Of a stretch of 64,000 bases of DNA, positions 1 to 64,000 are shown piece by piece. The notes beneath the pieces are model-generated. The model had not been told where the DNA came from. It saw only the letters and a program-made list of their open reading frames with translations, and did not search any database. Position numbers and translations under genes: made by a program. Source of the stretch: Candidatus Wolfebacteria bacterium GW2011_GWE2_44_13. GTDB lineage: Bacteria > Patescibacteriota > Minisyncoccia > UBA6257 > UBA9933. The DNA lies in the NCBI GenBank assembly GCA_001000675.1, contig LCHW01000001.1, positions 360,875-424,874 on the forward strand, written 5' to 3'. Numbering within the stretch: the first letter of the stretch is position 1; every line of letters starts with the position of its first letter.

Positions 1-2
1 TG

Positions 3-1388
3 GAACAGGTTTGTCGCGTCTTGCGCGACTCCGCAGAGCCCTTTGGTGGGCTTCAGGTGGTCCTTGTAGGGGACTTTTTCCAGTTGCCGCCCATCGTGTC
101 ATCTGCTGAACAAGATGCCGTAAAAAGCATTTCTTTGGATGGGGGCGAATGGTCTCCATTTGCCTTTATGGGGACGGCATGGCAAAAGGCAAATTTAACT
201 ATTTGCTACCTTACTGAACAACATCGGCAAGAAGATGCTGTATTTTTGCAGGCACTCTCAGCTGTTCGTCGCGGACAAGTTACGGACGAAGTGCGTGCGT
301 GTTTTTCGGGTCGGTGTATTGCGCCGCCCACGGACGACGCGCATACAAAATTGTATACCCATAACTTTGCGGTTGATCGTTTAAATGATGCATATCTCAA
401 AAAACTTCCTGGACAGCAGTACGATTTTTTGATGCAAGGGAGTGGTGCGCCTGCTGTTGCAGAGGGGTTGAAACGCGGATGCTTATCGCCTGAAAAACTT
501 TCCTTAAAAATAGGGGCGAAAGTTATGTTTACAAAAAATAGTCCTGATGGGAAATTTGTAAACGGAACAACAGGGGAAGTTGTTGGATTTTCAAAAATAA
601 ACGGCAATCCACAAGTTGCGTTGAGTAATGGCAAAACAATTGAAACAGAACTTGCGGAATGGAGTATTTTTGATGGTATGAAATTAGTTGCCATGATCAA
701 ACAAATTCCATTGCGTCTCGCGTGGGCAATTACAGTGCATAAGAGCCAAGGCATGTCGCTCGATGCGGCTGTGATGGATTTATCTGCTGCGTTTGAATTT
801 GGACAAGGCTATGTTGCGCTGTCGCGCGTGCGCACATTGGCGGGGTTATATTTAATTGGGTACAACGAACGTGCGCTTGAAGTACACCCCGGTGTGTTTA
901 CGCAGGATGCGCTTTTCCGTGCATCGTCTGAAGAAGCGCGATATGAACATGCGGCACTCGGTGAGGAAAAAATTGCTGAATTACATGCACAATTTATCGA
1001 AGCTATGGGTGGTGGGGTTGGTATGGGTATTACTCCTGCATCTTCTGCGCCAAAACGATCAACACAAGAAGCTACAGCTGAACTGGTTGCGCAACAACTT
1101 TCTATTGCGGCCATGGCAGAACAACGCGATGTTACGGAGGCGACTATTATCGGACACTTGGAAAAACTTGTTGCGAGTGGAACATTAAACGCAGAAACAG
1201 ATCTTGCGTACCTTATGCCCGAACGGCGTCGATTTGTAACAATGCAAGCGGCGTTAGAAACGGTGTATAAAAAGAAGGGGAATATGCTTCTTTCTCCAGC
1301 GCAAGCTATGCTTGGCCCAAACTTTTCGTTTGAAGAGTTGCGTGTTGCACGCTTGTTCTTGGGTGGAGCTGCGTATTTGGAGGAGTAG
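3..1388 (+). CDS. Pif1/RecD-family ATP-dependent DNA helicase. This is the C-terminal part; the gene continues upstream of the window. It carries a C-terminal HTH-like tail.
   Basis: Helicase motifs VVLVGDFFQLPPI and ITVHKSQGMSLD are typical of Pif1/RecD/TraA-like SF1 helicases. The open frame runs to the window edge with no Walker A motif, so the gene is 5'-truncated here. Confidence 0.7.
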   Translation, partial: EQVCRVLRDSAEPFGGLQVVLVGDFFQLPPIVSSAEQDAVKSISLDGGEWSPFAFMGTAWQKANLTICYLTEQHRQEDAVFLQALSAVRRGQVTDEVRACFSGRCIAPPTDDAHTKLYTHNFAVDRLNDAYLKKLPGQQYDFLMQGSGAPAVAEGLKRGCLSPEKLSLKIGAKVMFTKNSPDGKFVNGTTGEVVGFSKINGNPQVALSNGKTIETELAEWSIFDGMKLVAMIKQIPLRLAWAITVHKSQGMSLDAAVMDLSAAFEFGQGYVALSRVRTLAGLYLIGYNERALEVHPGVFTQDALFRASSEEARYEHAALGEEKIAELHAQFIEAMGGGVGMGITPASSAPKRSTQEATAELVAQQLSIAAMAEQRDVTEATIIGHLEKLVASGTLNAETDLAYLMPERRRFVTMQAALETVYKKKGNMLLSPAQAMLGPNFSFEELRVARLFLGGAAYLEE

Positions 1389-1429
1389 TCAATATTGATA
1401 AAAAATGTGAATACTGGTACGTTGTTGGT

Positions 1430-1879
1430 ATGCAAAACATACCTCTCACCAAAGAAAAATATCTCACCGTATTAAAGGCAATTGATGCCTGTGAAATGAT
1501 GCAGTCGGCTATTGAAGAAGCAGATGGCATTGAAGAAAAAGCACATGATACGAGTTATCGCGAATTAAAAGCATATTTATTAAAACAGTCAGATTTGTTT
1601 GGGCTTGATAAGATCAATCCAAAGAAAGAAGAGGAAGCTGACTGGTCTGAAGAAATATCAGAAGATGCGAGTGAGTTAATCAACGCATATGCTGAAGTGG
1701 AAATGTTTGATAATTTAGCATGGGACCTTGCTTCAATGGAGTTTGAAAAACAAAAGGGAAGCGAAGCGGTTACTGACATGGAAGAGTTTGTAAAGCGCGG
1801 AGAAATTTACGATGCAATCATGGATGAATTCGATGCGAATGATTTGGAGAATGTGAAGATTGCAGGTTTGGTGGAATAG
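1430..1879 (+). CDS. Hypothetical acidic protein.
   Basis: 149-aa ORF that is strongly Glu/Asp-rich, with no recognisable motif. It is followed by an intrinsic terminator. Confidence 0.4.
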   Translation: MQNIPLTKEKYLTVLKAIDACEMMQSAIEEADGIEEKAHDTSYRELKAYLLKQSDLFGLDKINPKKEEEADWSEEISEDASELINAYAEVEMFDNLAWDLASMEFEKQKGSEAVTDMEEFVKRGEIYDAIMDEFDANDLENVKIAGLVE

Positions 1880-1888
1880 TAGATATAA

Positions 1889-1917
1889 AAAAAGCCGCCC
1901 TTATGGGGCGGCTTTAT
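1889..1917 (+). terminator. Rho-independent terminator hairpin.
   Basis: aaagccgccc-ttat-ggggcggcttt. Confidence 0.55.
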
Positions 1918-1937
1918 CGTTGGAGGAGTATTGCTAA

Positions 1938-2207
1938 TTACTCTGAGCGCTCGGAGAGCGTGTATGTAACGACAACGATGGCGGCAATAGTGAAATCTGC
2001 GAACATTGCCTGCCTTTGTGCTGTTACGCACTGTACATCGAGGCGCATCTCCACCTTTTCGATGGTGATGTCATGGTTGTCTTCACCGGCTGCTTGCCAG
2101 CGGGCAACGTTCAGGTTAAGGGTTTCCTCAACTCGTTGAGAGCTTAAGTTGCCTCCTGAAGTTAAGTCGGTTGAACAGAATATCTTGATCTGGTTTTTTG
2201 TTGCCAC
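1938..2207 (-). CDS. Hypothetical small protein (89 aa).
   Basis: ORF with plausible coding composition that fills the gap; no confident family assignment. Confidence 0.3.
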   Translation of the reverse strand: MATKNQIKIFCSTDLTSGGNLSSQRVEETLNLNVARWQAAGEDNHDITIEKVEMRLDVQCVTAQRQAMFADFTIAAIVVVTYTLSERSE

Positions 2208-2339
2208 AGCAGCACCTCTTTAAGGAACGAATTTAGAACCGTTCATATAATGACCTAAAATATGCCATGTGTCAAGGAATGATATAAAACATACTAAATC
2301 TAAAATATACGGTTTCATATTTTGTGATATAATAATTAT

Positions 2340-3413
2340 ATGAATGTGCGTGTATTTATAAAATTAATTTTTGCTGTTGTAGTTACGGAATGTGCAGGAA
2401 TGTTTGGTGCATTTTTAGCAGCCATCGTTTCGGCTATTTCTGCGAATCCAAGTAATGACTCTTGGTATGTAACCGCAAAGGAGCTTATTGTAAACCCGCC
2501 TGTGTGGTCTTTTGAAACAATCCTTGTTGTACTCTATGCCTTCTTGGGATTGGCGAGTGGAATTATTTGGGCTGGGTTGCATCGCGATGCGTACCGTAAT
2601 ATGGGGGCGGGACGCGTGCAGAGAAGAATAAAAGGTGCGCTTGCTGTATTTTCTGTGTTAATGATATTGAGCATTCTATGGCCTACGATATTTTTTGTCT
2701 CTACTCGACTATTTTTTGTATTTGCATATATTCTTGTACTTTTCTTTGCGATAGCAGCAACTATTTTTGTATTTTCACGTATAAGCAAGGTGGCTGCGCT
2801 ATTGCTCGTGCCGTATTTTATATACGTAGCATTTTTGGGTTTTGTGAATCGACCTATTCTAAATCCCGCTACTGAGCTTGTGGGGCAACATGCATGTACT
2901 GAAGAAGCGAGGGTGTGTGCTGATGGATCTACGGTTGTGCGTAGCGGTCCACAATGTGAATTCGCAGCATGCCCAGAAGCTACAATTGATACGGCGTGGA
3001 AGAAATTTACGAGCACGAAAACGAACGTATTATTTTACTATCCCGAATCTATTGGAGCGACGTATATTCGAGCAGTTGAATGGCCTCCACTTCTCACAAC
3101 TTCTCGCGACCCATTTTCTTGTATCGAGGGCGGACTAGAAACATATCGTGCAGGGAAAACTGAAAAGAAAACAGTTGAGAGAAGAACGTATTGTGTGACA
3201 AAAACTTCTCAAGAAACCGATGGAAGTGTATTTACGGATTATGTATATCGCACAGAATTAGCGGATGTAGTAATCGCGTTTACAACAACACTGCAAGCGG
3301 TGCATTGTAGTAACTCGGTTGAACCACAAAAAACTGAATGCGAGAACGAACGGGCAACCTTTACCCTCGATGATATTATGGGGCGTGTTATGCAAAGTGC
3401 ATTACTTCGTTAA
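2340..3413 (+). CDS. TspO/MBR-family membrane protein with a roughly 180-aa Cys-rich C-terminal extension.
   Basis: The N-terminal 5-TM region carries Trp-rich TspO-like motifs (NPPVWSF, LLLVPYFIYVAFLGFVN). The C-terminal half is a soluble domain with multiple Cys. Confidence 0.5.
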   Translation: MNVRVFIKLIFAVVVTECAGMFGAFLAAIVSAISANPSNDSWYVTAKELIVNPPVWSFETILVVLYAFLGLASGIIWAGLHRDAYRNMGAGRVQRRIKGALAVFSVLMILSILWPTIFFVSTRLFFVFAYILVLFFAIAATIFVFSRISKVAALLLVPYFIYVAFLGFVNRPILNPATELVGQHACTEEARVCADGSTVVRSGPQCEFAACPEATIDTAWKKFTSTKTNVLFYYPESIGATYIRAVEWPPLLTTSRDPFSCIEGGLETYRAGKTEKKTVERRTYCVTKTSQETDGSVFTDYVYRTELADVVIAFTTTLQAVHCSNSVEPQKTECENERATFTLDDIMGRVMQSALLR

Positions 3414-3420
3414 TTTACCT

Positions 3421-3930
3421 ATGACCAAAAAAATTGTTGTTGTGCACGATATGATGCAAAAAGGATATCAATATGAACTCACCGAACCGGTAGGGAAGAA
3501 TTTTGCTCCTCTTTTTACGCCAGACTTAACACCTAAGGAAATGTTGCAACTTGGCGTATTTGGTGGAAAATATATGACTGATTGTAAGAAAGAATTTCCG
3601 GCAGATTGGTACGTAGGCGTAAAACTGTGTCATGAACGACATGACCCCACGTTGAATTATTTTGGTGTGAACGCTTCGCAGCCGCTCAAGGTATGGAAGG
3701 CAAAAGGATGGATTCATTCGTGCGACCCGCGAGGATGGTTTCAATGGTATTGTCGTTATTATATGGGGCGTCGTATGCCCGAAGAAGATGCATGGCAAAT
3801 TCGTCGATGGCGGGCTATTCGAAGGCATATTACGCAGATTAAAAATAATTGTGCTAAAGGTGACGCGATGTGTCGGCCGCGGCAGCGACAGGCTGTGTTG
3901 CACTGGGGGTATGACTCAAGAACGATTTAG
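3421..3930 (+). CDS. Conserved hypothetical protein (W/R-rich, GWFQWYCRYYMGRR motif).
   Basis: ORF taken from the ATG at 3421; the upstream extension overlaps the previous gene. No family recognised. Confidence 0.4.
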   Translation: MTKKIVVVHDMMQKGYQYELTEPVGKNFAPLFTPDLTPKEMLQLGVFGGKYMTDCKKEFPADWYVGVKLCHERHDPTLNYFGVNASQPLKVWKAKGWIHSCDPRGWFQWYCRYYMGRRMPEEDAWQIRRWRAIRRHITQIKNNCAKGDAMCRPRQRQAVLHWGYDSRTI

Positions 3931-3960
3931 TATGAGCGAGCTAATTGCATTGGAATGTAT

Positions 3961-3993
3961 TGACATTGTATATACATTGTATATACTTACAAT
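3961..3993 (+). promoter_or_regulatory. Promoter with a twin palindromic operator upstream of dinJ.
   Basis: TTGACA at 3960-3965, then the 11-bp direct repeat cattgtatata twice (3964-3974 and 3975-3985). Each repeat contains the perfect palindrome GTATATAC (3968-3975 and 3979-3986), spaced one helical turn apart, ending 8 bp before the ATG. Confidence 0.5.
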
Positions 3994-4251
3994 ATGACTA
4001 CTTTAAACATTCGAATTGACGAAAAAATAAAGGCAAAGGCGAATAAAACTTTTGAAGACATGGGCCTTGATATGTCGAGTGCAATAAAGCTATTTCTTAC
4101 TCAGTCCATTAAGGAAAAAGGGCTGCCTTTTACTCCGACTAATAATGATGCTGTTATCAGGGCGCGTTGGGATAAGGAAGTTGCTCATGCGTTGAAGAAC
4201 GGGAAACGATATGGATCTGGGGCAGAATTACATAAGGACCTTTTGAGCTAG
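3994..4251 (+). CDS. dinJ: Type II antitoxin, DinJ/RelB family (ribbon-helix-helix).
   Basis: MTTLNIRIDEKIKAKANKTFEDMGLDMSSAIKLFLTQSIKEKGLPF matches the DinJ N-terminal RHH pattern. A cognate toxin gene lies downstream. Confidence 0.75.
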   Translation: MTTLNIRIDEKIKAKANKTFEDMGLDMSSAIKLFLTQSIKEKGLPFTPTNNDAVIRARWDKEVAHALKNGKRYGSGAELHKDLLS

Positions 4252-4360
4252 GTGCGTATGTATGCGGTTGAAATAACCAATATCGGCGATAGCGAATTGT
4301 TCTGAATCCACGGCAGACAGACGGAGTATTCAATGCGGGGAGCTATTAGTCACTCACTCT

Positions 4361-4654
4361 ATGTTCAAAACAAAAAAACTAGACATCATTACAACGTCTA
4401 GTTATAAGAAGTCGTTTAAAAAACTTGCTAAGAGTGGTATATTTCCTGTTACAGAAATAGATAGAGTTGTGGATATGCTTGCGTCAGGTGAATTACTTGA
4501 TAAAAAATACAAAGATCATCAACTGAGAGGCGAATATAAGAATTATCGAGAATGCCATATTCTTAATGACCTACTGTTAATGTATAGAATTGAAAATAAA
4601 GAATTGGTATTGATACTGATTGATATTGGTAGTCATTCGCAATTATTTGGATAA
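4361..4654 (+). CDS. yafQ: Type II toxin, YafQ/RelE family mRNA interferase.
   Basis: KDHQLRGEYKNYRECHILNDLLLMYRIEN matches the YafQ signature (KDH.L.G.W.G.R.CHI..D.LLIY). It is paired with dinJ. Confidence 0.7.
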   Translation: MFKTKKLDIITTSSYKKSFKKLAKSGIFPVTEIDRVVDMLASGELLDKKYKDHQLRGEYKNYRECHILNDLLLMYRIENKELVLILIDIGSHSQLFG

Positions 4655-4673
4655 GCGTGGTATGATTTAATTT

Positions 4674-5381
4674 ATGAACAATCTTATTTTTCTTGATACT
4701 GAAACGACGGGTAATGATGTAACCGTGGATCGACTATGCCAGGTTTGTTATAAAACTGCTGATGGGATATTTACTGAGTTTTTCAAGCCGCCAATCCCTA
4801 TATCGGTAAAGGCGATGAGTATTACGCACATTACGAATAAAATGATTGCGGATAAGGAATCGTTTGAAGGAAGTGCGATGCAAAAAGAGCTTGGGGTATT
4901 ATTAAAAGACGGTATTCTAGTGGCACATAATGCGCCATTTGATAAAGCCATTCTTGAAGCAGAAGGCCTTGTTGTTCCGCAGCATATTTGTACATTGCGT
5001 GTGGCACGCGCACTAGACGAAGAGGCTGTGATTCCGGAGTACAATTTGCAATTCTTGCGCTATTATCTGGATCTTGAAATTGACGCGAATGCACATGACG
5101 CGGAAGGCGATGTGAAGGTGCTTGCCGCTGTGTTTGATCGGCTTATGGCTAAACTCACGCAGCAAGGGCTAAGTGAAGATGAGGCGATTGCGAAGATGTT
5201 GGATATTTCCACAAAGCCGTCACTCATTAGAAAGTTTACCTTTGGGAAACATAATGGTGAAACTATCGCCGAAGTTGCGAAGATCGACAAGGGATATTTG
5301 CAATGGCTCATGGGGCAAAAAATGGCTGAAGGAGTGCCAGACGAAGATTGGATTCATACATTGCAGACGTATCTAAAATAA
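4674..5381 (+). CDS. DEDDh 3'-5' exonuclease (DnaQ/ExoX-like) with a DUF3820-like C-terminal tail.
   Basis: Exo I motif IFLDTETTG, Exo II motif VAHNAPFDKAIL and Exo III motif HDAEGDVKVL. The C-terminal tail FTFGKHNGETIAEV..GYLQWL is present. Confidence 0.7.
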   Translation: MNNLIFLDTETTGNDVTVDRLCQVCYKTADGIFTEFFKPPIPISVKAMSITHITNKMIADKESFEGSAMQKELGVLLKDGILVAHNAPFDKAILEAEGLVVPQHICTLRVARALDEEAVIPEYNLQFLRYYLDLEIDANAHDAEGDVKVLAAVFDRLMAKLTQQGLSEDEAIAKMLDISTKPSLIRKFTFGKHNGETIAEVAKIDKGYLQWLMGQKMAEGVPDEDWIHTLQTYLK

Positions 5382-5384
5382 AAA

Positions 5385-5412
5385 GTTTCTATACTTTTTT
5401 CTAGAAAAAAGT
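5385..5412. repeat. A/T palindrome preceding copy 1 of the dispersed repeat.
   Basis: atacttttttctagaaaaaagtat is a perfect inverted repeat. Confidence 0.4.
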
Positions 5413-5422
5413 ATCAAAAAAG

Positions 5423-5563
5423 TCACGAACCAGAAATATTTCGGGGTCGCCTCCAAAACGGCAGAAGCTCGGAACTCGCACGCCGAGGGTAGGCGCGCTC
5501 AAACACCGAGCTTCTTCCGATATTTTTCCAGCGCCCTTTATCCGAAATATTCCCATGTTCGTA
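5423..5563 (+). repeat. Dispersed structured intergenic repeat, copy 1 (about 140 bp).
   Basis: Near-identical to 25535-25673 and diverged from 49046-49196. It has internal long-range complementarity (agaagctcgg with ccgagcttct; gaaatatttcgg with ccgaaatattcc). Confidence 0.6.
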
Positions 5564-5580
5564 GATGGGGTAATAAAATA

Positions 5581-5617
5581 AAAATAACCGTCAGCTTAGG
5601 GCTGACGGTTATTTTAT
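5581..5617. terminator. Bidirectional intrinsic terminator.
   Basis: aaccgtcagc-ttag-ggctgacggtt flanked by A/T runs, sitting between convergent genes. Confidence 0.55.
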
Positions 5618-5624
5618 GTTCATA

Positions 5625-6464
5625 TTATTTTAGGTTTGACTGCAGGAATTTAAGTGTCCTTTGCCATGCATCCTTTGTTTCGTTTGGTGCGTAGCTTTGG
5701 CCCGACGGGTTGGCAAACGCATGGCCAACGCCTGGATAAATAACAATATCATTTTGAATACCAAGCTCGTTTAGTGTATCACGAAATGCGTTGACTGCTT
5801 TTGGTGGGATGCCTTGATCTTCGCCTGCAAAGTTCCCGAGTACGGGCCATGTGATGGCGCGCAACTCATCTTTTGTGACCGTTACGTTTCCATAATAGAT
5901 AATCGTTGCATTAAGTTGCTCACCAGAAAGTGCAAGTTGCAGAGATTGACCACCTCCAAAGCACCATCCGAGTGAAGCAATTTTAGTAGCGCCTTTTGCG
6001 CGAAGATACGCTGTGGCGGCGCGCATATTCTCCCGCCCTTTTTCTTTGTCGAATGACCCCGTTTGTTTACGTGCTTCATCTTGGGTTGTTGCTACTGTGC
6101 CAAACATGTCTACGGCGAGTACTTGATAGCCTTGGCCTGCAAGCTCTTTTGCTGTTTCGCGCATTGTGTCGTTTAAGCCCCACCATTCGTGAATCATGAC
6201 GATACCTGGATAGGTACCCGGTGCTTCTGGGCGAGCGTAGAAACCATTTCGATCGGGGAAGTATGTCGCAGCTTCTGTGATAACGGGAACGGCTGCGCCA
6301 TTTTTCATGATTGCAATATTTGCGTCTGTTAATGACGTTGCCATTGGCGGAACGTCATGAATATCTTCTGGTGCCCAAGCGCTTCCGCGCCACAGAATAA
6401 GCGCAGCGATTACAATAAATACACCAAGAGCAATATGTAATGATAATTTGAAATAATGGTTCAT
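5625..6464 (-). CDS. Dienelactone hydrolase-family alpha/beta hydrolase with an N-terminal signal/TM segment.
   Basis: VMIHEWWGLNDTMRETAKELAGQGYQVLAVDMF and the nucleophile elbow GWCFGG are typical of DLH/carboxymethylenebutenolidase. Confidence 0.55.
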   Translation of the reverse strand: MNHYFKLSLHIALGVFIVIAALILWRGSAWAPEDIHDVPPMATSLTDANIAIMKNGAAVPVITEAATYFPDRNGFYARPEAPGTYPGIVMIHEWWGLNDTMRETAKELAGQGYQVLAVDMFGTVATTQDEARKQTGSFDKEKGRENMRAATAYLRAKGATKIASLGWCFGGGQSLQLALSGEQLNATIIYYGNVTVTKDELRAITWPVLGNFAGEDQGIPPKAVNAFRDTLNELGIQNDIVIYPGVGHAFANPSGQSYAPNETKDAWQRTLKFLQSNLK

Positions 6465-6658
6465 TGATTCTTTACGTTATGTGAATAGAGGATACCCACG
6501 TGCATTACAATGATACATCTGTTGGCTGTGGAGGTTCAATAGGGGGGGTAGTGTAACAAGTATGATAAAAGTGCGTTATCTCATACTAGTTGCGCGTGCG
6601 GGTATGTGATGCCCTAGGGTCGAGCACCGAATAATGGTATATTAACTATCATACTTTT

Positions 6659-8455
6659 ATGAAACAATTTTTATTTAAAACGCTAGAGATATATCGACCC
6701 TTTCAAAAAACCATGGGGGTTATGTTTTTGTTCATGATTGTTATGCAGATTTTTAACCTTGTATCCCCATATTTGTATGGGCGTATTATCGACGGCGTTG
6801 TGTCTCAGCAGCCAATACAGCAAGTGCTTTTCATTGCGTTTATGGCCTTTATGGTGTATGCCACGCAAGAATTGCTCGGATATCTTAGTGATCAATATGA
6901 GCTGAAATATTTTGACTTTGCAGTGCCACGGCATATCAAGGTGAGAACCTTGAATAAATTTTTTACGTTTAGTATTGGGCAGCACAATAATCAAAACAGC
7001 GGAGTGAAAAGAAGCGTGATCACACGTGGAGAACATTCGCTTAACTCGCTTGCGTTTAAGTTTGCTTACGAAATTATTCCGATGGTATTGCAGGTACTCT
7101 TTACCGTTGTTGCGTTGTTGTACATTAACTGGATTCTTGGTTCGATTGTTCTGTTTGGCGTTGTTGTATTTGTCGCTATTACTATTTATTTAAATATTAT
7201 TTTGCGCGAGGAGATGACGGCGGTTCGGGACTTATGGGTTGAAAATGATAAAGAACAAAGCGAATTGATACAGAACGTTGAGTTGGTACAGGTAAATGTG
7301 CAGGAAAAAAGAGTTATAGATGAATATAGTCAGTCGTACGAAACGATTGGAGATCGTTCTAAAATCCTTTGGGGTCAATATACATTTTTTTCATCGCTGA
7401 GAGGGCTTCTTGTGGTGATTGTGCGGTTTGCCGTCATTGCTATTGGTATCTGGTTTGTGTATGAAGGGAAATATACACCAGGGTATCTTGTTATATTTCT
7501 TACGTGGTCCTCTAACGCATTTTCACGACTTGGTAATTTTGGAAACACTCATCGACAAGCGCTTGAGTTATACTCATCGGTACAAAAATATTATGAGATG
7601 ATTGATGTGCCTTGCGATATTGTGATGGCTAAGCATCCCATTAGCCCTACGATCGAGGGGAAAATCGAATTTAAAAATGTGTCATTTCGCTATCCAGCAC
7701 GAAATGGTGTTGATAAGAGTGAGGATACTAAGAAAGATGTGACCTCTGAAGAGCCTGCTCTGTTGCGGGATGCGTTAACGGGGGTTAATTTAATTGTTGA
7801 GCCGGGGCAACGCGTTGCATTCGTTGGACATTCGGGTGCTGGTAAATCAACGCTTGCACAAATGATTATTCGCGCATTTGATCCTGTGGAGGGGCAAATC
7901 TTGATCGATGGACACGATTTGCGTGAGCTCGATCTTGGCTACTACCGATCACATATCGGTATGGTAGAGCAGGATGTGCAATTGTTTGATAACACGCTAC
8001 GGTACAATATTGCATTCGGAAGACCAGAAGAGGTGAGCGATGCTGAGTTTGACGAAGTTTCCCGATTGGCGAGTATTGAACAGTTTCGTCATCGATTGGA
8101 AAAAGGATTCGATACCCTTATCGGAGAAAAGGGTGTGAAGCTTTCGGGGGGAGAGCGTCAACGTGTGGGTATTGCGCGTGCGTTGATTAAGCACCCTAAA
8201 ATTCTTATTTTTGACGAGGCTACATCAAGCCTTGATACAGAGAACGAACAGTTGATCCGTCAATCCATCGAACAAGCTTCTCAAGGGCGTACAACGATTA
8301 TAATTGCCCATCGATTATCGACTATCCGAGATGCGGATAAGATATTTGTTATGGGTGATGGCAATGTTGTTGGCGCAGGAACACACGAGGAGCTTATGCA
8401 TAGTTGCAAGCCATACCAAAATTTGATCGGTAAGCAAATGGTTTCCATTGTGTGA
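6659..8455 (+). CDS. ABC exporter with fused TMD and NBD (MsbA/type I exporter-like).
   Basis: The N-terminal region has 6 TM segments. It has Walker A GHSGAGKST, signature LSGGERQRVGIARAL and Walker B ILIFDEATSSLD. An acidic insert precedes Walker A. Confidence 0.8.
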   Translation: MKQFLFKTLEIYRPFQKTMGVMFLFMIVMQIFNLVSPYLYGRIIDGVVSQQPIQQVLFIAFMAFMVYATQELLGYLSDQYELKYFDFAVPRHIKVRTLNKFFTFSIGQHNNQNSGVKRSVITRGEHSLNSLAFKFAYEIIPMVLQVLFTVVALLYINWILGSIVLFGVVVFVAITIYLNIILREEMTAVRDLWVENDKEQSELIQNVELVQVNVQEKRVIDEYSQSYETIGDRSKILWGQYTFFSSLRGLLVVIVRFAVIAIGIWFVYEGKYTPGYLVIFLTWSSNAFSRLGNFGNTHRQALELYSSVQKYYEMIDVPCDIVMAKHPISPTIEGKIEFKNVSFRYPARNGVDKSEDTKKDVTSEEPALLRDALTGVNLIVEPGQRVAFVGHSGAGKSTLAQMIIRAFDPVEGQILIDGHDLRELDLGYYRSHIGMVEQDVQLFDNTLRYNIAFGRPEEVSDAEFDEVSRLASIEQFRHRLEKGFDTLIGEKGVKLSGGERQRVGIARALIKHPKILIFDEATSSLDTENEQLIRQSIEQASQGRTTIIIAHRLSTIRDADKIFVMGDGNVVGAGTHEELMHSCKPYQNLIGKQMVSIV

Positions 8456-8473
8456 TATATACGACAATGAGAA

Positions 8474-8506
8474 AGAAAGACGCCTATAGAAGAGGCGTCT
8501 TTCTTG
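8474..8506 (+). terminator. Intrinsic terminator.
   Basis: aaagacgcc-tatagaag-aggcgtcttt, followed by ttcttg. Confidence 0.5.
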
Positions 8507-8606
8507 ACATAATTGATAAAATATGGTAGATAGTATTTAGCTATCGATTTAAAAATAAAATATGTTTTAGAGTTTTTAAACCCTGAGCCGAAAAGGAGGA
8601 TAAACC

Positions 8607-8990
8607 GTGGAAATACTATACACTCAGTATTTGAAAGAGTTCAAATTATTCGTTTACCGCGCAATTGTTTTTGCGGTGGGTATTGCCACGGTTTTGTGCT
8701 GTGTGGCCAAACCCCTCCACCAACTTCCAGAGTTCCTTCCGGCCACCTCTGCCGGCATTTTCCTGCTATTTGTCGGTGCATACAGCCTGCGAGTTGCAAT
8801 GCGGCTCGCATGGGCTTTACGGCTGCTTCAGTGGACTATGCGGCGACTTGACCTAACCGAAGCTGATGCTGCAGAAGGATTGTTCAAATTCCAACTGTAT
8901 CGAAGTCGAACGTTTGAGCAATGGAGGCGAGAAGACTTTGTTGCTCAATTGAAAGATGCCCGGGACGTCACGAGTATGTGTGGCGGATGA
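8607..8990 (+). CDS. Hypothetical small membrane protein (GTG start); GC-elevated.
   Basis: RBS aaaaggagga is 6 nt upstream of the GTG start. Composition is GC-richer than the flanks and the gene has its own terminator. Confidence 0.45.
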   Translation: MEILYTQYLKEFKLFVYRAIVFAVGIATVLCCVAKPLHQLPEFLPATSAGIFLLFVGAYSLRVAMRLAWALRLLQWTMRRLDLTEADAAEGLFKFQLYRSRTFEQWRREDFVAQLKDARDVTSMCGG

Positions 8991-8995
8991 ATTCC

Positions 8996-9022
8996 AAGCC
9001 CCCTCTTAATGGGGGCTTTTTG
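8996..9022 (+). terminator. Intrinsic terminator.
   Basis: aagccccctc-ttaat-gggggctttttg. Confidence 0.6.
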
Positions 9023-9065
9023 TACACACTAGCATATCGTTTTCTATGGAGTACAATATATAGAT

Positions 9066-9845
9066 ATGGAACGCCATAAGAAGCAGTATACAGAACAGGT
9101 GCTTACTGTATTCGCATTTAGCTGGATTGCGTGGTTTTTGTTTCCGATACTATTTCTTATAGGTGCGCTTGTTTTTAAGTTTTCTGCCCTGCAGCCCATT
9201 ATTTCGGATGATCGATTCTGGTGGGCATTTATTATCAGTCTTATTTCTGCTTTTGTGGTTGTTGTGCTTACTGCATTGTTTGTTGTCCCTACGGCGTACG
9301 TATTTGCGTATAAAGAATTTCGTTTTAAGAAATTCTTGGAAACGCTGTTAATTGAAATTCCGCAAACGTTGCCACCGGTTGCGGTTGGTGTAATTTATGT
9401 GTTTGCATTTGGCGTACATTCACCTATCCACTTGGCGTTTACGTTTGCAGCGGTTGTTATTGCTAAGCTTATTGTCTCAGCTCCTTTTGCCCTTGGGTAC
9501 GTATTGCGAAAATTTAGAGAAATACGCGCGTCTAAAATAGATTTAGTTGCGCGCTCGTTGGGGGCAAATACGTACACGGTTATCTTTCGCGTGCTTGTGC
9601 CTATGGCACGACAGGATATTATTGCGGGTCTTACGCTTGCATGGGCGCGAGCAATGGGGGAGTTTGGTGGTTCACTTATTTTCGCAGGGGTTATTGCATA
9701 TAAGACGGAAATACTTCCAACGTATGCAAATCGAATAGTCCATACTGATCCGCTCCTTGCTCTCGGTGCCACGGCGATTATGGTGCTATTTTCTATCATT
9801 GCGTTAACTACGGCACGCATTGTCCTAACGAAGAAAAAGATATAA
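9066..9845 (+). CDS. ABC transporter permease, ModB/CysTW-like (molybdate/tungstate/sulfate type).
   Basis: EAA-like loop ARAMGEFGGSLIFAG is typical of ModB-family permeases, with multiple TM segments. Confidence 0.6.
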   Translation: MERHKKQYTEQVLTVFAFSWIAWFLFPILFLIGALVFKFSALQPIISDDRFWWAFIISLISAFVVVVLTALFVVPTAYVFAYKEFRFKKFLETLLIEIPQTLPPVAVGVIYVFAFGVHSPIHLAFTFAAVVIAKLIVSAPFALGYVLRKFREIRASKIDLVARSLGANTYTVIFRVLVPMARQDIIAGLTLAWARAMGEFGGSLIFAGVIAYKTEILPTYANRIVHTDPLLALGATAIMVLFSIIALTTARIVLTKKKI

Positions 9846-9854
9846 AACATAACA

Positions 9855-10517
9855 ATGCCAATACTAGCCATTAAACAATTAGTAAAAGCGTACGGGGCGC
9901 ATAGGGTTCTTGATCGACTTAATCTTGAAATTGCTGCAGGAGAAATTGTGGCGCTTATGGGAAAATCAGGAGTGGGGAAGACGACGTTGCTTTCTTGTAT
10001 TCTTGGATTTGAAAAACCAGATAGCGGAACAATCGAAATTAATGGGCGTGATGTTGCCAGAGTTGCTATTGAGGAACGACGGCTTGCATATGTGTCCCAG
10101 GATTACGGTTTATTTCCTCATTTGTCGGTGCGGGATAATATTGCTTTTGGAATGACGATACGCAAGAAGCCTCATACAGAAATTGATCAGCGGGTGCAAG
10201 AATTATTACATACTGTTGAGTTACCAAAAATAATATTGAACCGTGGCGTAGATCGGCTATCAGGGGGAGAGCGGCAACGCGTTGCGCTTGCGCGTGCGTT
10301 AGCAGTTGAGCCAAAGCTTTTCTTGTTTGACGAGCCGCTATCTGCAGTAGATATGGAAACGCGTGCTGAGGTTGGCGCAGAGCTACGGGCAATTATTAAA
10401 AAGCTTGCCATTCCTGCTATTGTTGTTACGCATGATCCGAATGATGCACGTACACTTGCCGACACAATATATCGGCTGGAAAATGGGGTGCTTCAAAAGA
10501 TTACTATAAAGGCATAA
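9855..10517 (+). CDS. ABC transporter ATP-binding protein lacking a C-terminal TOBE/Mop domain.
   Basis: Walker A GKSGVGKTT, signature LSGGERQRVALARAL and Walker B LFLFDEPLSAVD. Confidence 0.75.
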   Translation: MPILAIKQLVKAYGAHRVLDRLNLEIAAGEIVALMGKSGVGKTTLLSCILGFEKPDSGTIEINGRDVARVAIEERRLAYVSQDYGLFPHLSVRDNIAFGMTIRKKPHTEIDQRVQELLHTVELPKIILNRGVDRLSGGERQRVALARALAVEPKLFLFDEPLSAVDMETRAEVGAELRAIIKKLAIPAIVVTHDPNDARTLADTIYRLENGVLQKITIKA

Positions 10518-10618
10518 AAAATAGGGGGGGGTGAATTGCTTGACATTGTATATGTTTGTGTTGTAGTATGCACCTGCGCTACATAAGTAGCGACATTTGC
10601 ACTTTTAGGAGAAAAACG

Positions 10619-11158
10619 ATGACTGAAATGAAGCAGCAGAAGATTGCGCTTGATGCGCTACTGGTTGGAGCACCGCTTCTGACATTCCTGATGGAACTCG
10701 CTGCGATTGAAGAAAGCACGATTACTGAGGGTTTGCTTGAACCCATGCGGGAAGGCGAGATCGCACTGGGCGAGATGTTGCCCTTCGAAAAACGAGTTTT
10801 TGCGTGGTCTACTGCGCGCAAAGAGCAGGCGTCCCAAGAACTCAAGAGAATCAAGGAGACGCTGTGTGAGACTTGCGGAGCGTGCGATATCGTTGGTTCT
10901 GAATTCCGACAAGCATGCACCGCTGCCGTGAAGTTCGATGACGAAACGGATAAAGGGATTGCTTTTCTGCACGATTCAATTCGTGCGCGGTTTCCTGACG
11001 CTAAGGGGGCGTACTTGCTGCGCAAAGGGTTTATGGTTGTGCAGAGCGCGAAGCCGGAAAAATCTGCGCGGTCCGAGATGCACGTTCACGTTGTTTCTGG
11101 CTTCGGATTTGAGGGACTCCTCGGGATTCTTGCCTCCGGGTTAGCTCGGAAGTCATAA
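10619..11158 (+). CDS. Hypothetical protein; GC-elevated.
   Basis: Promoter TTGACA-17-TAGTAT, and RBS aggag 7 nt before the ATG at 10619. The longer ORF from 10556 lacks an RBS. Confidence 0.45.
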   Translation: MTEMKQQKIALDALLVGAPLLTFLMELAAIEESTITEGLLEPMREGEIALGEMLPFEKRVFAWSTARKEQASQELKRIKETLCETCGACDIVGSEFRQACTAAVKFDDETDKGIAFLHDSIRARFPDAKGAYLLRKGFMVVQSAKPEKSARSEMHVHVVSGFGFEGLLGILASGLARKS

Positions 11159-11162
11159 TCGT

Positions 11163-11216
11163 TCTCGCCTACGGGGCGAGAGCAGGGAGCTCGACGTTAT
11201 GTCGAGCTCTTTTTTG
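11163..11216 (+). terminator. Tandem hairpin terminator.
   Basis: tctcgcctacggggcgaga, then gagctcgacgttatgtcgagctctttttt. Confidence 0.55.
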
Positions 11217-11253
11217 TTGTATCGATAAGTGATGTATACTTTTATTATTACCT

Positions 11254-11814
11254 ATGGCGAAAGAAGTAAAAACAATTATATTGTGCAATCGAGCGATTAC
11301 CTATGATTTAAAAAAGAGCAGCCGTGCAAAACGGATGCGTATTTCTATTGGCGCTGGGGGAGCACTTTCTGTTACCGTGCCGTATCGATTTCCTGAACCA
11401 TTTATTGAACGATTTATGCGAGAAAAAGCAGGATGGATTTTGCGACAGATTACAGTATTTGAACAGCGGGGCGGAAGACTTACGCGGTATACGCGGGCGC
11501 ATTATTTGGAACATAAAGAAGCTGCTCGTGAGTTGGCACATACACGCTTGGCGCATTTTAATCAATTCTATAATTACTCATATGGGGATATTAGTATCCG
11601 TGATCAAAAAACGCGATGGGGGAGTTGTTCTCGTTCTGGCAACTTAAACTTTAATTATAAGCTTGCGGTCGTGCCTGAACATATTGCTGATTATGTTATT
11701 GTGCACGAACTGTGTCATCGGAAAGAATTTAACCACTCGAAGGCCTTTTGGGATTTGGTTGCGCGAACTATTCCTAATCATAAAGAAATTCGCAAGGAGT
11801 TAAAGTTACTATAA
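11254..11814 (+). CDS. YgjP/SprT-like metal-dependent hydrolase (DUF45, M48 superfamily).
   Basis: HELCHRKEFNHS zinc-binding HExxH motif in the typical position for the YgjP family. Confidence 0.6.
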   Translation: MAKEVKTIILCNRAITYDLKKSSRAKRMRISIGAGGALSVTVPYRFPEPFIERFMREKAGWILRQITVFEQRGGRLTRYTRAHYLEHKEAARELAHTRLAHFNQFYNYSYGDISIRDQKTRWGSCSRSGNLNFNYKLAVVPEHIADYVIVHELCHRKEFNHSKAFWDLVARTIPNHKEIRKELKLL

Positions 11815-11828
11815 AGAAGGAAGTAAGC

Positions 11829-11858
11829 GATAGCGCGCCTAATGGCGCGCTATTTTTG
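11829..11858 (+). terminator. Intrinsic terminator.
   Basis: tagcgcgcc-taat-ggcgcgcta-tttttg. Confidence 0.55.
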
Positions 11859-11931
11859 TAGGGGCTTGAAAGTGAATTGCGAGAGGTATAGAATAAAAAT
11901 TCCTCGTTTCTAAATTTATACAATACAGATT

Positions 11932-13569
11932 ATGAGTAAAAAAGCAGTATTTTCTAATATTCAAAATAACTGGAAGTCTGGTTTAACGGTTGCGCTTGTT
12001 GCGCTTCCGCTATCACTTTCGCTCGGCGTTGCCGCAGGTGCTACGCCGCTTATGGGCGTTATTACCGCTATTTGGGCAGGTCTTATTGCTGCCGTGTTTG
12101 GCGGAAACAATTATAACGTCGTTGGCCCTACGGGAGCACTTTCTGGAATCCTTGCAACATATGCGCTTATGTATGGTGCGGCCAGCTTGCCGTTTTTGGC
12201 AATTTTAAGTGGAATCATTATTCTTATTTTTTATGCATTGCATTGGGAGCGCTATATTGTGTTTATCCCTGCGAGCGTAGTGCATGGGTTTACACTTGGT
12301 GTTGCATTTATTATTGGATTAAATCAATTAAACTTCGCGCTTGGATTAACGGGCTTGCCTAGCCATGAACGATTTTTTGATAATGTTATCGAATCTTTTT
12401 CGCATATTGGAGAGACGAGTTTGGTTGCTGTCGTGTTATTCGCAATCGCCTTGGCTGTAATTATTGCATTACGGAAATATACACCTCGTATTCCTGGGGC
12501 TATCGCGATTGCGCCGTTCGGTATTTTAATTGGATGGCTTGCTGAGCGGGGGACTATCACACTCCCAGTGCAAACAATTGCATCAAAGTTCGGTTCTATT
12601 CCGAATGCAATTGCGAGTATACCGCATTTTTCTTTTGCAATGATTGGACAGGGAGCGATTGTTGCGGCACTTACTATTGCTGTTGTTGCAATTCTTGAAA
12701 CATTGATGTCGGCAAAAATTGCTGACGGAACAACAAAGACAAAGTCGGATCAGCGCAAAGAGGTTTTTGGACTTGGTCTTGCAAACATAGCTTCGGGTAT
12801 GTTTGGAGGTATACCAGCAACCGCTGCACTTGCGCGTACATCGCTTAATATTAAGAGTGGGGCAACGCATAAAACATCGGCTGCCATTGCATCGATTGGG
12901 GTTGTTGTTATTGCGCTTGTTTTATTGACCGGATTCCAGTATTTACCGTTGGCATTTGTTGCCGCGATTCTTGTTTCTGTTGCTTTGTTTATGGTTGAAC
13001 GCGAACATTTTATTCATTTATATCGTTATGATAAAAAAGTTTTTGGTCTTGCGCTTGTGGTCGCGGGCATTACAATTGTTGAAGATCCAATTATCGGTAT
13101 TCTCGTGGGTTCGGTTGCTGCACTTTTAATGTTCGTCAATACGCTTTCGTTTGCAGAAAGTGAGGTTACGATTAACAAAGGAGGAGCTATTGTTGGCAGG
13201 CATCGTTCCGATGAGCTAGAAGAACTTGAGGATCATGGTGATATTCTTGTGTATCGATTTGCGGGGCAATTGACCTATATTAATTCGCAAGGGCACTTAC
13301 AGTCATTGGCACATATCAGACCAGAAACAAAGATAATCGTATTGAGTTTCCGCAACCTCTTTTACATTGATATCGACGGCGTCGATTCAATTACTGAAAT
13401 GATAGAGATGCTTGAACAGAACGGAAAGACGGTATATTTGTCGAGTGTAAATCAACATGTGCGGACGGTTGTTAGCCAGGCGCCGTGGTATGCACGCATG
13501 AAGCAGGAGGGGCGCAAGTTCGAATCTGTTTCACAGGCACTTAAACAGCTCACTGCTGAAACGAAATAA
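11932..13569 (+). CDS. SulP-family anion transporter with a C-terminal STAS domain.
   Basis: Multi-TM core with SulP-like motifs, and a STAS-like C-terminus (ILVYRFAGQLTYINS...LSSVNQHVRTVV). Confidence 0.75.
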   Translation: MSKKAVFSNIQNNWKSGLTVALVALPLSLSLGVAAGATPLMGVITAIWAGLIAAVFGGNNYNVVGPTGALSGILATYALMYGAASLPFLAILSGIIILIFYALHWERYIVFIPASVVHGFTLGVAFIIGLNQLNFALGLTGLPSHERFFDNVIESFSHIGETSLVAVVLFAIALAVIIALRKYTPRIPGAIAIAPFGILIGWLAERGTITLPVQTIASKFGSIPNAIASIPHFSFAMIGQGAIVAALTIAVVAILETLMSAKIADGTTKTKSDQRKEVFGLGLANIASGMFGGIPATAALARTSLNIKSGATHKTSAAIASIGVVVIALVLLTGFQYLPLAFVAAILVSVALFMVEREHFIHLYRYDKKVFGLALVVAGITIVEDPIIGILVGSVAALLMFVNTLSFAESEVTINKGGAIVGRHRSDELEELEDHGDILVYRFAGQLTYINSQGHLQSLAHIRPETKIIVLSFRNLFYIDIDGVDSITEMIEMLEQNGKTVYLSSVNQHVRTVVSQAPWYARMKQEGRKFESVSQALKQLTAETK

Positions 13570-13574
13570 ATCAA

Positions 13575-13604
13575 CGAAAAAGAGCGTAAAAACGCTCTTT
13601 TTCG
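13575..13604 (+). terminator. Intrinsic terminator.
   Basis: cgaaaaagagcg-taaaaa-cgctctttttcg. Confidence 0.55.
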
Positions 13605-13642
13605 TTGCACAGTCCTTGAGAGAATGGTATACTTACCCCATT

Positions 13643-14674
13643 ATGGTAGATAAACTCTCTAGTATTAAAGCGTCTTTTGAGGCGGATGTGCAATTGGTGA
13701 CTAATCTCGAACAGTGGGAGGTGTTACGCGTAAAATACCTTGGACGGAAGAGTCAATTGAGCGACGCAATGAGTCTTTTGAAAGATCTCTCGGGCGACCA
13801 GCGACGTGATTTTGGTAAGCACGCAAATGAAGTGCGTACTTTTTTGGAAGTAGTTTTAGAAGATACACGTATTGCATTAGAAGCTAAAGGCACGCATGCA
13901 AATCGCATTGATGTAACTCGACCAGGCACTAAAAAACAAACAGGGCATTTGCATCCGTTGACACGCGTAGAAGATGAGATTAAACAAATCTTTTTGGCAA
14001 TGAATTTTTCGGTTGTTGAAGGACCAGAAATAGAAACTGAACATTATAACTTTGATGCACTTAATGTTCCGGCAAATCATCCAGCCCGTGAAATGTGGGA
14101 TACGTTTTGGATAAAAGGAGAACAGGGCAAGCAAAAAGGGAAAACCGGACCAACAGAAGCGCTCCGCTATTTATTGCGCACCCATACAAGTCCGATGCAA
14201 ATTCGGTATATGGAAAAGAATACGCCTCCGTTTCAGATTATCGTCCCTGGGCGTGTGTTTCGCTATGAAGCAACCGACGCTTCGCATGAAATAAATTTCT
14301 ATCAAATGGAGGGGTTGATGGTTGGCCCGCATATTTCGTTGGCTAACTTTAAATATGTTATTGAAGAATTTTTCAAAAAGTTTTTCAACGATCCTGCGAT
14401 GCAATTTCGTTTTCGCCCGAGTTATTTTCCATTTGTAGAGCCAGGAGTTGAAGTGGATATCAAACGAAAAGGAGATTCGAAATGGCTCGAAGTCATGGGC
14501 GCAGGTATGGTACATCGCAATGTACTTAAAGCGGTTGGGTACAATCCTGAAGAAGTACAAGGTTTTGCATTTGGTATGGGTACAGATCGTTTAGCTATGT
14601 TGAAATATAAAATTCCGGATATTCGATTACTATATAGCGGGGATTTGCGGTTTATTCAGCAATTCAAAAAGTGA
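13643..14674 (+). CDS. pheS: Phenylalanine--tRNA ligase alpha subunit.
   Basis: Class II aaRS motifs (FRYEATDASHEINFYQMEG, GAGMVHRNVLKAVGYNPEEVQGFAFGMGTDRLAML). Start taken at MVDKLSS; the TTG at 13616 is also possible. Confidence 0.85.
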   Translation: MVDKLSSIKASFEADVQLVTNLEQWEVLRVKYLGRKSQLSDAMSLLKDLSGDQRRDFGKHANEVRTFLEVVLEDTRIALEAKGTHANRIDVTRPGTKKQTGHLHPLTRVEDEIKQIFLAMNFSVVEGPEIETEHYNFDALNVPANHPAREMWDTFWIKGEQGKQKGKTGPTEALRYLLRTHTSPMQIRYMEKNTPPFQIIVPGRVFRYEATDASHEINFYQMEGLMVGPHISLANFKYVIEEFFKKFFNDPAMQFRFRPSYFPFVEPGVEVDIKRKGDSKWLEVMGAGMVHRNVLKAVGYNPEEVQGFAFGMGTDRLAMLKYKIPDIRLLYSGDLRFIQQFKK

Positions 14675-14822
14675 CGATGCATGTGTTCGCCGAATTACTG
14701 CGTTACGGGTCCCTGTCGATTCAGTCGCTGTATCAGTAAATACAGCTCTCTCGTCGACCTTCCCGTGCCTTGTACTTCATCCAAACACAAGCATCATCGG
14801 GGAGAGTTAATAATTATATATC

Positions 14823-16853
14823 ATGAAGTTCTCTTATACACTATTAAAAAAACTTGTTCCAGAAATTAAAAACCCTAAAGCATTAGAGGAGCATCTTTCG
14901 TTATATGCATTTGAAGTTGACGGTATAGAAGAAAAAACCTTCGATATTAAGCTTCCTGCGAATCGATATGGAGATGCGGCTTCACATTGGGGTGTTGCGC
15001 AAGAAATCGCTGCGACCATGGGGATTCGTTTCAGCGAGCAGCGTGCAATCGCAACGCTCTTAACAAGGCAAGTTACTACAACCGGAAAACAACCTCTAAG
15101 CGTTACAATTGAAGCGAAAGATCTATGTGCTCGCTATATTGGTGCTTATTGTGAAAATGTGAAGGTAGGCGAGTCTCCAAAATGGATTAAAGAGATTTTA
15201 ACTGAATGTGGTATGCGCCCTATTAATAACGTTGTTGATATTATGAATTACGTTATGCTTGAAACAGGGCAGCCGTTGCATGCGTTTGATTATGATAAAT
15301 TGGAGGGTGGAAAACTTATTGTTCGTCGGGCACGAAAAGGCGAGTCAATTGTTACGCTCGATGATCAAGAAGTTTCATTGACTGAGGATATGTTAATTAT
15401 CGCAGATGCAAAACGTCCGCTTGCTATCGCGGGTATTAAAGGCGGAAAATTAGCCGAAGTTGATACGCATACAAAGCGTATTGTAATTGAGGCGGCAAAT
15501 TTTGATCCGGTAAGTATTTATAAAACATCGCGCGCCGTTGGTATCTTGACTGATGCCTCTGCTCGGTTTGCACGAACATTGAGCCCTGAGCTTGCAACAC
15601 TGGGCGCTATTCGTTCAAAAATGCTTCTGCAGTCAATTATGGATTTGAAGCAGAAAGGGGTCGTTGATATCTATCCCAAAAAACAAGCAAAGAAAATTTT
15701 GAAATTTGAGCTTAACCGCTGCAACGCCTTTTTAGGAACTGCATTTGATGTAAAGACGGTGCGGACCTATTTTGAATTACTTGGATTTACCATCACTCCT
15801 TTCAATAAGACTCCTATTGCGGCTGGAACGTTTTTAGTAACTGCTCCTGCGTTGCGCACTGATATCGAGCATCCAAATGATCTCTATGAAGAAATAGTGC
15901 GATTGCATGGATTTGGAAATTTACGGTCCGCTGCTCCCTATGTACATCTTGTACCATCAGGATTTGAAGATGGTGTTGTATTGAAAGATAAAGTCCGCAG
16001 AGTGCTTACTTCGCTTGGTATGGATGAAGTATATAATCACTCGTTCGTAAGTGACCAATTTGGGCATGATGATGCAGATATTCGCGCTGAGCTTGTTGCT
16101 TTAGAAAATCCGATTAGTAAGGAATATACGTTTATGCGCCCAACACTTGCCGGAGGATTGCATGGCAATGTGGAGTCGAATAGCCGCTACTTTGATGCTA
16201 TTGCAGCGTTTGAAGTTGGGAGAGTATTTGCAAAACATAAAAAAGAGATCAAGGAAAATAATATGCTTGGTATCGTTTTGGCGAGCAAGGGAACTGAGCA
16301 ATTCTTCGAGTTGAAAGGTTTACTGCACGAATTATTTAAGCGCATTGGCTTAAACGATGTAACGATGTATGAAAATGCGGAACAAGAGCCACGATTTGCA
16401 GGAGCATATATTAGTGATCAAGAAATGCTTTGTATCGAGTCTGATGGGGAATGCCTTGGGTATCTAGCAAAAATGAAACACTTACCTGCAAAATGGCACG
16501 GTAGTATTGTTGAGCTCGATATGGCTCTTTTAACGAAGCTTGTCGTTGCTGAACATGAATATGTGCCGTTGCCAAAATATCCGTCGATTGTGCGTGATAT
16601 TTCCGTGCTTGTTAATACACGTGAACGCGTTGGCGATATTATGCAAGCAATGCAACTTGCCGATAGCGCAATTATTGAAGATGTCGACTTGATTGATGAA
16701 TATGAAAACGAAAAGCTTGATGGTAAGCGCAGTCTTACCTTCCGAATTATATTTCAGGCAGAAGATCGTACGTTAACTGACGAGATCGTGAATAAGGATA
16801 TGGAAGCTATTGTCGCGCTTCTTCGAAAGAAATTTTCAGCAGAAATTCGATAA
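14823..16853 (+). CDS. pheT: Phenylalanine--tRNA ligase beta subunit (short form, 676 aa).
   Basis: The N-terminus MKFSYTLLKKLVPEI is the PheT signature. B3/4 and B5 core regions are present. It lies directly downstream of pheS. Confidence 0.85.
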   Translation: MKFSYTLLKKLVPEIKNPKALEEHLSLYAFEVDGIEEKTFDIKLPANRYGDAASHWGVAQEIAATMGIRFSEQRAIATLLTRQVTTTGKQPLSVTIEAKDLCARYIGAYCENVKVGESPKWIKEILTECGMRPINNVVDIMNYVMLETGQPLHAFDYDKLEGGKLIVRRARKGESIVTLDDQEVSLTEDMLIIADAKRPLAIAGIKGGKLAEVDTHTKRIVIEAANFDPVSIYKTSRAVGILTDASARFARTLSPELATLGAIRSKMLLQSIMDLKQKGVVDIYPKKQAKKILKFELNRCNAFLGTAFDVKTVRTYFELLGFTITPFNKTPIAAGTFLVTAPALRTDIEHPNDLYEEIVRLHGFGNLRSAAPYVHLVPSGFEDGVVLKDKVRRVLTSLGMDEVYNHSFVSDQFGHDDADIRAELVALENPISKEYTFMRPTLAGGLHGNVESNSRYFDAIAAFEVGRVFAKHKKEIKENNMLGIVLASKGTEQFFELKGLLHELFKRIGLNDVTMYENAEQEPRFAGAYISDQEMLCIESDGECLGYLAKMKHLPAKWHGSIVELDMALLTKLVVAEHEYVPLPKYPSIVRDISVLVNTRERVGDIMQAMQLADSAIIEDVDLIDEYENEKLDGKRSLTFRIIFQAEDRTLTDEIVNKDMEAIVALLRKKFSAEIR

Positions 16854-16856
16854 TCT

Positions 16857-17228
16857 ATGGAACAACTTACTCAAAATGAACAATATAAGGAGGGAGATAG
16901 CGTTGAGCGCGTAGCTAATGTGCAGGACACATCTTTTGAACAAGGAGGAGGCGCACTTCTTGCTGAATCAAAAGAAGCGTATGAAAATGATTTAATGCAT
17001 ATAAAAATCGCATTGGAACATAAACGCGCTGCGCTTGATGAGCTTGAACAAGCAGCCGCTGCGCACGCATCAGTAAAAATTGATGCGTTTGCTGTTTTAC
17101 AAAATGATCTAGAAGGAAAAATTAAGAAAGCGCATTCTGATATTGAACTTTTAGAAACATTGCGTCGTGTTACACAACAACGACTAGCGCTATTGATTGA
17201 AGAAAAGGCTGACGAGATTGCCGAGTAA
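16857..17228 (+). CDS. Hypothetical coiled-coil protein (possible ZapA-like, by position after pheT).
   Basis: Heptad-rich 123-aa ORF translationally coupled to pheT. The assignment is tentative. Confidence 0.3.
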   Translation: MEQLTQNEQYKEGDSVERVANVQDTSFEQGGGALLAESKEAYENDLMHIKIALEHKRAALDELEQAAAAHASVKIDAFAVLQNDLEGKIKKAHSDIELLETLRRVTQQRLALLIEEKADEIAE

Positions 17229-17235
17229 CCATACC

Positions 17236-17649
17236 ATGGAACATCATACACAAACTGCTGGTGGGGTTGTGCTTAACGCAGATGGAGATGTGCTTATTGT
17301 AAATCAAGGTGGTGTACATTGGTCATTACCCAAAGGACATATTGAAGCAGGGGAATCTGCCCTTGTTGCTGCGCAGCGAGAAATTGGCGAAGAGGCGGGC
17401 GTTGACGAACTAACCCTGATCAAAGAGCTAGGAACGTATCAGCGTTACCAAATGAATTGGGATGGCAGCAATAACCCCGAAGAATTTAAAGACATTACGC
17501 TTTTTCTTTTTCATACAAAACAACGTGAACTACATCCACGCGATGCCGATAATCCATCTGCAAAATGGGTTCCGAAGAACGAAGTTGTATATGTGCTTAC
17601 AAATCCGAAAGATAAAGAATTTTTTTTCGGCATTGTCGATCAGCTGTAG
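17236..17649 (+). CDS. NUDIX hydrolase.
   Basis: Nudix box GHIEAGESALVAAQREIGEEAGV. Confidence 0.7.
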   Translation: MEHHTQTAGGVVLNADGDVLIVNQGGVHWSLPKGHIEAGESALVAAQREIGEEAGVDELTLIKELGTYQRYQMNWDGSNNPEEFKDITLFLFHTKQRELHPRDADNPSAKWVPKNEVVYVLTNPKDKEFFFGIVDQL

Positions 17650-17658
17650 TATAAAAAT

Positions 17659-17688
17659 AAAGCGCCCCCGGAGATGGGGGCGTTTTTG
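17659..17688. terminator. Bidirectional intrinsic terminator.
   Basis: aaagcgcccccg-gaga-tgggggcgttttt sits between convergent genes. Confidence 0.55.
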
Positions 17689-17707
17689 AAGTAGTGCCAA
17701 TAACCTT

Positions 17708-18100
17708 TTACTGGTACGTGGCGATGGCCTTTTGTGCTGCCTGGAGAACCAATTGATGGTCGGCGAATGCGAACCGCTGTGGTTCCAGCGATGCTCCGAG
17801 CTTGAGCTCGATACCGCTTCCATCGAGATAGACGACGCTTCGCACGAGATAATGGTTTTTGATGGCGAGCCTTTCAGTCGGCCAGTCAATGTCGATCTTG
17901 AACTGACCGGGGGAATCGGTCTGCTTCGTGATGTAGAGCAGCTCTGCTTTCCGAGGGCGCTTACGGCCTTCGGCTACCACAGGCCTTGCAACCGGCATTC
18001 TTTCGAGCGCGGTGTTCTTCCTGTCGACTGCAAGTGACAGAATGTTGAAAAGCAGATGCGCAATTTCTTCAGGATTCAATTCATTCGCGGCTTTGCTCAT
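17708..18100 (-). CDS. Hypothetical protein; GC-elevated.
   Basis: 130-aa ORF in a GC-richer patch; no motif recognised. Confidence 0.4.
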   Translation of the reverse strand: MSKAANELNPEEIAHLLFNILSLAVDRKNTALERMPVARPVVAEGRKRPRKAELLYITKQTDSPGQFKIDIDWPTERLAIKNHYLVRSVVYLDGSGIELKLGASLEPQRFAFADHQLVLQAAQKAIATYQ

Positions 18101-18237
18101 GGGGCCTCCTCGGGAATGGGGTTAAATATGCTGTATTTTTTATATTCTATTTATCTCGCGATGTCAATTCATTCATGTAGCTATTTCATTACCATTGTTC
18201 GTTTTTTCGCATGTACCTATGGTATAATTAATGCATT

Positions 18238-20010
18238 ATGGAACTCATATTTTTTATTGGGGTAATCGTGCTATTATTTCTCGTGGTTAACTTGAGGGGG
18301 CGGGTAAGTCGCCTCGAACAGCTTAGTGAAACGCGTTCCGCAGTACAGTCGCCAGCTCAATCGCAGGCATATCGGGAACAGGTTTCTCAGGTTCAGGTAT
18401 CTGCTCCGATAGAGCTTTCATCCCAGTCAACGCCCCAAGAAATGCAACAGTTTAATGTTATGTCTTCAACGACGGAGCCTGATGCTTTGGGTCGTCTAGG
18501 TGATTGGCTCAAAGAGGATTGGCTTTTAAAGCTTGGGGCATTTTTGCTCCTCATTGGATTTGGATGGTTAACAACGTACGCGTTTCTTAACAACTGGATT
18601 GGGCCAATGGGGCGCATTGTTCTTGGTATTATGGCGGGCGTTGTCATTTTGTCCTTCGGATGGTTCCGTATCAAATCGTATCTGCATCAAGGCGGTATCT
18701 TTCTTGTACTCGGATCTACGACGATCTTACTGACAATCTTTGCTGCGCGAGGAATGTATGATTTCTTTACGCCGCTTGCAGCGCTTATCGTTATGTTCTT
18801 AAGTACCGCGTTTGTTGCGCTTGCCAGTGTAAAATATAAGAGTCGTTCACTTGCTCTCTGTAGCTTGATTCTTGCTGGTATTGCACCACTTCTTACTAAT
18901 TCGCCAACAACCGATTATATCGGTCTCTTCGCATATCTGCTTGCCGTTATTCTTGGCGCTATTTGGATTACTGTCCTTACTGGACATCGAGAATTAACAT
19001 TAGCTTCGCTTTGCGTTATTGCGTTGTATAGCTTGCCCCATTTGATGATGATGACGCAGTCAGATAAAGGAGTCTTGTTGCTCTTTGCGTATGCGTTTGC
19101 CGGCATTTTCTTTATCACAAACACTATCGGTATTTTAAAATCAAAAGAAACAGCAAAGGGGATTTCTGTTGATCTCGTTACGGCCTTTGGAAATGGGATA
19201 CTCCTACTTATGTGGATTATGGTCGCCGCGCCCGATGTATGGCGGAGCCTCATTATCTCGGCGTGGATGATTGTATTTGCTGTCGGTGCGTTCCTTACCT
19301 TTAAGGCAACAAACAAGCGCGAACCTTTTTATGTGTATGCGGGTGTTGGTATTGCCATGCTTGCTGCGGCGACGTCCGCTGAGTTGCAAGGAGCAACGCT
19401 CACGATCGCATATGCGATTGAAAGCGGGCTCGTGGCATTTATCACCTACCTTCTTTTGAAAGATATTCTTGTTGCCGAAAAGATGACGCTGCTCTTGATT
19501 GGACCCGTGTTACTTTCTCTTGGGAGTATGTCTTCGTATACATGGGCAACGAGCGTGTTTCATAAAGATTTCTTCGTGTTGTTTATCCTTGGATCGGTTT
19601 TGTTCGGGCTCGGATTATTCTTTATGCAGAAATGGAATGCACTTAATAATTCACCCGTTTCGTTGATAACGAGCCTGTTGTTGATTGGCGGATCTGCTTA
19701 TGCATATATTCTTATCTGGCTTTCGTTACATGCAGCGTTTACGAATGATGATATTGCCGCAATGATGTCGTTGGTTATCTATACTATCATTGGGTTGATC
19801 ACTTATTTTGCGGCTGCGGGAACCGACAATAAGGCGTTGCGTATGTATGGCGGATCGGTGCTGGGACTTGTCGTTGTGCGCCTACTGTTGGTTGATATAT
19901 GGAATATGGAAATCGCGGGTAAAATCGTTACATTTTTCCTCGTTGGTACATTATTAATGACTACTGCATTTCTCGGACGTAAAAAAACAAACACATCGGG
20001 GGTCGTTTAA
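18238..20010 (+). CDS. Polytopic membrane protein (DUF2339-like architecture).
   Basis: An N-terminal TM segment plus a Gln-rich linker, then roughly 14 predicted TM helices. Confidence 0.45.
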   Translation: MELIFFIGVIVLLFLVVNLRGRVSRLEQLSETRSAVQSPAQSQAYREQVSQVQVSAPIELSSQSTPQEMQQFNVMSSTTEPDALGRLGDWLKEDWLLKLGAFLLLIGFGWLTTYAFLNNWIGPMGRIVLGIMAGVVILSFGWFRIKSYLHQGGIFLVLGSTTILLTIFAARGMYDFFTPLAALIVMFLSTAFVALASVKYKSRSLALCSLILAGIAPLLTNSPTTDYIGLFAYLLAVILGAIWITVLTGHRELTLASLCVIALYSLPHLMMMTQSDKGVLLLFAYAFAGIFFITNTIGILKSKETAKGISVDLVTAFGNGILLLMWIMVAAPDVWRSLIISAWMIVFAVGAFLTFKATNKREPFYVYAGVGIAMLAAATSAELQGATLTIAYAIESGLVAFITYLLLKDILVAEKMTLLLIGPVLLSLGSMSSYTWATSVFHKDFFVLFILGSVLFGLGLFFMQKWNALNNSPVSLITSLLLIGGSAYAYILIWLSLHAAFTNDDIAAMMSLVIYTIIGLITYFAAAGTDNKALRMYGGSVLGLVVVRLLLVDIWNMEIAGKIVTFFLVGTLLMTTAFLGRKKTNTSGVV

Positions 20011-20025
20011 TTTTATTTTTATCAT

Positions 20026-21177
20026 ATGAAGCAAATACAAAAGGGAATAATTAGTATCGGCGTAGTATTAGTCGGTGTAGTGGCTATTTCTGCGTATGCA
20101 CAAGTCTCGAATAGTGATATTGTGAATGCGTTTCGGCAGTACAAGGATGTGCAAGCCGTGACGCTTGCCACTCCTGCGGTTGTAGAAGTTTCTTTTGATG
20201 GAGAAGTGATTGAACGACCCGTTTTTGCCGTTTTAGATACGACAACAAACGCCTTTGAACCGTCGTTCTTTAAGCAAGAGGTTATAGCGAAGCCCGTTTC
20301 CCTATCTATCAACGCTACCCCTACTGTTAACGGTCTTGGGGCCATGACTGACGGGGACGTGCGAACCTATACTAATTTTTTCTTGCCTGAAAGTACGCAA
20401 GGCTCGGTTCGTCTTGTTGTAAACGCCTCTACTCCGATTACGTCATCCGGATTCACTGTACTGCTCGGCGAACATGTTGCACTCCCGACCGTCGTAGAAG
20501 TGCGGGCAATGGTACAAGGTAAAGAGGTTATTGTTGTTGCAAATCAGCGTATGAATGGACAGACACTTCGATTTCCAAAAACCGTTGCAAGCAGTTGGAT
20601 TATTTCATTTACCTATGGACAGCCATTGCGCATAAGCGAATTACAATTTATCCAAGAATCTTCGGCGACCGTAAGCTCCGCACTGTTGCGATTTCTTGCC
20701 CAACCAAATCATGCATATCGTATTTATTTTGATGCTGATCGACAAGTACAGCTAGTTGTCGGCGAAGCGGGGAATCTTTCCAGTAATAAGGATGTGGTAC
20801 GAATAACAAAGATTGCTTCACAAAAAAATGCATCGTATGTTATCGCTGATATGGATGGCGATACTATCCCTGATGTATTCGATAATTGTGTTCTAATTTC
20901 TAATACCGAGCAGAAGGATGCGAATGGAAATGGACGAGGAGATATGTGTGACGATTTTGATCGAGATGGTGTGCTCAATAGTAAAGATAACTGCCCTGAC
21001 AATCCCAATCGCGATCAACTTGATGTTGATGCTGACGGGCTAGGGGATACGTGTGATGCACAAGAAAGTCGCATTACAGAGCAATATGCGTGGCTTCCGT
21101 GGGTTGGTATCGGGTTTGCCGCGCTTGTACTCATTGTACTGTTTGCCGTGACGGCACGATCGATGAAGAGTGAGTAA
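20026..21177 (+). CDS. Secreted/anchored protein with thrombospondin type-3-like Ca-binding repeats and a C-terminal TM anchor.
   Basis: Signal peptide. Repeated D-x-D-x-D-G motifs (DMDGDTIPDVFDNC, DANGNGRGDMCDDFDRDGVLNSKDNCPDNPNRDQLDVDADGLGDTCD). Hydrophobic C-terminus. Confidence 0.55.
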   Translation: MKQIQKGIISIGVVLVGVVAISAYAQVSNSDIVNAFRQYKDVQAVTLATPAVVEVSFDGEVIERPVFAVLDTTTNAFEPSFFKQEVIAKPVSLSINATPTVNGLGAMTDGDVRTYTNFFLPESTQGSVRLVVNASTPITSSGFTVLLGEHVALPTVVEVRAMVQGKEVIVVANQRMNGQTLRFPKTVASSWIISFTYGQPLRISELQFIQESSATVSSALLRFLAQPNHAYRIYFDADRQVQLVVGEAGNLSSNKDVVRITKIASQKNASYVIADMDGDTIPDVFDNCVLISNTEQKDANGNGRGDMCDDFDRDGVLNSKDNCPDNPNRDQLDVDADGLGDTCDAQESRITEQYAWLPWVGIGFAALVLIVLFAVTARSMKSE

Positions 21178-21190
21178 TCGTATAAATATC

Positions 21191-21217
21191 AAAAAGACGC
21201 CATACGGCGTCTTTTTG
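21191..21217 (+). terminator. Intrinsic terminator.
   Basis: aaaaagacgcc-atac-ggcgtcttttt. Confidence 0.6.
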
Positions 21218-21223
21218 AACTAG

Positions 21224-21303
21224 TGCCCAGAGCCGGACTCGAACCGGCAAGCCTTGCGGCAAGACATTTTAAGTGTCTCGTGTATACCATTCCACCATCC
21301 GGG
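21224..21303 (-). tRNA. tRNA-Leu (anticodon TAA), long variable arm.
   Basis: The reverse complement folds as a cloverleaf: acceptor GCCCGGA/TCTGGGC, anticodon loop CUUAAAA, variable hairpin GCC-GCAA-GGC, T-arm GCCGG-TTCGAGT-CCGGC. Confidence 0.75.
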
Positions 21304-21323
21304 CAGTATGAACTTTCATTGTA

Positions 21324-21397
21324 TGAGGCTCGGGTGGGAATCGAACCCACGTATAAGAGTTTTGCAGACTCATGCCTTACCACTTGGCCACCGAGCC
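21324..21397 (-). tRNA. tRNA-Cys (anticodon GCA).
   Basis: Reverse complement: acceptor GGCTCGG/CCGAGCC, anticodon loop CUGCAAA, T-arm GTGGG-TTCGATT-CCCAC, discriminator U. Confidence 0.75.
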
Positions 21398-21440
21398 ATT
21401 ATATCCATTAATACGTTTTGTATCAATGGATACTATCGGC

Positions 21441-21800
21441 TTATTCGTCGCTTTCGTCGAGATTACCCTTACGCGCCTCGTCAAGAAGAATTTTTTCTAT
21501 GCCCTGCGCCTTTTCCAATCCAGGATCGTATTCAAAACGAATATAGGGAATACTCCGGAGGGATAATTTTCTAATTAACAACCTTTGCAGATATCCAGCG
21601 CTTCGATCGAGTATCTTGAGTGCTTCCTTATGTTTATCAGAAGGAATAACGCTGAACTTTACATCGGCAAAGTCTGAGTCTTCGGAAAGTTTTACATCAG
21701 TGATGGTCACTAATGCGTTATCAAATTCAAGCTCGCGAACTATGAGCTTGGAAAGTTCCTCCGCTATGATATTACTGAGCCGTTCTTTTCTGTACTTCAT
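21441..21800 (-). CDS. rbfA: Ribosome-binding factor A.
   Basis: Start MKYRKERLSNIIAEELSKLI...VTITDVKLSEDSDFADVKF matches the RbfA pattern. It lies directly downstream of infB. Confidence 0.7.
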   Translation of the reverse strand: MKYRKERLSNIIAEELSKLIVRELEFDNALVTITDVKLSEDSDFADVKFSVIPSDKHKEALKILDRSAGYLQRLLIRKLSLRSIPYIRFEYDPGLEKAQGIEKILLDEARKGNLDESDE

Positions 21801-23250
21801 GTGATAATAAATCTCCGATTTGTATGTCGACACCTGATTCGAATACCATACCAAATTCCATAGGGAATTCAACTACGGTTACGTCTCGCTTCGATGACTG
21901 GAGGTTGGTCAACTTTCCTGTGCCGAGTGTTTCTTCTCCGCGCTTTACGGTTAACGTGGTGTTGTTTTTGATTGTTCCATTGATGATCTTTCCACCAATA
22001 ACTTGCTTCCTCCCTTTTTGGCTGTAGGTCGCCATAATCTCCGCAACTCCTAACGGGGCTGGCTCTTCGATTGCCTTGATTTCTTCCTCAATCGATTCCA
22101 TCAATTTGTAGATGATGTTTCCGGTAATGATGCGAATCTTTTTGATTTGCGCCATTTGCTCTGCGGATTTACTTATCTTGGCGTTAAAGCCGATGATAAT
22201 AGCGTCTCCCGATTCTGCTGCCTTTACATCGCTGTCGGATATTTCACCAACCGATTCTCCCATGATACGGATATTAACCGTAGTCTGGTTTAGCGATTTT
22301 ACAATTGCGGCAAATGCTTCTAATGATCCGCTTACATCTGCCTTTAAGATAAGACGCAATTCTGGATTGCCTGTCTCCTTGATGAGCGATTTCTGCATCT
22401 TGGATGGGATAATTACCGCTGCGGCATTTTTATCAAACACGGTGAGTTCAACATCTCCACTGGTGAATTCTTCACCAACCTTTGGAAGTTTATCAAAGCC
22501 CATGATAACAACAGGAGCAGATGGTTCGAGTTTGTCGGCGCGTTTTCCGAGAAAATCTTCTAATAATTTTATCTTTCCACACGCACTATTTGTTACAATA
22601 TTTTTTCCTGATTGTAATGTACCGTTGCGCACGATACCCGTTGCCATGATTCCGCGTTGCTTATCGAGTTTTGCTTCGAGGATGATACCTTCAGCGTTTG
22701 CACTTGGATCATAGGTAAAATCTTCAAGCTCTGCGGCGAGCAAGAGAAGGTCGAGTAATTCATCGACTCCTGTTCCTGCTTTAGCTGATATTTTTTGCCA
22801 GCTGATATTTCCTCCAGCACCTTCGAGATACACACCGTGCTGCATCAAACTTGCCTTTGTTTTTTCAATGTCTGCATTTGCTTTGTCGATTTTATTGATA
22901 GCAACAACAAACGGCGTCTTGCTCGAGATTAGTGTTTCAATAGATTCTTTTGTTTGTGGTTGCACGCCATCGTCTGCGGCAACAACAAGAATAGCGAGGT
23001 CGGCTACATGTGCGCCTCGGGTGCGCATATGGGTAAACGCTTCGTGCCCTGGGGTGTCGATGAAGGTCATCTTTTTCCCGCTGTGTACGATTTCATATGC
23101 ACCAATTGCTTGTGTGATGCCTCCGGCTTCACGCGCAGCTATCTGCGTCTTCTTGATAGTGTCGAGCAGGGTTGTTTTGCCGTGGTCTACGTGACCCATG
23201 ACAACAACAATCGGGGGGCGAGGGAGGAGTTTGTTTTTTGAATTTGGCAT
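21772..23250 (-). CDS. infB: Translation initiation factor IF-2 (short form: G-domain plus C-terminal domains only).
   Basis: G1 motif VVVMGHVDHGKTTLLD, then DTPGHEAF and NKID motifs, and IF-2 C-terminal beta-barrel domains. Confidence 0.85.
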   Translation of the reverse strand: MPNSKNKLLPRPPIVVVMGHVDHGKTTLLDTIKKTQIAAREAGGITQAIGAYEIVHSGKKMTFIDTPGHEAFTHMRTRGAHVADLAILVVAADDGVQPQTKESIETLISSKTPFVVAINKIDKANADIEKTKASLMQHGVYLEGAGGNISWQKISAKAGTGVDELLDLLLLAAELEDFTYDPSANAEGIILEAKLDKQRGIMATGIVRNGTLQSGKNIVTNSACGKIKLLEDFLGKRADKLEPSAPVVIMGFDKLPKVGEEFTSGDVELTVFDKNAAAVIIPSKMQKSLIKETGNPELRLILKADVSGSLEAFAAIVKSLNQTTVNIRIMGESVGEISDSDVKAAESGDAIIIGFNAKISKSAEQMAQIKKIRIITGNIIYKLMESIEEEIKAIEEPAPLGVAEIMATYSQKGRKQVIGGKIINGTIKNNTTLTVKRGEETLGTGKLTNLQSSKRDVTVVEFPMEFGMVFESGVDIQIGDLLSHEVQKRTAQ

Positions 23251-23475
23251 GGCGGAAAAAGGTTAAATGATGGCTCGAGAATGACGATGGAATCGAGTGC
23301 GAAGTGAGTAGTATGCATAAATGCTTACTTTTTGCACCCATGTTTCCGTACTATACCAAAAAAAGCCACAAAACGCAAGCAGAATCATTGTTTACCTTTT
23401 GATATAGTTGGGGTATTGTAGAGGCAGTATTTTATCGACAACCCATATAAAAGCGCGATTGCGCGGGAGGTTCAC

Positions 23476-24051
23476 ATGTCTAGTCTTAGCAAGGAAAAGA
23501 AAGTATTCGGAATGGCTGTGTTGCCCACACTTTTTCGGGAGTTGCGTGACGTCAGCCACCAGGAAGCGATACTAGCCTCCATCTTCGATGCGTTGTTTTG
23601 GCAGATCCGGCTCACGTTGCTGGACCCCCATTCGATCCGTCGGATTGGCATCACTCGGTTTCATTCGGACGAGGCCCAGTATCGGGTCATGGAGCGGCCT
23701 AACTCGGAGAATACTTCGTCGCTCAGATTCGCGACCATTTCCATACAATGGACCAATGTGAACAAAAACAGCTACGAGGGGGTTGACCCGTTGATTTGCG
23801 ACCGCCTTCCCGATCGGGGGATGATGCCCCCGGGACCGATGTTTATGGCTAAAGGCTTGGTAATCGAGGGTGATGCGGATTTTGTCAATTTTCTCTACAC
23901 GAGCTTCTTAACATTTCCTAGCGAAGAATATGGAGGTCTTGACCTGCTCGCATTGTTGAAGCAGTTGGCACGCGAGCGGCTCGTTGATCAGCCGCATGCG
24001 GGTATTTCTCTGCAAATCCCCGTTGCCAGATTTTATGACATTACTCCGTAA
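23476..24051 (+). CDS. Hypothetical protein; GC-elevated.
   Basis: 191-aa ORF in a GC-richer patch with its own terminator. Confidence 0.4.
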   Translation: MSSLSKEKKVFGMAVLPTLFRELRDVSHQEAILASIFDALFWQIRLTLLDPHSIRRIGITRFHSDEAQYRVMERPNSENTSSLRFATISIQWTNVNKNSYEGVDPLICDRLPDRGMMPPGPMFMAKGLVIEGDADFVNFLYTSFLTFPSEEYGGLDLLALLKQLARERLVDQPHAGISLQIPVARFYDITP

Positions 24052-24053
24052 AT

Positions 24054-24084
24054 AAACGGCGCCCTGCGGGGGCGCCTTTTTATT
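24054..24084. terminator. Bidirectional intrinsic terminator.
   Basis: ggcgccc-tgc-gggggcgcc-tttttatt. Confidence 0.55.
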
Positions 24085-24535
24085 AAAAACGTTTGATAAG
24101 TACAATCGTGTTTTTATTATATGCTGGATTGATAGCAGGCTCGAGCGGATGTTCTACAACCCCTGAAAACCCATTACTATTTGTAGAATGAATCATAGTG
24201 TTATCTCCAGCATAGATGCCGGCATGACCGATGTACACCTTTCTTCCTGGAAATAATTCGTGTCGATAGTGTCCGATTTCTCCTTCGAAAAAGAGAACAT
24301 CTCCAGGCTGTGCTTCGGCTAAAGATTTAATTTCCTCGCCCTCAGCTGCTGCTTGCAGGATGGTTGATCGGGGGAGTTCTGTGCCGAAATTATGAAATAC
24401 GAATTGAATGAATGATGAGCAATCGAATGTTACTTGAGTATCGCTTGCGGGTTCTGTATATGCGCCGTATTTGTATGGAGCGCCGAGAAGATTTTTTGCG
24501 AAAGTAATGAGTTGCGTTGTTCTTGTATTTTCCAT
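24083..24535 (-). CDS. NlpC/P60 (C40) family peptidoglycan peptidase.
   Basis: Catalytic Cys context FDCSSFIQFVF and His context GHAGIYAGDNTMIHS. Confidence 0.7.
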   Translation of the reverse strand: MENTRTTQLITFAKNLLGAPYKYGAYTEPASDTQVTFDCSSFIQFVFHNFGTELPRSTILQAAAEGEEIKSLAEAQPGDVLFFEGEIGHYRHELFPGRKVYIGHAGIYAGDNTMIHSTNSNGFSGVVEHPLEPAINPAYNKNTIVLIKRF

Positions 24536-24542
24536 AGTTGTA

Positions 24543-25079
24543 TTATGTAATATTATTTGGACGAATTACGATGAACCGTTTTTTCCATCCGGCAACGAAC
24601 TTTTTTTGTGGAACAGTGCGAATGGCATATTTTATTCGTTTTGATTTTGGGTCAACAATGTGGAGGATTATCTCTGTAGGCGTTTTTGTGTATCCATTTA
24701 CAACCACAAGATGCCCTCCGTTTTTTATATTAAAATCTTTATGAATCGAGACAATAACTGGGCCCTTTTTTACATTGTTTAACAATACATCAAAACCTTC
24801 TTGTGGATCATTTTTTGCATAATCAAATCGTTCACCTATGAACCCATATTCCTTTGCAAGATCGATAAGCCCTTGATGCGTCCAACCAATACCCGCGAGA
24901 TAGGCATGTATTACTACGCCGCGGTCAATTAGCGTTTGGAGCGTGCCTTTGTGAATTCGCTGGGTATAGCTGTTCATAATCATGCACAACGAAGCAATGC
25001 CACATGACCTACGTTTCCAGAAATATGGTTTAATGTCGTGTGCTTGTGCGATAGGCGTGATTGGGTGATGTACTTCCAT
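24543..25079 (-). CDS. Papain-like (C39_2-like) cysteine peptidase domain protein.
   Basis: A Cys in the SCGIASLCMIMN context plus a downstream His region. The pattern resembles the Peptidase_C39-like fold. Confidence 0.45.
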   Translation of the reverse strand: MEVHHPITPIAQAHDIKPYFWKRRSCGIASLCMIMNSYTQRIHKGTLQTLIDRGVVIHAYLAGIGWTHQGLIDLAKEYGFIGERFDYAKNDPQEGFDVLLNNVKKGPVIVSIHKDFNIKNGGHLVVVNGYTKTPTEIILHIVDPKSKRIKYAIRTVPQKKFVAGWKKRFIVIRPNNIT

Positions 25080-25187
25080 ATAGTTGAATAATAAGAGTGT
25101 TTATTGTAAAAGGCAATTAAAAAAAGAGGGGTTTACAAAATAGACCATAATTTGCTACACTAACAAAACTGTGTTAACAGTATCTAC

Positions 25188-25261
25188 CGCGGGTTAGAGG
25201 AACGGTTACCTCGTAAGGCTCATAACCTTGAGAACTGGGTTCGACTCCCAGACCCGCAACA
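25188..25261 (+). tRNA. tRNA-Met (CAT); the acceptor features suggest initiator tRNA-fMet.
   Basis: 5' CGCGGGT pairs with 3' ACCCGCA, with a C1·A72 mismatch as in bacterial initiator tRNA. Anticodon loop CUCAUAA. T-arm CTGGG-TTCGACT-CCCAG. Confidence 0.65.
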
Positions 25262-25262
25262 T

Positions 25263-25301
25263 AAAAATAACAGCCACCTGTAAAAGGTGGCTGTTATTTT
25301 T
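25263..25301 (+). terminator. Intrinsic terminator.
   Basis: aaaaataacagccacc-tgtaaaa-ggtggctgttattttt. Confidence 0.55.
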
Positions 25302-25410
25302 ATGTTATGTCGGTGGGGAGAAGAAGGGTATTCTAAAAATATGAACTGCTTCATGTTTTTAGAAACCCCGGCGATGGGGGCGAAGCTTGTGCGAAGCGAC
25401 GGAGGAAGAG

Positions 25411-25428
25411 GACTCCCAGACCCGCAAC
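25411..25428 (+). repeat. 18-bp direct repeat of the tRNA-Met 3' end (att-like remnant).
   Basis: gactcccagacccgcaac is identical to 25243-25260, the T-arm 3' half plus acceptor 3' strand of the tRNA at 25188. Confidence 0.6.
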
Positions 25429-25440
25429 CACGTAAAAACG

Positions 25441-25474
25441 AAAAAGCACCCCGCTAGAGCGGGGTGCTTTTTCG
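25441..25474 (+). terminator. Intrinsic terminator.
   Basis: aaaaagcaccccgc-taga-gcggggtgctttttcg. Confidence 0.5.
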
Positions 25475-25508
25475 TTCACGCGACGAGCTGTAAAAAAAGC
25501 TATTTATT

Positions 25509-25530
25509 GTTCTTTTTTAAAAAAGAACCA
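25509..25530. repeat. A/T palindrome preceding copy 2 of the dispersed repeat.
   Basis: gttcttttttaaaaaagaac is a perfect inverted repeat. Confidence 0.4.
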
Positions 25531-25534
25531 AAAA

Positions 25535-25673
25535 TCACGAACCAGAAATATTTCGGGGTCGCCTCCAAAACGGCTGAAGCTCGGAACTCGCACGCTAGGG
25601 TAAGCGCGCTCAAACACCGAGCTTCTTCCGATATTTTTCCGGCGCCCTTTATCCGAAATATTCCCATGTTCGT
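25535..25673 (+). repeat. Dispersed structured intergenic repeat, copy 2.
   Basis: About 95% identical to 5423-5563, in the same orientation. Confidence 0.6.
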
Positions 25674-25782
25674 TGAAATTAATAGTTGGATTCTGGATAC
25701 CGGCTTTCGCCGGTATGACGAATAGCGCAGTATTGATTCGAGAGCCTTTCCATGATTTAATGATATGTATTCAAATTGAATT

Positions 25783-25854
25783 GCCTCTGTAGTTCAAGGG
25801 TTAGAACGGAGCACTCATAACGCTCAGACAATGGTTCGACTCCATTCAGAGGCA
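25783..25854 (+). tRNA. tRNA with CAT anticodon (elongator Met, or Ile2 by lysidine modification).
   Basis: Acceptor GCCTCTG/CAGAGGC, D-stem GTTC/GAAC, anticodon loop CUCAUAA, T-arm AATGG-TTCGACT-CCATT. Confidence 0.7.
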
Positions 25855-25859
25855 CATAG

Positions 25860-25893
25860 AAAAAGCGGCGACCTTCAGGTCGCCGCTTTTCGT
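25860..25893 (+). terminator. Intrinsic terminator.
   Basis: aaaaagcggcgacc-ttca-ggtcgccgcttttcg. Confidence 0.55.
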
Positions 25894-25905
25894 GACGGTC
25901 ACGAA

Positions 25906-26967
25906 TTAATACAGAAGGATTCGCGTTCCTTTGAACCGCGCGGACCTTTTGTCGAAGCAGTGATAGGCTTCGCCTGGATAGGCGATTGCGCCGTAGCCGT
26001 TCGAAGTATTAGTGCTACAGAACGGCGCACGTTTATTTTGCCAGCCTGCGTGCTCCTCTTGCTTGTGCAGGCCGAAATACAATTCGTGAGCTTTGTAGCC
26101 AGCATACTGCTTAGGTAGGTAGAATTGCCAGACAGCAATTTGTTCCTGCTCCTTTTTGGTAAAGCAGCGAAGAATGGTGGACTTTTTTGTGTAATAGGCA
26201 AACCCTAATCCCTTGCCCTCCACTTCTGTGGGCATTTTAGGATTATTGGGCAACAGGGCGCTCGTCTCAAATTTACGACATACTTCGTATTTCTTAGGAA
26301 GGCGTTTCTCTAACCCCCCTTCTAGCGGTTGATTGTAGCTCCGCAGCGTTCGAAGTAAATCCTCGCGGAATATAAGATCGCGGCTGCCGTATGCTCTTAG
26401 CACCAGCTCTTTTGGAACATCTTCGGCATTAAGCCATTGGGGTTCTGTTGGATGACTTTTTCCTAATACGGTAAGTGTGAGTTTTGGATTAAATATGACC
26501 AATGTGACTGGTACGGTTTTTGCAAGCGGATGAATTTCGCCAAGTATTCGATAGCCCGGATACGTAAGTGCCTTACGGATTTCGTACCCTGCAATCATAA
26601 ATCCATCGCGTTCTAATTGGGCAATCTTTCCTCTGATGATTGCCGTGGCATCAAGAAACTTTTTAAGTTCTTCTACTCCGCGGCTTGGTGCTTTCGGTAG
26701 GCCATCCGCCCCCTTCATTTCTGCGTCCAGTACGGCGAGAAAATCTCCACCACATCTTTCGCGAATGAATTTAAAATTGTCATCGCCGGCAATTACAACT
26801 AGCTTTTCCATTTGCTCATCCAAATCGATTACTTCAGGAATTCTGCTCATCGCCATCTCCTTTTGTGAGCGTCCTCTGAATGGTGCATTTCCCTGGAGAA
26901 ATGCGAGATATGTTCTTTGCGATGGACCGTCCATCGCAAAGCGTTCCCCTGGAGGAACCTTTTTCAA
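25906..26967 (-). CDS. Hypothetical protein in a tRNA-adjacent island; the start codon is uncertain.
   Basis: 353-aa ORF with several candidate starts and somewhat elevated GC. A possible PD-(D/E)xK-like motif (IAGDD ... LDAEMK) is speculative. Confidence 0.4.
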   Translation of the reverse strand: MKKVPPGERFAMDGPSQRTYLAFLQGNAPFRGRSQKEMAMSRIPEVIDLDEQMEKLVVIAGDDNFKFIRERCGGDFLAVLDAEMKGADGLPKAPSRGVEELKKFLDATAIIRGKIAQLERDGFMIAGYEIRKALTYPGYRILGEIHPLAKTVPVTLVIFNPKLTLTVLGKSHPTEPQWLNAEDVPKELVLRAYGSRDLIFREDLLRTLRSYNQPLEGGLEKRLPKKYEVCRKFETSALLPNNPKMPTEVEGKGLGFAYYTKKSTILRCFTKKEQEQIAVWQFYLPKQYAGYKAHELYFGLHKQEEHAGWQNKRAPFCSTNTSNGYGAIAYPGEAYHCFDKRSARFKGTRILLY

Positions 26968-27040
26968 GGTGCTACTGAGTTTCTAATTCAGTTTTAAACC
27001 GTTTTATAGTGGATGTCAACGTTTCTTTTATGCGGACTGA

Positions 27041-27970
27041 ATGGTATTTTATAGGAATATGGAAGTGGTGCTTTATTTTTTTGGTGGTCTTGCGGGTGTG
27101 TTGTTGGGGTTGTTTTTGTACACGCAAAATAAGGAGATTGGTGTGAGTGACTATACTATTGGGTTTGAAATATTGCCTGATGCGTTTAATGGATTCAGGA
27201 TTGTGCAGCTTTCTGATTTGCATAATAAGCGATTTGGGAAAAAGCAGCGGTATTTAATTGATTCCGTGCGGAGTGCTAAGCCCGATATTATTGTGATAAC
27301 CGGAGATATTATCGGGGACGGAATTTTTTATGATGCTGAGCCGGCGCTTGAGTTGGCGTGTGGGTTGCGCGATATTGCGCCCGTCTATTATGTAACAGGA
27401 AATCATGAGTGGGATTCGAAACAGTTTGCGACTTTGGGGAAACGGCTGGTTGAATGCGGCGTGCACATGCTCGACAATCGAGTGGAAACGCTTCCGCGGA
27501 AAAGCGAAATGATGGCAATTGCGGGGATTGACGATGCTGCACGGTATCGATCGGAATTTGAAAATGATGCGCCGCTTGATTCGCTTCGCAACCATACGGA
27601 ACGGGGGGCTGAAGAAATGCGTCGCGTCATCCGCCGTGAGCTCGACATAGTGCAGAGCGAAATGGAGAAGGGGGTATTTACGATATTGCTTGCGCACCGG
27701 CCGGAGTTTTTGAATACGTATGCACGCTATGGGGTTAACCTTGTTTTTTCTGGGCATGCGCATGGTGGGCAATGGAATATGCCGAACGTTGGTCCGCTTG
27801 TTGCTCCTGGACAAGGGCTGTTTCCGAAGTTGGTGGCTGGCGTGCATAGGCAGGGCAAAACGACCATGGTTATTAGCAGGGGAATTGGAAATAGTGGCAT
27901 TGCATTCCAGCGATTATTTAATAAACCAGAGGTGGTTGTTGTTGCGCTAAGAAGAGAAATTAAAAAATAA
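27041..27970 (+). CDS. Membrane-anchored calcineurin-like metallophosphoesterase (YkuE/YaeI-like).
   Basis: N-terminal TM segment, then the motifs LSDLHN, ITGDII, TGNHEW, LAHRPE and GHAHGGQ. Confidence 0.7.
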   Translation: MVFYRNMEVVLYFFGGLAGVLLGLFLYTQNKEIGVSDYTIGFEILPDAFNGFRIVQLSDLHNKRFGKKQRYLIDSVRSAKPDIIVITGDIIGDGIFYDAEPALELACGLRDIAPVYYVTGNHEWDSKQFATLGKRLVECGVHMLDNRVETLPRKSEMMAIAGIDDAARYRSEFENDAPLDSLRNHTERGAEEMRRVIRRELDIVQSEMEKGVFTILLAHRPEFLNTYARYGVNLVFSGHAHGGQWNMPNVGPLVAPGQGLFPKLVAGVHRQGKTTMVISRGIGNSGIAFQRLFNKPEVVVVALRREIKK

Positions 27971-28007
27971 AAAAGCCGCTCCCTGTTAGGGGGAGCGGTT
28001 TTGCTTT
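27969..28007. terminator. Bidirectional intrinsic terminator.
   Basis: aaaaagccgctccc-tgtta-gggggagcggttttgctttt between convergent genes. Confidence 0.55.
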
Positions 28008-29170
28008 TACCATCCCGCACGCACTGCGGATGTTACGCCGAGATTGTTGAGGATGTCTTTGAGTTCGTTGAGCGACTTTCGCCCAAAGTTTTGCGTCCGT
28101 AAGAGCTCACGCTCCGGTGTCGCCGCAAGCTGGCCGATGGTTTCGATCCCTTTCCACTTTAGGCAGTTTGCCGTCCGGACACTCATCTCCAGTGTTCCTA
28201 CGGGTCGATCGAAAATCGGGATGGATTCTAACTCCGCTGCGATACGGGCAAGCATCGCTTGCTCTGTCTCCACTGTTTCGTCAGGTGTGCTGCTTTGAGC
28301 AGGGGACCAATATATCGGTTCCAGTCTTATCAAGTGCTTGAGCTTCCCACTTCGCGATGGATGGCGCAACTTGCGAAGCGCCTTTGCTTCGATTTGTCGG
28401 ACACGCTCTTCTGAAACGCCACACACGCATCCAATCTGTTTGAGTGTTTGCCCTTGTTTCCCCGTGCCGATGCCGAAACGCATCCTCAGTATCTGCGCTT
28501 CGCGTTCTGTAAGCGTTTCGAGTACGGCCTCAATGTGTTGGGGCGTGTCCTTGGACCACATTGGTCCAATGGTTCCGTGCATTGCTTCAGCGAAGTATGC
28601 GATAAACCCTTTTTCCAGCCCATCGAGATTTTCTGGAAACGGAACATACCGCTCAATAGTGACGCCTGCATAGCGACCCTTGTCGCTTCGCTCCGTGTAG
28701 GCTGTGCCGACATTGGATAAATATTCTTTCCATATATCGACAGTATATCCTTCGTACGGGTAACGTTTTTCTCCGAATACTGCGCGTAGGAGTAGTGTGT
28801 ACCCGTGGTGTTCCGGCAGGTGTGATGGATAGGAGAGATTGTTCATAAGGACGTCTAACGGTTTGAACGTCGCGATGATGGAATCAATCTTGAGCCATTC
28901 GCCGAGCAACTTTTGTATTTCATGTGCTTCTGCACTCATGATGTTCCCGTGAGTGATGTAACTTTTCAGGACCTTCCGGAAAATCTGCACGTCGACATGC
29001 GGTCGACTTTCGCGTAGCTCGGGCGAGAGTTGTTTAGCATCATTTCTGACAGTGGCAAGACTTACCCCGAGTTTTTCGCTTATCCAGCTTACTGGAATGC
29101 CAAGCGGATATAGCGCCTTAATAGCCGTGAATCGTTCCGCTAGTTGCCTTGCATAAAACGGTCTTTTCAT
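28007..29170 (-). CDS. Chimeric protein: N-terminal HTH, an unknown middle domain, a sigma-70 (RpoD-type) region-4.2-like segment, and an RNA polymerase alpha-subunit CTD-like segment.
   Basis: [15 protein letters not shown]...[22 protein letters not shown] is close to RpoD region 4.2. It is followed by [52 protein letters not shown], close to the RpoA alpha-CTD helix-hairpin-helix. There is no sigma region 2. RBS gagagaggtg sits before the ATG. Confidence 0.6.
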   Translation of the reverse strand: [387 protein letters not shown]

Positions 29171-29311
29171 TTTGGCACCTCTCTCGTTGTTAGAATTTTA
29201 TAATGTTGCTAAAAATAAAATATAACGAATTTATATTTTTGTCAAACAATTTTAAACTTGGTTTATGTGGCTTGCTGTTTATTTTTCCCTTCGCTTGTGG
29301 TATAAAAGGGC

Positions 29312-30556
29312 ATGCGCCAATCACATTTATTTACTAAAACAAAGAAAGAATCGCCGAAGGATGAGGAGGCAAAAAATGCCCAATTGTTAATCCGTGCTGG
29401 ATACGTGGATAAGCTTATGGCAGGTGTGTATACACTTTTGCCACTCGGGCTCCGTGTATTTAAAAAAGTAGAGGCTATTATTCGAGAAGAAATGGAGGCA
29501 CTCGGAGCTCAAGAGATTTTTATGCCGACCTTACAGCCAAAGGAGCGCTGGCAGACTACGGGGCGATGGGATGGAATGGACAACCTATTTCGATTTACAA
29601 GTTATCATTCAAAGATTGATTATGCACTTGGTGCAACCCATGAAGAAGTTGTGACGCCGTTGATGAACGACTTTATTTTTTCGTACAAAGACTTGCCGAC
29701 TGCTGTATTTCAAATTCAAAATAAGTTTCGCGATGAAAAGCGTGCAAAGTCTGGCTTGTTGCGTGGACGAGAATTTTTTATGAAAGATCTTTATTCGTTT
29801 CATGCAAACGAGGAAGACATGGATGCATATTATTTGAAAGCGAAAGATGCCTATGCGCGTATTTTTGAACGTGTGGGTCTTGGCGATATCACGTACTTCA
29901 CGTATGCATCAGGAGGAACGTTTTCAAAGTATTCTCATGAGTTTCAAACACTGACCGATGCGGGTGAGGATAGTATCCATATCTGTGATGCATGTCATAT
30001 CGCTATTAATGAAGAAATCATCGCGGAACAGCCAGTATGTCCGGAGTGTGGTAATGATAAACTCCATACTGAAAAAGCCGTTGAAGTGGGAAACATCTTT
30101 AAGCTAAAGACGAAGTACTCGTCTGCTTTTGGCCTTACCTATAAAGATGCTGAAAATACTGCACACGACGTTATTATGGGTTGCTATGGTATTGGCTTGA
30201 ATCGCCTTATGGGAATAATTGTGGAAGTGTATCATGACGATAGTGGCATTATGTGGCCAGAAAGCGTGGCGCCGTATCAAGTGCATTTGGTTAATTTGCA
30301 CGCGCAAAGTGAGGAAACATCAAAATTCGCTGATTCTATCTACAAATCTTTACAGGAGGCAGGGGTTGCGGTATTATATGATGACCGTAAAGAAGCGGGA
30401 ATTGGAGAAAAACTGAAAGACAGCGACCTTGTCGGTATTCCGCTCAGGGCGATTGTCAGTGAAAAGAACGGTATGCAGATTGAGGTAAAGAAGCGAAAAG
30501 AAAAAGATGCTCACTTAGTATCACAGGAACAGCTTCTTTCATTGGTAACGAAATAA
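29312..30556 (+). CDS. proS: Proline--tRNA ligase (bacterial type without the INS editing domain, with an inserted Cys4 zinc ribbon).
   Basis: The N-terminus HLFTKTKKESPKDEEAKNAQLLIRAGYV..GVYTLLPLGLRV matches bacterial ProS, with class II motifs and a CDACH...CPECG insert. Confidence 0.8.
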   Translation: MRQSHLFTKTKKESPKDEEAKNAQLLIRAGYVDKLMAGVYTLLPLGLRVFKKVEAIIREEMEALGAQEIFMPTLQPKERWQTTGRWDGMDNLFRFTSYHSKIDYALGATHEEVVTPLMNDFIFSYKDLPTAVFQIQNKFRDEKRAKSGLLRGREFFMKDLYSFHANEEDMDAYYLKAKDAYARIFERVGLGDITYFTYASGGTFSKYSHEFQTLTDAGEDSIHICDACHIAINEEIIAEQPVCPECGNDKLHTEKAVEVGNIFKLKTKYSSAFGLTYKDAENTAHDVIMGCYGIGLNRLMGIIVEVYHDDSGIMWPESVAPYQVHLVNLHAQSEETSKFADSIYKSLQEAGVAVLYDDRKEAGIGEKLKDSDLVGIPLRAIVSEKNGMQIEVKKRKEKDAHLVSQEQLLSLVTK

Positions 30557-30570
30557 TAGATTTTATTTTT

Positions 30571-31617
30571 ATGGGATTGTTTAACTATTTTGTAAAGGAT
30601 ATCGGAATTGATTTAGGAACTGCGAACTCATTGGTATACATCAAAGATCGGGGCATTATTATTAATGAACCATCTATCGCAGCGACGAATAATAAAACTG
30701 GGCAGATTCTTGCGATTGGCAATGAAGCGAAAAAAATGCTTGGCCGCACGCCAGCACATATTACTGTTATCAAGCCGTTGGTCAACGGAGTTATTTCGGA
30801 TTTTGAAATGGCGCAAGAACTCTTGCGTTACTTTATGAAGCGCGTAAACAATGACCGTATGTTTAGCTATTACCGAGCTGTTATTGGTATTCCGCCAAAC
30901 TTAACTGAAGTGGAGCGTAAATCTGTTGAAGATGCGGCAATCAACGCCGGCGCAGCAAAAGCTTTTCTTGTGGAAGAGCCTATCGCAGCTGCATTAGGTG
31001 CGCGCCTTCCTATTCAAGAGGCACTTGCTACGATGGTTGTTGATATTGGTGGGGGCACTACAGATATTGCTATTATTTCTATGGGAAGTAGCGTTATTAG
31101 CCGCAGTTTGAAAGTTGCCGGCGATAAATTGAACGACGATATTATTAAGTTTGTTCGAGAAGAATTTAAGTTGCTTATTGGTGAGCCGACAGCAGAAGAA
31201 TTAAAAAAGACTATTGGCTCGGCCATTCCTATGGAAGAACGCATGGAGCTTTCGGTGCGTGGACGCGATATGGGCACTGGATTACCACGCGAAATAATCG
31301 TAAAGAATACGCAAATTCGCGCTGCCATCGGCCGCTCATTGCGACAGATTGTAGAATGCATTAAAGAAACAATTGAAAAAGCTCCGCCAGAATTGGTGGG
31401 AGATATCTATAACCGTGGTATCTATTTGTGTGGTGGCGGAAGCTTGCTTCGCGGACTTGATCAGCTGATCGAAAAAGAAGTTACTGTGCCGGTGACCGTC
31501 ATCGACGATCCGCTTACCGCGGTTGTGCGAGGAACGGGTGTTATTGCGGAAGATATTGATGCATATTCACAATTATTTGTAACGTCACTTAAGCCGCTTG
31601 ATATCACTGTTTCATGA
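30571..31617 (+). CDS. mreB: Rod shape-determining protein MreB.
   Basis: GIDLGTANSLVY and the actin-fold phosphate loops; 348 aa. Confidence 0.85.
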   Translation: MGLFNYFVKDIGIDLGTANSLVYIKDRGIIINEPSIAATNNKTGQILAIGNEAKKMLGRTPAHITVIKPLVNGVISDFEMAQELLRYFMKRVNNDRMFSYYRAVIGIPPNLTEVERKSVEDAAINAGAAKAFLVEEPIAAALGARLPIQEALATMVVDIGGGTTDIAIISMGSSVISRSLKVAGDKLNDDIIKFVREEFKLLIGEPTAEELKKTIGSAIPMEERMELSVRGRDMGTGLPREIIVKNTQIRAAIGRSLRQIVECIKETIEKAPPELVGDIYNRGIYLCGGGSLLRGLDQLIEKEVTVPVTVIDDPLTAVVRGTGVIAEDIDAYSQLFVTSLKPLDITVS

Positions 31618-31710
31618 AAAAGCTCGTAAGCTCGTTAGCCGGGGTAAGCTCGTAAGTAAATACGAACCAGGCCCCGGACTCTAAAAAGATTTGTTTCACG
31701 TATTACTACT

Positions 31711-32394
31711 ATGAAAAGAATACTCCTTATCAGCAGTATCGTACTTATCCTTTGGGTAACATTCTTTTCGAATATGTTCATTCCGAAGCACGCACTTGTT
31801 GCCTCTGCAAATTTTGTACGACAGTATTTTAAGGTTGATTTTTATCAGGAGAATATTTTGCTGAAATTGCAAAACGAAAATTTAAAAGCGCAGGTGCAAC
31901 GGATTAAAGAGGATGGTGATGGACCGGCCTCGGCGACGGTGCGTGGAGCACAAATAGAAGCGAAAATATTTTCTACCTATCCGTTTAACATGAAGGATAC
32001 CATTACTATTAATCGAGGATCTGCTGATGGTGTTGAGCCGATGATGATTGCCACGGTTTCTGATTCAGTATTATTGGGGCAAGTAGTGAGCGTTGAAGAA
32101 CGTTCTTCAGTTGTACGTACCATCTTTGATTCACATTGGCAGTTGCCGGTACGCATTGGTTCGGACGCCATTAATGGATTGTTTGAAGGGGGAAGTGACC
32201 CTAAGATAACGCTTGTTGAGAAGCCGGTTAAGGTTGGCGATGGTGTGTTCTCTGCCGCAAAGGAATTTCCTTTAGGTATTAAAATCGGCGAGGTAAAGGA
32301 GGTTAAAGAAGATGCAAGTGGCATCTTTAAAGAAGCTACTATCCGCACTCCGTATGCCGTCGGGGATGTACAGGTTATTTATTTGCAAAAATAA
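31711..32394 (+). CDS. mreC: Rod shape-determining protein MreC.
   Basis: N-terminal TM segment, coiled coil, and a beta-domain pattern (GQVVSVEERSSVVRTIFD...VGDGVFSA..FPLGIKIGEV). Confidence 0.65.
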   Translation: MKRILLISSIVLILWVTFFSNMFIPKHALVASANFVRQYFKVDFYQENILLKLQNENLKAQVQRIKEDGDGPASATVRGAQIEAKIFSTYPFNMKDTITINRGSADGVEPMMIATVSDSVLLGQVVSVEERSSVVRTIFDSHWQLPVRIGSDAINGLFEGGSDPKITLVEKPVKVGDGVFSAAKEFPLGIKIGEVKEVKEDASGIFKEATIRTPYAVGDVQVIYLQK

Positions 32395-32468
32395 ATGACA
32401 GTGCAGTATATTGACAATCGGTCTTTCATTTTTATAATAAAAATACTCTAAAAAATATTCACCCGTAT

Positions 32469-32966
32469 ATGGAAGAAACTACACAGTATAACGCTGGACA
32501 AGATGAACAGGAAGAAGCTCCGGTTCTTACACAAACAGAGCAGCTACAAAAAGAACGCGATGAATATCTTGATGGATGGCAACGCGCTCGTGCGGAATTG
32601 GTAAATTACAAAAAGGATGAATCGAAGCGAATAGATGACATGATGAAATTCGCGAACGGTTCGCTTATCCGAGAGCTGATTATGGTTGTTGATAATTTTG
32701 ACCTTGCTATCGCAGCCATGGAAATGCATGGCGGTGTGGAAAAAGGAATCTATCTCATCAAGGCGCAGCTCGAAGACGTGCTCAAGCAATATGGGCTTGA
32801 AAAAACGCCCGTTGCAATAGGGGATCAATTTGACCCTGCAATACATGAAGCGGTTGTGTCTGTTGATTCGGAACTTGCTTCTGGATCTGTTGTGGAAGAA
32901 GTCGGTCGCGGATATTATTTGCATGGAAAGTTAATACGTCCGTCGCAAGTAAAAGTTGCAAAATAA
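32469..32966 (+). CDS. grpE: Nucleotide exchange factor GrpE.
   Basis: LQKERDEYLDGWQRARAELVNYKKD ... GYYLHGKLIRPSQVKV. Confidence 0.8.
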   Translation: MEETTQYNAGQDEQEEAPVLTQTEQLQKERDEYLDGWQRARAELVNYKKDESKRIDDMMKFANGSLIRELIMVVDNFDLAIAAMEMHGGVEKGIYLIKAQLEDVLKQYGLEKTPVAIGDQFDPAIHEAVVSVDSELASGSVVEEVGRGYYLHGKLIRPSQVKVAK

Positions 32967-33168
32967 AAGGGCTTTGCCTCTCTTATAAAAAGAGAGTTGC
33001 AAAACCTTTTACCCCGCCCTCTAGGCTATTACGCTGATGGTGGTGTGGTATGTATGGTATAATCTTAAAAACAACATCTAAATTTATATTTGCGAGCTTA
33101 GAGGGCGGGGTTGCTCATACTTGTTATGAAATTTCCTGCGCTCGATGAGCTTAAAAATTTCAACAAGT

Positions 33169-35034
33169 ATGGCAAAAATACTAGGAATTGACCTTGGAAC
33201 GACCAACTCTGCGATGGCTATCATCGAAGGTGGTGAACCAAAAGTGTTAGAAAATCATGAAGGAAATCGCACGACTCCTTCTATTGTGGCAATCAGCAAA
33301 GCGAACGAACGACTCGTTGGTTTGCTTGCTAAGCGACAAGGTGTTGTGAATCCGAAAAATACTATTTTTTCGGTGAAGCGTCTTATTGGGCGTAAATTTA
33401 ATGATCCGGAAGTGCAAAACGATAAGGCATGGTTGCCTTTTGAAATGCGCGCATCGGAAACAGGAGGCGTGGAAGTGCAAATGGGGGATCGTTGGTATAA
33501 GCCCGAAGAAATTTCGGCAATGATATTGTCAAAGTTAAAGGCTGATGCAGAGGCAAAAGTTGGAGAAACAATTAGCGAAGTAGTTATTACTGTGCCTGCT
33601 TATTTTGATGACTCACAGCGTCAGGCTACAAAGAATGCATGTGAAATTGCTGGGCTTTCTGTAAAGCGCATGATTAACGAGCCAACTGCGGCTGCGCTTG
33701 CGTATGGTCTTAACAAGCAAAAGAACGAAAAAATAGTTGTATACGATCTAGGGGGCGGAACCTTTGACGTTTCTGTGTTGGAAATCGGAGACGATGTTGT
33801 TGAAGTATTAGCTACGGGTGGTGATACGCATCTTGGTGGCGACGATTTTGATAAGACAATCATTCAGTACTTGGTAAGTGAATATAAAAAGCAGGATGGT
33901 ATTGATTTGTCTGGCGATGCACTTGCATTGCAACGATTGAAAGAAGTTGCTGAGCGTGCAAAACACGAATTGTCTACTGCGTTTGAAACCGAAATTAATA
34001 TTCCGTATATCACTTCTGATGCAGCTGGTCCGAAGCATTTCTTGATGAAGTTGACTCGTGCAAAGCTCGAAGAGCTTGTTGGTCCGCACATTGATAAATC
34101 ACTCGAAATTGTTAAGAAAATTGTAAAGGATGCTGGATTGCAGATTGCGGACATTAATGAAGTTGTTTTAGTTGGTGGACAGATTCGTATGCCGAAAATC
34201 CACGACGCCGTGAAAGATCTTTTTGGCAAAGAACCACACAAGGGTATTAACCCGGACGAAGTTGTCGCTATTGGTGCTGCGGTGCAGGCGGGTATTTTCC
34301 AGGGAGAAGTAAAAGATGTACTTTTGTTGGATGTTACCCCGTTGTCTTTTGGTATCGAAACATTCGGTGGTGTGTTTACTGCATTGATTGAAAAAAATAC
34401 CACCATCCCAACACAAAAATCGCAGGTGTTTTCAACTGCTGCAGATAATCAGACATCAGTCGAAATTCATATCCTACAAGGTGAACGACCGATGGCCGCT
34501 GATAACAAAACGCTTGGGCAGTTTATGCTTGATGGTATTCCAACGGCACCGCGCGGCATTCCGCAGATTGAAGTTACGCTTGATATTGATGCAAACGGTA
34601 TTTTAAATGTTTCTGCAAAAGATAAGGCAACAGGAAAAGTACAGTCAGTGCGCATTGAAGCTTCAACGCAGTTGTCGAAAGAAGAAATTGAAAAGCTAAA
34701 ACAGGAAGCTGTTTTGCATGCGGAAGAAGATGCAAAAAAGCGTGCATTAATTGAGGCTCGCAACCATGCTGAGCAATTATTGTATACCGCAGAAAAATCG
34801 CTTAAAGAAGCGAATGAAAAAGTTTCAGAAGAGATAAAGAAAGGTGTGCAAGATGCAATCGATGCATTGAAGGCAGTTAAGGATGGCGAAGATGGGGAAG
34901 CGGTTATCGCGAAAACCGAAGCGCTTTCCACTGAACTTCAAAAAATTGGCTCGGCGATGTATACTCAAGAGGAACCGTCTGCAGAAAAACCGGCAGATGA
35001 AACACCTAACGAGGAAAACACAACCACGCAATGA
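33169..35034 (+). CDS. dnaK: Chaperone DnaK (Hsp70).
   Basis: [22 protein letters not shown], and so on; start chosen at [10 protein letters not shown]. Confidence 0.9.
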
Positions 35035-36017
35035 ACTTACTCAATAAACCAGCGAATGCTTACACCATAGGCATTTCCGGATCAATCAAAATAGGTATAC
35101 TCGCCTTTGTTGGTATCGTTTTTGCACTCGGATTTAGCTGGTTTTTTCGAGAGTTTCTTTTGACGGGTGAGTGGACAAAGATGCTTTGGAGCGGGTTGTC
35201 TTCGATCGGATTTTTAGTAGTGTTTACGTTGCAAACATTTTTTATGCGTTCAAACACGCATTTTGCAGTGGCGTTCTTCTTACAAAGTCTTGCGCTGATT
35301 TCCTTTTTCTTTGCATTATCCGTACCAATCATGACACTCTTTGTTGTGGTATATGGTGGTTTGCTGAGTGCGAGCTATAGCGGACGAAAGATGCTCGACA
35401 ATATGCTTACGATTGATTTTTGGAGTATTAGTAAATTGGTTGTACCAAAAGGAATTATTGCTATTACGTTATTGGCGAGTGTCTTCATTCCGCTCCATTT
35501 ACAAGCGCATCGTGATTCAATACCGGTATCATCGGCTACATTTGATAAAGTACTCGCTTCGAGTAGTAGTTTTATTAAATATTTCTATAAGGATTTTGAT
35601 ACATCGAAGACGGTTGATGAGCTTGCGCGCACTGCGACTGAACAGCAGCTGAGCGAAAAATTTCCTCAGGTAAATGCATTAAAGCCTCGAGAAAAAACAC
35701 TTTTGATTAATGAAGCAATGAAGGGCTTGTATGAGCAGCTCTTTAACTACACGGGTGTACAAATTAATCCAAAAGATCCTGTTGCAGTAGCTGCGTACGG
35801 TGTGCTACAAGAAAAATATTTTGCGTTACGTGACGAAGTGAAATTGTGGATATTTATTATCTTTGGTGCCGTTATCTTCATTTCTATTGCAAGCATTATG
35901 ATGCCGCTTCGCATCCTCGTCGCACTCATTGCATTCTTTGTGTATGAAGTCATGATTGCACTCGGCTTTGCGCGCGTGGTCATCGAAAGCCGGTCAAAAG
36001 AAACGTTTGTGCTCTAA
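35031..36017 (+). CDS. Hypothetical polytopic membrane protein, inserted between dnaK and dnaJ.
   Basis: 328-aa ORF with about 8 TM segments; the start overlaps the dnaK stop. Confidence 0.4.
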
Positions 36018-36104
36018 GATGGATACGGTTGTAAAACCGTATCCATTGAGTAGCGATAGTTTACTTGTGGTAATTCCCGTATATACGGGAATTTAAAAAA
36101 ACAA

Positions 36105-37202
36105 ATGAGCAACGATTATTATAAAATTCTTGGCGTAGAAAAATCCTCATCTGATGAGGATATTAAAAAAGCATACAGAAAGCTTGCGCATCAATATCAT
36201 CCTGATAAAACAGGAGGGGATGAAAAGAAATTCAAGGAAATCAACGAAGCATATCAAACGCTTTCCAATAAAGAAAAGCGTGCCCAGTATGACCGTTTTG
36301 GGAATACGGCACAGGGCGCTGGTGGACCAGGCGGATTTGGTGGGTTTTCTCAAGGCGGCTTTGATTTTCAGGGTGGCGATTTTGGCGATCTCGGAGATAT
36401 CTTCGAAACCTTTTTTAATGGCATGGGTGGGCAGCAAAAACGACGTACGTATGCACATGGCTCTGATATGGAAATGGTGCAAGAAATTACGCTTGAAGAT
36501 GCGTATCGAGGTATAGAAAAAAACGTTACGTACAAAACAAATATTCATTGTGCGCAGTGTAAAGGGCTTGGGCACGATGCCAAGGCGACATTTTCACAGT
36601 GTAAAAAGTGTGATGGACGAGGTGAAGTGCGTGAAACACGCAGTACTTTTTTTGGAAATTTTGCGCAAGTACGAACGTGTACAGAGTGTCATGGTGTCGG
36701 ACAAATTCCCGATAAACGCTGCTCGTCGTGTTCTGGATCAGGTGTTGTTCGTGGCGAAAAGAAAATTGCGGTTAAGATATTGCCGGGTATTGCTGATGGG
36801 CAGATCATTAAAATGGTTGGCGCCGGAGAGGCAGGTGAGCGAGGATCGCAAGAAGGCGATTTGTTTTTGCATGTGCGCGTAAAACCGCATGCAATCTTTA
36901 GTCGACAAGATGACCATTTGATTATTGAAAAGGAAATACAGCTTATTAATTTGTTGGCATATTTTTCTGACAGTGAAGCGCATCCGATCTACGTCACTAC
37001 GATTTCAGGAGGAAAGCTTGCGCTGGATATTCCGCGTGACTTCACCTTTAATAAACCATTTAAGGTGACGAGTGAAGGTATGCCTCACTTTAATCGTTCT
37101 GGAAAAGGAGATCTCTTCGTGCATTTCAAAATTGTCCCACCGCATAAAATGAGTAAAGATGCAAAACGTCTTCTTGAGGAATTGCGCAATGAAATGCGAT
37201 AA
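36105..37202 (+). CDS. dnaJ: Chaperone DnaJ.
   Basis: J-domain YYKILGV...HPDK, a G/F region and four CxxCxGxG zinc-finger repeats. Confidence 0.85.
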
Positions 37203-37240
37203 GTGGCATACGAACACCTAACCCCTATTGTATAGAGCAT

Positions 37241-37696
37241 ATGGAAAAATCAACCGCACGATTTCTTGTTCTTGGCTGTACACTTCTTTTTGTGAGTGTG
37301 CTGCAGTTTTTAGACATAGCAATCTTTGGTGTTGTTCCTAATATGTTGCTTGTGGTGATTGTTACAATGGCTCTATTTTTGCGGGATTTTTTGCACGAAC
37401 TTTTTCTCCTTTCTCTCGCATCTTTTTTACTAAAGTTTTCTCCTGTGGTGAATCGTGAAATACTTGCCTTCTTTTTTATCGGACTTATTATTATACTTAT
37501 TGAGAGAAAATTGCCGTGGCACACACTTGTGAACGGCATTTTTTTGACGTTTTTTGCTACGATTGCGCTCTATGTATTTGTTGATCGGGCTTCGATAGCT
37601 TCCCTTATGTTTGCGAAGGAATTGGGTTATAATGTACTACTGACGTACGCGTTGTATCATGGGTTTGTATTCTTCCGGTTGTTTCGACATCGATAA
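37241..37696 (+). CDS. Small polytopic membrane protein (MreD-like size and topology; unassigned).
   Basis: 151 aa with 4-5 TM segments. Confidence 0.35.
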   Translation: MEKSTARFLVLGCTLLFVSVLQFLDIAIFGVVPNMLLVVIVTMALFLRDFLHELFLLSLASFLLKFSPVVNREILAFFFIGLIIILIERKLPWHTLVNGIFLTFFATIALYVFVDRASIASLMFAKELGYNVLLTYALYHGFVFFRLFRHR

Positions 37697-37752
37697 CCAC
37701 TGGAGTATCTATTGTATTCACGAATCGATTACCATAACGACATAAGTATTAT

Positions 37753-38436
37753 ATGACTAGCGAACCGCAATATTACGAGCTAACCGACGAACTTATTCAA
37801 GATGGTTATTTAAAGACCCCCGAGCTTATCGAATCATTTGAGCACATCGATCGTGCCGATTTTGTTCCCGACGACCAAAAAGAATTTGCTCATTGCAATA
37901 CGCCGCTTGCCATTGGATTTAATCAAACGATTTCACAACCACTCTCAGTGGCTTTTATGCTTGAGCTGTTACAACCAAAAGCAGGGGAACATATTCTTGA
38001 TATTGGCGCAGGGAGCGGATGGCAAACGGCCATCTTAGCAGATGTGGTGAGTAAAAAAACTGCAGAGGGAACGGGCGTTGCTACTGATAGTGAGTTGTCG
38101 CTTGGTTCTGTGGTTGCTGTTGAGCGAGTGCCTGAGCTAAAAGCCTTTTCCGAAGTTAATATCGATAAGTACGGATTTATTCGACAAAATATTGCACAAG
38201 TTGTTTTAGGGGATGGCACAAAAGGGTATAAAAACAGCGCTCCCTACGACAAGATTATTGCATCAGCAAGCTCAGAAGGCGATGTCCCGGTGTTGTGGAA
38301 GCGACAGTTAAAAATTGGAGGACGTATCGTTGCTCCAGTTGGTAGTAGTATTGTTGTTATCGATAAAATTTCAAAATTGAAATATACAAAGAAAGAATAT
38401 TTTGGATTTAACTTCACGCCACTAGTAGTCTCGTAA
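37753..38436 (+). CDS. pcm: Protein-L-isoaspartate O-methyltransferase (with an internal insertion).
   Basis: ISQPLSVAFMLELL and the SAM-binding motif LDIGAGSGWQTAILA. Confidence 0.7.
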   Translation: MTSEPQYYELTDELIQDGYLKTPELIESFEHIDRADFVPDDQKEFAHCNTPLAIGFNQTISQPLSVAFMLELLQPKAGEHILDIGAGSGWQTAILADVVSKKTAEGTGVATDSELSLGSVVAVERVPELKAFSEVNIDKYGFIRQNIAQVVLGDGTKGYKNSAPYDKIIASASSEGDVPVLWKRQLKIGGRIVAPVGSSIVVIDKISKLKYTKKEYFGFNFTPLVVS

Positions 38437-38466
38437 AAGTAAAAAATTCTTAAACAACAACCCACC

Positions 38467-41400
38467 ATGAAAGAGAAAAAACCTATCATAAAAACACCCG
38501 CTTCAGATAATCCGTACGAGGTCTTTCTTTCGCCGGAAAAACTTGCAGAGAAGCGTGCAAAGCAAGCGGAATTGGCGCGCGCCGAGGTGGCAGAGCAATC
38601 TCAAGAAGAAGTGGAGCAACCACAACAACTAGTGACAACTACAGAAGAATCGATGGAAGAAACAAAAAGCGAAACAATCGTACGTGAACAAACCGTTGCG
38701 GATGCTGAATCGTTTACGCCGGAGGAGAAAAAAATGACCGCTACGGAAATGCGGGAAGCGCGCGAACGTGAAGAGGAGGGAATCGCCGCGCTTGCGCAGG
38801 ATCTTTTTGAAAAACGTATGCAAGGCCATGGGGCAGAAATGGTTGACGCAATATTGATAGAAAATGGGATTACGCCCTGGACTCCCGAAGCGGAGGAGTT
38901 TATGCGCAAATGGGATTGGGAGCAAGCAGCGGCAAAACTCGCTCCTATTGAACAGGATCGACAGACAGCGATTGAGCAGGTCAATGGAATTGAACCGAAA
39001 AAGCTTATTGAGTTATCTGAGAAAGAAGAGGGTGTTATTGCTGTGCAGCTCGCTCAATTTAATATGCAGCCCGCTGACTTAGAGCAGATAAGCGGATTTG
39101 ATACATTGTCCTATGGGCAACGACTTCTTGTGATTGAAAATTTGCGACAAGCTACGCTCGGGCGCATTCAAGAGGAGGCTACTGACAGGCATCGTGCTGA
39201 AGTTGCTGGTGCTGCATGGTACGGTAAAATTTGGCGTAATGCATTTTCTAAATTACGTATTGCGAAGCATGAAAAAGAGACTGCACAAGAAATAATGCAA
39301 GGTGGGCTAGCGCATCATCGAGAGGTGCTTGCGCAACTAACAACGGGCGCAGAAAATATGGGCCTCGATGTTCTTGTTGAAAAAGACGGCTCGTTGACGG
39401 TTCAATATTTAGGAAAAAATGAATTATTGAGCCCAGCTGAACAAGAGCAGGTGGCTAAGTTTAATACTGCTGCTCAAAAGTTTAGCACCGTTCCCGCTGA
39501 GTGGTCGTTTGCACCTGAAGGATCAAAAGAATATAAGGAATATACAAAAGCATTTCAAGAATTCGATCAATTTAAGCGAACGCTCCTCGCTACGGAAGGA
39601 AATATTTTTGGCGAGAAGAACGCGATGCATGCGATGTCCAACGCAGATTTTAAGATTCGCAGTAATCAATTTTTTAATACGCACCCTGATGCAATGAAGG
39701 AGTTGGTTGCGATTAAGTCCGACGCAATTTGGACTCGTGGACTAGGGGATATGTTTAAGGAGCGTGGAGCGCAAACATCCCTTGGGTATATTGGACGCGC
39801 CATGGGTGCGAGCTTGCTTGGGAAAGCAGCTGCATTACCTATTGTTGGAGGGGTTATTGGTATGTTTATGGCGCGCAAACGCGCGAAGGAGTCATTGCAT
39901 ACGCAAGAACGACAGATGCGCGGCGGAAAAAATGTTGATGCGCGTTTTGCGGATATGATGTACACCACTGTTCCTGCTACTACGCTCGGCGAAAAGCTTG
40001 AACGTGCATTACATGCTGTTTCTACGAGTGAGCCAGATTCAGAACAACACAAGAAAGCGCTTGCAACACTACGTGCGCGTCTTGAGTATAGTCAATTTAA
40101 ACTGGAAGAAGGGCGGATTGATTTCGGAAGTCGCGAAGTGCATACAGGCAACCAATATGATCTATTTGATAAAATAGGCGCTGGTTTTGCATTGCTTGAA
40201 CAAACTGCTATTACGGACGAATTGGAAAGTGAAGAGAAGGCGGGTAAGCGATTTAATCGGCTGGATAAAATGTTCACTGCGGAACAAAATACGGTAGAGG
40301 ATTTGCGACGCATATATAAAAATAAAGAGATGCTCAAGGGTATGGCGATTGGGGCTACCTTTTCTATCGTTGGTTATCTTATTGCCGATACGCTTGCGGG
40401 CACTGGAAATGCGCATGCAGCAACCGGACCGGAGAGTGTGCCTGCAATTAAAAAATCCATCAATCTAGCCGGCGAACCGGGAGCGCATACTGCGCGAGTT
40501 AACGGTGTCGCAGGCGCTGTTGGAAAAGTTGCTGCGCTGTCTTCAGTTGGGGAAAAGGTAGGAGGTGGGGTGGCGAATGTGGCTGCTACTGAGTCTGCTT
40601 CACTAAACTTTGTTGAAGGTGGCAATATCGCAGCTGCAACGACTGAACAAAGCGAGATAAGCGGCGCAGGTGCTGCAGGGAAGGTTGCCGCATTGTCGGC
40701 AGTTGGAGAGCAGGCGAATGTGGCTACCCCTGAATCTGCACCACTAAATTTTGTTGAGGGTGGTAATATTGCAGCTGCGCAAGAAACTATCCCGACCGTT
40801 GCGACTATTGGTGCGCGCGGCGCAGAGGGTTCGATTATTGATACGTTGAAAACAAACCCTGAACTTGCGAAAAAACTTGGATGGGACGGCGTGACCGATC
40901 TAAAAGAGTGGTCTGGTAAGGAAGCGCACGCGCTTTGGCTTGCTGATGCAAAAGAGCAACTTGCAAAGCCAGAGATGATCGAGAAATTAAAAAATGCAGG
41001 GTATACGCCTGATGCAAAGGGCTATGCGGAAGCTATGCAACATATTGCGAAGGGTTCAATTGCAATTGACCCCATTACAAAGACGATTAATTTAGAGAAT
41101 ATCGAATTTGTTAAAGCTCGCGTTACCGTGATCCCTTCAGTTGTGCCAGTGGAACAACCTGTTGCCGCCCCACAAATTGTGAGTGGGCATGCAGTAGAGG
41201 ATAGTCTTCCTAAGACGGCTATACCTGTAGCTGTAGCTCCGCAAATCGTTGGTGGGAGTGAAGCTGTCGCTGAAGCCGTAGCCCCGCAAATTGTAAGTGG
41301 AAGCGCTGTTGAAACAGTTACTGCTCCTGCCCCTACTGCAGAAGCTGAACTAACAAAAACAGAAGCTGTCACAAGTGCACCTGTAAATAAGGAAGCTGTT

Positions 41401-41760
41401 GCAGCGCCAAAGTCACCCGTAGTTGCTCAAGAGTTAGTTGCAACGCCAACATCCGAAATACTGCATTCTTCTGCGCCTATCGTAAACCCAGAGCGAATTG
41501 CCCTTTTGGAGGCTAATATCAATACTGATCGTACAAACGCAGCATCGCATATCGTTGACCATTATAAAGCTGGAGATATAACTGCACAAGATTTTACGGC
41601 ATATTATGCTGGAATGGTAAACGGAGTTCGTAATGATGAACAAACAATTACGCGTGTGCAACAGTTGTTCCAGAGTGTAATAGCAGGAGCAAGTCCAGAA
41701 ATTAAAACCAATGCAATGGGGGAGTTAACGAAAATTGTTAAACAATTGCAAAAAACTTAA
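38467..41760 (+). CDS. Giant (1097 aa) hypothetical envelope protein: acidic coiled-coil N-terminus, central TM segments, and internal tandem repeats.
   Basis: E-rich N-terminus. Hydrophobic segments around residues 440-470 and 620-640. Duplicated block roughly 130 bp long (40480-40790, GKVAALSxVGE..NVA..ESAxLNFVEGGNIAAA), and a triple APQIV[SG]G repeat around 41150-41310. Confidence 0.5.
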   Translation: MKEKKPIIKTPASDNPYEVFLSPEKLAEKRAKQAELARAEVAEQSQEEVEQPQQLVTTTEESMEETKSETIVREQTVADAESFTPEEKKMTATEMREAREREEEGIAALAQDLFEKRMQGHGAEMVDAILIENGITPWTPEAEEFMRKWDWEQAAAKLAPIEQDRQTAIEQVNGIEPKKLIELSEKEEGVIAVQLAQFNMQPADLEQISGFDTLSYGQRLLVIENLRQATLGRIQEEATDRHRAEVAGAAWYGKIWRNAFSKLRIAKHEKETAQEIMQGGLAHHREVLAQLTTGAENMGLDVLVEKDGSLTVQYLGKNELLSPAEQEQVAKFNTAAQKFSTVPAEWSFAPEGSKEYKEYTKAFQEFDQFKRTLLATEGNIFGEKNAMHAMSNADFKIRSNQFFNTHPDAMKELVAIKSDAIWTRGLGDMFKERGAQTSLGYIGRAMGASLLGKAAALPIVGGVIGMFMARKRAKESLHTQERQMRGGKNVDARFADMMYTTVPATTLGEKLERALHAVSTSEPDSEQHKKALATLRARLEYSQFKLEEGRIDFGSREVHTGNQYDLFDKIGAGFALLEQTAITDELESEEKAGKRFNRLDKMFTAEQNTVEDLRRIYKNKEMLKGMAIGATFSIVGYLIADTLAGTGNAHAATGPESVPAIKKSINLAGEPGAHTARVNGVAGAVGKVAALSSVGEKVGGGVANVAATESASLNFVEGGNIAAATTEQSEISGAGAAGKVAALSAVGEQANVATPESAPLNFVEGGNIAAAQETIPTVATIGARGAEGSIIDTLKTNPELAKKLGWDGVTDLKEWSGKEAHALWLADAKEQLAKPEMIEKLKNAGYTPDAKGYAEAMQHIAKGSIAIDPITKTINLENIEFVKARVTVIPSVVPVEQPVAAPQIVSGHAVEDSLPKTAIPVAVAPQIVGGSEAVAEAVAPQIVSGSAVETVTAPAPTAEAELTKTEAVTSAPVNKEAVAAPKSPVVAQELVATPTSEILHSSAPIVNPERIALLEANINTDRTNAASHIVDHYKAGDITAQDFTAYYAGMVNGVRNDEQTITRVQQLFQSVIAGASPEIKTNAMGELTKIVKQLQKT

Positions 41761-41919
41761 AAAAGTAAGTAAAAATGCGCCTTCAGGCGCATTTTTACTG
41801 TGCGCAAGAGGTGGCTGAAGCCATTGACAGTTTTTATAAAATATGTTAAATAAAGTACAGCCCTTAATGAAATTTGCATATAGTTAGTTAACCTCTAGCC
41901 AAAAGAAAAGGAGATCCCC

Positions 41920-42831
41920 ATGAGAAATTCATGGATTGTGTTGGCCCTGATGCTTGCAGTCGCAACTTTAACTGGTTGCGCTGCTACTAAGGATCGGATT
42001 GTGTACGTCGCCTATAACCCAGCGCAAGTTGGGCAGGCGGCTGTACAGCAACCACAACCGTCTCAACCCGCTGCAGCGGCGCCGCAGAAAGAAGTGCCGC
42101 GGTATGCAGCACCTGTTCCAGGGCGGCACTATCTCGACATCGGGGTGAACCCGGTTAACGAGAACCGGCCACTTGGCCCGGGTGAGAGACTCCTCACATT
42201 GGCTGAGGACGCTGAAGTTGTCACGCAATCACGGAAGGGGACAATCTCTCGAGGTTGGCTGCGCGCTGGCGAACAGGTGTTCGCCGTACTGGCGTCAGAC
42301 CCGAGATATTGGGAGGTTGTGGCAATTAAACGCTGTGGCAATCCGATACTGAATCGGGCCCACGGTGTGGGACCGGTCTGGATTCTGGAAAACAAGCCAG
42401 CGCCGGTTGCTCAGCCCGTTGTTGCTCCGCCGCCTGCGGCAGTGAAGGCACTTCCTCCCGTAATTGTGGGGGGGCAGCAGGCAGGGTTGACGTTCTATCA
42501 GCCCGCGGGCGAAGAACCTGTGCCCCTCTGCGAAGGCAAAGACCGGAGCAGGTGGGGGCCGATCATTGGAGGCTTGCTTGGCCTGGGGGTTGGGGTTGCG
42601 ACTCATAATCCGCTACTCGGCCTAGCCATTTCCGGTGGCGGGTCACTTGCTGGAGCATACAGCGATGGGTGCATCGACCCGAACGATGCCATGATAGCAT
42701 TGTTTTTCGCTGGAGCGGGGTACGGCTTAACGCAGCCTTCCTCTAGTGGGGGCGGTGGAAGCAATTCCGGCGGCCCCGCGCAGCTTCCTGGTAACGGGGG
42801 TGGCGGCCCTGGGGGTGTCCCGGGGGGCTAA
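41920..42831 (+). CDS. Gly/Pro-rich lipoprotein; strongly GC-elevated.
   Basis: Signal peptide plus lipobox LTGC. By eye the GC is around 60%, against the low 40s of the host. A GC-rich terminator ggaggggtgacttgttcgcccctcc follows. Confidence 0.5.
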   Translation: MRNSWIVLALMLAVATLTGCAATKDRIVYVAYNPAQVGQAAVQQPQPSQPAAAAPQKEVPRYAAPVPGRHYLDIGVNPVNENRPLGPGERLLTLAEDAEVVTQSRKGTISRGWLRAGEQVFAVLASDPRYWEVVAIKRCGNPILNRAHGVGPVWILENKPAPVAQPVVAPPPAAVKALPPVIVGGQQAGLTFYQPAGEEPVPLCEGKDRSRWGPIIGGLLGLGVGVATHNPLLGLAISGGGSLAGAYSDGCIDPNDAMIALFFAGAGYGLTQPSSSGGGGSNSGGPAQLPGNGGGGPGGVPGG

Positions 42832-43079
42832 ACTATATGCGCGTTTTGGAGGGGTGACTTGTTCGCCCCTCCCTCTTTTACAGTCTCGTACCGCATGGCA
42901 GTGGTAGGGTGTTGTAAAAGGGGATTGTTCTTGCAAAAAGCAAGAATTTGGCTACACTAACAACATAAGAAGGGGTGAGAGATGCTATTGACAAAATTGG
43001 CAAATTCTGCTTTACTATAGATATAAAAAAGAGCCCGCATGTAGACATGCGGGAATGAAACGTAATATATTATAACACT

Positions 43080-45515
43080 ATGACAAACATTATTAAAAAA
43101 ATTACAGTCGCATTGTTGAGCATAACCGCAGTCGCGGGTGTATTTGCTCCAGTTGCGAGCGTTTCTGCTGCGACATTTAATACGAGTGCAAACGATTATC
43201 CAACATTGCAAATTTCAAACTATACGCGTAATCCGGAGAGTAATGTTAACTGGTCTAACGCAGTGGCTGCAAACGCGGGAGAGGTTGTTAGCTTTCTTGT
43301 GTATTATCACAACACTGCATCGGATACTGCAAACGGAACAACGGTTCGTGTGCAGCTTCCAACAGGAGCGTTTACTACTACAACTATAACGGGTGGCGTG
43401 AGCGCATCAAATGCTTCTACTGTAAACGGCAACGTTTCCGTCAATCTTTCGTCTAGCCAAACGATGACCTTTATACCAGGGTCAGTAAGTTGGTATCCAA
43501 ATAAAAGTGCTACTCCGCGCGCATTGTTGAATGGACAGAGTGGCAGCGAGGTTGTTTCTGGAGGTCTTTCCGTTGGAAATATTGCCGGTGGATGGGCAAG
43601 CCAAGGGTACGTTACTTTTCGGGCGCAGGTAAATAACAGCGGAGGCACAGGGGGTGGAAATAACGGAACAGTTGCTTCTGTTTCAACTAACTCAGCTGTT
43701 TCTATTGGTCAGAATTATGCAACCCTACAGGGGAATGCTAACCCAAATAATTCCAACACAACGGTTTGGTTTGAGTATGGAACATCGCAGTCGTTCGGTA
43801 ACACAGCTGGTAACCAGACGATTGGTTCAGGCGCTGCGTCAACGAACGTTTCTGCCTATGTGCAAAACCTTTCTTCGAACACGACCTATTATTATCGTGC
43901 TGTTGCGCAAAATTCTTACGGAACTACCTATGGTAATACATTAAGCTTTACTACTCAGCCATTTAATAATGGCGGAGGAAATAACAATGGATCTGTTGCA
44001 TTTGTTACAACTAATCCTGCTACTGCAGTTGCCTATAACAACGCCGTATTAAATGGTTCGGTTAACCCGAACAATTCCAATACAAGTGTGTGGTTCGAAT
44101 ATGGAACGACACAGTCGTTTGGGAACACTGCGGGAAGCCAGACGCTTGGGTCAAGTAACTATACGACAACCATCACTGGATATGCGTATAACCTTACGCC
44201 AAATACGACTTATTATTATCGTGTTGTTGGACAAAATTCATCGGGAACAACGTATGGCAACACATTGAACTTTACGACACAGTCTTCTGGTTATAATACC
44301 AGTGGCAATACGCCGCTTGTATACACTAACGCTGCTAACTCTGTTACGACAAATTCCGCAACATTTAATGGGTCGGTGAACCCAAACAATAGCTATGCGA
44401 ATGCTTGGTTTGAATATGGTATGACCCAGTCATTGGGATATACTACGGGATATCAGGCAATCGGATCGAGCAATTACGCAACCACATTAACGGGAAGCGT
44501 AACTAGTCTTGCATCGAATACCACCTATTATTATCGTGCCGTTGCACAAAATTCTTATGGAACTACCTATGGTAATACGCTGAGCTTTACCACAGGAGGT
44601 TCTTCGACGAACACCTCTGGTATCGCGCCATATGTTACAACACGAGCTGCGCAGTCAGTATTCCGTAACTCTGCTTTGATTGATAGCTCAGTAAACCCGA
44701 ATGGTTCATTGGGAACTTCTTGGTTTGATTGGGGTGCAACCACCGCATTTGGCAGCCGAACAATTATTAGACCGATTGGCCAGGCTAATTATGCCGATAA
44801 TCATTCTGCAATTTTGAGCGGATTGAATGCGGGGACTACGTATTACTATCGTGCTGTTGCACAAAATGCATACGGAACAACGTATGGTAATACCCTTACC
44901 CTTACAACAACTGCGGATTCGATTGTGCCTGTTGTGATTAATAATCCAACACCCGTACAGCCACGCGTTATTGTGCAGCAGACTGCTTCTGGCGTCGCTC
45001 CGACCGTTACCCTAACACCGTCGATTGATAAAAAGAATCCACGGGGAGGTGACGAGATTGAATACACAATTCAGTATCGCAATGAAATGGCGAGCCCAAT
45101 CACAAACGTAACGTTAAGGGTTGAGTTGCCAAGTGAAGTAACATATGACACCGCAACGCTGAAGCCAAGTGTTTCAACGGATAACTCTGTCACATTTGAT
45201 TTAGGAACGATTACTGCAAATACACAGGGAGTCATTACAATCAAAGCAATCGTTAATCGAACTATTGATGCTGAAGATACATTAATCTTTGGTGCAACGA
45301 TTAACTACACGAACGCACGAAATCAATTCCAGTCTGCAACTGCATACCTTACTGTATTAGTAGGATCAGGTGTCGCGGGGTTGGCATCCCTTATAAGTGT
45401 ATTCGGTAATTTGTTCTCTTATTGGTTTGTCGATCTTATCCTTGGTTTGTTGATTGGTTTTGGAATATATCATTTCTTTGTTCGACAAAAAGAGGAAGAT
45501 GTATTGGTAAAGTAA
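43080..45515 (+). CDS. Large (811 aa) surface protein with four tandem Ig/FN3-like repeats of about 105 aa, a DUF11-like domain and a C-terminal TM anchor.
   Basis: Signal peptide. Repeats each end in TTYYYRAVAQNSYGTTYGNTLSFTT, and the underlying repeats are visible at the DNA level across roughly 43660-44900. Hydrophobic C-terminal anchor. Confidence 0.55.
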   Translation: MTNIIKKITVALLSITAVAGVFAPVASVSAATFNTSANDYPTLQISNYTRNPESNVNWSNAVAANAGEVVSFLVYYHNTASDTANGTTVRVQLPTGAFTTTTITGGVSASNASTVNGNVSVNLSSSQTMTFIPGSVSWYPNKSATPRALLNGQSGSEVVSGGLSVGNIAGGWASQGYVTFRAQVNNSGGTGGGNNGTVASVSTNSAVSIGQNYATLQGNANPNNSNTTVWFEYGTSQSFGNTAGNQTIGSGAASTNVSAYVQNLSSNTTYYYRAVAQNSYGTTYGNTLSFTTQPFNNGGGNNNGSVAFVTTNPATAVAYNNAVLNGSVNPNNSNTSVWFEYGTTQSFGNTAGSQTLGSSNYTTTITGYAYNLTPNTTYYYRVVGQNSSGTTYGNTLNFTTQSSGYNTSGNTPLVYTNAANSVTTNSATFNGSVNPNNSYANAWFEYGMTQSLGYTTGYQAIGSSNYATTLTGSVTSLASNTTYYYRAVAQNSYGTTYGNTLSFTTGGSSTNTSGIAPYVTTRAAQSVFRNSALIDSSVNPNGSLGTSWFDWGATTAFGSRTIIRPIGQANYADNHSAILSGLNAGTTYYYRAVAQNAYGTTYGNTLTLTTTADSIVPVVINNPTPVQPRVIVQQTASGVAPTVTLTPSIDKKNPRGGDEIEYTIQYRNEMASPITNVTLRVELPSEVTYDTATLKPSVSTDNSVTFDLGTITANTQGVITIKAIVNRTIDAEDTLIFGATINYTNARNQFQSATAYLTVLVGSGVAGLASLISVFGNLFSYWFVDLILGLLIGFGIYHFFVRQKEEDVLVK

Positions 45516-45643
45516 GCGAATATATTTCGTATAAAAATCCCGCCACTAAGCGGGATTTTTATACGGAGAAAACTTGCTTTATCTATTAATGTGTTGTTTA
45601 ATAATTACAGCAACATTCATTCTTTATTACCGAAAAGGAGGGG

Positions 45644-46231
45644 TTGACGATGCAGAATTTTAAGGTGTTTTTACTGGCTTTGTGCTGCGTAGTTATCGGT
45701 GCGACATGCGCATGCGCGTACGAGAAAGAGTTTATCGGCAGGGCGTATGTCATTACCGTTGTTTTCTCGGACTTCACGGTTCATGTCTATGACCCTGAAG
45801 GAATCGAACTTTTCTTTTCTGCGGTGGCATTGCCGCGGAAAACGCCAAAGCTTCCGATCGAAGGGCGGCTTCTCCGAATAGAACGAAATCCGGCTTGGTA
45901 TCCAACCAAGAATATCAAGGCATATGTTTTAAAGACGCAAAAAATTGTTTTGCCTGATATCGTTCCTCCTGGACCGGATAATCCGATGGGGCCAGTGAAG
46001 TTCACTTTTGAATTCTTCACGCCCGGAGCTGATCAACTCAGCAAGATGCATGGGACGAATAGTCCACGCTCTATCGGGAAAAAAGCAACAGCAGGATGTA
46101 TCCGATTGTATAATGAGGAAATTCTTGCAGTCGCGGATCTCATCGAACCTTTTCTTCTCGATGGCGAGGAAATTCGCATTCGTTACGTTAATCGTTTTGA
46201 TGACAATGATGCGCTGGTTGCTCATCGGTAA
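45644..46231 (+). CDS. L,D-transpeptidase (YkuD) domain protein.
   Basis: Signal peptide. Catalytic motif HGTNSPRSIGKKATAGCIRL. Confidence 0.6.
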   Translation: MTMQNFKVFLLALCCVVIGATCACAYEKEFIGRAYVITVVFSDFTVHVYDPEGIELFFSAVALPRKTPKLPIEGRLLRIERNPAWYPTKNIKAYVLKTQKIVLPDIVPPGPDNPMGPVKFTFEFFTPGADQLSKMHGTNSPRSIGKKATAGCIRLYNEEILAVADLIEPFLLDGEEIRIRYVNRFDDNDALVAHR

Positions 46232-46306
46232 TACGTTTGCGTACGGGCGGGGATTTATCCCCGCTTTTTTGAACACACACACTATTTATAGTATAGTAAT
46301 TACATC

Positions 46307-47008
46307 ATGAGGCTACATAGATTTATTGGTAATTTTGATTGCTCACAAGACACGATTGTTATTGCTGAGGCGGAGGTTGTTAATCAAATACTCCGCGTAT
46401 TGCGGCTTACGGTTGGAGATCGGTTTATTCTTGGTGATGGTAATGCAAATGAATGTATTGTCGAGATAAGCGACCGACAAAAAGAACAGCTTACGACTAC
46501 TGTTATTGAGCGTTCTGTGAACACTGCTGAGCCCGCTGTTGCGGCTGTTTTGTATTGTGCTATTTTAAAGCGAGAAAATTTTGAACTCGTCGTACAAAAA
46601 GCAACTGAAATTGGTGTTCGTGAAATTGTTCCGCTGATTACGCAACGTACGGTTAAATTAGATATTAAAGAAGAACGCTTACGAAAGATAATCACAGAGG
46701 CTGCGGAGCAATCGGGGAGAGGAAGAGTGCCGATGCTTCGCCAAGCAATGTCCTTCGCCGATGCTCTTGTTGATGCGCAAAGAAATGACGTTAACTTTTT
46801 CTTTGATATTAGCGATGTGGTTGCTGAAGAAGGTGTTATTGGCGATGCTATGCGACGCGGATTGTTTGTTGGTCCGGAGGGGGGATGGAGCTATGACGAA
46901 GTGCTTGCGGCCCGCGCAGCTGGGTGTCATATTATTTCGCTTGGTGCGCTCACATTTCGTGCGGAGACAGCCGCTATCATTGCCTCTTATCTTGGGACAC
47001 GCCCGTAA
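46307..47008 (+). CDS. rsmE: 16S rRNA (uracil1498-N3)-methyltransferase.
   Basis: MRLHRF start, a PUA-like N-terminus and the SPOUT knot motif LFVGPEGGWSYDEV. Confidence 0.7.
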   Translation: MRLHRFIGNFDCSQDTIVIAEAEVVNQILRVLRLTVGDRFILGDGNANECIVEISDRQKEQLTTTVIERSVNTAEPAVAAVLYCAILKRENFELVVQKATEIGVREIVPLITQRTVKLDIKEERLRKIITEAAEQSGRGRVPMLRQAMSFADALVDAQRNDVNFFFDISDVVAEEGVIGDAMRRGLFVGPEGGWSYDEVLAARAAGCHIISLGALTFRAETAAIIASYLGTRP

Positions 47009-47050
47009 TACTTGCATTTCATGGTATAATCATGTATAGCAAGAAGCGAC

Positions 47051-48898
47051 ATGGGTATTTTTAATCTCAAATCAGAATATGAGCCATCGGGTGACCAACC
47101 CGAAGCAATTAAGCAATTAACAGACGGACTTGATCGAGGAGATCGGTTTCAAACGTTGCTTGGTGTTACTGGCTCGGGAAAGACTTTTACGATTGCTAAC
47201 GCAATACGGCATTTTGATAAGCCGGTTCTTGTGATTGCGCCCAACAAAGCATTAGCTGCACAGCTGTATCGCGAATATAAAAATTATTTCCCCGAACATT
47301 CGGTAAACTATTTTGTTTCTTATTACGACTACTATCAGCCCGAGGCATACATGCCAAGTAGCGATACGTATATTGAAAAAGAGGCGATGATCAATCAAGA
47401 AATCGATCGATTGCGTCACCAGGCGACATCTGCACTATTAACTAGAAAAGACGTTATTGTGGTTGCGTCTGTTTCGTGTATTTATGGACTTGGCGTACCG
47501 ACAAATTATTTTGCATCGGCGATTCATTTAGCGGTAGGGCAATCGATTACGCGAAGAGACCTTATTAGTCAATTAATAAAAATTCAATTCAATCGGACCT
47601 CTGGCGTATTAAAACGAGGCGAATTTCGTGTGCGAGGGGATGTGTTTGAGATCATGCCCGCATCTGCAACAATGAGCTATGCAATTGAGCTTGGGCCAGA
47701 TCAGATTATTTCCGATATCGCGATTGTTGACCCTGTTACGCGAACCATGATCGATCATCCGAAAGACGTGGCCTTGTTTCCTCCGAAGCATTTTATTTCG
47801 AGTGCGCCGGCCATTGAACGTGCGGTGAAAGATATCAAAATCGAACTTGATGACCGATTGGAATATTTTGAAAAGCATAAGCTGTATCTTGAGGCACAGC
47901 GACTAGAACGACGCGTGCGGTATGACATGGAAATGTTGAAGAGCCTTGGTTTTTGCCATGGTGTCGAAAACTACTCGCGCCACCTAAGCGGAAAGCTTGC
48001 AGGAGAAGCGCCTGATACGTTGCTCGACTATTTCCCGCGTGATAAAGATGGGAAGCCAGACTTTTTGCTTGTCATGGATGAATCGCATATTGGCGTGCCA
48101 CAGGTGCGTGGCATGTATGCGGGCGATCGGAGTCGCAAAGACACGCTTGTGAAATACGGCTGGCGATTGCCATCGGCGATGGATAATCGACCGCTCCAAT
48201 TTAGTGAATTTGAACAACGTATTGGTCAGACATTATTTGTTTCTGCTACGCCAGGGGCGTGGGAGATTGAACATTCGACAACTGTTGCAGAACAGGTTAT
48301 TCGACCTACCGGGTTAATAGATCCGCCGATCGAAGTACGCCCTGTATTTAATAAGGAAACAAACCGAAGTCAAATTATTGATGTTATTGAGGAGCTACGT
48401 TTAATCGTGAAGAAAAAAGAGCGTGCGTTAGTCATTACGCTTACGAAGAAGCAAGCAGAAGATTTGCACGATCATTTTACGCAAGAAGGATTTAAGTCTC
48501 GCTATATTCACTCTGAGGTTAAGACGTTGGAACGAACGGAGATATTGATGAATTTTCGAAAAGGTGAGTTCGATGTATTGATTGGTGTTAACCTATTGCG
48601 TGAAGGTTTGGACTTACCGGAAGTTACTTTGGTTGCAATTTTAGATGCCGATCGAGAAGGATTTTTGCGTAGCGAAACCTCGCTTATTCAGACCATGGGA
48701 CGCGCTGCGCGCAACGTGAGCGGAACGGTTATTCTGTATGCGGATAAGATAACGGGCTCAATGGATCGAGCAATGAAGATTGTCGAGAAGCGCAGGAAGC
48801 TGCAGGCGGCGTATAACAAGAAACATGGCATTACGCCAAAGACCATTATTAAAACGATTGAACGGATGTTGGATTTTAGTGGGGCGGCTGAGGAATAA
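47051..48898 (+). CDS. uvrB: Excinuclease ABC subunit B (short, 615 aa).
   Basis: LLGVTGSGKTFTIAN and the helicase motifs. Confidence 0.9.
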   Translation: MGIFNLKSEYEPSGDQPEAIKQLTDGLDRGDRFQTLLGVTGSGKTFTIANAIRHFDKPVLVIAPNKALAAQLYREYKNYFPEHSVNYFVSYYDYYQPEAYMPSSDTYIEKEAMINQEIDRLRHQATSALLTRKDVIVVASVSCIYGLGVPTNYFASAIHLAVGQSITRRDLISQLIKIQFNRTSGVLKRGEFRVRGDVFEIMPASATMSYAIELGPDQIISDIAIVDPVTRTMIDHPKDVALFPPKHFISSAPAIERAVKDIKIELDDRLEYFEKHKLYLEAQRLERRVRYDMEMLKSLGFCHGVENYSRHLSGKLAGEAPDTLLDYFPRDKDGKPDFLLVMDESHIGVPQVRGMYAGDRSRKDTLVKYGWRLPSAMDNRPLQFSEFEQRIGQTLFVSATPGAWEIEHSTTVAEQVIRPTGLIDPPIEVRPVFNKETNRSQIIDVIEELRLIVKKKERALVITLTKKQAEDLHDHFTQEGFKSRYIHSEVKTLERTEILMNFRKGEFDVLIGVNLLREGLDLPEVTLVAILDADREGFLRSETSLIQTMGRAARNVSGTVILYADKITGSMDRAMKIVEKRRKLQAAYNKKHGITPKTIIKTIERMLDFSGAAEE

Positions 48899-48986
48899 TT
48901 TCTTTTGTCATTCCCGCCCTTCGGCAGGCTCAGGGTAAAACTCTGGCGGGGATCTATCCTATTTTAAAAAGCGTCTTTTCTTTCCA

Positions 48987-49008
48987 CTTTTTTTATAAAA
49001 AGTGGAGT
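48987..49008. repeat. A/T palindrome preceding copy 3 of the dispersed repeat.
   Basis: ccactttttttataaaaagtgg. Confidence 0.35.
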
Positions 49009-49045
49009 AAAAAATCGCGAGCTAATAAAAATAGCGGAATGTTCT

Positions 49046-49196
49046 CAGAAATTGCTTACGAACTCGAGAACTCGCCGTTGGTACGGCTCAGACAGCTCGA
49101 TTTCTGTGGCAATTTTTCCTCGACCATTTCATCCGCTATTTTCACAGGCTCGCACATAAGACTCAGCGCCCTTAATCCGAAATATTTCCATGTTCG
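49046..49196 (+). repeat. Dispersed structured intergenic repeat, copy 3 (diverged).
   Basis: The 3' end agcgcccttaatccgaaatatttccatgttcg closely matches copies 1 and 2; upstream similarity is patchy (ctcgagaactcgcc, ctcagacagctcgatttct, atttttcc). Confidence 0.45.
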
Positions 49197-49243
49197 TAAA
49201 TAAGGGAACATAGCGGATATATAAAAAATAAAAAGCCGGGAAA

Positions 49244-49268
49244 ATCCCGGCTTTGGTAAAACATTCGC
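49244..49268. terminator. Palindromic intrinsic terminator; the T-run is stronger on the - strand.
   Basis: aaaaagccggg-aaaat-cccggcttt, with tttttatttttt on the reverse complement. Confidence 0.5.
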
Positions 49269-49269
49269 T

Positions 49270-49600
49270 CGCCCCGAGCCCCTTTGATAATCCCGGCACC
49301 TGACGCAACCTGCGCGGTTTCCTCCGGTTATTTCTCCCAAGTAAGGGGTGGTATCTCATACATGGCTCCGCCTTAACCGGAGTTAAGGGTTCACAGCCTC
49401 CCACCTAGCCTGCGCGGTACTTTTGTCTCGGGGGCAAAACAGGGTGGAGTTGAACCACCAAGCGGTGGACTCATGCATTCCCAAGGGCGCCTGCAGTATC
49501 AGGCGATGTCGGGGTCGGCATTACTGCGAATCCGGTGCTGTCCAGTTCAGTCCCAGGGCGAGCGAAACTGATATCAATGTAACTGCAGGTATCGTATACT
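49270..49600. ncRNA. Candidate structured ncRNA (about 330 nt, GC-rich, ORF-free). Could be RNase P RNA or another housekeeping RNA; class and strand unresolved.
   Basis: No ORF of 60 aa or longer on either strand. GC is well above the surrounding sequence. Long-range pairing between ttcgctcgcccc (49263-49274) and gggcgagcgaa (49557-49567). Multiple internal hairpins (ccacc-aagc-ggtgg, ctccggttaaggcggag). There is weak resemblance to RNase P CR motifs. Confidence 0.35.
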
Positions 49601-49664
49601 GGGTACATGTAATAGTCAATACATTGACAAGGTCGTGGTTTACTGGCATAAGTAAGTACTATAT

Positions 49665-52169
49665 ATGGAAGACAAGATAAAGATTAAGGGCGCTCGCGTC
49701 CACAATTTAAAAAATATTTCATTGGAACTACCAAAGAATAAATTGGTGGTTTTTACGGGTGTTTCGGGAAGTGGAAAATCATCCCTTGCGTTTGATACTA
49801 TTTTTGCCGAGGGACAGCGACGGTACATTGAGTCTCTTTCTCCATACGCACGGCAATTTCTTGGGCAGATGGAACGTGCTGATGTTGATGAGATTGTGGG
49901 CTTATCTCCGGCTATCGCAATCGACCAACGTGCGCTTTCGCATAACCCGCGCTCAACTGTTGGAACGCTGACGGAAATTTATGATTATTTTCGTATTCTT
50001 TATGCGCGCCTCGGGGATGTGCATTGTCCGCATGACGGCACTAAAATTGAGAAACTCTCTGTTGATGAAATGATCGACATCATTGCGACACGTGCAAAGA
50101 AGGCAAAGCAAAGCGTTGTCACGGTTATGTCTCCCGTAGTGCGCGGACGGAAAGGGGAGTTCTATCAGCAGTTGTATGATTTTCTTGCGCTTGGGTTTTC
50201 TCAGGTGCGTGTTGATGGCGTTATGCACTCGCTTCATGACAAAATAGAGCTTTCGCGCTACAAAGAGCATTCTATTGATTTAGTAATCGACAAGGTGCTG
50301 CTTACAGATACTGCACGTTTACACGAAGCAGTTGAAGGAGCGCTTGATCACAGTAAGGGGCTCGCGACTATTTTAATGGGAGAGCAAAGCGAATCTCCTG
50401 AAGAGTTCATGCTTTCTTCGAAGTGGACCTGTCCGCTCGATAACTTTGTGTTTCCGGATATTGAACCTCGATTGTTTTCGTTTAATAGTCCGCATGGTGC
50501 TTGTGATACGTGTTCAGGATTAGGGAAGACCGACTTGTTTTTGAAGACTATTTGTCCGGATTGTAAGGGGAAGCGGTTGCGTTCGGAATCGTTATCCATT
50601 CGAATAAATGGGAAAAATATTTATGAGGTTGCTTCTATGACCAATGCGGAAGCGCATGCATTTTTTGAGGCGTACGAGAAAAAAATGACCGAACGAGAAA
50701 AGACCATCGCAGCTAATGTAGTTAAGGAAATCAAAGACCGATTGCATTTTTTGCTTGAAGTGGGGCTTGATTATTTAACTATGACTCGCGAAGCAGAAAC
50801 GTTGTCTGGTGGAGAAGCACAGCGTATTCGACTTTCTTCACAAATTGGATCACAACTTTCCAATACATTGTATGTGCTCGATGAGCCAACAATTGGTTTA
50901 CATGAGCGCGATACCGATCGTCTGGTGGGCATTCTTAAGGTGCTTAAAGAACAGAACAACACTGTTATTATTGTAGAACACGATGAAATGACTATTTTGG
51001 AGTCTGACTTTTTAGTTGACTTTGGTCCGTTTGCTGGAAAACATGGCGGAGAAATTGTTGCCGTTGGTGAAACAGCGAAGCTGCTAAAGAATCCAGGAGA
51101 GATGAATTCAATGACCATACAGTATCTTCGTGATGAACGAAAAATCGTTGTTCCAGAGCGTAGGACAAAGGTGCAAGAAAAACTTTCCATTGTCGGTGCT
51201 ACTGCACACAATTTAAAAAACGTGAATGTCGATATTCCATTGCGTAAGCTTGTATGCGTTACGGGTGTTTCGGGGAGCGGTAAATCTACGCTTATTCAAG
51301 ATGCGCTGTATGAAAATCTAAATTCGCTAAAGGCTCGTATGAACGAACCCCTTATTGGTGTTGCGGATATTACTGGGTCGGAATATATTGATCGTGTTGT
51401 TGCGGTAAACCAGGCACCGATTGGACGAACTCCTCGATCTAATCCAGCTACTTATACCGGCATCTTGACCCCCATCCGTGAATTCTACGCGCAATTACCA
51501 GAAGCGCGAGAACGTGCCTATACGGCATCGCGTTTCTCATTCAACGTTGCAGGAGGACGATGTGAATCATGTCAGGGAGCAGGGCATAACTTAATCGAAA
51601 TGCATTTCTTGCCGCCAGTACTTGTGCAGTGTGAAGTGTGTCATGGAAAGCGATATAATCGTGAGACATTACAGGTAAAACATAAGAAGAAAAGTATTAG
51701 CGATGTGCTTGCTATGACTATTGACGAGGGTGCCGAATTTTTTGACGGCATTTATCAGATTACTGATAAGCTAAAAGTATTGCAGTCGGTTGGACTTGGC
51801 TATTTGCAACTTGGACAAAGCGCAACAACACTTTCTGGCGGAGAAGCGCAGCGTATTAAGCTTGCACGTGAATTAACGCATCCGCTCGGAAAGCGTGTGT
51901 TGTATCTTTTGGATGAGCCTACGGTTGGATTGCATTATTACGATATTGAATTGTTACTAACGGTATTAAATAAGCTTGTAGATAAGGGGCATTCCGTGGT
52001 TGTTATTGAGCATAATATGCACGTTATTAAGTCGGCCGATTATGTTATTGATCTTGGCCCAGAAGGCGGTGCACGTGGCGGGGCAATTGTTGCAAAGGGC
52101 ACACCCGAAGAAGTTGCGGCAAATAAACATAGCATTACGGGGAGCTACCTGAAACATTTTTTGAAATAG
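49665..52169 (+). CDS. uvrA: Excinuclease ABC subunit A (short, 834 aa).
   Basis: Two ABC modules ([14 protein letters not shown] and [11 protein letters not shown]), LSGGEAQRI signatures and Zn-finger Cys clusters. Confidence 0.9.
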
Positions 52170-52202
52170 CGAGTACAGAGGATTGTATGGTATGATAACC
52201 GA

Positions 52203-53417
52203 ATGATTGGAGCATTTAAACAACGTTATTTTGAGGGCAACTTAGCCCAAGGGTTCTTTGCCCTATATACTGGGAAAACGATTTCCAATGTAGCTATTAA
52301 TTTATTTGGCATGTTTTTGCCGATATTTTTATACCGGCTTTTTGATGGTAACTTTACGTTTGTTGCTTTGTATTTTCTCGCGGGGTATTTAATTAATGGC
52401 TTGTCTATTCCGCTTGGAGCCTTCTTTTTGAATCGATATGGGTTTAACCATTCATTGCGATTAAGCACATTTTTTGCTGCAAGTACGTTCGTGATTCTTT
52501 ATTTTATAACGCCGAGCAATATGCTGTATCTGCTTCCGCTCCAGATTGCAGCAACAACAATTTATCGATTACTATTTTGGCTGCCGTATCACGTTGATTT
52601 CGCTACATTTTCTGATGCAACTAAGCGTGGTTCTGAGATTGGTATGTTCGAGGCAACACTCAATGTTATCGGTGTTGTAACCCCTGTGCTTGCCGGGTTT
52701 ATCATTACGCAGTATGGGTTTGGTATTTTGTTTATTATTGCGACGATTATTTTTTTGCTATCGCTTATCCCATACCATTTTATTCCTGAAATAAACGAGC
52801 GTTTTACGTGGACCTATTGGCATACAATCAAGCAGTTAGTGGTAAAAAAGAACAGACGATCAACATTCGCATTTATGGCTGATGGGGCAGAGGAGGTTGT
52901 CGGATTTATTGTGTGGCCAATTGTTATTTATCAACTACTACAAGGGGATATTTTAAAAGTTGGTGTAATATCCACACTTATTGTTGCTGCGACCGTGCTT
53001 GCTGAGCTTGTTGTTGGGAAGTATTCAGATGATAAGAAGATGGAAAAGCAGTTGTTGAAATACGGGAGTATCCTTGCCGCTATTGGGTGGATTTTGAAAA
53101 TATTTATTGTTACGGCGCTGCAAATTTTTGTTGTAGACGCATATCATAAATTAACTAAAATTATGATGAAGATTCCGTTTGTTGCTATGACCTATGAGCG
53201 GGTTGCAGATCGAGGACACTACATCGATGAATATACCGTGCTCTACGAGATGGCTATTAATATGGGACGCGTTATTATGATAGCGGTTATTATTGCTATG
53301 GCGTTTGTTATGCCATTGCAGTGGACGTTTATCTTCGGCGCAATCGCCTCCATTTTCTTAAACGTATTGCGCGTACGACATCACCCACAAGCGCTACGTC
53401 CTGTCGTTACTGCATAA
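52203..53417 (+). CDS. 12-TM transporter, probably major facilitator superfamily.
   Basis: 404 aa in a 6+6 TM arrangement with a central loop. Confidence 0.4.
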   Translation: MIGAFKQRYFEGNLAQGFFALYTGKTISNVAINLFGMFLPIFLYRLFDGNFTFVALYFLAGYLINGLSIPLGAFFLNRYGFNHSLRLSTFFAASTFVILYFITPSNMLYLLPLQIAATTIYRLLFWLPYHVDFATFSDATKRGSEIGMFEATLNVIGVVTPVLAGFIITQYGFGILFIIATIIFLLSLIPYHFIPEINERFTWTYWHTIKQLVVKKNRRSTFAFMADGAEEVVGFIVWPIVIYQLLQGDILKVGVISTLIVAATVLAELVVGKYSDDKKMEKQLLKYGSILAAIGWILKIFIVTALQIFVVDAYHKLTKIMMKIPFVAMTYERVADRGHYIDEYTVLYEMAINMGRVIMIAVIIAMAFVMPLQWTFIFGAIASIFLNVLRVRHHPQALRPVVTA

Positions 53418-53515
53418 TATTTCCGTCTTGCGATGGCGCAAATATTGGATTTTGGATATAGGTAAAAAACAGCCAGACGCGGGGTCTGGCTGTGAAGGAT
53501 GTTCTGGTGGGGTGC

Positions 53516-53878
53516 CTAACTTCCTCTGCGACAACCACAAGCCCCGGCCATATTCATTGAAAACTCGGAACATACCTTGGGGACGATACCTGTTGCAGGA
53601 GTTGTTGTTATATATGTAGCAACCACTTCTTCCACAGAGGCTAGGCGCTCTCTATGCTTTCCCAACTCATCCGTATCCCAGAAGACGAGTCCTTTTTGCG
53701 GGCTAATTTTATAGCTGGTATAGCTATAAGAGCGTCCTGGTTGTGGGAGGAGAGTAATAGTGACGAAGCTGCGAATACTCTCTAGCCCGCGCTGGATTAC
53801 CCTGTAACGTTCACTTTGCAAAAATTCTTTTAGCTGTCGTAGCTCAGATTCGTAACTTATCTCTTCCATAACGCACAT
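53516..53878 (-). CDS. Hypothetical protein.
   Basis: 120-aa ORF between the transporter and uvrC; no motif recognised, and the C-terminal extent is doubtful. Confidence 0.3.
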   Translation of the reverse strand: MCVMEEISYESELRQLKEFLQSERYRVIQRGLESIRSFVTITLLPQPGRSYSYTSYKISPQKGLVFWDTDELGKHRERLASVEEVVATYITTTPATGIVPKVCSEFSMNMAGACGCRRGS

Positions 53879-53932
53879 CCCTTTCGAAGTATTGATTTGG
53901 AACTAAATATATAATATACTGTTTCTATAAAT

Positions 53933-55144
53933 ATGTCAACGTTATCTGATCGTGTAAAGTTGTTTCCGGATAGTCCGGGGGTGTACCGATTCCTCGATGC
54001 TAATGGGGCTATTTTGTATATCGGGCGGGCAACGTCATTGCGCAAGCGGGTGAGTCAATATTTTACAAAGCGCATTGATGAGCGCATCGCCGAAATGGTT
54101 TCATTGGCGCGCGAGGTGCGGTATGAACAAACCGATACAGTGCTCGAAGCTATTATTCTTGAGGCAAATTGTATTAAAAAGCATTGGCCTAAATACAATG
54201 TAAAAGATAAGGACAATCGTTCGTTCTTATATATTGTTATTCCAAAAACTGATTATCCGAAACCGCTCATTGTGCGACATCGAGAATTGGAAAAATTTTC
54301 TGCAGTAAAGGCACACATTTTTGGACCCTATCAAAGTGCTACGTTGATAAAAAATGCGCTAAAAATTATTCGGCGTGTTTTTCCGTATGGAACGTGTGTG
54401 CCTAATTCTGGCCCCGTAAAGTCGCCGGCTGGCGACCACGTGGCAAGCAAACCCTGTTTTGATTATCAGATAGGGTTATGTCCTGGTGTTTGCGTTGGGG
54501 CGATCTCAAAGAAGGATTATCAAAAAAATATTAGTAATATTGTTTTGCTCTTATCGGGGAAGCGAGAACTTCTTTTAAAACGTCTTGCAAAAACGTTTCC
54601 AGAAAAAGCTGCAAGCTTGAAACATATCCAAGATGTGTCATTGATCACGCGCGATGAATTAACACAAGAACAAACAGAAGCACATCGTATTGAAGGGTAT
54701 GACATCTCCCATCTTACGGGTAAAGAAACGTATGGATCTATGGTTGTATTTACCGATGGAGAACCTGATAAAGAACAGTACCGCTCCTTTAGCATTAACA
54801 ATGCTGCGGCAAGCGATGATTTGCACGCGCTGGAGGAAATGGTTATTCGTCGATTCCGGCACACCGAATGGGATATGCCCGATTTAGTTATGATTGATGG
54901 AGGGAAGCCGCAGGTAGATCACATTGCGGGCGTATTTAGGCGACATAATATTGTCATTCCAATCGTGGGTATTTCAAAGTATGCAGGAGATTCGCTTGTA
55001 TTTCCTTTGGGCATAAAAGCATCGATGCGAGATCTTGCTCGCAGTGTAAAGCCAATATTATTGCGTGTTCGCGATGAAGCGCATCGTTTTGCATTACGCG
55101 CAAGCCGTCGCAAGCGAGATAGTCGCATTCCTAAGCTGCGATAA
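53933..55144 (+). CDS. uvrC: Excinuclease ABC subunit C, truncated form (GIY-YIG plus endonuclease V-like domain, no C-terminal HhH).
   Basis: GIY-YIG motif GVYRFLDANGAILYIGRA...LRKRV, and the RNase H-like domain EGYDISHLTG. Confidence 0.75.
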   Translation: MSTLSDRVKLFPDSPGVYRFLDANGAILYIGRATSLRKRVSQYFTKRIDERIAEMVSLAREVRYEQTDTVLEAIILEANCIKKHWPKYNVKDKDNRSFLYIVIPKTDYPKPLIVRHRELEKFSAVKAHIFGPYQSATLIKNALKIIRRVFPYGTCVPNSGPVKSPAGDHVASKPCFDYQIGLCPGVCVGAISKKDYQKNISNIVLLLSGKRELLLKRLAKTFPEKAASLKHIQDVSLITRDELTQEQTEAHRIEGYDISHLTGKETYGSMVVFTDGEPDKEQYRSFSINNAAASDDLHALEEMVIRRFRHTEWDMPDLVMIDGGKPQVDHIAGVFRRHNIVIPIVGISKYAGDSLVFPLGIKASMRDLARSVKPILLRVRDEAHRFALRASRRKRDSRIPKLR

Positions 55145-55642
55145 ATGCGGAGCATAATTCACGGAGGATGTGATATACTAAATAGTATGCATACACACAT
55201 GAACTATTCGCGCATTACGGACCAAATTTATATTGGTACGAATTTTTGTTGTGGTACTCATTTTGACCCCGAGCTATTAAAGCAGGGCGTTGTGTACGAT
55301 CTTAGTCTTGAAGAGGGGCGTGTTGACTCGCCGGTGGGCGCAGCCGCATATTTATGGCTTCCTATAGAAGACATGCATGCTCCAACGGAGCAGCAATTTT
55401 TTATGGGTATTTCTTTTATTGATACTGCGATAAAATCTGGACGCAAAGTGTATGTGCATTGCAAAAATGGACATGGCCGAGCGCCCACAATGGTGGCTGG
55501 ATATTTTATTGCGAATGGATCAACGACCGACGAAGCTATTGCGCTTATTGCGCGAAAGCGTCCTGAGATTCATTTGCAATCTATACAAATCGACGCATTG
55601 CGTCGTTTTGAGCAAGCCTATCGCGAGCAAAAGAGAGCCTAA
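55145..55642 (+). CDS. Dual-specificity protein phosphatase.
   Basis: CX5R active site VHCKNGHGRA. Confidence 0.65.
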   Translation: MRSIIHGGCDILNSMHTHMNYSRITDQIYIGTNFCCGTHFDPELLKQGVVYDLSLEEGRVDSPVGAAAYLWLPIEDMHAPTEQQFFMGISFIDTAIKSGRKVYVHCKNGHGRAPTMVAGYFIANGSTTDEAIALIARKRPEIHLQSIQIDALRRFEQAYREQKRA

Positions 55643-55727
55643 GAGAAGAGGCTATATAAAGCCCTATTATCAAAACGCTAATACCTTGCTACAATAGGAA
55701 CAGCCTATATTAATTACTATAAACATT

Positions 55728-56285
55728 ATGCTTACAACAACAAACATTATTCTTCTTGTCGTCGGATTGCTAATCGTGTGGATCGTCCTTGCGTTTAACG
55801 GACTTGTGCGCCTACGCTTCCGCGTGCGAGAAGCGTGGTCTGATATCGAAGTGCAGTTAAAGCGTCGCTACGATCTTATCCCTAATCTTATCGAAACCGT
55901 AAAGGGATACATGACGCATGAGAAAGATGTGTTCGAGAAAGTAACACAGGCTCGAGCGCAATCGTTGTCTGCAAAAGGGCATACTGAAAAGGGGGCTGCA
56001 GAAAGTGAACTTTCTGGCACGCTTAAGACATTGTTTGCAGTCTCTGAAAATTATCCTGATCTAAAGGCAAATGCTAATTTTATGGAATTGCAGCGCGAAC
56101 TATCGGATACGGAAAATAAGATCCAGGCTGCTCGAAGATTCTATAATGGAAATGTTATGGAATATAATACAAAGATTCATGTATTCCCAACTAATGTTAT
56201 CGCAAAGCTTTTTGGATTCTTGATCGAAGAATTTTTCCAGCTTGATAATGATGCAGCAAAAGAACCAGTTGCAGTAAAATTCTAA
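55728..56285 (+). CDS. LemA family protein.
   Basis: N-terminal TM segment plus LemA-like helical core (LVRLRFRVREAWSDIEVQLKRRYDLIPNL). Confidence 0.7.
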   Translation: MLTTTNIILLVVGLLIVWIVLAFNGLVRLRFRVREAWSDIEVQLKRRYDLIPNLIETVKGYMTHEKDVFEKVTQARAQSLSAKGHTEKGAAESELSGTLKTLFAVSENYPDLKANANFMELQRELSDTENKIQAARRFYNGNVMEYNTKIHVFPTNVIAKLFGFLIEEFFQLDNDAAKEPVAVKF

Positions 56286-56291
56286 ACACCT

Positions 56292-56369
56292 ATGAAAAAA
56301 ACATTTACAAAAGCAGTTATTGTTATTGTAGGCATTATTACCGTTATTGGTATGACTGGTATGTTCTAA
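56292..56369 (+). CDS. Possible 25-aa hydrophobic micropeptide.
   Basis: MKKTFTKAVIVIVGIITVIGMTGMF; weak RBS; speculative. Confidence 0.2.
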   Translation: MKKTFTKAVIVIVGIITVIGMTGMF

Positions 56370-56390
56370 TAGTACATACGGCCTTGTTTT

Positions 56391-57059
56391 ATGGAACTGC
56401 TTCATCTCACAACTTCAGATAATATAAAACTTGCGGGGAATTATTTCCCCGTGAGTCCTTCTAAACAACTTAGTCGAAATGGCTGGGTTGTTTTCTTGCA
56501 CATGATGCCCGCTACAAAGGAATCGTGGACGATATTAGCAAGTCAGCTGCAACAAGAAGGGTATGCGGGGCTTGCAATTGATTTGCGCGGGCACGGAATT
56601 TCAGATGGAGGGCCAAAAGGATACACTCAGTTTTCTGATGCAGAACATCAGGATAGTGTTCGTGACGTAGATGCCGCCATCGATTTTCTTACGGGACTTG
56701 GAGCGCGTCCTGAACAGATTATATTTATCGGGGCGTCTATTGGCGCTAACTTGGCACTGCAATACGTCTATCAGCACCGTGCGTTTAAAAAAGCAATATT
56801 GCTTTCTCCTGGATTTAATTATCACGGCATCGCAGTGCAACCCATTGTTTCGCAGATGCCGAGCGATAAGCAACTATTTTATATTGCATCGGAAGATGAC
56901 GTAGATACTACTAATAGTGCAGAGGTCGAGTCTTTGTACGCACTAACTTCGTGCGCAATAAAACAAAAAGAAATAGTTGCAGATGGTGGGCATGGTTCTG
57001 CGATTCTCACACACCACCCAGAGCTTATCGACGAAATCATAACATTTATAAAACAATGA
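56391..57059 (+). CDS. Alpha/beta-fold hydrolase (DLH/BAAT-like).
   Basis: HGISDGG, the nucleophile elbow GASIGAN, and a C-terminal DGGHG. Confidence 0.5.
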   Translation: MELLHLTTSDNIKLAGNYFPVSPSKQLSRNGWVVFLHMMPATKESWTILASQLQQEGYAGLAIDLRGHGISDGGPKGYTQFSDAEHQDSVRDVDAAIDFLTGLGARPEQIIFIGASIGANLALQYVYQHRAFKKAILLSPGFNYHGIAVQPIVSQMPSDKQLFYIASEDDVDTTNSAEVESLYALTSCAIKQKEIVADGGHGSAILTHHPELIDEIITFIKQ

Positions 57060-57676
57060 TAAAAAAAGATTATATACTCATCTCTATTATAGGCTTCCTC
57101 TTCGGAATACTATTATATCCAATACTTAAAAATATACAGCTTCCTTTTTTGCAACTCAATGCATTCACGATGACGCTGATCGTACTATTTTTTGTGGTAT
57201 TTTCTAATATCGCACTCGCGATTGCTTTCTTGATTGGCAAGAAGATTCCTTTTGTAATTCAGTTCAGTAAGTTTGCTGCTGTTGGGGCAGTTAATTCTGT
57301 GTTGGATTGGGGTATCCTTAATGTGTTGATTACCTTATCTGGCGTGGCTGCTGGACCGCTGTATGCGCTTTTTAAAGCAGCATCATTTATTATCGCTAAT
57401 ATCAATAGTTATTTTTGGAATAAGCTTTGGGTTTTCCCGGGTAAGGCAAAAATGACTTTCCATGAAGTTATGCAGTTCTTTGTAGTAAGTGCTGTCGGCT
57501 TGGTATTGAATGTCGCTACTGCCGCGCTCGTGGTTAATGGGATTGCAGAACGAGTTGACGGGTTTTCACCTAAGCAATGGGCAAATATCGGAGCTGCTTC
57601 AGCTACAATAATTTCATTGGCTTGGAATTTTGTCGGGTACAAGTTTATCGTGTTCAAAGAAAAAACCATCAGCTGA
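57057..57676 (+). CDS. GtrA-family membrane protein.
   Basis: FSKFAAVGAVNSVLDWGILNVLI matches the GtrA motif. The start was chosen at MIKKDYIL, overlapping the upstream stop codon. Confidence 0.5.
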
Positions 57677-57679
57677 TGG

Positions 57680-57975
57680 TTTTTTCTTTTATTGGTTATG
57701 CTATGAAGAACAAAAATAAAAATTATTTTTTGTGTAGGAACGTAAATAAAAAATATTTTTATAAAAATATTTTCTAAAAATGTTTTTTTAGAGTTATCCA
57801 CATTGTAAAAAATATTTTTATAGTTCAAAATTAAAGTATAAGAAGAATAATAAATTAAAAATAAATAAATTCATTTTTTATTTTCAATTTTATTTTTTTT
57901 ATCCATGGGTTATCGGTTTAAAATAATTTGATTGGTCGACAAATTAATTTTAAATATATAAATTAATTATTACGT
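57680..57975. promoter_or_regulatory. Extremely AT-rich intergenic region with repeated AAAAATATTTTT palindromes, one perfect DnaA-box consensus TTATCCACA (57794-57802) and one degenerate box (TTATCCATG, 57897-57905).
   Basis: Direct inspection; about 300 bp with very low GC. Confidence 0.35.
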
Positions 57976-58011
57976 GTGTGCACTTTGGTGTATGCGCAAC
58001 ATAAAAAAATT

Positions 58012-58164
58012 ATGGCAGCAAAAAAAGCAGCTAAAAAGGCAGTAAAGAAAGTAGCTAAGAAGGCAGTAAAGAAGGCCGCTAAGAAAGTAGTAAAGAAAGC
58101 GGTAAAGAAGGTGGCTAAGAAGGTAGTAAAGAAGGCCACAAAAAAGGTAGCAAAAAAGAAATAA
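58012..58164 (+). CDS. Lys/Ala-repeat histone H1-like basic protein (KKAxKKV repeats).
   Basis: MAAKKAAKKAVKKVAKKAVKKAAKKVVKK... encoded by roughly 24-30-bp tandem DNA repeats and followed by a strong terminator. The antisense ORF at 57963-58370 is spurious. Confidence 0.5.
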   Translation: MAAKKAAKKAVKKVAKKAVKKAAKKVVKKAVKKVAKKVVKKATKKVAKKK

Positions 58165-58175
58165 GTACCTAAAAA

Positions 58176-58210
58176 ACAGCCCCCGGGAGTCTTCCCAGGG
58201 CTGTTTTTTT
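58176..58210 (+). terminator. Intrinsic terminator.
   Basis: aaaaaacagccc-ccgggagtcttcc-cagggctgttttttt. Confidence 0.6.
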
Positions 58211-58247
58211 GTGGTATTATACAAGTAATAAACAGGGGATTAATTAA

Positions 58248-58613
58248 TTGAAAAAGCCTATGCAAATCATCATTAAAACAACGCAAATAGAGCTTACGGA
58301 TGCGCTTAACCAGTACGTAGAAGATCGCATCAAATCGCTTGAAAAGTATATTGGCAGATTTGAGGAACAAGGAGAGTCAGTTGCTCGCGTAGAGCTTGCT
58401 CGCACAACACAGCATCATCGCAATGGAGATGTGTTTAACGTAGAAGTTAATTTACAGCTTGATGGAGAAGTTATTCGTGCAGAACGTGATGGTGAAGATA
58501 TGTACGCAACAATCGATGCAGTAAAAGATGTGCTTAAAGTCGAAATCCAGAAGTTTAAGGATCTCCGCGTTGATAAGCCAATATCTGATGCACAGCGAGC
58601 AGAAGAGGTATAA
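58248..58613 (+). CDS. hpf: Ribosome hibernation promoting factor (HPF/RaiA/YfiA family).
   Basis: MQIIIKTTQIELTDALNQYVEDRIKSLEKYI ... the beta-alpha-beta-beta-beta-alpha pattern of the ribosomal subunit-interface protein. Confidence 0.7.
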   Translation: MKKPMQIIIKTTQIELTDALNQYVEDRIKSLEKYIGRFEEQGESVARVELARTTQHHRNGDVFNVEVNLQLDGEVIRAERDGEDMYATIDAVKDVLKVEIQKFKDLRVDKPISDAQRAEEV

Positions 58614-58707
58614 GAGTAATAAAACAACCCGTATACTACAATGCAGGGAGCGAATAATGCTTCCTGTATTCGTTTCTTAGTGATAGTCATTATAAATTTG
58701 TATTTGT

Positions 58708-61257
58708 ATGTTTGATTTTTTGAAAAATATTTTTGGTAAATATGATTTTGATCCGCTCATTGCGGAGATAAACAATTGGGAAGGGGATATGAAGCAGCTT
58801 TCTGCTGAGGAGCTTAAGGAACGAAGTGCTACATTGCGCGATCGCGTTATCAATCAGCAAGTTCCTTTGGATGATGTTATGGCAGAAGCCTTTGCCCTCA
58901 TCCGCGAAGCATCGCGAAGAACGCTTAACCAGCGTCATTTTGACGTACAGTTGATTGGCGGCATCGTATTGCATCAAGGCAAGATTGCCGAGATGCGCAC
59001 GGGAGAAGGTAAGACACTTACGGCAACTGCCCCAGTGTACTTAAATGCATTGACGGGTAAGGGTGTGCACGTAGTTACGGTAAACGATTATTTGGCACGA
59101 CGTGACGCAGTGTGGATGGGGCAAATTTATCATGCACTCGGGGCAACAGTTGGTTGTCTTACCCATGATGCTGCGTTTATCTATGACCCATCGTTTATTG
59201 CTCCTAAAGCAGAACTTGCTGAAGCGGAGCAAGTAGCGGACGAAGCACGAGATACACTGGGCAGCTTTAAGGTTGAACAGGAATTTTTGCGACCCGTTTC
59301 CCGAAAAGAAGCATATCAGGTTGATATTTTGTATGGTACTAACCATGAGTTTGGTTTTGACTATTTGCGCGATAATCTTGCCTATCGAGCCGAGGACCAA
59401 GTGCAGCGAGGTAATCATTACGCCATCATTGATGAAATTGACAGCATCTTAATTGACGAAGCTCGTACGCCGTTGATTATTGCTGCGCCTGATTCTGAAT
59501 CCAGCGAGCACTATAAGATTTTTGCACGTATCGCAACGATGCTTTCTAAGGACGACTACGAAGTTGATGAAAAAGCGCGTAGCGTTTCCATTAACGATAG
59601 CGGTATTTCGAAGGTAGAAACCGCTCTTTCGATTAAGAATATTTATAATCCGGAAAATTTTCAGTTGGTCCATTATCTTGAAGAATCCCTTAAGGCGCAG
59701 GTATTGTTCCATAAGGATAAACAGTATGTTGTAAAAGGAGGGGAGATTATTATTGTGGATGAGTTTACGGGCCGCATGATGCCAGGGCGTCGTTATTCGG
59801 GTGGGTTGCATCAAGCAATCGAAGCAAAGGAAGGAGTACAAATTCAACAAGAGTCAAAAACATACGCACAAATTACATTGCAGAATTATTTCCGCTTGTA
59901 TGAGCGTATTGGAGGCATGACTGGAACGGCACAAACATCCGCAGAAGAATTTCACAAGGTATATAATCTTGAGGTGGTAAGTATTCCAACCAATAAGCCA
60001 CCGATGCGTAAAGATATTAGTGATGTTATTTTTAAGACAAAGGCGGAAAAATATCGCGCAGTTGTTGATGATATTAAGCAGCGCTACGACGAAGGACAAC
60101 CAGTGTTAGTGGGTACCGCTTCAATTGAGCATAATGAGCTTGTTTCGCATTTATTACACCAAGCGCATATTCCGCACCAAGTGTTGAATGCAAAAAATCA
60201 TGAACGCGAGGGTGAAATTATCGCACAGGCAGGTAAGCGAAAAGCTGTTACCGTGGCTACGAACATGGCGGGGCGTGGTGTGGACATTATTTTGGGCGGT
60301 AATCCGCCAACGATTGAAGAAGGGGAGCAGGTACGTTCATTAGGTGGATTGCATGTTATTGGTACGGATCGCCATGAAGCGCGTCGCATTGATAACCAGC
60401 TCCAGGGACGTGCAGGGCGCCAAGGAGATCCGGGTTCTTCCCATTTCTATCTTTCCCTTGAGGATGATTTGTTGCGCATTTTTGGCGGCGACCGAGTGAA
60501 AAGTTTTATGGAGACATTGAATTTCCCCGAAGGAGAGCCTATTGAATCTAAGATAATATCAAAGGTTGTAAATGAAGCACAAAAGAAGGTTGAAGGCCTA
60601 AATTTCGATGCGCGTAAGCATTTGCTCGAGTATGATGATGTACTTAACAAACAGCGAACGTTGCTCTACAGACAGCGACAGGAGGTCTTAAATGGCAATG
60701 CAAAGAATGCCGTTGTTACGATTATTGGAAAAATACACGATCTTCTTGCTGCACAAGCTATCGAACGCCCAGCGCTTGAAGAAATATTGATAAACGCAGA
60801 AATCGTTACTGCTGACGAGATTAAAACGGTGGATACACTTAAAGAGTTTTTGGATGCAAAAATTAAGGCACTTACTGAGCCGGCAGGAGAGGTTGAAGTA
60901 CGTATGCGACTATTAGCAATCATTGATCGGTTGTGGATGGGCCATCTTGAAAATCTTGAAGACTTGCGTGAGTCGGTTCGTATGCGCGCCTACGCACAGC
61001 ATGACCCGCTTGTGGAATATCGTCGTGAGAGCTATCACTTGTTCCAAGACATGCTTCGTAATTACGAAGATTGGGTATTCTTTAATATTTGGAAGTTATT
61101 ACCACAGCTTGTTGCGGCTGCAGAAACTCCTGTTGTTACCTTGCAACCTTCGGTTGCACAAAGTATGGCAGGTAAGATTGGGCGCAATGACCCTTGTTAT
61201 TGTGGGAGTGGAGAGAAATATAAACGATGTCATGGGAAGGATTTGCATACGGCATAA
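58708..61257 (+). CDS. secA: Preprotein translocase ATPase SecA.
   Basis: DEAD motor motifs (MRTGEGKTL, VTVNDYLARRDA) and the C-terminal zinc motif CYCGSGEKYKRCHG. Confidence 0.9.
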   Translation: MFDFLKNIFGKYDFDPLIAEINNWEGDMKQLSAEELKERSATLRDRVINQQVPLDDVMAEAFALIREASRRTLNQRHFDVQLIGGIVLHQGKIAEMRTGEGKTLTATAPVYLNALTGKGVHVVTVNDYLARRDAVWMGQIYHALGATVGCLTHDAAFIYDPSFIAPKAELAEAEQVADEARDTLGSFKVEQEFLRPVSRKEAYQVDILYGTNHEFGFDYLRDNLAYRAEDQVQRGNHYAIIDEIDSILIDEARTPLIIAAPDSESSEHYKIFARIATMLSKDDYEVDEKARSVSINDSGISKVETALSIKNIYNPENFQLVHYLEESLKAQVLFHKDKQYVVKGGEIIIVDEFTGRMMPGRRYSGGLHQAIEAKEGVQIQQESKTYAQITLQNYFRLYERIGGMTGTAQTSAEEFHKVYNLEVVSIPTNKPPMRKDISDVIFKTKAEKYRAVVDDIKQRYDEGQPVLVGTASIEHNELVSHLLHQAHIPHQVLNAKNHEREGEIIAQAGKRKAVTVATNMAGRGVDIILGGNPPTIEEGEQVRSLGGLHVIGTDRHEARRIDNQLQGRAGRQGDPGSSHFYLSLEDDLLRIFGGDRVKSFMETLNFPEGEPIESKIISKVVNEAQKKVEGLNFDARKHLLEYDDVLNKQRTLLYRQRQEVLNGNAKNAVVTIIGKIHDLLAAQAIERPALEEILINAEIVTADEIKTVDTLKEFLDAKIKALTEPAGEVEVRMRLLAIIDRLWMGHLENLEDLRESVRMRAYAQHDPLVEYRRESYHLFQDMLRNYEDWVFFNIWKLLPQLVAAAETPVVTLQPSVAQSMAGKIGRNDPCYCGSGEKYKRCHGKDLHTA

Positions 61258-61311
61258 ACAAAAAATCGGTTCGCTAACCAGTGGGCCGATTTTTTTGTTA
61301 TACTGCAGTAT

Positions 61312-61926
61312 ATGGATTTGCGGGAGACCTATAATCGAATAGCAGAGGATTGGCATGCTGACCATCAGAATGACGATTGGCATGCCTGCGGTACAGATAC
61401 ACTTCTGCCTTTTTTAAAGGCAGGAGGCTCTGTGCTCGATGTTGGATGTGGAGGCGGTATGAAATCCCGCTATTTTGTTAAAAAGGGATTCCACGTTGTG
61501 GGTATCGATTTTTCTGAGAACATGATTGCGATTGCCAAGCGAGAAGTACCGAGCGGTGAGTTTTATGCGCTTGACTTGCATAAAGCGGGTACGCTTGACC
61601 GCATGTTTGATTGTATTTTTATGCAAGCAGTGTTGCTGCACGTTCCAAGGCAGAAGGCGGGGGATGTTATTAAAGCGATGAAAGATCTTTTAAACATAGG
61701 CGGGTATATGTATATTGCGGTTAAGGATAAAAAGCCAGGAAGAGGCGAGGAGGAAATAAAGAAAGAAGATAATTATGGCTACGCGTATGAGCGATTTTTT
61801 AGCTACTTTAGCTTGGATGAAATAAAGATGTACATGCAGCAAGCAGGACTTGAAATTGTAGTTGAAAAAGTAACTCCGGCTGGTAATACTCGCTGGATTG
61901 AGGTAATTGGGAAGAGATTAAGTTGA
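61312..61926 (+). CDS. Class I SAM-dependent methyltransferase.
   Basis: Motif I VLDVGCGGG. Confidence 0.65.
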   Translation: MDLRETYNRIAEDWHADHQNDDWHACGTDTLLPFLKAGGSVLDVGCGGGMKSRYFVKKGFHVVGIDFSENMIAIAKREVPSGEFYALDLHKAGTLDRMFDCIFMQAVLLHVPRQKAGDVIKAMKDLLNIGGYMYIAVKDKKPGRGEEEIKKEDNYGYAYERFFSYFSLDEIKMYMQQAGLEIVVEKVTPAGNTRWIEVIGKRLS

Positions 61927-62127
61927 TTATAATATAAACCCGAATTTTGAATGCGATTTATAGTAACAATGCTGGCGGTTGTGGGCTATATTGGAACTTT
62001 TTAGTAAAAGTTGACAGTATATTATGGTGCGTTGTATAAGTTAATTAGAACAAGCGGCAATCCTGGAAGTTTTTGCATGGTGCAAAAATGATGAGGGTAC
62101 GCCATAACAAAAAAGGAGAGAGACGCC

Positions 62128-62595
62128 ATGGGAAGAAAAGATGGTAACGCCTCGGAAGAAGGAAGTACTGGCCTTTTGGTGGAGCTTATCGCTGCCGTAG
62201 TGAAAGCTATCCCTCGGGACTTAGGCAGGGAAGCGATGAAGTTCTGGACAGAAGGAGAAGGGCGGCAAAGATTAAGAAGTTTTCTTAGCCTCCTCGGGCA
62301 TGCCGATTATCCGATCGGTAGATGCATTATTGAACTTGAAGGCGAGGCGCATCATGACAAGCAGGAGGTCTTTAAGCAGGTATTAGGGCCTACAACATTT
62401 GAGGGGGCAGAGAGATGGTTACATGAAAATGGATTTACTAAATTTGCTGCCAATTTCTATACCCTCAATGGCAAGAATTACCTATGGCACCACGGGATTA
62501 CTCGGTCTGAGCCGGCTGCTGATGTGGTCTATGCAAGGGTAATATTTCCAGAGGACATGGGGTATTATCGGATCTCCTCGAACGAACTCCCTTAA
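62128..62595 (+). CDS. Hypothetical protein; GC-elevated.
   Basis: RBS aaaaaggagag. Composition is GC-richer than the neighbours, and the gene is flanked downstream by a tRNA 3'-end fragment. Confidence 0.4.
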   Translation: MGRKDGNASEEGSTGLLVELIAAVVKAIPRDLGREAMKFWTEGEGRQRLRSFLSLLGHADYPIGRCIIELEGEAHHDKQEVFKQVLGPTTFEGAERWLHENGFTKFAANFYTLNGKNYLWHHGITRSEPAADVVYARVIFPEDMGYYRISSNELP

Positions 62596-62601
62596 CCGGG
62601 T

Positions 62602-62631
62602 AAAGCCGTCGACTTCGGTCGGCGGCTTTTT
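62602..62631 (+). terminator. Intrinsic terminator.
   Basis: aaagccgtcgac-ttcg-gtcggcggcttttt. Confidence 0.5.
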
Positions 62632-62639
62632 AAAAAGCA

Positions 62640-62660
62640 TGGCGGTTAGGGATTCGAACC
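62640..62660 (-). other. Isolated tRNA 3'-end fragment (T-arm plus acceptor plus CCA), without a tRNA body.
   Basis: The reverse complement is GGTTCGAATCCCTAACCGCCA. The adjacent sequence does not fold as a cloverleaf. Confidence 0.4.
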
Positions 62661-62706
62661 TTACATAGCTTTAAATATTATGGGGTAGTTTGATTTTAAA
62701 GTATCT

Positions 62707-63858
62707 GTGTGGGCGGAAGCGTGGTATACTGAAAAAATAATGTTTGAGCCAACACGCACAAACCAATGGAAATTTTTCTTGCATGCGCATACGGCATGGG
62801 AAAGTATGCTAGAAGATTGTCGCAATGCACGAGTTTCTATTGATATGGAGCAGTATATTTTTGTACCTGATACAATTGGAAAACAATTTATCGCTATTTT
62901 GGAACAAAAGGTGCGGGAAGGTGTTCGGGTCCGTTTGCTTTGCGACGCAGCAGGAAGTTATACGCTGTACAAGTCTGCCTACGCGAAACAGCTTATTGTA
63001 CAGGGAGCTGAAATTTTATTTTTTAATCCTATTAGTCCGTGGCGAATTAATAACTATACCTCATGGTTTTTTCGTGACCATCGTAAGGTGCTTGTCGTCG
63101 ATTCTCATATTGGACATATCGGTGGGGTGGGCGTGTACCAACAAATGCACGATTGGCGTGATACCAATGTGCGTATTGAGGGATCGATTGTGCATGAATT
63201 GAGTGCTGTGTTTGACCAAATGTGGAATAGGACGAAAGAAGGAAAGTTTTTCCGATTTAGTGCGCCATTTTTTAATGCAGAGCTTCGCAATAGTAAGCCG
63301 CAAGGGCTTACTAAGTATTTCTATTTTCTTACTAATTCGCCTCGGTTTCATCAACGGTTTATTTATCATAGCTTAATCGATGCGATTAGAAGTGCACGCA
63401 GACACATATATCTTACGACCCCTTACTTTGTTCCAGATTTACGTTTGCTTCGCGTGTTGCGCCTTGCGGTTCGCAGAGGTGTCGATGTGCGCTTGGTTGT
63501 TCCTAAGACGTCAAATCATGCTATTGTTGATTTTGCTGCGCGATCGTATTTTGGAATCATATTGCGTGCTGGCGTGCGAATATTTTTGTATCATGATCGC
63601 ATGATGCACGCGAAGACGGTTGTTATTGATGACGACTGGGCCTCGGTGGGAAGCGCAAATTTGGACAGCTTAAGTTTGTTGCTTAATTACGAAGCGAATC
63701 TTGTTTGCACAAACCGTTCGTTTGTAAATGAATTAAAAGGACACTGTACAAGCGATATGGAATCGTGTCGAGAGATTGTGCTTTCTCAATGGAAACAGCG
63801 TTCACGACTGCAAAAAGTATTTGAAATGCTCACATGGCCGTTGCATAAGTTTTTGTAA
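62707..63858 (+). CDS. Phospholipase D-family protein / cardiolipin synthase-like (two HKD motifs, no TM).
   Basis: HKD-1 FRDHRKVLVVD and HKD-2 HAKTVVIDDDWASVGSANLD. The start could instead be MFEPTR at 62740. Confidence 0.7.
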   Translation: MWAEAWYTEKIMFEPTRTNQWKFFLHAHTAWESMLEDCRNARVSIDMEQYIFVPDTIGKQFIAILEQKVREGVRVRLLCDAAGSYTLYKSAYAKQLIVQGAEILFFNPISPWRINNYTSWFFRDHRKVLVVDSHIGHIGGVGVYQQMHDWRDTNVRIEGSIVHELSAVFDQMWNRTKEGKFFRFSAPFFNAELRNSKPQGLTKYFYFLTNSPRFHQRFIYHSLIDAIRSARRHIYLTTPYFVPDLRLLRVLRLAVRRGVDVRLVVPKTSNHAIVDFAARSYFGIILRAGVRIFLYHDRMMHAKTVVIDDDWASVGSANLDSLSLLLNYEANLVCTNRSFVNELKGHCTSDMESCREIVLSQWKQRSRLQKVFEMLTWPLHKFL

Positions 63859-63860
63859 GA

Positions 63861-63893
63861 AAAAGGCCCCGCAGAATATGCGGGGCTATTTGT
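63861..63893 (+). terminator. Intrinsic terminator.
   Basis: aaaaaggccccgc-agaatat-gcggggctatttg. Confidence 0.55.
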
Positions 63894-64000
63894 AAGGCAA
63901 CTGTGCGGGCTGTTAGCCGCGATTAGAGCGGGGAGTGCGAGGGGCGATGCGACGATAGAAGCCAGGGCGCTGATGTGCGCCGCTGAAACGACGGGTCACT

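Follow-up and report, generated by a model that had tools for sequence, protein, structure and literature searches.

A repeat of about 140 nt recurs in a 64,000-nt stretch of the genome of Candidatus Wolfebacteria bacterium GW2011_GWE2_44_13 (the window), each time between genes and beside a perfect A/T palindrome, and raises the question of what kind of element it is and which strand carries it. The original prediction had read the copies on the plus strand, with the palindrome upstream and a terminator downstream, as either small-RNA genes of 140-180 nt or MITE/REP-like elements.

The existence of the family is borne out. Copies 1 and 2, predicted to be about 95% identical, are 96-97% identical (5418-5565 against 25530-25676), and all copies are intergenic and share one orientation, as had been proposed. 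A 20-nt core motif occurs three times in the 64-kb window against 0.05 expected. The similarity of copy 1 to copy 2 sets in precisely at the base of the hairpin, and despite their 96% identity the two have unrelated flanks and differing palindrome clamps. The third copy, originally placed at 49046-49196, is a true relative that had been wrongly delimited. Judged from its sequence, the third locus is composite, combining a complete but diverged type-3 (T3) hairpin with a fragment of the type-1 (T1) form represented by copies 1 and 2 (Table 1). A covariance model built from T1 sequences only matched T3 over its full length (53.9 bits, E 1e-10), so the third copy is not a chance similarity. The fragment matches one arm of copies 1 and 2 at about 92% identity (87-94%), and no partner arm for it was found in folds. 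No further copy lies within 10 kb on either side of the window, and three copies in ~82 kb is a low density. The assembly breaks inside the element in two independent assemblies. The window recurs without a difference in an NCBI MAG (GCA_003508115.1, locus L094), which therefore offers no strain polymorphism for comparison; the window proteins were also matched residue for residue in the Rifle aquifer (groundwater) metagenome and in GCA_000299275.1. A protein-coding role for the element was rejected, as copies 1 and 2 are out of frame with each other owing to a 1-nt indel, and stop codons interrupt the copy in a related genome (L006, below).

Table 1. Positions in the window of the hairpins, their 3' elements and the neighbouring units
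Feature	Position	Strand	Evidence or remark
Copy 1, T1 long hairpin, ~140 nt	5424..5563	-	terminal helix ACGAAC/GUUCGU; covariance-model score 177.9 bits
Copy 2, T1 hairpin	25536..25673	-	covariance-model score 175.1 bits
Copy 3, T3 hairpin	49016..49154	-	T1-like architecture, terminal helix GCGAGC/GCUCGC
T1 relic fragment, 34 nt, upstream of T3	49164..49197	-	first ~34 nt (5' arm, minus sense) of a T1 element
U6 tract, 2 nt past base of hairpin 1	5416..5421	-	sequence, alignment
U5 tract, 1 nt past base of hairpin 2	25530..25534	-	sequence, alignment
U6 tract, 1 nt past base of hairpin 3	49009..49014	-	sequence, alignment
Perfect palindrome ATAC-T6-CTAG-A6-GTAT, downstream of hairpin 1	5391..5414	.	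weak as an RNA hairpin, -7.2 kcal/mol
Perfect palindrome GTTC-T6-A6-GAAC by copy 2	25509..25528	.	palindrome scan
Perfect palindrome TCCAC-T5-ATA-A7-GTGGA (minus reading) by copy 3	48983..49006	.	identical at L006
Primary intrinsic terminator of the dienelactone hydrolase gene, upstream of copy 1 (minus sense)	5581..5615	-	scan call on the minus strand only
Dienelactone hydrolase gene	5625-6464	-	Pfam DLH match
Short G+C hairpin GTCATACCGGCGAAAGCCGGTAT, upstream of copy 2 (minus sense)	25695..25719	-	without U tail
Intrinsic terminator of the neighbouring ~330-nt RNA, not of the element	49232..49254	-	scan call on the minus strand only; tail TTATTTTTTA
Conserved ~330-nt RNA candidate	49257..49584	-	promoter TTGACT-17-TACGAT, own terminator, 14-bp closing helix, T-arm-like hairpin (GGUGGUUCAACUCCACC)

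Relatives were found at the uvrB-uvrA site and beside uvrB in other genomes. By UvrB (89% identity) the nearest species genomes are two Candidatus Wolfebacteria MAGs, loci L006 and L007, whose coding DNA is ~78% identical to the window; L006 carries a full T1 hairpin. A model built from the four Wolfebacteria sequences, run over 80 Patescibacteria uvrB neighbourhoods (1.4 Mb), recovered one more member, in Candidatus Falkowbacteria HGW-1 (L013:9512-9638, minus strand, 27 bits). Its 3' side reads UAAG, U7, then GGGCCCAC-U8-C-A8-GGGGC, and this U-tract and palindrome behind the hairpin confirm the match independently. Five family members were thus available for comparison, three of them closely related and two at orthologous sites. 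Searching 1.66 Mb for complementary ends of the form RCGARC/GYTCGY, spaced 85-150 nt and with a T-run behind them, gave seven matches, five of which are the modules themselves; matches to a relaxed module pattern elsewhere were coding DNA or weak folds and were rejected. A small plus-strand unit (L013:9700-9925), whose promoter is of the TTGACA type and whose terminator is strong (AAACCCGCC...GGCGGGTTTTCTTTTTT), lies between the Falkowbacteria module and uvrB. At L006:15201-15299 (minus) a 28-bp perfect hairpin is followed by a U-run (-57 kcal/mol, z -11); it is an unrelated perfect terminator hairpin and was rejected as a family member. Very long terminator-type hairpins seem to occur in these genomes.

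We then asked which strand folds. In the 50-pair structure of the four aligned sequences, the minus strand has G-U in 19 cells, spread over 8 column pairs, and A-C in none, and reading the plus strand turns all 19 wobble pairs into A-C mismatches. Copy 1 alone has 43 Watson-Crick pairs, 7 G-U and 0 A-C on the minus strand. The consensus fold is also better in this sense (-40.1 versus -26.5 kcal/mol on the plus strand), as is that of copy 1 (-68.3 kcal/mol with z -6.7, versus -52.5 kcal/mol); copy 2 folds on the minus strand at -66.9 kcal/mol with z -7.4. The extended self-complementarity noted in the original prediction is borne out by fold z-scores between -4.2 and -7.4 across the loci, and covariance-model scores for the element are 165-178 bits on the minus strand versus 24-32 on the plus. 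Since the plus strand is G-rich around the region, mutation bias would give a wobble asymmetry opposite to that seen. The G-U asymmetry, the better minus-strand fold and this skew argument together identify the folded molecule as the minus strand, reversing the predicted assignment, and this molecule is most simply an RNA. A single-stranded-DNA hairpin on the lagging-strand template was rejected, as the wobble-tolerant strand is the other one. More generally, using wobble-pair asymmetry for strand assignment can overturn a plausible gene anatomy.

Compensatory substitutions, on which the original prediction had made the choice between an RNA and a selfish MITE partly depend, are abundant. In the four-sequence alignment 97% of cells are paired and both sides have changed in 21 of the 50 pairs, against 6.1 +/- 2.1 in shuffles and 0-2 in slid controls; because this alignment had been fitted to the model, the counts are biased toward pairing. 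The least alignment-dependent comparison is that of the window T1 with the L006 T1, which are 80-86% identical where coding DNA of the two genomes is ~78% identical. Here the 11 differing pairs comprise five double changes, five G-U intermediates and one broken pair. Between copies 1 and 2 three pairs differ, through a C-G/U-A double change, a U-G/C-G change and a broken outermost pair. Comparison of T1 with T3 shows 17 pairs preserved through double changes, with column identity higher at unpaired (69%) than at paired positions (54%), and the two types have the loop motifs CGGAURAA, GGAAAAAU, UGUYUGAG and CGAGUUC in common. Collectively, these results show that pairing has been kept by selection on the minus strand. 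Covariation on one strand, the general mark of a structured non-coding RNA, is thus seen here with four to five sequences in an alignment partly fitted to the model.

Read in the minus sense, the hairpin has a constant 3' side. The terminal helix of the Wolfebacteria hairpins is RCGARC/GYUCGY, and a U-tract follows the hairpin in all five members, as U5-6 after 1-2 nt in the four Wolfebacteria copies and as U7 after 4 nt in the L013 copy. A T-run/A-run palindrome, closed by a short clamp in which G-C pairs are usually present, starts 1-3 nt past the U-tract. The three perfect A/T palindromes of the window were correctly predicted, albeit on the wrong side: they lie downstream of the hairpin, after the U-tract, rather than upstream of the element. 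As RNA they would form weak hairpins of -6 to -14 kcal/mol. Within the 64 kb, the only T-run/A-run palindromes whose clamp includes G-C pairs and is 4 bp or longer are those beside the three elements, and no empty palindrome, that is, one without an element, was found; an additional palindrome at 57750-57773 is all-A/T and of a different type. The terminator scan does not call the element hairpins, whose stem is far longer than the model of the scan. The order of hairpin, U-tract and palindrome is shown to be conserved in two classes of Patescibacteria. Further repeats in the window include a 12-nt periodic repeat at 57990-58157, which encodes a lysine/alanine-rich protein of ~50 aa (KKAAKK-type, histone H1-like tail) in very A+T-rich intergenic surroundings with several A/T palindromes (57718-57819), and four tandem repeats of ~315-324 nt (66-77% identical) at 43852-44912, within a large gene whose 811-aa product has a CLIPPER-domain match.

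The occupants of the uvrB-uvrA site differ among the three Wolfebacteria genomes. In the window, the full T3 hairpin adjoins the palindrome and the T1 fragment lies farther out. At the L006 site the same palindrome and U-tract are followed by the full T1 hairpin, and farther out by a 19-nt T3 start and a T1 trace (GGGUUAAGGG). The 230-nt spacer at L007 holds no hairpin, palindrome or fragment. The full-length copy is always the one adjacent to the palindrome. Because traces of both types are present in the window and in L006, T1 and T3 are older than the split of these genomes, and the differing occupants indicate that hairpin-sized units have been replaced or deleted at this site.

The terminators that had been taken to follow copies 1 and 3 were called on the minus strand only and end neighbouring units, the hydrolase gene and the ~330-nt RNA, which places them upstream of the elements in the functional orientation. 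Just 17 nt (5564-5580) separate the first of them from hairpin 1. All four Wolfebacteria copies lie behind a short G+C hairpin (minus sense) and face the 3' end of a plus-strand gene, the convergent partners being exoX, tRNA-Met or uvrB; the element neighbours as a whole are exoX, the dienelactone hydrolase gene, tRNA-Met, uvrB and uvrA. No gene in the same orientation lies close upstream of copy 2 or the L013 copy. No canonical promoter was found upstream of the element on either strand, and the 75 nt upstream of each copy in the minus sense contain no sigma-70 match. A single weak promoter-like match on the plus strand (9/12) falls inside copy 1, with none upstream of any copy. Canonical promoters are present on other local units, for example TTGACT-17-TACGAT on the neighbouring ~330-nt RNA. 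The predicted anatomy of a 140-180-nt plus-strand gene therefore did not hold, given the lack of a canonical promoter on either strand and the G-U asymmetry of 19 to 0.

Several features of these flanks were noted in their own right. The best database relatives of the dienelactone hydrolase are archaeal (Nitrosopumilaceae, 50-59% identity) with no close Patescibacteria orthologue among them, which suggests that the gene was acquired horizontally. The last 18 nt of tRNA-Met (GACTCCCAGACCCGCAAC, 25241-25258) are repeated 170 nt downstream at 25411-25428, and the CCACGTAAAAAC and terminator after this repeat are the sequence directly 3' of the tRNA in a 52%-identical relative, L086. This arrangement resembles a scar left where an element integrated at the 3' end of tRNA-Met, of which ~150 nt would remain, including a hairpin at 25265-25305. 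A hairpin family of the form GTCATWCCSGS...(loop)...SCSGGWATC occurs in the window at 25709-25719 (minus) and 48907-48917 (plus), at L013:9320-9330 and at L090:2515. In the window, each of the two exact occurrences is at most ~100 nt from an element copy, and another neighbours the L013 module; terminator-type hairpins of this form may be common in these genomes.

The ~330-nt RNA candidate next to copy 3 is conserved at L006:12165-12500 (minus) and absent from L007. Within it, 84 nt nearly reproduce the 23S rRNA L1-stalk (LSU model 2129-2212, 44.2 bits, E 3e-12), with the same match in L006, and the rest is unlike 23S rRNA. Some Parcubacteria lack ribosomal protein L1. Two possible roles are binding of L1 and imitation of the tRNA-elbow contact site; the candidate may be more novel than the hairpin family.

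Searches for known relatives of the hairpin support the original view that it is not a known RNA family. At gathering level, Rfam 15 returned only four tRNAs in the window, and permissive scans gave no relevant match at the three loci, only sub-threshold chance-type ones (for example mir-3957, 29.6 against a threshold of 84). The exact pattern of the core motif had no match in 185,579 species genomes; the sole metagenome match was rejected as chance, lying inside a high-GC phasin-regulator-like ORF. Three viral scans gave chance matches only and no covariance-model match. Protein searches for more copies with the spurious ORFs that cross the element gave no match, and searches with chimeric proteins, aimed at sites orthologous to those of copies 1 and 2, returned only the same genome, L086 and distant hydrolase homologues. 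In L086 the tRNA-Met pair is present without the element, and a 10-nt match there is a chance one inside a GIY-YIG ORF. Loci L122 and L123 belong to unrelated organisms and were set aside. A likeness of the apical region to a kink-turn or group II intron domain V, seen by eye, was dropped because the consensus spacing was not fitted. This is a previously undescribed, lineage-restricted hairpin family found in uncultured groundwater Candidatus Wolfebacteria.

Several systems described elsewhere share parts of this anatomy. ERIC/IRU (RU-1), BOX, RUP and bcr1 are transcribed intergenic repeats, ERIC being a 127-bp imperfect palindrome of enterobacteria (PMC2759123, PMC2229807, PMC3184786). The element is similar to ERIC/IRU in being an imperfect palindrome of ~130-140 bp, strictly intergenic, with a long RNA hairpin and a place at the ends of transcription units, and in a copy number that in ERIC/IRU runs from few to many. 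Unlike ERIC, to which it has no sequence relation, it belongs to another phylum (Patescibacteria), has a low copy density, and combines a fixed three-part module, including a U-tract and an A/T palindrome, with covariation that is strong and G-U-specific and with conservation that spans classes; a search for the ERIC2 core 22-mer, allowing up to three mismatches, found no match. For REP/BIME, roles in termination, mRNA protection and protein binding have been proposed (PMC2817692). The element resembles these gamma-proteobacterial palindromic repeats in lying between convergent genes or at operon ends and in forming composite arrangements. REPs are 20-40 nt long, occur in hundreds of copies, have a head of the GTAG type and are partnered by RAYT transposases, whereas the element is a single hairpin of ~140 nt in few copies, with no Y1 transposase seen in the covered window genes. 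It shares with intrinsic terminators a stem-loop followed by a U-tract within 1-4 nt, in five of five members. In intrinsic terminators the U-rich tract begins 0-2 nt past the stem; the four Wolfebacteria copies lie within that spacing (1-2 nt) and the L013 copy beyond it (4 nt). Intrinsic terminators have stems of 5-15 bp; the stem of the element, in contrast, is ~50 bp with conserved internal loops, and it stands behind an ordinary terminator. Like MITEs of the Correia/NEMIS kind, it is within ~100-160 bp, has terminal inverted repeats and near-identical dispersed copies, and breaks assemblies; unlike them, it has no TA or other target-site duplication, is paired over its whole length, evolves by compensatory change and is associated with a palindrome. 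A predicted rod-like RNA with an internal loop also recalls 6S RNA. That RNA is, however, ~180 nt with a large central bubble, while the element is 140 nt, its largest internal loop is ~7 x 5 nt and it is present in at least three copies. Neither 6S (RF00013) nor any other Rfam family matched at E up to 10 (copy 1) or up to 1 (copies 2 and 3).

Taken together, the element looks closer to a repeated terminator-type RNA hairpin than to a classical small-RNA gene. Our leading interpretation, which we put forward tentatively, is a cis-acting RNA hairpin module on the minus strand with a terminator-type 3' end, placed where transcription units converge. It is favoured by the invariable U-tract, the lack of a shared or canonical promoter, the place behind a primary hairpin and the convergent site. 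Hairpin and U-tract would form a long-stem, one-directional intrinsic terminator and a structure protecting the 3' end, and would act on minus-strand transcripts that read through the short primary terminator ahead of the element, at places where a minus-strand unit runs toward the 3' end of exoX, tRNA-Met or uvrB. ERIC and REP/BIME-type repeats are thought to act as cis RNA modules at transcription-unit ends, and the element may work as these transcribed palindromes between genes do in other bacteria. Proteins could make contact at the conserved internal loops and at the palindrome, and hairpin-sized units would be duplicated or replaced through recombination among family members. Against such a module, 140 nt with conserved internal loops exceed any obvious need of a backup terminator, and copy 2 and the L013 copy have no co-oriented gene close upstream. 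Those two copies would need a promoter of their own if expressed, as in the possible, though somewhat doubtful, alternative that the copies are stand-alone minus-strand small-RNA genes, each giving a rod-shaped RNA of ~150 nt that ends at its own hairpin and U-tract and acts in trans or binds protein through its loops. Deep conservation with covariation, the loop sequences kept between T1 and T3 and the age of both types relative to the split of the window and L006 genomes all agree with genes of this sort. They are harder to reconcile with the absence of a canonical promoter or of an Rfam relative, with paralogues 1 and 2 that have no common sequence upstream of the hairpin base, and with the 17 nt that remain between the upstream terminator and hairpin 1. 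A plus-strand version of the same idea, in which the palindrome serves as operator or promoter element upstream and the right-hand hairpins as terminators, could point to a palindrome 8-10 nt left of each copy and to hairpins 18-35 nt right of copies 1 and 3. It is barely credible in the face of 19 wobble pairs turned into A-C mismatches, plus-strand model scores of 24-32 bits against 165-178, terminators called on the minus strand only, a sole weak promoter-like match (9/12) inside copy 1, and a copy 2 without a terminator before tRNA-Met.

The turnover at uvrB-uvrA bears on a further reading, which we consider unlikely, of a non-autonomous mobile or cassette-like DNA element that is site-specific for the T-run/A-run palindrome and whose older copies are pushed outward and decay. 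It would account for the different occupants in the window, L006 and L007, for the palindrome-adjacent copy being always the full one, for 96%-identical copies 1 and 2 between unrelated flanks and different clamps, and for the breaks of two independent assemblies within the element; the neighbours also look accessory (the archaeal-like hydrolase gene and the tRNA-Met integration scar). Opposed to it are the absence of a target-site duplication, with no direct repeat in the flanks of copies 1, 2 and 3 or the L006 copy and only a one-sided A/U-run in common, and the absence of an empty palindrome in 64 kb. Transposase, integrase and reverse-transcriptase domains are likewise lacking among the called window genes as covered by Pfam (all save ~12-16 kb), density is low at three copies in ~82 kb, and G-U-specific maintenance of pairing with conservation between genera would be unusual for a MITE. 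Known mobile systems did not fit either. The ends CACGAAC...GTTCGTA (T1) and CGCGAGC...GCTCGCA (T3) do not agree with the R''(RYYYAAC)...R'(GTTRRRY) of integron attC sites, and the copies lie 20 kb apart among housekeeping genes with no integrase seen. Retron msr-msd, IS200-IS605 omega-type RNA and IS110 bridge RNA were rejected for want of an adjacent reverse transcriptase, TnpB/IscB or IS110 recombinase domain. A more speculative proposal, and an improbable one, is a new class of conserved structured Patescibacteria RNA whose members are exchangeable cassettes, installed site-specifically at a palindromic docking site and displacing older copies; if true, palindrome-docked RNA cassettes would be an undescribed way to move or replace RNA genes.

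To our knowledge, the bacteria of the Candidate Phyla Radiation, with their tiny genomes, have almost no characterised non-coding elements. A hairpin module kept by selection in Wolfebacteria and Falkowbacteria would be among the first lineage-specific RNA/DNA modules described there, and would provide a handle on how convergent transcription is ended or insulated, or on how small elements move, in these bacteria.

What the first reader, a model, noticed from the sequence alone, without database searches (positions are those of the whole stretch)
49270..49600. GC-rich, ORF-free structured region of about 330 nt between uvrB and uvrA: candidate housekeeping ncRNA
This is one of the few stretches with no ORF of 60 aa or longer in any frame. 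Its GC is clearly above the local background, as is typical of structured RNAs in AT-rich genomes. The ends pair over about 11 bp (ttcgctcgcccc with gggcgagcgaa), forming a P1-like closing helix. There are many local hairpins, and a terminator hairpin at 49244-49268 would end a minus-strand transcript. The size and terminal helix suggest RNase P RNA. Loose matches to RNase P conserved regions were noted: AGGGUG followed by a hairpin, and ...ACUCCACCC on the reverse strand. However, I could not place a convincing P4. A T-arm-like element (GGTGG-TTCAACT-CCACC on the reverse strand) is internal rather than 3'-terminal, which argues against tmRNA.
Basis: partly seen in the sequence, partly recalled or inferred. 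Interest (0 to 1): 0.55.

Follow-up and report, generated by a model that had tools for sequence, protein, structure and literature searches.

The report
Small RNA mimicking ribosomal L1 stalk
The gap between uvrB and uvrA in this Wolfebacteria (CPR) genome holds a conserved, independently transcribed small RNA of about 350 nt that is not RNase P or tmRNA; it carries a close copy of the 23S rRNA "L1 stalk" next to a tRNA-like T-arm, a combination I know of in no described bacterial RNA.

Summary
A GC-rich (56% vs 44%) structured region lies between uvrB and uvrA, closed by a 14-bp terminal helix and followed by a strong minus-strand terminator. It is a minus-strand RNA gene, about 49586 to 49223, with a conserved sigma-70-like promoter.

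RNase P, tmRNA, SRP and 6S are not supported: no covariance-model or ARAGORN hit, no P4/CR-I, no acceptor stem or tag.

Restricting Rfam to the element gave one strong local match. Positions 49422-49339 (minus) align to bacterial LSU rRNA positions 2129-2212, the L1 stalk H76-H78 (44.2 bits, E 3e-12). The homologue in L001 repeats it at 43 bits. A canonical T-arm hairpin sits just upstream.

Only three distinct versions were found, all in one small Wolfebacteria clade. They keep 80-100% identity in the core, while four-fold sites of uvrA are saturated. Eleven base pairs show compensatory changes. Sister genomes lack the RNA at this locus, so it looks accessory rather than housekeeping.

Its class (Paceibacteria/OD1-L1) is reported to lack protein uL1. 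My best reading is therefore an L1-stalk decoy or platform that docks the tRNA elbow. That function is inferred, not shown.

The parts
49614..49619 (-). -35 hexamer TTGACT of the RNA's promoter. It sits back to back with the -35 TTGACA of uvrA at 49625-49630 (+).
   Evidence: Promoter scan. TTGACT is invariant, with a 17-18 nt spacer, in window, L001 and L084, although neutral sites are saturated. One match alone is not above chance: 1 found against 1.8 expected.
49591..49596 (-). -10 hexamer TACGAT (TATGAT in L001). The predicted transcription start is near 49586-49584.
49568..49586 (-). Conserved 5' leader GCAGUUACAUUGAUAUCAG, upstream of the closing helix.
   Evidence: 81-97% identity over alignment columns 5-35, which also include the 5' strand of P1. 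Function unknown.
49553..49566 (-). 5' strand of the closing helix P1 (UUCGCUCGCCCUGG).
   Evidence: 14 pairs, all kept in the three sequences. Thirteen are invariant, so there is almost no covariation support. The G-U pairs form only on the minus-strand RNA.
49460..49552 (-). Variable 5' domain, including a long hairpin at 49480-49513.
   Evidence: 34-68% identity. The hairpin shape is kept, with compensatory changes between window and L084 and a different sequence in L001.
49443..49459 (-). tRNA-like T-arm: 5-bp stem and 7-nt loop UUCAACU (UUCGAAU and UUCGACU in the homologues).
   Evidence: The third pair is U-A, U-G or C-G. It matches only the T-arm of the beta_tmRNA model, at 8-10.6 bits.
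49432..49440 (-). Tentative 5' strand (GUUUUGCCC) of an extension of the stalk helix. It would pair with 49330-49338 across a 9-nt bulge (49423-49431).
   Evidence: RNAalifold. 95.7% of cells are paired, with one-sided changes only and one broken cell. An alternative local hairpin, UUUUG/CAAAA, is also compatible.
49339..49422 (-). L1-stalk mimic. H76-like stem 49417-49422 with 49339-49344. T-loop 1 at 49406-49416. H77-like stem 49401-49405 with 49347-49351. Block 49364-49398 holds a k-turn-like GGC/UGAA...GGA/GCC motif and an H78-like hairpin. T-loop 2 at 49352-49363.
   Evidence: Rfam LSU_rRNA_bacteria positions 2129-2212, 44.2 bits, E 2.8e-12. L001 gives 43 bits. blastn hits E. coli 23S rRNA. 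Both-sided changes: H76 4 of 6 pairs, H77 1-2 of 5, H78 5 of 6.
49330..49338 (-). GGGAGAAAU, the tentative 3' strand of the stalk extension.
49279..49329 (-). Conserved 3' domain. A CCGG/CCGG helix (49324-49327 with 49293-49296) encloses AGGAAA, a small hairpin and UCAGGUG. It is followed by GAUUAUCAAAGGGG.
   Evidence: 78-90% identity. The helices are kept. No Rfam match.
49264..49277 (-). 3' strand of the closing helix P1.
49222..49254 (-). Intrinsic terminator: 10-bp hairpin at 49254-49232, then a U run.
   Evidence: It is present in all three homologues, with stem changes that keep pairing.

Best explanation
This is a stand-alone small RNA gene on the minus strand, about 360 nt from roughly 49586 to 49223. 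It has its own promoter and terminator.

The RNA is closed by a 14-bp terminal helix. From the central junction it projects a variable 5' hairpin domain, a canonical T-arm hairpin, a long arm that copies the L1 stalk of 23S rRNA (H76-H77-H78, including the two T-loops of its head), and a conserved 3' domain.

Shown: the gene structure, the rRNA mimicry, the covariation and the purifying selection.

Inferred: the RNA works as a molecular mimic of the ribosomal L1 stalk and binds a ligand of that stalk in trans. The class this organism belongs to is reported to lack protein uL1. The head nucleotides that stack on the tRNA elbow in the ribosome are kept in all three versions, while H78 is free to change. 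The most likely ligand is therefore the elbow of a tRNA, as in the L1 stalk, T-box stem I and the RNase P specificity domain. The conserved 3' domain and the T-arm would supply further contacts or an effector function.

The RNA is accessory, not essential. I put the identity claim (an ncRNA with an L1-stalk mimic) at about 0.9 and the tRNA-docking mechanism at about 0.35-0.4.
For: - Rfam local hit to the L1 stalk of LSU rRNA: 44.2 bits, E 2.8e-12. It is repeated in L001 at 43 bits, and blastn independently hits E. coli 23S rRNA.
- Nearly all highly conserved consensus positions are kept: G.G.AG..UAG..GGGAGGC, GGAG..CC and UGA.A.ACC.
- The equivalents of G2112 and A2169 are present in all three versions (the numbering is from my own knowledge).
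- On my curated structure, 95.8% of cells are paired and 11 pairs changed on both sides. No shuffle out of 500 reached these values, and sliding the partners drops pairing to 39-51%.
- The G-U pairs fit only the minus strand.
- Four-fold degenerate sites of uvrA are 29-48% identical between the three genomes. P1, the T-arm and the 3' domain are 78-100% identical.
- Promoter hexamers and terminator are conserved.
- Paceibacteria/OD1-L1 lack rplA but keep H78 (PMC12641178, PMC5220378, PMC9297842).
- Only 7 of 47 genes in the window have a Shine-Dalgarno-like motif. [quoted passage not shown]
Against: - No binding or expression data exist.
- There are only three distinct sequences, so covariation statistics are weak, and part of the structure was derived from these same sequences.
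- The LSU hit appeared only when the search was cut to about 340 nt. It was missed at 901 nt, lies below the family's gathering score of 50 bits, and is absent for L084, where the k-turn motif is changed and a hairpin is inserted.
- Absence of uL1 in this genome was not checked directly. The placement of Wolfebacteria in Paceibacteria is from my own knowledge.
- No conserved element that could read a tRNA 3' end or anticodon was identified.
- The repeated loss at this locus in close relatives means the function is dispensable or the gene has moved.
Confidence: 0.4

Rival explanations
1. Protein decoy. The L1-stalk copy titrates ribosomal protein uL1, or whatever protein occupies the L1 stalk in this lineage. 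It would act like the autoregulatory L1 sites in rplKA (bacteria) or L1 (archaea) mRNAs, but in trans.
For: The GGGAGGC / GAGAUACC core is what uL1 recognises on both rRNA and mRNA (established knowledge). It is kept in all three versions. rRNA mimicry for r-protein binding has clear precedent.
Against: The class is reported to lack rplA (PMC12641178, PMC5220378). No r-protein gene lies nearby. The mimic is far larger than known L1 mRNA sites. In L084 the H78 base and k-turn, part of the uL1 site, are altered.
Confidence: 0.2
2. Architectural reuse. The L1-like three-way junction and the T-arm are only folding or assembly modules. For example, the T-loop of one molecule might dock on the L1-like head of another, building a multimer. 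The RNA's real activity would lie in the conserved 3' domain and would be unrelated to translation.
For: The most conserved parts are P1 and the 3' domain, not the stalk. The T-arm and stalk are adjacent helices that could stack into a rod with a T-loop at one end and a T-loop receptor at the other (inference).
Against: No functional clue for the 3' domain and no associated protein gene. The fidelity to rRNA consensus nucleotides is higher than a mere scaffold needs.
Confidence: 0.18
3. A piece of the ribosome encoded in trans. The 23S rRNA of these organisms has lost or weakened its L1 stalk, and this RNA supplies it.
For: Local homology to H76-H78. CPR rRNAs are unusual (PMC9297842).
Against: Paceibacteria are reported to retain H78 (PMC12641178). 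The rest of the RNA is not rRNA-like. Relatives with 91-96% identical UvrA lack the gene at this locus.
Confidence: 0.05
4. A very divergent housekeeping RNA: RNase P RNA with an L1-like module in place of its specificity domain, or a permuted tmRNA.
For: Size, a terminal helix and an internal T-arm. CPR RNase P RNAs are divergent and often missed (PMC8172020). The 3' string UCAGGUGCCGGGAUUAUC loosely resembles CR-V, ACAGAAnCCGGCUUAUC (my reading).
Against: No RNase P, tmRNA, SRP or 6S hit at E <= 10 in three 340-390-nt searches. No long-range P4: the CCGG strands are about 30 nt apart. The CR-I position falls in the least conserved stretch. No acceptor stem with G3-U70/CCA and no conserved tag frame. 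Lost from the locus in close relatives.
Confidence: 0.03
5. A non-functional relic: a scrap of 23S rDNA or a decaying mobile element with terminal inverted repeats.
For: Presence/absence polymorphism in the uvrB-uvrA gap. Terminal inverted repeat.
Against: Single copy in the window. No viral or repeated copies. 78-100% identity in core blocks while neutral sites are saturated. Compensatory changes. Conserved promoter and terminator.
Confidence: 0.04

Closest known systems
L1 stalk of bacterial 23S rRNA (helices H76-H78, Kt-77/78, interdigitated T-loops)
   Same: Local sequence-and-structure match at 43-44 bits. It has the same three-way junction, the same conserved loop nucleotides and a k-turn-like GGC-UGAA/GGA-GCC motif.
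   Different: It is not part of an rRNA gene. It is embedded in a roughly 350-nt transcript with its own promoter and terminator, and the rest has no rRNA similarity. In L084 the H78 hairpin is longer, the k-turn motif is changed and an extra hairpin is inserted.
Autoregulatory uL1 binding sites on mRNA (E. coli rplKA leader; Methanococcus L1 operon mRNA)
   Same: rRNA mimicry of the L1 site (GGGAG ... ACC core).
   Different: Those are short cis elements in the mRNA of the regulated r-protein operon. This one is a full stalk copy on a trans-encoded RNA between DNA-repair genes, in a lineage reported to lack uL1.
tRNA-elbow docking modules: T-box stem I distal platform and the RNase P specificity domain
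   Same: They use the same double T-loop architecture as the L1 stalk to stack on the tRNA elbow (established knowledge). This is the basis of the proposed mechanism.
   Different: No T-box features: no specifier, no antiterminator and no downstream gene. No RNase P catalytic core. Here the module is a sequence homologue of the rRNA version, not merely a structural analogue.
tRNA-mimic RNAs with a T-arm (tmRNA, bacterial Y RNA YrlA)
   Same: A canonical T-arm (G-C closed 5-bp stem, UUCRANN loop) inside a larger non-tRNA transcript.
   Different: No acceptor stem, CCA, tag frame or Ro-binding stem was recognised. Only the 17-nt hairpin matches a tmRNA model, at 8-10.6 bits.
drum RNA (RF02958) and other orphan terminator-ended sRNAs of Weinberg et al. 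2017
   Same: A stand-alone, highly structured RNA ending in an intrinsic terminator. A sub-threshold match was seen in L001 (14.6 bits, E 2.4).
   Different: Far below the gathering score of 43 bits, and absent for window and L084. I attribute the shared letters to the k-turn-like motif (inference). No DUF3800-type gene is nearby.

Membership tests
Bacterial RNase P RNA (RF00010/RF00011) | Covariance-model match | tested here: not met
   No hit at gathering score, nor at E <= 10 on 343-, 341- and 386-nt searches of the three homologues.
Bacterial RNase P RNA (RF00010/RF00011) | Long-range P4 helix formed by CR-I (GGAAAGUCC) and CR-V (ACAGAAnCCGGCUUA) | tested here: not met
   No CR-I string. 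The region after P1 is the least conserved, at 34-68% identity. The only CCGG/CCGG helix is local, with strands about 30 nt apart.
Bacterial RNase P RNA (RF00010/RF00011) | Essential single-copy gene kept in all relatives | tested here: inconclusive
   Absent from the uvrB-uvrA gap in L002, L082, L083, L092 and L093. Whole genomes could not be searched, so relocation is not excluded.
tmRNA (standard or permuted) | Detected by ARAGORN or an Rfam tmRNA model | tested here: not met
   One search found none. Relaxed ARAGORN gives inconsistent noise on both strands. Only the T-arm hairpin matches beta_tmRNA, at 8-10.6 bits against a gathering score of 84.
tmRNA (standard or permuted) | Acceptor stem with G3-U70 and a 3' (A)CCA next to the T-arm; conserved tag reading frame | tested here: not met
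   The sequence after the T-arm is CUGUUUUGCC. No complementary GGG... strand is supported by covariation (reading). Candidate frames are not conserved between homologues.
SRP RNA / 6S RNA | Covariance-model match | tested here: not met
23S rRNA gene (LSU_rRNA_bacteria RF02541) | Match reaching the gathering score and extending over the rRNA | tested here: not met
   Only model positions 2129-2212 of 2925 match, at 44.2 bits against 50. It is a mimic or derived copy of one domain, not an rRNA gene.
23S rRNA L1 stalk (as a structural module) | H76/H77/H78 three-way junction with the conserved T-loop nucleotides | tested here: met
   Covariation in H76, H77 and H78. L084 keeps H76, H77 and the loop nucleotides but has a remodelled H78 region.
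uL1 autoregulatory mRNA leader | Located in the 5' UTR or mRNA of rplK/rplA and bound by uL1 | tested here: not met
   Divergent from uvrA and convergent with uvrB, with its own terminator. No L11 or L1 motif in the window. uL1 binding is not testable here.
T-box riboswitch | Stem I with specifier, an antiterminator/terminator switch, and a downstream aminoacyl-tRNA-related gene | tested here: not met
   No Rfam hit. No gene lies downstream on the minus strand before uvrB, which converges.
drum RNA (RF02958) | Covariance-model match at the gathering score | tested here: not met
   14.6 bits against 43, in L001 only.
MITE / non-autonomous IS element | Multiple copies with terminal inverted repeats | tested here: not met
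   Single copy in the 64-kb window. No other copy in 93 related loci.

The most novel reading that the evidence does not exclude
A new class of trans-acting RNA that has captured a whole functional domain of the ribosome, the L1 stalk, and joined it to a tRNA-like T-arm. In a lineage that has lost protein uL1, it would dock tRNA elbows off the ribosome, sensing, sequestering or handing over deacylated tRNA. Alternatively it would self-assemble head to tail through T-loop/L1-head contacts. Either way it would be the first free-standing rRNA-domain mimic with a tRNA-directed function.
Probability: 0.3. Interest if true: 0.85.

Novelty: new variant of a known kind. Interest (0 to 1): 0.62.

Why it matters
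rRNA mimicry is known only as short cis-acting sites that let ribosomal proteins repress their own mRNAs. The tRNA-elbow-docking double T-loop module is known in three settings: the L1 stalk, the T-box and RNase P.

A separately transcribed RNA that carries a sequence-homologous copy of the whole L1 stalk would be a fourth setting. It would also be a natural case of an rRNA domain being reused in a small RNA. The lineage involved is reported to have lost uL1 and mostly lacks Shine-Dalgarno sequences. It offers a concrete, testable handle on how the unusual ribosomes and tRNA traffic of CPR bacteria work.

Its limits are clear. It was found in only three closely related lineages, it appears dispensable, and its function is unproven.

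Tried and rejected
- **Rfam, broad searches:** the gathering-score search of the whole window gave only 4 tRNAs. The E <= 10 search of 48850-49750 gave only terminator-driven noise such as sraA and STnc430. The L1-stalk hit appeared only when the search was cut to the element itself.
- **ARAGORN:** default and relaxed runs gave no credible tmRNA or tRNA.
- **RNase P by hand:** I tried to thread P1/P4/CR-I/CR-V. The only resemblance is a loose CR-V-like string, and there is no long-range P4.
- **Permuted tmRNA by hand:** no acceptor stem and no conserved tag.
- **Synteny search:** 80 uvrA loci from GTDB species, plus 8 protein-guided contig look-ups that yielded 8 loci. Homologues were found only in L001/L081 and L084.
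- **Metagenome pattern scan** with a 3'-domain motif: 2 true hits, both identical to L001, and 3 chance hits in coding DNA.
- **Viral contig scans:** two scans, no hits.
- **Spurious-ORF search:** I searched the protein database with peptides translated from the RNA, hoping to catch wrongly called ORFs. It returned only two short contigs, one window-type and one L001-type.
- **MITE or repeat idea:** rejected; single copy.
- **uL1 check:** I could not verify the presence or absence of rplA, or the state of the organism's own 23S L1 stalk.
- **Brown et al. 2015** is not held in the paper library.

Full report
**Setting.** The window comes from a Candidatus Wolfebacteria genome (Candidate Phyla Radiation, Parcubacteria). 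Its UvrA is 93% identical to that of Wolfebacteria RIFOXYD12_FULL_48_21 (locus L001). It is 92% identical to that of the complete genome GW2011_GWB1_47_1 (L002). The finding lies between uvrB (47051-48898, +) and uvrA (49665-52169, +), both confirmed by Pfam. uvrC follows at 53933-55144.

**Check of the observation.**
- The region is GC-rich: 0.56 against 0.44 for the window.
- The two ends pair. On the minus-strand RNA this is a 14-bp helix, 49553-49566 with 49264-49277.
- A T-arm-like hairpin, GGUGG-UUCAACU-CCACC, sits at 49443-49459.
- A strong intrinsic terminator for a minus-strand transcript lies at 49254-49232 and is followed by a U run.
- A sigma-70-like promoter points the same way: TTGACT at 49619-49614, a 17-nt spacer, then TACGAT ending at 49591.
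- "ORF-free" is not strictly true. Three ORFs of 85-94 aa with TTG/GTG starts overlap the region. They have no Pfam match, and no frame stays open in the homologues.
- The fold energy of the minus strand is only modestly better than shuffles (z = -2.1).

**Is it a real, functional RNA?**
- *Homologues.* They were found in only two other lineages: L001 (also L081, L085 and L089; the latter two are identical to L001 over the element) and L084. In each case the element lies in the same place and orientation, just downstream of uvrB.
- *What is conserved.* The three versions share the promoter hexamers and spacing, a conserved 5' leader, the closing helix, the T-arm, a 3' domain and the terminator.
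- *Selection.* Between these genomes the four-fold degenerate sites of uvrA are only 29-48% identical, which is essentially saturated. P1, the T-arm region and the 3' domain are 78-100% identical. That is strong purifying selection and rules out a decaying relic.
- *Covariation.* On a curated structure of 56 pairs, 95.8% of cells are paired and 11 pairs changed on both sides. No shuffle out of 500 reached these values. Sliding the 3' partners by 1-3 columns drops pairing to 39-51%.
- *Strand.* Several G-U pairs exist only on the minus-strand RNA, which fixes the strand.
- *Caveats.* There are only three sequences. P1 is invariant, so covariation neither supports nor contradicts it. Part of the structure was derived from these same sequences.

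**What it is not.**
- No RNase P, tmRNA, SRP or 6S model matches. This holds at gathering score and at E <= 10 in searches restricted to the element in all three homologues.
- CPR RNase P RNAs are known to be divergent (PMC8172020), so I also threaded the sequence by hand. There is no CR-I. The stretch after P1, where P2-P5 should lie, is the least conserved part (34-68% identity). The only CCGG/CCGG helix is local.
- For tmRNA there is no acceptor stem, no CCA and no conserved tag frame.
- It is single copy and absent from viral contigs, so it does not behave as a MITE.

**What it is.**
- When Rfam was run on the 343-nt element alone, one strong local hit appeared. Positions 49422-49339 (minus) align to LSU_rRNA_bacteria positions 2129-2212 at 44.2 bits, E 2.8e-12. 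This is the L1 stalk, helices H76-H78.
- The broader searches missed the hit. It is below the family's 50-bit gathering score, and the speed filters are stricter on longer input.
- L001 repeats the hit at 43 bits. blastn independently hits the same part of E. coli 23S rRNA.
- The alignment to E. coli shows the conserved strings G.G.AG..UAG..GGGAGGC, GGAG..CC and UGA.A.ACC in all versions.
- By my reading of the standard numbering (own knowledge), these include the equivalents of G2112 and A2169. In the ribosome, that pair is the platform on which the elbow of E-site tRNA stacks.
- Covariation supports the H76-, H77- and H78-like stems.
- L084 has a longer H78-like hairpin, a changed k-turn motif and an inserted hairpin. 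This is why the model misses it. It keeps H76, H77 and both loop motifs.
- The weak drum and c-di-GMP-II matches in L001 fall on the GGC-UGAA/GGA-GCC motif. I read them as k-turn similarity, not family membership.
- The stalk may be lengthened by pairing of 49432-49440 with 49330-49338. This is tentative.

**Distribution.**
- A UvrA tree places L084 (RNA present) as the earliest branch of the clade and the window (present) next. L001 (present) is nested among L082, L092, L093, L083 and L002.
- Those five have only 0-200 nt between uvrB and uvrA and no trace of the RNA.
- The gene is therefore ancestral at this locus and was lost or moved several times.
- One metagenome scan found only L001-type copies. 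A search for wrongly called ORFs found only window-type and L001-type contigs.
- Together this points to a narrow, accessory RNA. Whole genomes could not be searched, so relocation is not excluded.

**Mechanism.**
- *Known ligands.* The L1 stalk has two well-known ligands: protein uL1 and the elbow of deacylated tRNA.
- *uL1 is probably absent.* The OD1-L1 group lacks uL1 (PMC5220378, PMC9297842). The GTDB class Paceibacteria lacks rplA yet keeps H78 (PMC12641178). Wolfebacteria belong to that class by my own knowledge.
- *Supporting trait.* Only 7 of 47 genes in the window have a Shine-Dalgarno-like motif, and many look leaderless. [quoted passage not shown] I did not verify the absence of rplA in this genome.
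- *Inference.* If uL1 is absent, a uL1 sponge is unlikely. The variable parts are H78 and the k-turn, while the head nucleotides are kept. The same double T-loop architecture docks tRNA elbows in the T-box and in RNase P (established knowledge).
- *Best guess.* The RNA is a free L1-stalk mimic that binds tRNA elbows, and the T-arm and 3' domain add contacts or function. I give this about 0.35-0.4.
- *Rivals.* A protein decoy (0.2), purely architectural reuse including self-assembly (0.18), a trans-encoded rRNA piece (0.05), a divergent housekeeping RNA (0.03) and a relic (0.04).

**Verdict.** The element is a previously undescribed small RNA of narrow distribution. It contains a faithful copy of the ribosomal L1 stalk beside a T-arm. 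It matches no Rfam family, and I know of no described counterpart. Its function remains to be shown.

Noticed in passing
window, all gene starts (e.g. 2340, 18238, 46307, 49665): Only 7 of 47 long ORFs have a GGAG/GAGG/AGGA motif upstream. Many have a TATAAT-like box 8-12 nt before the ATG, suggesting leaderless or SD-independent initiation. uvrA itself appears to start about 7 nt after its -10 box.
   Followed up: partly
window 48899-49230; L082 2799-3000; L084 1937-3000: The uvrB-uvrA gap is an indel hotspot among close relatives. The genes overlap in L002. The gap is 37-38 nt in L083 and L093, 100-200 nt in L092 and L082, 766 nt here, and about 1060 nt in L084, which also has an extra 134-aa ORF. 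The window's part next to uvrB holds long inverted repeats (49017-49038 with 49132-49153; 49049-49068 with 49096-49115). L082 has a different long palindrome in its gap.
   Followed up: partly
window 48971-49018: An A/T-flanked hairpin (CCACUUUUU...AAAAAGUGG) just after uvrB is conserved at 85% identity in L001. It is probably the uvrB terminator, possibly bidirectional.
   Followed up: no
window 12528-12614: ARAGORN calls an 87-nt tRNA-Asp with anticodon ATC inside the ORF 11932-13569. Rfam's tRNA model does not report it, so it is probably a false positive.
   Followed up: no
L081 4160-4837; L083 6892-7575: Two close relatives carry an IS200/IS605-type Y1 transposase gene after the MFS transporter gene downstream of uvrA. 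The window has only a 120-aa minus-strand ORF (53516-53878) at that place.
   Followed up: no
window 38467-41760 and 41920-42831: A 1097-aa ORF and the following 303-aa ORF have no Pfam domain at E <= 1e-5.
   Followed up: no
window 49614-49630: The -35 boxes of the RNA gene and of uvrA are back to back (AGTCAA-TACA-TTGACA). This forms a near-palindrome that is conserved in L001 (the two boxes lie further apart in L084) and could allow coordinated regulation.
   Followed up: no
L001 3647-3751: Sub-threshold Rfam matches to the c-di-GMP-II riboswitch (17.1 bits) and drum RNA (14.6 bits) fall on the GGC-UGAA/GGA-GCC motif of the L1-like arm. This hints that drum RNA may contain a similar k-turn-like module.
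   Followed up: no
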